64,000 nt of DNA. Source: Octopus vulgaris (lineage: Eukaryota). Below, piece after piece: positions 1-64,000 of the stretch; positions within the stretch are counted from its first letter, which is position 1, and each line of letters starts with the position of its first letter. Below the pieces are notes generated by a model. The model was not told where the DNA came from. It was given only the letters and a program-made list of their open reading frames with translations, and searched no databases. Location: the NCBI GenBank assembly GCA_951406725.2, contig OX597832.1:42346001-42410000 (forward strand). The letters run 5' to 3'. Made by a program: the position numbers and the translations under genes.

Positions 1-47442: not shown

Positions 47443-47938
47443 ACAAATACACACACACACATACACACACGCACACACACGCTCACGTGAAAGTACACAC
47501 AATTATGTCTATGGAGACATGATGTCATAATAATATCACTCAAGGTCAAAAGACATTTCTTTTTTCTTATTTTCCTTTTTTGCACAAAGGGAAAACCAAA
47601 TAATAGGAAAAGAGAAGAGAAAAAGGATAAAACTGACAAAGGAAGCAAGTTCGGTAGATAGATAGATTAGTAAGGTCTGCACCTAATGAAGGGAGCTATG
47701 AAAAGCGTGTTTGGGGTCAGGTTGTCTTGATCTCCTAACAGGTAAAGCTAAAGCCTGCAGCAAGCAGCTACGAAATTTACTATATCTGCCTGTGTGAATA
47801 TATGTGCAACAATTTGCTGGAAACTATCATAGCAACTGCTGGCTGCAAGAATGTGCAACTAAGCGTGCAAACCGCTATGAGCAAGTACATGTATATGTAT
47901 ATGTGCTATACATACATATGTATGCATATGTGTGTATG

Positions 47939-48002
<64 letters not shown>

Positions 48003-48131
48003 ATATGTAATGTTTGTATGTAGATATATATAAAGATATTGTCGCTTTCGGGGCTGTATGCATGCTTATGACGTATATGTGTATGTATGTAAGCGAGTAT
48101 GAGTGTGCCTTTTGGCTAAGATCGAAGTGTA

Positions 48132-48186
<55 letters not shown>

Positions 48187-48334
48187 CATACATACATACA
48201 TACATACATACATACATACAAAAACAACCCAAATATTTTTTTCTACACTAGGATCAAGGCTAGAAATTTTGGGGGAGGGGATCAGTCAATTAGATCGATC
48301 CCAATGCGCAACTGGTACTTAATTTATCGACCCC

Positions 48335-48410
<76 letters not shown>

Positions 48411-48414
48411 CACA

Positions 48415-48535
48415 GGAAATATATGTAGATTAGGAGTGAAGAGTCACATTTTTGTGATTTACAAATAAAAATAATGTAATTAAAACAAACTTATTAATCT
48501 TTTAGACCCCTCTGTGACTTTTGGGCCACCCTATA
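48415..48535 (+). mobile_element. Tc1/mariner right terminus
   Basis: TIR-like gtgacttttgggccaccctata (cf. CAGGGTGGCCCAAAA-type TIRs). Confidence 0.5.
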
Positions 48536-48811
48536 GAACCGAGCTTCACTCTACTGCACAGTGTCCAAGAATGGATTGGAACTTGGTAATGAAATAGTTT
48601 CGAGCTTGAGGTCAAAAGGCTCTAAATATCTGATACCCATTAAAAGGCTCTGCATGAATTACAAATTAATACTTTCAAACTAGACTTAAACATTTCCGTT
48701 GTGTAAGATTTCAGCAAGGTAATGAAATGTGGAACAGAAACATTAAACGACCTCATTCACAAAATACTTAGTATATCAAAAGTATTGCCCAAGCGTCGCC
48801 ACACTAGGACA

Positions 48812-49018
48812 TGAACAAGTTGAAGAAGAAACTTTAAAATATTGTTTAAAGAATTCGGCCTAAATATTACTACCGTTACCACTATTTTAACCAAAGTTGA
48901 CTTCCTGGATGTCATCCTAAGCTTTAACACAGGCAAGTACTATCCGTACGGAAAGCCGAATGAGGAGACTGTTTACATGCACAAGGGCTTCAACCACCCT
49001 CAGCTGGAATTACAAACC
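48812..49018 (+). pseudogene. Penelope-like element RT fragment (Naiad-like by recall)
   Basis: From 48842: LFKEFGLNITTVTTILTKVDFLDVILSFNTGKYYPYGKPNEETVYMHKGFNHP, showing the PLE RT FLD..YKP..Y.H..SNHP pattern. Confidence 0.75.
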
Positions 49019-50210
49019 TGATGTGTGTGTGTGTGGAAGAGACTGTGTTACGGGATATGTTTGTGTAAAAAATACATGGAAAATACATCCACAAGGACTT
49101 CAACCACCCTCAGCTGGAATTACAAACCTGGTGTGTGTGTGTGTGGAAGAGACTGTGTTACGGGATATGTTTGTGTAAAAAATACATGGAAAATACATCC
49201 ACAAGGACTTCAACCACCCTCAGCTGGAATTACAAACCTGGTGTGTGTGTGTGTGGAAGAGACTGTGTTACGGGATATGTTTGTGTAAAAGATACATGGA
49301 AAATACATCCACAAGGACTTCAACCACCCTCAGCTGGAATTACAAACCTGGTGTGTGTGTGTGTGGAAGAGACTGTGTTACGGGATGTGTTTGTGTAAAA
49401 AATACATGGAAAATACATCCACAAGGACTTCAACCACCCTCAGCTGGAATCACAACCTGGTGTGTGCGTGTGTGTGTGTGTGTGTGTGTGGAAGAGACTG
49501 TGTTACGGGATATGTTTGTGTAAAAAATACATGGAAAATACATCCACAAGGACTTCAACCACCCTCAGCTGGAATTACAAACCTGGTGTGTGTGTGTGTG
49601 GAAGAGACTGTGTTACGGGATATGTTTGTGTAAAAAATACATGGAAAATACATCCACAAGGACTTCAACCACCCTCAGCTGGAATTACAAACCTGGTGTG
49701 TGTGTGTGTGGAAGAGACTGTGTTACGGGATGTGTTTGTGTAAAAAATACATGGAAAATACATCCACAAGGACTTCAACCACCTCAGCTGGAATTACAAA
49801 CCTGGTGTGTGTGTGTGTGGAAGAGACTGTGTTACGGGATGTGTTTGTGTAAAAAATACATGGAAAATACATCCACAAGGACTTCAACCACCCTCAGCTG
49901 GAATTACAAACCTGGTGTGTGTGTGTGTGGAAGAGACTGTGTTACGGGATGTGTTTGTGTAAAAAATACATGGAAAATACATCCACAAGGACTTCAACCA
50001 CCCTCAGCTGGAATCACAACCTGGTGTGTGCGTGTGTGTGTGTGTGTGTGTGTGCGGAAGAGACTGTGTTACGGGATATGTTTGTGTAAAAAATACATGG
50101 AAAATACATCCACAAGGATTTCAACCACCCTCAGCTGGAATTACAAACCTGGTGTGTGTGTGGAAGAGACTGTGTTACGGGATATGTTTGTGTAAAAAAT
50201 ACATGGAAAA
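48974..50210. repeat. ~110-bp minisatellite, 11 near-identical units each containing (GT)n
   Basis: ggaagagactgtgttacggg counted 11 times at a ~110-bp period. Confidence 0.97.
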
Positions 50211-51447
50211 GGTTGGTGTGTTTACTATAAAATATGCTAGTGGAAATTGTGTGCCATTATTATAAAACATGCATGGGAAAGATTATAAGTTAGTGTAAAA
50301 TAGTGGATGAGGCTGGGAGACTTTGGTCTGTTAGTGTAGAATATACATTAGTAAGGCTGTGGCGGATTAGAGTAGAATATAGATGTGTGGAAGTTGGGAG
50401 ATGATAGTGTAAGATATACATGGAAATTATGAATCATTGTGTATCAGTTTGGAATAAATGGCATTAATTTGTGTGTCGGTGCGCGTGCAATGTGCGGTTA
50501 GCTTAGTGCATTTGTACCTATTTTTGTGTGATTTTAGTTGTGTGTTTAGTTGAATGAGTGGGTGTATTAGTGGGTTGTGCGTTTAAATGTATGTGTATGT
50601 ATGTTTGTGCGTGTGTGTGTGTGCGTGTGTGTGTATAGTTGTGTTTGCATGTGAGTGTTTGGTTGTGTTTGTGTGTGTATAGTTGTGTTTGTATGTGAGT
50701 GTTTGGTTGTGTGTGTGTGTGTTTGTCTGGCTATGTATGTGTGTGTGTGTTTAGTTGTGTTTGTGTGCGAGTGTTTGGTTGTGTTTGTATGCGTTTGGTT
50801 GTGTACGTGTGTGTGTGTTTGCGTGTGTGTGTGTGTTTGCGTGTATCTCTGCATTTTGATGTTTTGATGACTATGTGCGTGTGTTAAGTTGTATATGTGC
50901 ATATGAGTGTGTGTGTGTGTATGTGTGTGTGTCGAGTTGTGCTTGCTTGTGTGCGAATGTGTACGTGCTTGTGTGTTAATGTGTGTGTGTGTTAATGTTT
51001 GTGTGTGTGTGTGTGTGTGCAGTCTAATTTAATTTCTGCTTAACTTACCTAACAAATAAACACTGGCAGATCAGGAGGAGACTTTGCCCCGAGGTATGTC
51101 TGTCTGAGTGGCTGACTGCCTGTTTACACATTATGTACACAGACAGACAGACAGACAGACCACCAACCGGCAGTGTGTTAGAAATAGATGTGACGTGGAG
51201 TGGTAGACATTGGCTGAATCATCTACGAAGCGAAATTATTTGTCATCGTCGTTGTTGCTGCTACAATTTAACCCCAGGCTAGACCTGGTTAACAGAGCTA
51301 TGATCAAATATTCTCCAGTCACATCTTTTTCTTCAGTGATATATATATATATACATACATACATACATACATGCATGCATACATACATACATACATACAT
51401 ACATACATACATACATACATACATACATACACACATATACACATACA

Positions 51448-51483
<36 letters not shown>

Positions 51484-51510
51484 TGTATGTATGTATATAT
51501 ATATACATAC

Positions 51511-51576
<66 letters not shown>

Positions 51577-51579
<3 letters not shown>

Positions 51580-51768
51580 AGAGTTTACGAAAAAAACAAA
51601 AAAAAACGAAGACAGGTGGTGTACAAAGCAAACACATGTATTAGTATAACCCTCAGGAATAGAAAAATGTCTTTTACGTTTCGAGCCTACGCTCTTCTAC
51701 AGAAAGGGACACAGAAAAAACAAGGAGAGAAAAAAATGTGTGTAGTGGCTAACGATCTATCATGGCGA
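51577..51768 (-). mobile_element. ~190-bp element with minimal hammerhead (51671-51706), CUGUAGA core
   Basis: cttt CTGTAGA a gagc gtag gctc GAAAC GTA aaag. Abuts (TA)n. Same family as the 62993 and 63471 copies. Confidence 0.75.
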
Positions 51769-52124
51769 CTGATCACGAGCAGAAGTAGTGGGGGAGCATC
51801 ATAGCCATGTGTTGAGAAGGATTCTTTGGGGTTTGAATAATTCACCTCTGGAAACCTGGATGTTTCGTTCAACATCCTTAAACAACCCTTATTCAGGGAC
51901 CATTTGAGCGGGATGGGTTACTCGGTCAGAAGAAAATTCTAACTAGGCCCCACCTGCAAGGTCATGCGCTGTTTATCTTGATATGAGATCACCATGTCGC
52001 GCACATATGGTTGTGATGCATGTGCCTGGTGTACCCTTATCAAACGGGTAGTCACGATGAGTATACTGGGCTTCGTATATTTTACCCCAGTGTCACTTTG
52101 ATGGCATGCACTACTCTCTCACTC
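51769..52124 (+). mobile_element. Unclassified retroposon-like fragment ending in (AAT)n
   Basis: GC-richer block with a terminal hairpin running into an AAT tail. Family not established. Confidence 0.4.
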
Positions 52125-52177
<53 letters not shown>

Positions 52178-52178
<1 letters not shown>

Positions 52179-52362
52179 CCTTTCTACTGGAGGCACAAAG
52201 CTTCAAATTTGTGGGGTCGGAAGTAGTCGATTATACCTGAATTAGTACTTAATTTATCGACCCCGAAAGGTTGAAAGGCAAATCAGAACATAAGCGACGG
52301 GCGAAATATCGCTAAGCATTACCTCCAGTGTACTAAGGATTCTTTCCTGTCAGCTCGCCACT
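52178..52362 (-). mobile_element. SINE family B, degenerate
   Basis: Family B match. Confidence 0.7.
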
Positions 52363-52367
52363 TTGAC

Positions 52368-52426
<59 letters not shown>

Positions 52427-52910
52427 GATAATAACAACATAAAATTAATAATAATGATTTCTTTGAGCGTATATCTGAAGCTCCTGAGGCACTTATTTTA
52501 AAGACCAGCTCCATCTGTTCCCGGTTATCTAATTCCTTATATCAACCTATTTTGCTTAAGTCCATCACCTCCTACACAAGCGTGTGTGTGTGTGTATCAA
52601 TGTGCACGATTTTGTTTTTGTAAATGTGTCTGTATATATATATGTATATGCATTCCTTTCACGTATATCTATTTATTATAAACTAATTTGATAGTTCCAC
52701 AACGATGGTGTACATTATTTACTCTCTCCTCCCCTCTTCTACCACCACCACCACCACCACCACCACCACAAACCCTGCCATCAACAGCCTCGCATTTGAA
52801 GAGAATGGACAATAAAGCGAATATTTTCACTGACCGATCTTTGAACCTAGACATTAGAAAATTTTATTAAGAGGTTGTGAGACTGGCTTTTTATTGTGCA
52901 GTGCATTGTC

Positions 52911-52952
<42 letters not shown>

Positions 52953-52955
<3 letters not shown>

Positions 52956-53314
52956 GACCTGCTAATAGAAATTGAAAAAATGTGGCATCTCAAGGCGACT
53001 ACAGTACAAGTGATTGTAGGATCTCTAGGAATGATAAAAAAAAGGTACTGAAACCTATTTGAAAATGATTCCAGGCTTACCATCTCTACAGGAAGTGCAA
53101 AAAATCGTATTAACTGGAACGGCTCATGTACTGAGAAGAGCACTATCGTTGTGAAAATAACATCCATCCATGAATTTATTTATTTGTTAATTTTTAAATA
53201 CATATTTTATCTGTGAATTTGCATGTGTAATCTGGGAATGCTCTTCTCTGCCCTAGGTGTATGGAAAACACTCGGCGAGAAACGGAAGAAAATTTGAAGA
53301 AAGAAGGAAAGAAC
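52953..53314 (+). mobile_element. 3' end of R4/Dong-type retrotransposon in (AAT)n
   Basis: KDLLIEIEKMWHLKATTVQVIVGSLGMIKK / GTETYLKMIPGLPSLQEVQKIVLTGTAHVLRRALSL*. AAT arrays on both sides. Confidence 0.8.
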
Positions 53315-53369
<55 letters not shown>

Positions 53370-53371
53370 TA

Positions 53372-53591
53372 ATCCTGTCTACTGGAAGCACAAGGCCTCA
53401 AATTTGAGGGAAGGTATCAAGTCGATTACATCGACTCCAGTGCATGACTGGTACTTATTTGATCGACCCCCAAGAGGACGGAAGGCAAAGTCGACCTCGG
53501 CGGAATTTGAACTCAGAACGTAGCGACTGGCGAAATACCGCTAAGCATTTTTTTGACCAGCGTGCTAAACGATTCTGCCAGCTCGCTGCCT
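53372..53591 (-). mobile_element. SINE family B
   Basis: Family B match. Confidence 0.85.
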
Positions 53592-54319
53592 CAACAACAA
53601 CAACAACAACAACAACAAGCAGCAGCAGCAGCAGCAACAACAACAACAACATCTTTTCATATTTTGAGGGACAAGGATAGTTCAAATATTAGCCTCATTG
53701 TTATGTACGTATATATATATATATATGTATTTAAAAAATATATGTATGAATGTATGTATAAATATGTATACATAAATACATATATATTTATACATACGTA
53801 CATCCAAAGAGACATGTAATTGAGGAAAACACTTCAATGTCATCGTTTTGCATACCAAATATACTAAAACACAAATACAATAAGGTCTTACATACGTAAT
53901 AGTTAGAGAGGTCATTAACTAAGATTATCCATGCAATTAATTGATAAAACTCATTCCGTAGGTGTTTAAAGTATAAAATCCAATAACTAAGAAAATAACT
54001 TGGATAAGTTTAATAGCTCGAAATTTTCGGAAAAGATAGCCAATGCAAAACTCAGTCTTGCCACCGGAATAGAATCCGGGATCGGGAATTATCCAGCAAA
54101 TTTTTTTGCTAGTTTATTTTGTCTCTTTGTCTTCTCTCCTGGTGCTTTATGAACATTTAATGTGGTTTTAGAGTCAATTTTGACTGCTATATCCAGCGTG
54201 GTGGTATCTCTTAGATACCCTAAATTATAATTTTAAATGATTATTACCGTTGAAAGGTTTTTATTCCCATGCTGGCCATCTCGGTACTTTAAATATCGAT
54301 CTTATCCTTATTCATATAA

Positions 54320-54409
<90 letters not shown>

Positions 54410-54411
<2 letters not shown>

Positions 54412-54822
54412 TTAGGGAGTATGGCTCCAAACTTACAGGGAAAAATTAGATTTAGGATTAAATCAAATTTCACAGTATAAATATATAAAATATGAATTAG
54501 AGATAAAACCACTATTATGCAATTCAAACAGTGATAGATATAAACCAATAGATAAATAACAAATAATATAAATATAATTAATATAATATATAATATATAT
54601 ATATAACTTTTCCCCCCAAAAGTATAAAAGTAATGATAAATATAATATAATAAATAAAAATACTTATTATATTATATTTATAACTACTTTTATACTTTTG
54701 GGAAAAAAAAATTATATATATATATCATATATTATATTAATTATATACATTATTTGTTATTTATGTATTGGTTTATGTCTATCACTGTTTGAGTTGCATA
54801 ATAGTGGTTTTATCTCTAATTC

Positions 54823-54830
<8 letters not shown>
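54410..54830. mobile_element. Fold-back element: unique tail plus ~166-bp AT-rich arms (54488-54828)
   Basis: aattagagataaaaccactattatgcaattcaaacagtgataga / tctatcactgtttgagttgcataatagtggttttatctctaatt. 10-nt loop at 54654-54663. Confidence 0.85.
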
Positions 54831-54878
<48 letters not shown>

Positions 54879-55082
54879 AACGCTAATAACACCATATTGT
54901 GAGATGTATTCTCTCCGCTAGTCAGCCTTACATGTGAATTTTCCATGGCCAGGGACATGAAAATCTGCGTAACAGATTACTGTTACTATGTCAGATATTC
55001 TTTGATATATTTATTTTGTATATCAACGTTAGAAGATTTGGAAACACGCAAACAGTCACGCAAACACCGTGCGCCTCTGTAT

Positions 55083-55157
<75 letters not shown>

Positions 55158-55449
55158 TGTCCGTCCGTCCAGAACTGGGTTAATATTCCCATTTTCCTTA
55201 CGCGCGGGAGATGGAATGTGGACGGGAGAAAAATGTTTCTGTGTTACGATAAATTGCTAGAATGTTTAGTATTCAGACCGGAACTTGTAAATGAGTAAAA
55301 GAGGAAAAGAATGATGTACCTCATAAATGATATCTCTGTCTTCCTTGTTCCAACCAATGAATCCTTTATACGCACACATACACGCACGCACGCACGCACG
55401 CACGCACACGCACGCACGCACACACACATACACACATGTATATATATGT

Positions 55450-55548
<99 letters not shown>

Positions 55549-55722
55549 CATATGTAAGTATGTATGTATGTATATATATCTATATCTGTATCTATATCTA
55601 TCTATTTAGCTATCTATCTATGTATATACTGATTTATGCATATATGAATGTGGCTGCAGTCTAATGAGTGAAACAAGTAAAAGATAAAAAGATTATATAT
55701 ATATATATATGTATATATATAT

Positions 55723-56120
55723 AAATCAGTAAATAGTGGGGTTGTGTGTTAACCGCACGTGGAGAAATGATAGGAAAGGAAAAAAATTACAAGGCAGAAT
55801 GCTAAATTGAAAGTAATTTTTATAAAAATGGGTGTATGAAAAATTAAAAAAGAAAAAATAATAAATCAAACCGGTTTTCATTGCAAGGCATCTGCCTTAT
55901 AATTTTTCCTTTCCTATCTATATATCCCATAGGATATATATATATATTCCATAGGCTGGGATTTCGTTATTTTCTGCCTTTTTTGCCATATACAGCTTAC
56001 AAATTCTGTTTGTTTGTGGAGACTTTTATTAGTAGAGGAAATTGTGATCAATTTTGGCTGCTATTTCGAATATTTTCGGTATGTGGTTTTGAGCAACTTG
56101 TTGCATTTAACCCTTAATTA
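55723..56120. mobile_element. TA-flanked insert with inverted repeat (55769-55802 / 55888-55918)
   Basis: gataggaaaggaaaaaaattacaaggcaga / tctgccttataatttttcctttcctatc. Minus-strand GAAAACCGGTTT half-motif in the spacer. Confidence 0.55.
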
Positions 56121-56156
56121 TAATTATATATATATATATGTATGTATGTATGTATG

Positions 56157-56333
56157 TTAAGTTAAGTTAAAAGCAAAAAGCAAGGCCATGTAGGGGAACA
56201 TGGAGTTATGTACAAGGAGGGTGTTCATGCAAAGAGTTCAGGCCATTTCTGGTCAAGAGAGACTTTGAACCGAGCGGTCGTCGGCATCTTCACTATCTCG
56301 TCCGGCAGCTTATTCCACGGATCCGCAACCCGG
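56157..56333 (-). mobile_element. CR1-group LINE 3' end
   Basis: Homologous to 45709-45905. (TTAAC)n tail. Confidence 0.75.
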
Positions 56334-56546
56334 ATGTATGTATGTATGTATGTGGGCGCAGGAATAGCTGTGTGGTAAGAAGCCACATGGTTCCGGCTTA
56401 ATTTCTTCTACTATAGCCACGGGCTGACCAAAGCCTTGTTGGTGGATTTGGTAGGTGGAAACTGAAAGAAGCCAGTCGTTTATATATTTACGATTAAGCT
56501 CGCTCTCAAAAAGCGTTTTTTTTTAAAGCGTTTGCAGTTATGAAAG

Positions 56547-56656
56547 TTTTCAATTGCTATTTTTCGTGAAATATTTTCAATTGCTATTTTTCGTGAAATA
56601 TTTTCAATTGCTGTTTTTCGTGAAATATTTTCAATTGGTATTTTTCGTGAAATATT
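56547..56656. repeat. 27-bp tandem repeat x4
   Basis: Unit ttttcaattgctatttttcgtgaaata. Confidence 0.92.
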
Positions 56657-56969
56657 CAAGAAATGTCAATTTGATGAAAGCTCATTATATTTTATAAACA
56701 GGATTTTATTATTCTTGAAAAACCTGGTATTATTAATGAAGTGGAAACAGCTGCAATCTATCAGATTTATCCTTTGTTTCTATAAAGTAATTGAAGTGAA
56801 TTTATCATTTAATGATTAAATTACTTAATTGTTCAACTTTTTGTTTTGGTTTCCATTTCTTACACACACACATTGCGCGGCACCTTGGGCAAGTGTCTTC
56901 TACTATAGCCTCGGGCCGACCAAAGCTTTGTGAGTGGATTTGGTAGACAGAAAATGAAAGAACCCCGTC

Positions 56970-57012
<43 letters not shown>

Positions 57013-57090
57013 TATTAGAGACAAAACCACTATTTTGCATTTTGGATTTATTCCCTAATATTTATTATTATATATATATATATATATATA

Positions 57091-57262
57091 GTTAATCCAA
57101 ACAAGAAAACACAGAAAAAAACACAGCAACGATAGGACGTGGAACAATTAAAGTATTATTTGACGCTCAGGAAAGAAGGGAAGGAGGGTTTAACGTTTCG
57201 AGCGGAGCTCTTCGTCGGAAACAAGGAGAAGGAAACATCCCGAGAAGGGAAGACAGAGGAAA
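57091..57262 (-). mobile_element. Element with minimal hammerhead (57188-57222), CCGACGA core
   Basis: Motif identical to 15665-15699. Abuts (TA)n. Confidence 0.75.
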
Positions 57263-57363
57263 AAAAAAAAAATATATTTATAGTTATCGCCATACTAACA
57301 CATATTAATTTCCAGTAACGCTGCCGTAATCTCTTTTGAGAGACTTAATAATTTTAATATTTC

Positions 57364-57411
<48 letters not shown>

Positions 57412-57438
57412 GTATGTATATATATATATATATAAATG

Positions 57439-57473
<35 letters not shown>

Positions 57474-57486
57474 GTATATGTATATA

Positions 57487-57551
<65 letters not shown>

Positions 57552-57949
57552 GTATGTATGTATATGTTTGTGTGTCTGTGTTTGTCCCCCCACCATCGCT
57601 TGACAACCGATGTCGGTGTGTTTACGTTCCCGTAACTTAGTCACCAGTCGTCCCGGCTGGTTGATTCTCTTAAAGTGTCATTATGTAATTGTAAGATCCA
57701 AGTGACTGAGTGAAGGCAGTCAGTAAGCTTCGAGTCGTCCATACATGTGTGTATGTATGTGTGAGAGAGAGAAAGAGAGAGAGGGAAAGAGAGAGAGTAA
57801 AGGAAAAAGATAGAGATAAAGATAGAGAGAGAGAGAGAGAGAGAGATGACATGAAGACAGTGAAAATGTAATAACAGATAAAGACATATAATGTATATAT
57901 AATAATTGTTTCTGACAGGATCTGAAAGTTCGGGTGTGTGTGCGCAGAT

Positions 57950-59045
57950 TAGTTGATTAAATTGACTAAGCCCCTTTCTCCAACTTTCACGTCCTGTTTC
58001 TTCCAGTACTTAATTAATATTTTATTTTGTCAACTGCGGAAAGATGAAAGGTAAAGATTGATCTAGGGTGAGATGTGAACTCAGTGCGTAAAGAGCCGTG
58101 TCTAAATGCCGTAATATGTTTTGTTCGACGCTCGAGCGATTATGCCAGTACACCGAATAATTGTTTGAAATTTAGGCTGAGGGTAACTTGTTTTGAGGGA
58201 AGGGTGGTACTCGGTTACATCGACTGCAGTACTTGACTGGTACTTTATTTTATCGACCCCGAAAAGATAAAAAGTAAAGTTGACCTCGGCGTAATTTGAA
58301 CTCAGAACTCAGAACGTGATTTGAACTCAGAACGTTCAAATGCCGCTAAGCTTTTGTTCCGACGCTTTAACGATTCTTCTAATCTACCATCTTTATCTTC
58401 CATCAAATTGTTTTCTTTCATTTTTTTCTTTGTAATTTCGGCACAAGGTCATTAATTTTGAGGGGAGGAGACAAGCTGATCTCTTCGTGCTTGACCTCCG
58501 TCCATCACCGCCTGGTAAACCGGTGTTGGTTAGTTACGTCCTCGTAACTTAGCGGTTTCGGTAAAACGAACTGATAGAAAAAGTTCTAGACTTAAAAATA
58601 GAAAAAAAAAAAGAAAAATAAAGTACTTGTGTCCGGTACTTTATTTTATCGAACCTGAAAAGATGAAAAGCAAGTTTGACCTAAGTGGTATTTGCACTCA
58701 AAACGTACGTAAAGATCCGGAAGAAATACCACCAACCGCTTGTCCGGCGCACAAGTAATTCCGCCGGTTCGCTGCCTTTATCTTCTTCCTAAAAAAGATA
58801 TGAACCCACGCATGATATACGTTCTTTCTTCTTTTTTTATTCTTTTATTTGTTTCAGTCATTTGACTGCGGCCATGCTGGAGCACCGCCTTTATAGTCGA
58901 GCAAATCGCCCCCGGAGCTTATTCTTTGTAAGCTTAGTACTTATTCTATCGGTCTTCCTTTGCCGAACCTCTAAGTTACGGGGACGTAAACGCACCAGCA
59001 TCGGTTGTGAAGTGATGTTGGGAGGACAAACACAGACACACAAAC
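57950..59045. mobile_element. Cluster of old SINE B copies (minus) and SINE A 3' halves
   Basis: Repeated gtactttattttatcgac...gaactcag blocks. SINE A tail on the minus strand at 58845-59045. Confidence 0.7.
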
Positions 59046-59092
59046 ATACATATACACACATACATATATATATATACATATACAACATATAC

Positions 59093-59171
<79 letters not shown>

Positions 59172-59174
<3 letters not shown>

Positions 59175-59402
59175 ACAATAAGGGTGAAAAAATTGAATAT
59201 TAATTAATAACATCAATTCAAACACCAAGTGGCCTAGCGTATAAAAGACTGGGATACAGAAAAAATTATTAATACAAAAGAATAAGAGAGAGTTCACCAT
59301 GTGGTCACTCTAACGCTAGATATAGATCCGCAAAGGGAATCCCTTTGCGGATCTATATCTAGCGTTAGAGTGACCACATGGTGAACTCTCTCTATTCTTT
59401 TG

Positions 59403-59405
<3 letters not shown>
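59172..59405 (-). mobile_element. Fold-back element in (TA)n: unique tail plus ~66-bp arms, 1-nt loop at 59339
   Basis: About 54 bp of perfect palindrome arm. Tail homologous to 27500-27575. Confidence 0.88.
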
Positions 59406-59490
<85 letters not shown>

Positions 59491-59500
59491 ATATATATAC

Positions 59501-59546
<46 letters not shown>

Positions 59547-59574
59547 ATATATATACATATGTATATATATATAC

Positions 59575-59617
<43 letters not shown>

Positions 59618-59670
59618 GTATATATATATACATATGTATATATATATATATATGTATATATATATACATG

Positions 59671-59744
<74 letters not shown>

Positions 59745-60689
59745 CACATATATATATACATATGAAAGGAGTTAAGGAAATTTTCTGTGAACTCAACAGT
59801 TTTCCTTCGAGATAACCCCTGCAATATACTTTTAAGTAAACTCGTTATATTCTCTCAAAGAAAGACCCTCCAATCAATGCAAATGTTTTACCTGCATCTA
59901 ATCTCTTCGCCCTCAAATTTAATCCTACTTCCCCCACAACAAAATACCTTTCTCTTAACTAACACTTTACCCCTGTTAACCACTTTCCTCGAAACTAAAA
60001 CTAGTTCCCTCAAACCGAAAAAAACCCCAGAAAACAAACCCCAAAGAAAAACCCCAACAAAAAAAAGAAGAAAAAACCCGAACAAAAACAAAACTAACCC
60101 TTTTATCCGATAAAAGCCAGCCCTTTCACTCAGTATTATCCTTTTCTCCATCTAACCCCATTTCTTTCGTTAAAAAGGTCCTCTTTCTTACAAAAACAAA
60201 TTACACTGAATAAATACAACTATAAAGCTCCCTTTGTGTATCATAAAAATAATGGATTCATTGAGGAAAGCAAAAAAAGTCATTTTTTTGGGGTTTTTTT
60301 TTTTTTTGAGAAAGACCCAAAACCGACGGGTTTTGCTTTTTCTTTACTCCATCACCTGTTTCGCGTAGCACTCGATAGGTGGCTGCTGTGCATGTTATTG
60401 ATGCTAATGATGATGATGATGATGATGATGTCGATTGTGTTGTTATTAGGTCATGTGATCGACGTTGTTGTTGCTGTTGTTGTTGTTGTCAATTGTTGTT
60501 CGTATTGTTGTTTGTTGTTGCTTGAAGCATTCGTTGTTGTTGTTGCTGGATGTTGTTGTTGCTAATGTCGTTTGTTTGTTTTTTTGTCATTGGTGTTGTT
60601 GTTGTTTATGTTGTTGATGCTATCGTTATCATCTTCGTTGTTGATGTCATTGTTGCTGCGGTTTCTATCATCATCATCATCATCATCAC

Positions 60690-60804
60690 CCTTCTTCTTC
60701 TTCTTCTTCTTCTTCTTCTTCTTCTTCTTCTTCTTCTTCTTCTTCTTCTTCTTCTTCTTCTTCTACTACTTCTTCTTTTTCTTTTTCTTTTTCTTCTTTT
60801 TCTT

Positions 60805-60867
<63 letters not shown>

Positions 60868-60924
60868 CTTCTTCTTCTACTACTACTACTACTACTACTA
60901 CTTCTTCTTCTTCTTCTTCTTCTT

Positions 60925-60983
<59 letters not shown>

Positions 60984-61003
60984 TCTTCTTCTTCTTCTTC
61001 TTC
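60690..61003. repeat. (CTT)/(CTA) microsatellite
   Basis: Direct reading. Confidence 0.95.
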
Positions 61004-61394
61004 TCCCCCTCCTCCTTCTTTGTTATTAGTATTATTGCCGCCGCCGCCGCCGCCGTCGTCGTCGTCGCTGATGATGTTTTGTATTGTTGTTGTTGATGTT
61101 ATTGCCATCGTAGTTTCTCTTTAGCATTGTTTTTTTTTTATTAGTTGTTTGTCATTGCTGTTGCTGTCTGTATTGTTGTTATTTGTCATTGCTGTTGTTA
61201 TTGATGTTGTTGTTGTTGTCATCATAATTTTTTATCGCACGTAGTCAGAGCCGGGAGTGGTTCGGACACATTACATAAAACGACGAGGAAGTCGGTGGTG
61301 TCTTAACGAGCGACTTCATGCTTGTCAGTCGACTGGAATTTCCTCGATGGGTTCTGTGATGTCCGTAGGTGTAAATGGTATGCAGCGGCAGAAC

Positions 61395-62370
61395 CGTCCC
61401 AGATATGGGAGCAGTATTCAATAGCAAGTTTTTTCCTAAGCTTCGTATACGATAAGTAGTGGAGGCGCAATGGCCCAGTGGTTAGGGCAGCGGACTCGCG
61501 GTCATAGGATCACGGTTTCGATTCCCAGACCGGGCGTTGTGAGTGTTTATTGAGCGAAAACACCTAAAAAGCTCCACGAGGCTCCGGCAGGGGGTGGCGG
61601 TGATCCCTGCTGTACTCTTTCACCACAACTTTCCCTCACTCTTACTTCCCGTTTCTGTTGTACCTGTATTTCAAAGGGCCGGCCTTGTCACTCTCTGTGT
61701 CACGCTGAATATCCCCGAGAACTACGTTGAGGGTGCACGTGTCTGTGGAGTGCTCAGCCACTTACACGTTAATTTCACGAGCAGGCTGTTCCGTTGGTCG
61801 GATCAACCGGAACCCTCGTCGTCGTAACCGAAGGAGTGCTTCCATAGGATAAGTAATTGCTGGTTCTGAAAACGAAGCTCAGTCTCATTGATGTAGAAAC
61901 CTCAGCCATCATCCACCTGGTGTTGTCCCCTGTCTCCATTTCAGGGATCGGCTTGCCAATACTTTCCTGTTCCCTCTGTACGGTGCTGCCTGCATACAAT
62001 CAGTCCGGGATCCGGACAAAATCCCCTAGGAAAAATCCCACTGTGGGCTATGTAAATGAGAGGAAGACCATGAAGAAATAGCACAGTCCCAGATATGGGA
62101 GCAGTATTCCATCGCTGGGGTCCCTAAGTTTTCGTATAAGATAAATAATGGATGGTTCTGAAAACAAAGCTCAATCTGTGATGTAAAAAAAACTTCAGCC
62201 ATCAGTTAGGTGTTGTCCCTGTGTCCAGTCCAGGGATCGGCTTGCCAAAACTTTCCAGTTCCTTATGTACCGTCCTGCATGCATACAATCAGTCAGGCTC
62301 TTGTTTTCAGGGTCCGGACAACGCTCTCCCCTCTGGACTATGTGAATGAGAGGAAAACCAAGGAGGAATG
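61395..62370. repeat. Diverged ~290-bp tandem duplication, first copy split by a SINE
   Basis: gtcccagatatgggagcagtattc, cagggatcggcttgccaa and gcatacaatcagtc each occur twice. Confidence 0.85.
61461..61843 (+). mobile_element. Full-length tRNA-derived SINE family C
   Basis: A-box tggcccagtgg, B-box ggtttcgattcc. Imperfect 14-bp TSD at 61447-61460 and 61844-61857. Confidence 0.88.
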
Positions 62371-62391
62371 TCTGAATGGCGTAGTATTCCA

Positions 62392-62597
62392 CTGACCCTT
62401 AACGTAGTTTTCAGGGAGATTCAGTATGACACAGAATGTGACAAGGCTGGCCATTTGAAATATAGGTACTTCTAAAATATAGGTCAGCTCAGTGGACTGG
62501 AGCAATGTCAGATAAAGAGTCATGCTCAAGGACAAAACGTGCTGCTAGGAATCGAACTCACGACATTACGACTGTGGGCCGAATACCCTAACCACTA
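62392..62597 (-). mobile_element. SINE family C variant, partial
   Basis: tRNA-like head plus shared body. Confidence 0.75.
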
Positions 62598-62992
62598 AAA
62601 AGTTGAGTTTATGCGAGATTGGATTGAAAGGGTTCAGATCCCTTTGATCCCCCACTTCAACACATTATTGACGTTTGGCTTCTTCAGTAGGCATGGCATG
62701 ACTAGTTATAAAAATGTTAATAAATTCAATCTTTTCAGTTTTCCTATTTATTTTCTTTTCCGTTTTCATGTTTATTAATGTTTTTTTTCATTTCTCTTTG
62801 TCTATTGAGAGTTAACTATTTTTTTTAGTTGGGGAGATAATCAAAAGAACCGATATTTTTCATAAAACTGGTGAGATAACCCAGTTTTTTAATGGCGGTG
62901 AGATAACCAAACTGTATCACAATAAAAAAGTGAAACTATTGTATCACATTACAATAATACCGAAACAGTCTAAGACTCGTATATATATATAT

Positions 62993-63143
62993 ACGCCATG
63001 ATAGATCGTTAGCCACTACACACATTTTTTTCTCCCCTTGTTTCTCTCCTTGTTTTTTTTTCTGCGTCCCTTTCTGTAGAAGAGCGTAGGCTCGAAACGT
63101 AAAAGACTTTTTCTATTCCTGTGCGTTATACTAATGCATCTGC
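62993..63143 (+). mobile_element. Element with minimal hammerhead (63070-63105), CUGUAGA core, 3'-truncated
   Basis: cttt CTGTAGA agagc gtag gctc GAAAC GTA aaag. Confidence 0.75.
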
Positions 63144-63266
63144 TCCGGACTCGTATTAGGCAAGAAGTTGAAAATTGTTTTGGTCCGTGACACTCCATAT
63201 GTAAAATTCGAATGAAATCGGTTGGGTAGTCCTCGATATTTACTGATGCATACATACAGACACACA

Positions 63267-63278
<12 letters not shown>
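63144..63278 (-). mobile_element. Possible Helitron-like 5' fragment
   Basis: Minus strand starts tatataaaactgtgtgtctgt, like the 10394 Helitron. Confidence 0.35.
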
Positions 63279-63303
<25 letters not shown>

Positions 63304-63380
63304 ATTCTCAATTATTTTGCTATACATATATACATATGTTTATATACATACATATATATATATATAAATATATATATATA

Positions 63381-63470
<90 letters not shown>

Positions 63471-63473
<3 letters not shown>

Positions 63474-63658
63474 AGAGTTTACGAAAAAAACAAAAGACGA
63501 AGCCAGGTGATGTACAAAACAAGCAGATGTATTAGTATAACGCTCAGGAATAAAAAAAAGTATTTTACGTTTCGAGCCTACGCTCTTCTACAGAAAGGGA
63601 CACAGAAAAAAACAAGGAGAGAAAAAAATGTGTGTAGTGGCTAACGATCTATCATGCC

Positions 63659-63660
<2 letters not shown>
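63471..63660 (-). mobile_element. Element with minimal hammerhead (63562-63597), CUGUAGA core
   Basis: Inverted relative to the 62993 copy. (TA)n on both sides. Confidence 0.75.
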
Positions 63661-63702
<42 letters not shown>

Positions 63703-63722
63703 TGATATATATATATATAGTT

Positions 63723-64000
<278 letters not shown>

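Follow-up and report, generated by a model that had tools for sequence, protein, structure and literature searches.

A short repeat in the genome of Octopus vulgaris carries a minimal hammerhead ribozyme motif in which A6 of the core is replaced by U. In the window (the whole 64,000-nucleotide stretch analysed, positions 42,346,001 to 42,410,000 of contig OX597832.1, assembly GCA_951406725.2), the repeat is an element of ~190 bases, flanked by (TA)n and without a gene, that bears every mark of a Penelope-type minimal hammerhead apart from core position 6. The fixation of A6U in a high-copy animal repeat would be a variant on the known theme of hammerheads in Penelope-like elements (PLEs), apparently new in the literature searched. 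The reading that we favour, as quite possible though short of probable, is that the repeat is a non-autonomous passenger of a PLE protein, with a hammerhead that has been weakened yet kept by selection.

The window holds three copies of the U6 repeat, with C3 of the core at 51702 (-), 63074 (+) and 63593 (-):

51577..51767 (-), copy 1, 191 bp, with (TA)n on its 3' side and an unrelated repeat on its 5' side
51671..51706 (-), minimal type I hammerhead motif in copy 1
51703-51706 / 51671-51674, stem I of copy 1
51702-51696, core C3-A9 of copy 1, with U6 at 51699 and N7 at 51698; the extra A is 51695
51694-51683, stem II of copy 1, followed by GAAA (51682-51679) and the palindrome ACGU (51679-51676)
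51675 (-), A17 of copy 1, after which the cut is predicted
62994..63144 (+), copy 2, 151 bp, with a short TA run on its 5' side and its 3' part missing
63070..63105 (+), hammerhead motif of copy 2, with U6 at 63077 and A17 at 63101
63471..63659 (-), copy 3, 189 bp, flanked on either side by pure (TA)n
63562..63597 (-), hammerhead motif of copy 3, with U6 at 63590 and A17 at 63566

The original prediction held that the three copies share a block from CTGTAGA to CGTA, with stem II and an ACGU stem III intact and U in place of A6, and this proved exact. The block CTGTAGA-a-GAGC-GTAG-GCTC-GAAA-CGT-A is present in 3/3 copies without a mismatch over 27 bases in each, core position 6 is U in every one (core CUGUAGA), and the 4-bp stem II and the loopless ACGU palindrome are complete throughout. 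A fuzzy search of the window allowing up to 7 mismatches returned exactly these three copies and no fourth. All three also possess GAAA, the G10.1-C11.1 pair, the extra base after A9, and A17 (an NUH site) directly after the palindromic loopless stem III. Stem I has 4 bp in the first two copies, and a broken fourth pair leaves 3 bp of it in copy 3; this short stem and the U-rich flanks are those of Penelope-type minimal hammerheads, whereas CUGUAGA falls outside the CUGANGA criterion applied to them. Inspection by eye ruled out other core registers (a U inserted after G5, or one beginning at UAGAAGA), in which the 3-8 pair or stem II is lost.

Identity among the copies is 94.1-94.9% over aligned columns, and all are solo; those on the same strand lie 11.9 kb apart, and the close pair, with 330 bp between, is on opposite strands. 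Copy 2 contains an internal duplication of 14-15 bp upstream of its motif. Repeats of the window were collected by masked self-BLAST, an unmasked search being dominated by microsatellites. Alongside the U6 repeat, a sister family (family B) with hammerhead-like cores was recovered:

15567..15765 (-), sister copy with core CCGACGA (C at position 4, A6) and the same stem II arms
26893..27092 (+), sister copy whose core is canonical CUGAUGA, with one mismatch in stem II and G17
57090..57270 (-), sister copy with core CCGACGA, 5' part missing
10920..11115 (-), decayed sister copy

U4C, reported to lower hammerhead activity, thus occurs in two of the four sister copies. Sister copies too are inserted in (TA)n, as are copy 3 on both sides, copy 1 on one side and copy 2 at its short run. 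The fourth pair of stem I is C-G, G-C or A-U among the seven window copies of the two families, both sides changing, and covariation in their alignment is weak (matched by 32/500 shuffles). A covariance model of these seven copies detected no further copy in the window below E=0.3. Rfam gave 0 matches for the window at gathering score and no hammerhead family for copy 1 up to E=10.

The closest known relatives are the minimal type I hammerheads of metazoan PLEs (Cervera and De la Pena 2014, PMC4209133), which have the same type I order, the extra base after A9, G10.1-C11.1, a loopless CG palindrome, an NUH site, a short stem I, U-rich flanks, mostly solo copies and low predicted activity. They differ from the U6 motif at position 6, part 2 of Fig. 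S3 having A6 in 44/44 rows examined, as its descriptor demanded, and in the neighbouring gene, since no ORF for a reverse transcriptase (RT)-endonuclease adjoins any window copy. The six frames of the window showed neither a PLE reverse transcriptase nor a GIY-YIG motif, and none was found among the 5 ORFs scanned in it. An autonomous EN+ Penelope-like element was rejected on this ground, lacking an ORF for RT plus GIY-YIG as well as any tandem or partial-tandem pLTR, and a PLE gene end upstream of copy 1 was not supported by six-frame reading. Non-LTR retrozymes (PMC7229834; bioRxiv 10.64898/2026.07.22.740005) are likewise short, non-coding, hammerhead-bearing and proposed as PLE passengers, but they are tandem, canonical type I and circle-making, whereas the U6 copies occur as scattered monomers within (TA)n and have a variant minimal core, and we rejected this class too. 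A tRNA-derived SINE was set aside on 0 ARAGORN genes and 0 Rfam matches, searches that decayed heads could escape, and a MITE on the lack of terminal inverted arms in copies 1 and 3; box-like words of a Pol III promoter occur in the wrong order, as judged by eye. The Octopus Naiad elements (Craig 2021, PMC8557442) share occurrence in octopods and (TA)n targets, a preference which that paper states for PLEs (Neptune/Naiad); their listed consensus sequences lack the U6 motif, three motif strings giving 0 matches in the Naiad/Chlamys/Hydra supplement, and the 3' ends inspected are unlike by eye.

Variation in the repeat was followed in contigs from four public runs under four organism labels (8,730-21,739 contigs each, likely from octopods), aligned to the element, which is abundant under all four. 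Among the variant rows listed (40 of 62), with the A6 level obtained by combining two tables by hand, canonical A6 accounts for <1% of depth in 4/4 runs, because each run has A>T at one place alone, which is 51661, not 51699. Position 7 varies across the runs (A7>U 11.4-30.3%, A7>G 6.1-13.0%), as do position 17 at the cleavage site (A17>U 2.3-24.2%) and the first loop base (5.9-24.6%). A G at position 17 blocks hammerhead cleavage (the NUH rule); among the variant rows listed G17 stays <1% in 4/4 runs, all T>C places being accounted for. Of the 32 positions, four reach at least 10% variant, three of them among the 7 free positions (P=0.025) and none among the 13 core positions (P=0.11), a selection test that consists of four sites chosen after looking.

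In 4/4 runs the alignments of relatives break at 51669 and 51707, the borders of the motif. Beyond 51707 the contigs continue into unlike 5' parts with medians of 99-131 letters, and the consensus agreement of the loose ends is 0.55-0.62. Across the 4 runs, the depth summed over the motif exceeds that at two flank sites by a factor of 1.4-5.0; contig depth is not copy number, A-rich flanks with indels depress depth technically and variants are unphased. Since A6 is so rare while positions 7 and 17 vary and unlike-flanked relatives end at the motif borders, U6 is, judging from these alignments, old and spans several subfamilies differing at 7, 17 and flanks, and the motif was likely kept under constraint after U6 arose. 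The original prediction that the master copy amplified with U6 was thus, if anything, understated.

How such a core might behave was addressed from folding predictions and published work. The probability of a G5-C15.2 pair is 0.71-1.00 in 8/8 U6 contexts vs 0.00-0.42 in 8/8 A6 contexts, and U6 is predicted to pair with A15.1 in the motif's own stem III strand. The resulting 47-nt rod shows no clear gain in stability over shuffles (z -1.77, 10/200). A rod in another register is also predicted for canonical A6 cores that have U17 together with C7 or U7, so that the lock is not special to U6. Published mutagenesis on other scaffolds than this motif found low activity after changes at position 6, from which low activity is predicted for U6; no value for A6U itself appears in the part of PMC9901934 consulted.

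The inserted copies reach ~95 bases upstream of the predicted cut, and their template RNA must therefore have been uncut. A comparable case is the Poseidon element PAc of the lizard Anolis, which uses mainly uncut RNA as template and requires its protein for cleavage (PMC11167929). PAc resembles the U6 repeat also in its AT-rich targets and in a hammerhead ~115 nt from the insertion end: reverse transcription begins 111-118 nt past the point where stem II starts, and the distance from G10.1 to the 3' end is 115-118 nt in the two full U6 copies and 121-124 nt in three sister copies. It differs in being autonomous and tandem, with an ORF from stem II and, per its text, a canonical protein-assisted ribozyme. 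On the favoured account of a weakened passenger hammerhead, a single A6-to-U change would have taken place in an ancestral master, CUGUAGA differing at one base from the common CUGAAGA, and the motif would be retained through being bound or folded by the partner protein. Slow cutting might profit a short solo element, because a cut halves its own template; U6 would lower the chemistry and, by pairing with A15.1, close the monomer into a rod, residual cutting then requiring a dimer or the partner protein. Between the functional core variant and the element no longer needing cleavage that were originally offered, the sequences point to constraint that persisted, with cleavage that is likely weak and dispensable for the inserted copies.

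It is rather unlikely, in our assessment, that the ribozyme is dead and the block persists solely because the partner protein binds it or because it belongs to an internal promoter. Low activity after position 6 changes and the predicted occupation of the core by a paired U6 would fit this account, as would the dispensability of cleavage in vitro, where hammerhead mutants of PAc insert normally (PMC11167929), the amplification of Naiads without canonical hammerheads (PMC8557442) and the promoters contained in PLE repeats (PMC6765202). The variation nevertheless obeys the rules of cleavage, with A or U and hardly any G at position 17 and three letters accepted at position 7 between fixed neighbours, and a natural position-6 variant had low but detectable activity.

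Conversely, we judge it unlikely that a working U6 hammerhead, activated by a dimer or a protein, evolved in an octopod PLE lineage and that surveys based on CUGANGA missed such families, and distinctly unlikely that U6 is a competent core, compensated by dimer or partner protein, that cuts at the normal rate of minimal hammerheads. The conservation pattern described above would fit a competent core too, protein rescue has a precedent because the PAc hammerhead cleaves only with its protein, and U6 variants would have been overlooked because descriptors to date demand CUGANGA. Against competence, the core holds no compensating change elsewhere, pairwise mutagenesis found no rescue inside the CUGA region, the inserted copies span the cut site, and the hammerhead dimer of copy 1 lies 13.5 kcal/mol above the dimer minimum, although the sister-family control is also far above it.

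A neutral relic, in which a successful master passed on a single mutation and the block's conservation is an effect of alignment or assembly, seems quite improbable. Informative sites are few, as reflected in the core value above; the depth peak is merely 1.4-2.0 in run X2, and G+C-richer unique words may align better than A-rich flanks. Such an effect accounts poorly for loose ends at both motif borders in every run, for the long unlike 5' parts, and for three of the four variable sites being hammerhead-free positions. A chance motif, or one local duplication within a family of canonical consensus, is a negligible prospect even with two of the three copies only 330 bp apart: six matches to the stem II-to-stem III pattern occur in the window (three U6, three sister family) vs 0.00 expected from 100 shuffles, copies diverged by 5-6% with different flanks are not one local duplication, and the rarity of A6 in the runs speaks against a canonical consensus unless canonical members were clipped in alignment.

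The role of PLE hammerheads has been called unclear, and they may merely parasitise the elements (PMC8557442). With catalysis predicted to be crippled and the motif apparently constrained like a hammerhead, the U6 family would offer a natural experiment in which cutting can be told apart from folding or binding; if U6 RNA proves an efficient cutter, the rule of an invariant A6 would need widening, as would search descriptors derived from it. Natural core variants at conserved positions, position 6 included, are known (A6C in phage Bcep176, U4C, U3-A8; Perreault 2011, PMC3088659); A6C is a single phage locus, whereas A6U belongs to a high-copy animal repeat with several subfamilies and no compensating change. 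No natural U6 hammerhead was found in the literature searched, outside which Lunse et al., on small PLE-associated hammerhead variants, or part of the 2014 supplement could hold one, nor any work on octopus hammerhead ribozymes that treats the U6 repeat. A pattern scan with positions 6 and 7 left open gave 0 matches in viral contigs, 0 in prokaryote genomes and three in metagenomes, none of these three with U6; two represent one animal-like locus with a canonical core and the third is a bacterial chance match.

The original prediction placed a hammerhead motif in three copies, and its positions proved correct: C3 lies at 51702 (-), 63074 (+) and 63593 (-), and 27 bases are identical in all three. 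The copies (copy 1, 51577..51767, minus strand; copy 2, 62994..63144, plus strand; copy 3, 63471..63659, minus strand) each have a core that reads as a type I hammerhead, C3 U4 G5 U6 A7 G8 A9 with an extra A next, in which U6 replaces the canonical A6 (CUGANGA). Stem II is GAGC/GCUC with a loop of four bases, followed by GAAA, the palindrome ACGU and A17, while stem I has four pairs in copies 1 and 2 and three in copy 3. Chance is excluded as the source of the pattern, since it matches six times in the window, sister family included, against 0.00 expected. An Rfam search of the window and of copy 1 did not recognise the motif. Compared with minimal hammerheads as described in parts of PMC4209133, the U6 motif agrees in every tested feature except A6, which is present in all 44 of the supplement rows covered and is required by the descriptor used there. 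Because this defining feature is absent, we class the motif, from its sequence, as a variant built like a minimal hammerhead, a putative ribozyme. No natural U6 hammerhead was found in the literature searched, whose scope excluded Lunse et al. and one supplement file.

The motif occupies the centre of a 189-191 bp repeat, embedded in (TA)n runs, whose copies share 94.1-94.9% pairwise identity and in which no terminal inverted repeats, tRNA gene or own gene were found. Copy 2 is without its 3' part, and in its place (63145-63270) stands a sequence unrelated to the element, which we take to resemble a Helitron-like tail. The element is unlike tandem retrozymes as portrayed in portions of PMC7229834 and bioRxiv 10.64898/2026.07.22.740005. 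A sister family, with a unit of about 200 bp, is represented by four TA-flanked copies bearing minimal hammerheads:

15567-15765, minus strand, sister-family copy
57090-57270, minus strand, sister-family copy
26893-27092, plus strand, sister-family copy
10920-11115, minus strand, sister-family copy

In aligned columns these match the U6 copies at 50-58% identity, and the two families have the stem II arms and a downstream word in common. Their cores are CUGAUGA (one copy), CCGACGA (two) and decayed (one); the U4C change of CCGACGA, in two of the four, could be the sign of another subfamily in which a weakening change has become fixed. Over the seven copies of both families, stem I has G-C as its fourth pair in three, C-G in two, A-U in one and no pairing there in one, a covariation that is weak by itself (32 of 500 shuffles).

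Contigs of four public sequencing runs with four organism labels, chosen from 24, were aligned to copy 1 at 80% likeness and a 1% share (21,739, 19,861, 12,563 and 8,730 aligned contigs per run). Canonical A6 would appear as A>T at 51699 (plus strand). Each run has exactly one A>T place, at 51661 (5.8-11.5%), and therefore A6 makes up less than 1% of depth in 4/4 runs, a fraction that covers relatives alignable at 80% and apparently leaves out the sister family with its three-base loop. The same reasoning excludes G6. C6 is excluded in one run (X6) and possible in the other three, which have one or two A>G places outside the 40 of 62 rows listed. We consider the family-wide occurrence of U6 to be real.

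Our best explanation, held tentatively, is that this non-autonomous repeat would be a passenger copied by a (TA)n-targeting Penelope-like element, its hammerhead weakened by U6 yet retained because a partner protein would need or fold it; slow cutting would cost a solo element nothing and might benefit it. Motif type, target and geometry suggest mobilisation by a Penelope-like protein. In PAc, a Poseidon-type Penelope-like element of the lizard Anolis, reverse transcription begins 111-118 nt past the start of stem II, the protein is required for hammerhead cleavage, hammerhead mutants insert normally and uncut RNA is the main template (PMC11167929). The two full U6 copies have their 3' end 115-118 nt downstream of G10.1, and the sister copies have theirs at 121-124 nt. 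At the other end, these two U6 copies reach 93-94 bases beyond the predicted cut in the upstream direction, and their template RNA was therefore uncut. A (TA)n preference is reported in part of PMC8557442, which calls ribozyme function unclear, and the dimer model is summarised in a section of PMC6765202. Penelope-like elements are reported in the sections covered of two octopus repeat papers; those of the one searched for ribozymes make no mention of them. No partner element was found in the window or in the portion covered of the supplement on Naiad, Penelope-like elements present in octopods (PMC8557442).

As to cutting, a natural A6C core has a kobs below 0.1 per min (PMC3088659, in part). 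In predicted folds, U6 pairs with A15.1 to give the helix U4-G5-U6/A15.1-C15.2-G16.2 (P 0.71-1.00 vs 0.00-0.42 with A6), which would compete with dimer formation, but canonical cores can also form a similar rod, and fold stability is near that of shuffles (z -1.77). A dead ribozyme, retained for binding or promoter use only, is an unlikely but serious alternative. A fully competent hammerhead variant is distinctly unlikely, a neutral relic slightly less probable again, and a local artefact has almost no credence.

The variation in the runs bears on whether constraint persisted after U6 arose. Position 7 (U 11.4-30.3%, G 6.1-13.0%), position 17 (U 2.3-24.2%; G below 1% in 4/4 runs, every T>C place being assigned), the first loop base (5.9-24.6%) and position 1.4 (6.3-14.3%) vary; core-position changes are at most 3.5% among the 40 of 62 rows listed. 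In a position test based on these four sites only, three fall in the seven free positions of 32 (P=0.025) and none in the 13 core positions (P=0.11). Among the loose ends with most support are the motif borders, 51669 and 51707, in 4/4 runs (agreement 0.55-0.62), and depth across the motif is 1.4-5.0 times that of two flank sites, contig depth not being copy number and variants being unphased. Our reading is that several diverged families have the U6 block in common. The motif is likely under constraint.

At the palindrome bases 51677-51678, changes amount to 4.6-9.2%, about twice those at the CpG beside them (1.4-3.5%). A subfamily whose palindrome has U-A may be the source, the variants being unphased. 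An animal-like contig in two metagenome records (L001:1501-1530, L002) carries a canonical CUGACGA minimal hammerhead whose stem II is GAGC/GCUC, as in the U6 copies. At 36945-37371, a palindromic element carries a CUGAAGA...stem...GAAA motif (match at 37130, minus strand) and an inverted near-copy; by eye, the palindrome and stem I expected of a minimal hammerhead are absent from it. Further features of the window are:

16839-17900, plus strand, LINE reverse transcriptase fragment (RVT_1; nearest named relative an Argonauta hians protein, 60% identity, which makes an octopod host likely)
35038-36257, plus strand, two overlapping open frames, probably a disrupted LINE ORF1; a weak zinc-knuckle match, under the Pfam cut-off, lies in the second frame
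48974-50210, tandem array with a unit of about 110 bp

Five more self-complementary MITE-like elements of 130-310 bp lie at 16058-16268, 16609-16770, 27158-27470, 44605-44762 and 59275-59402.
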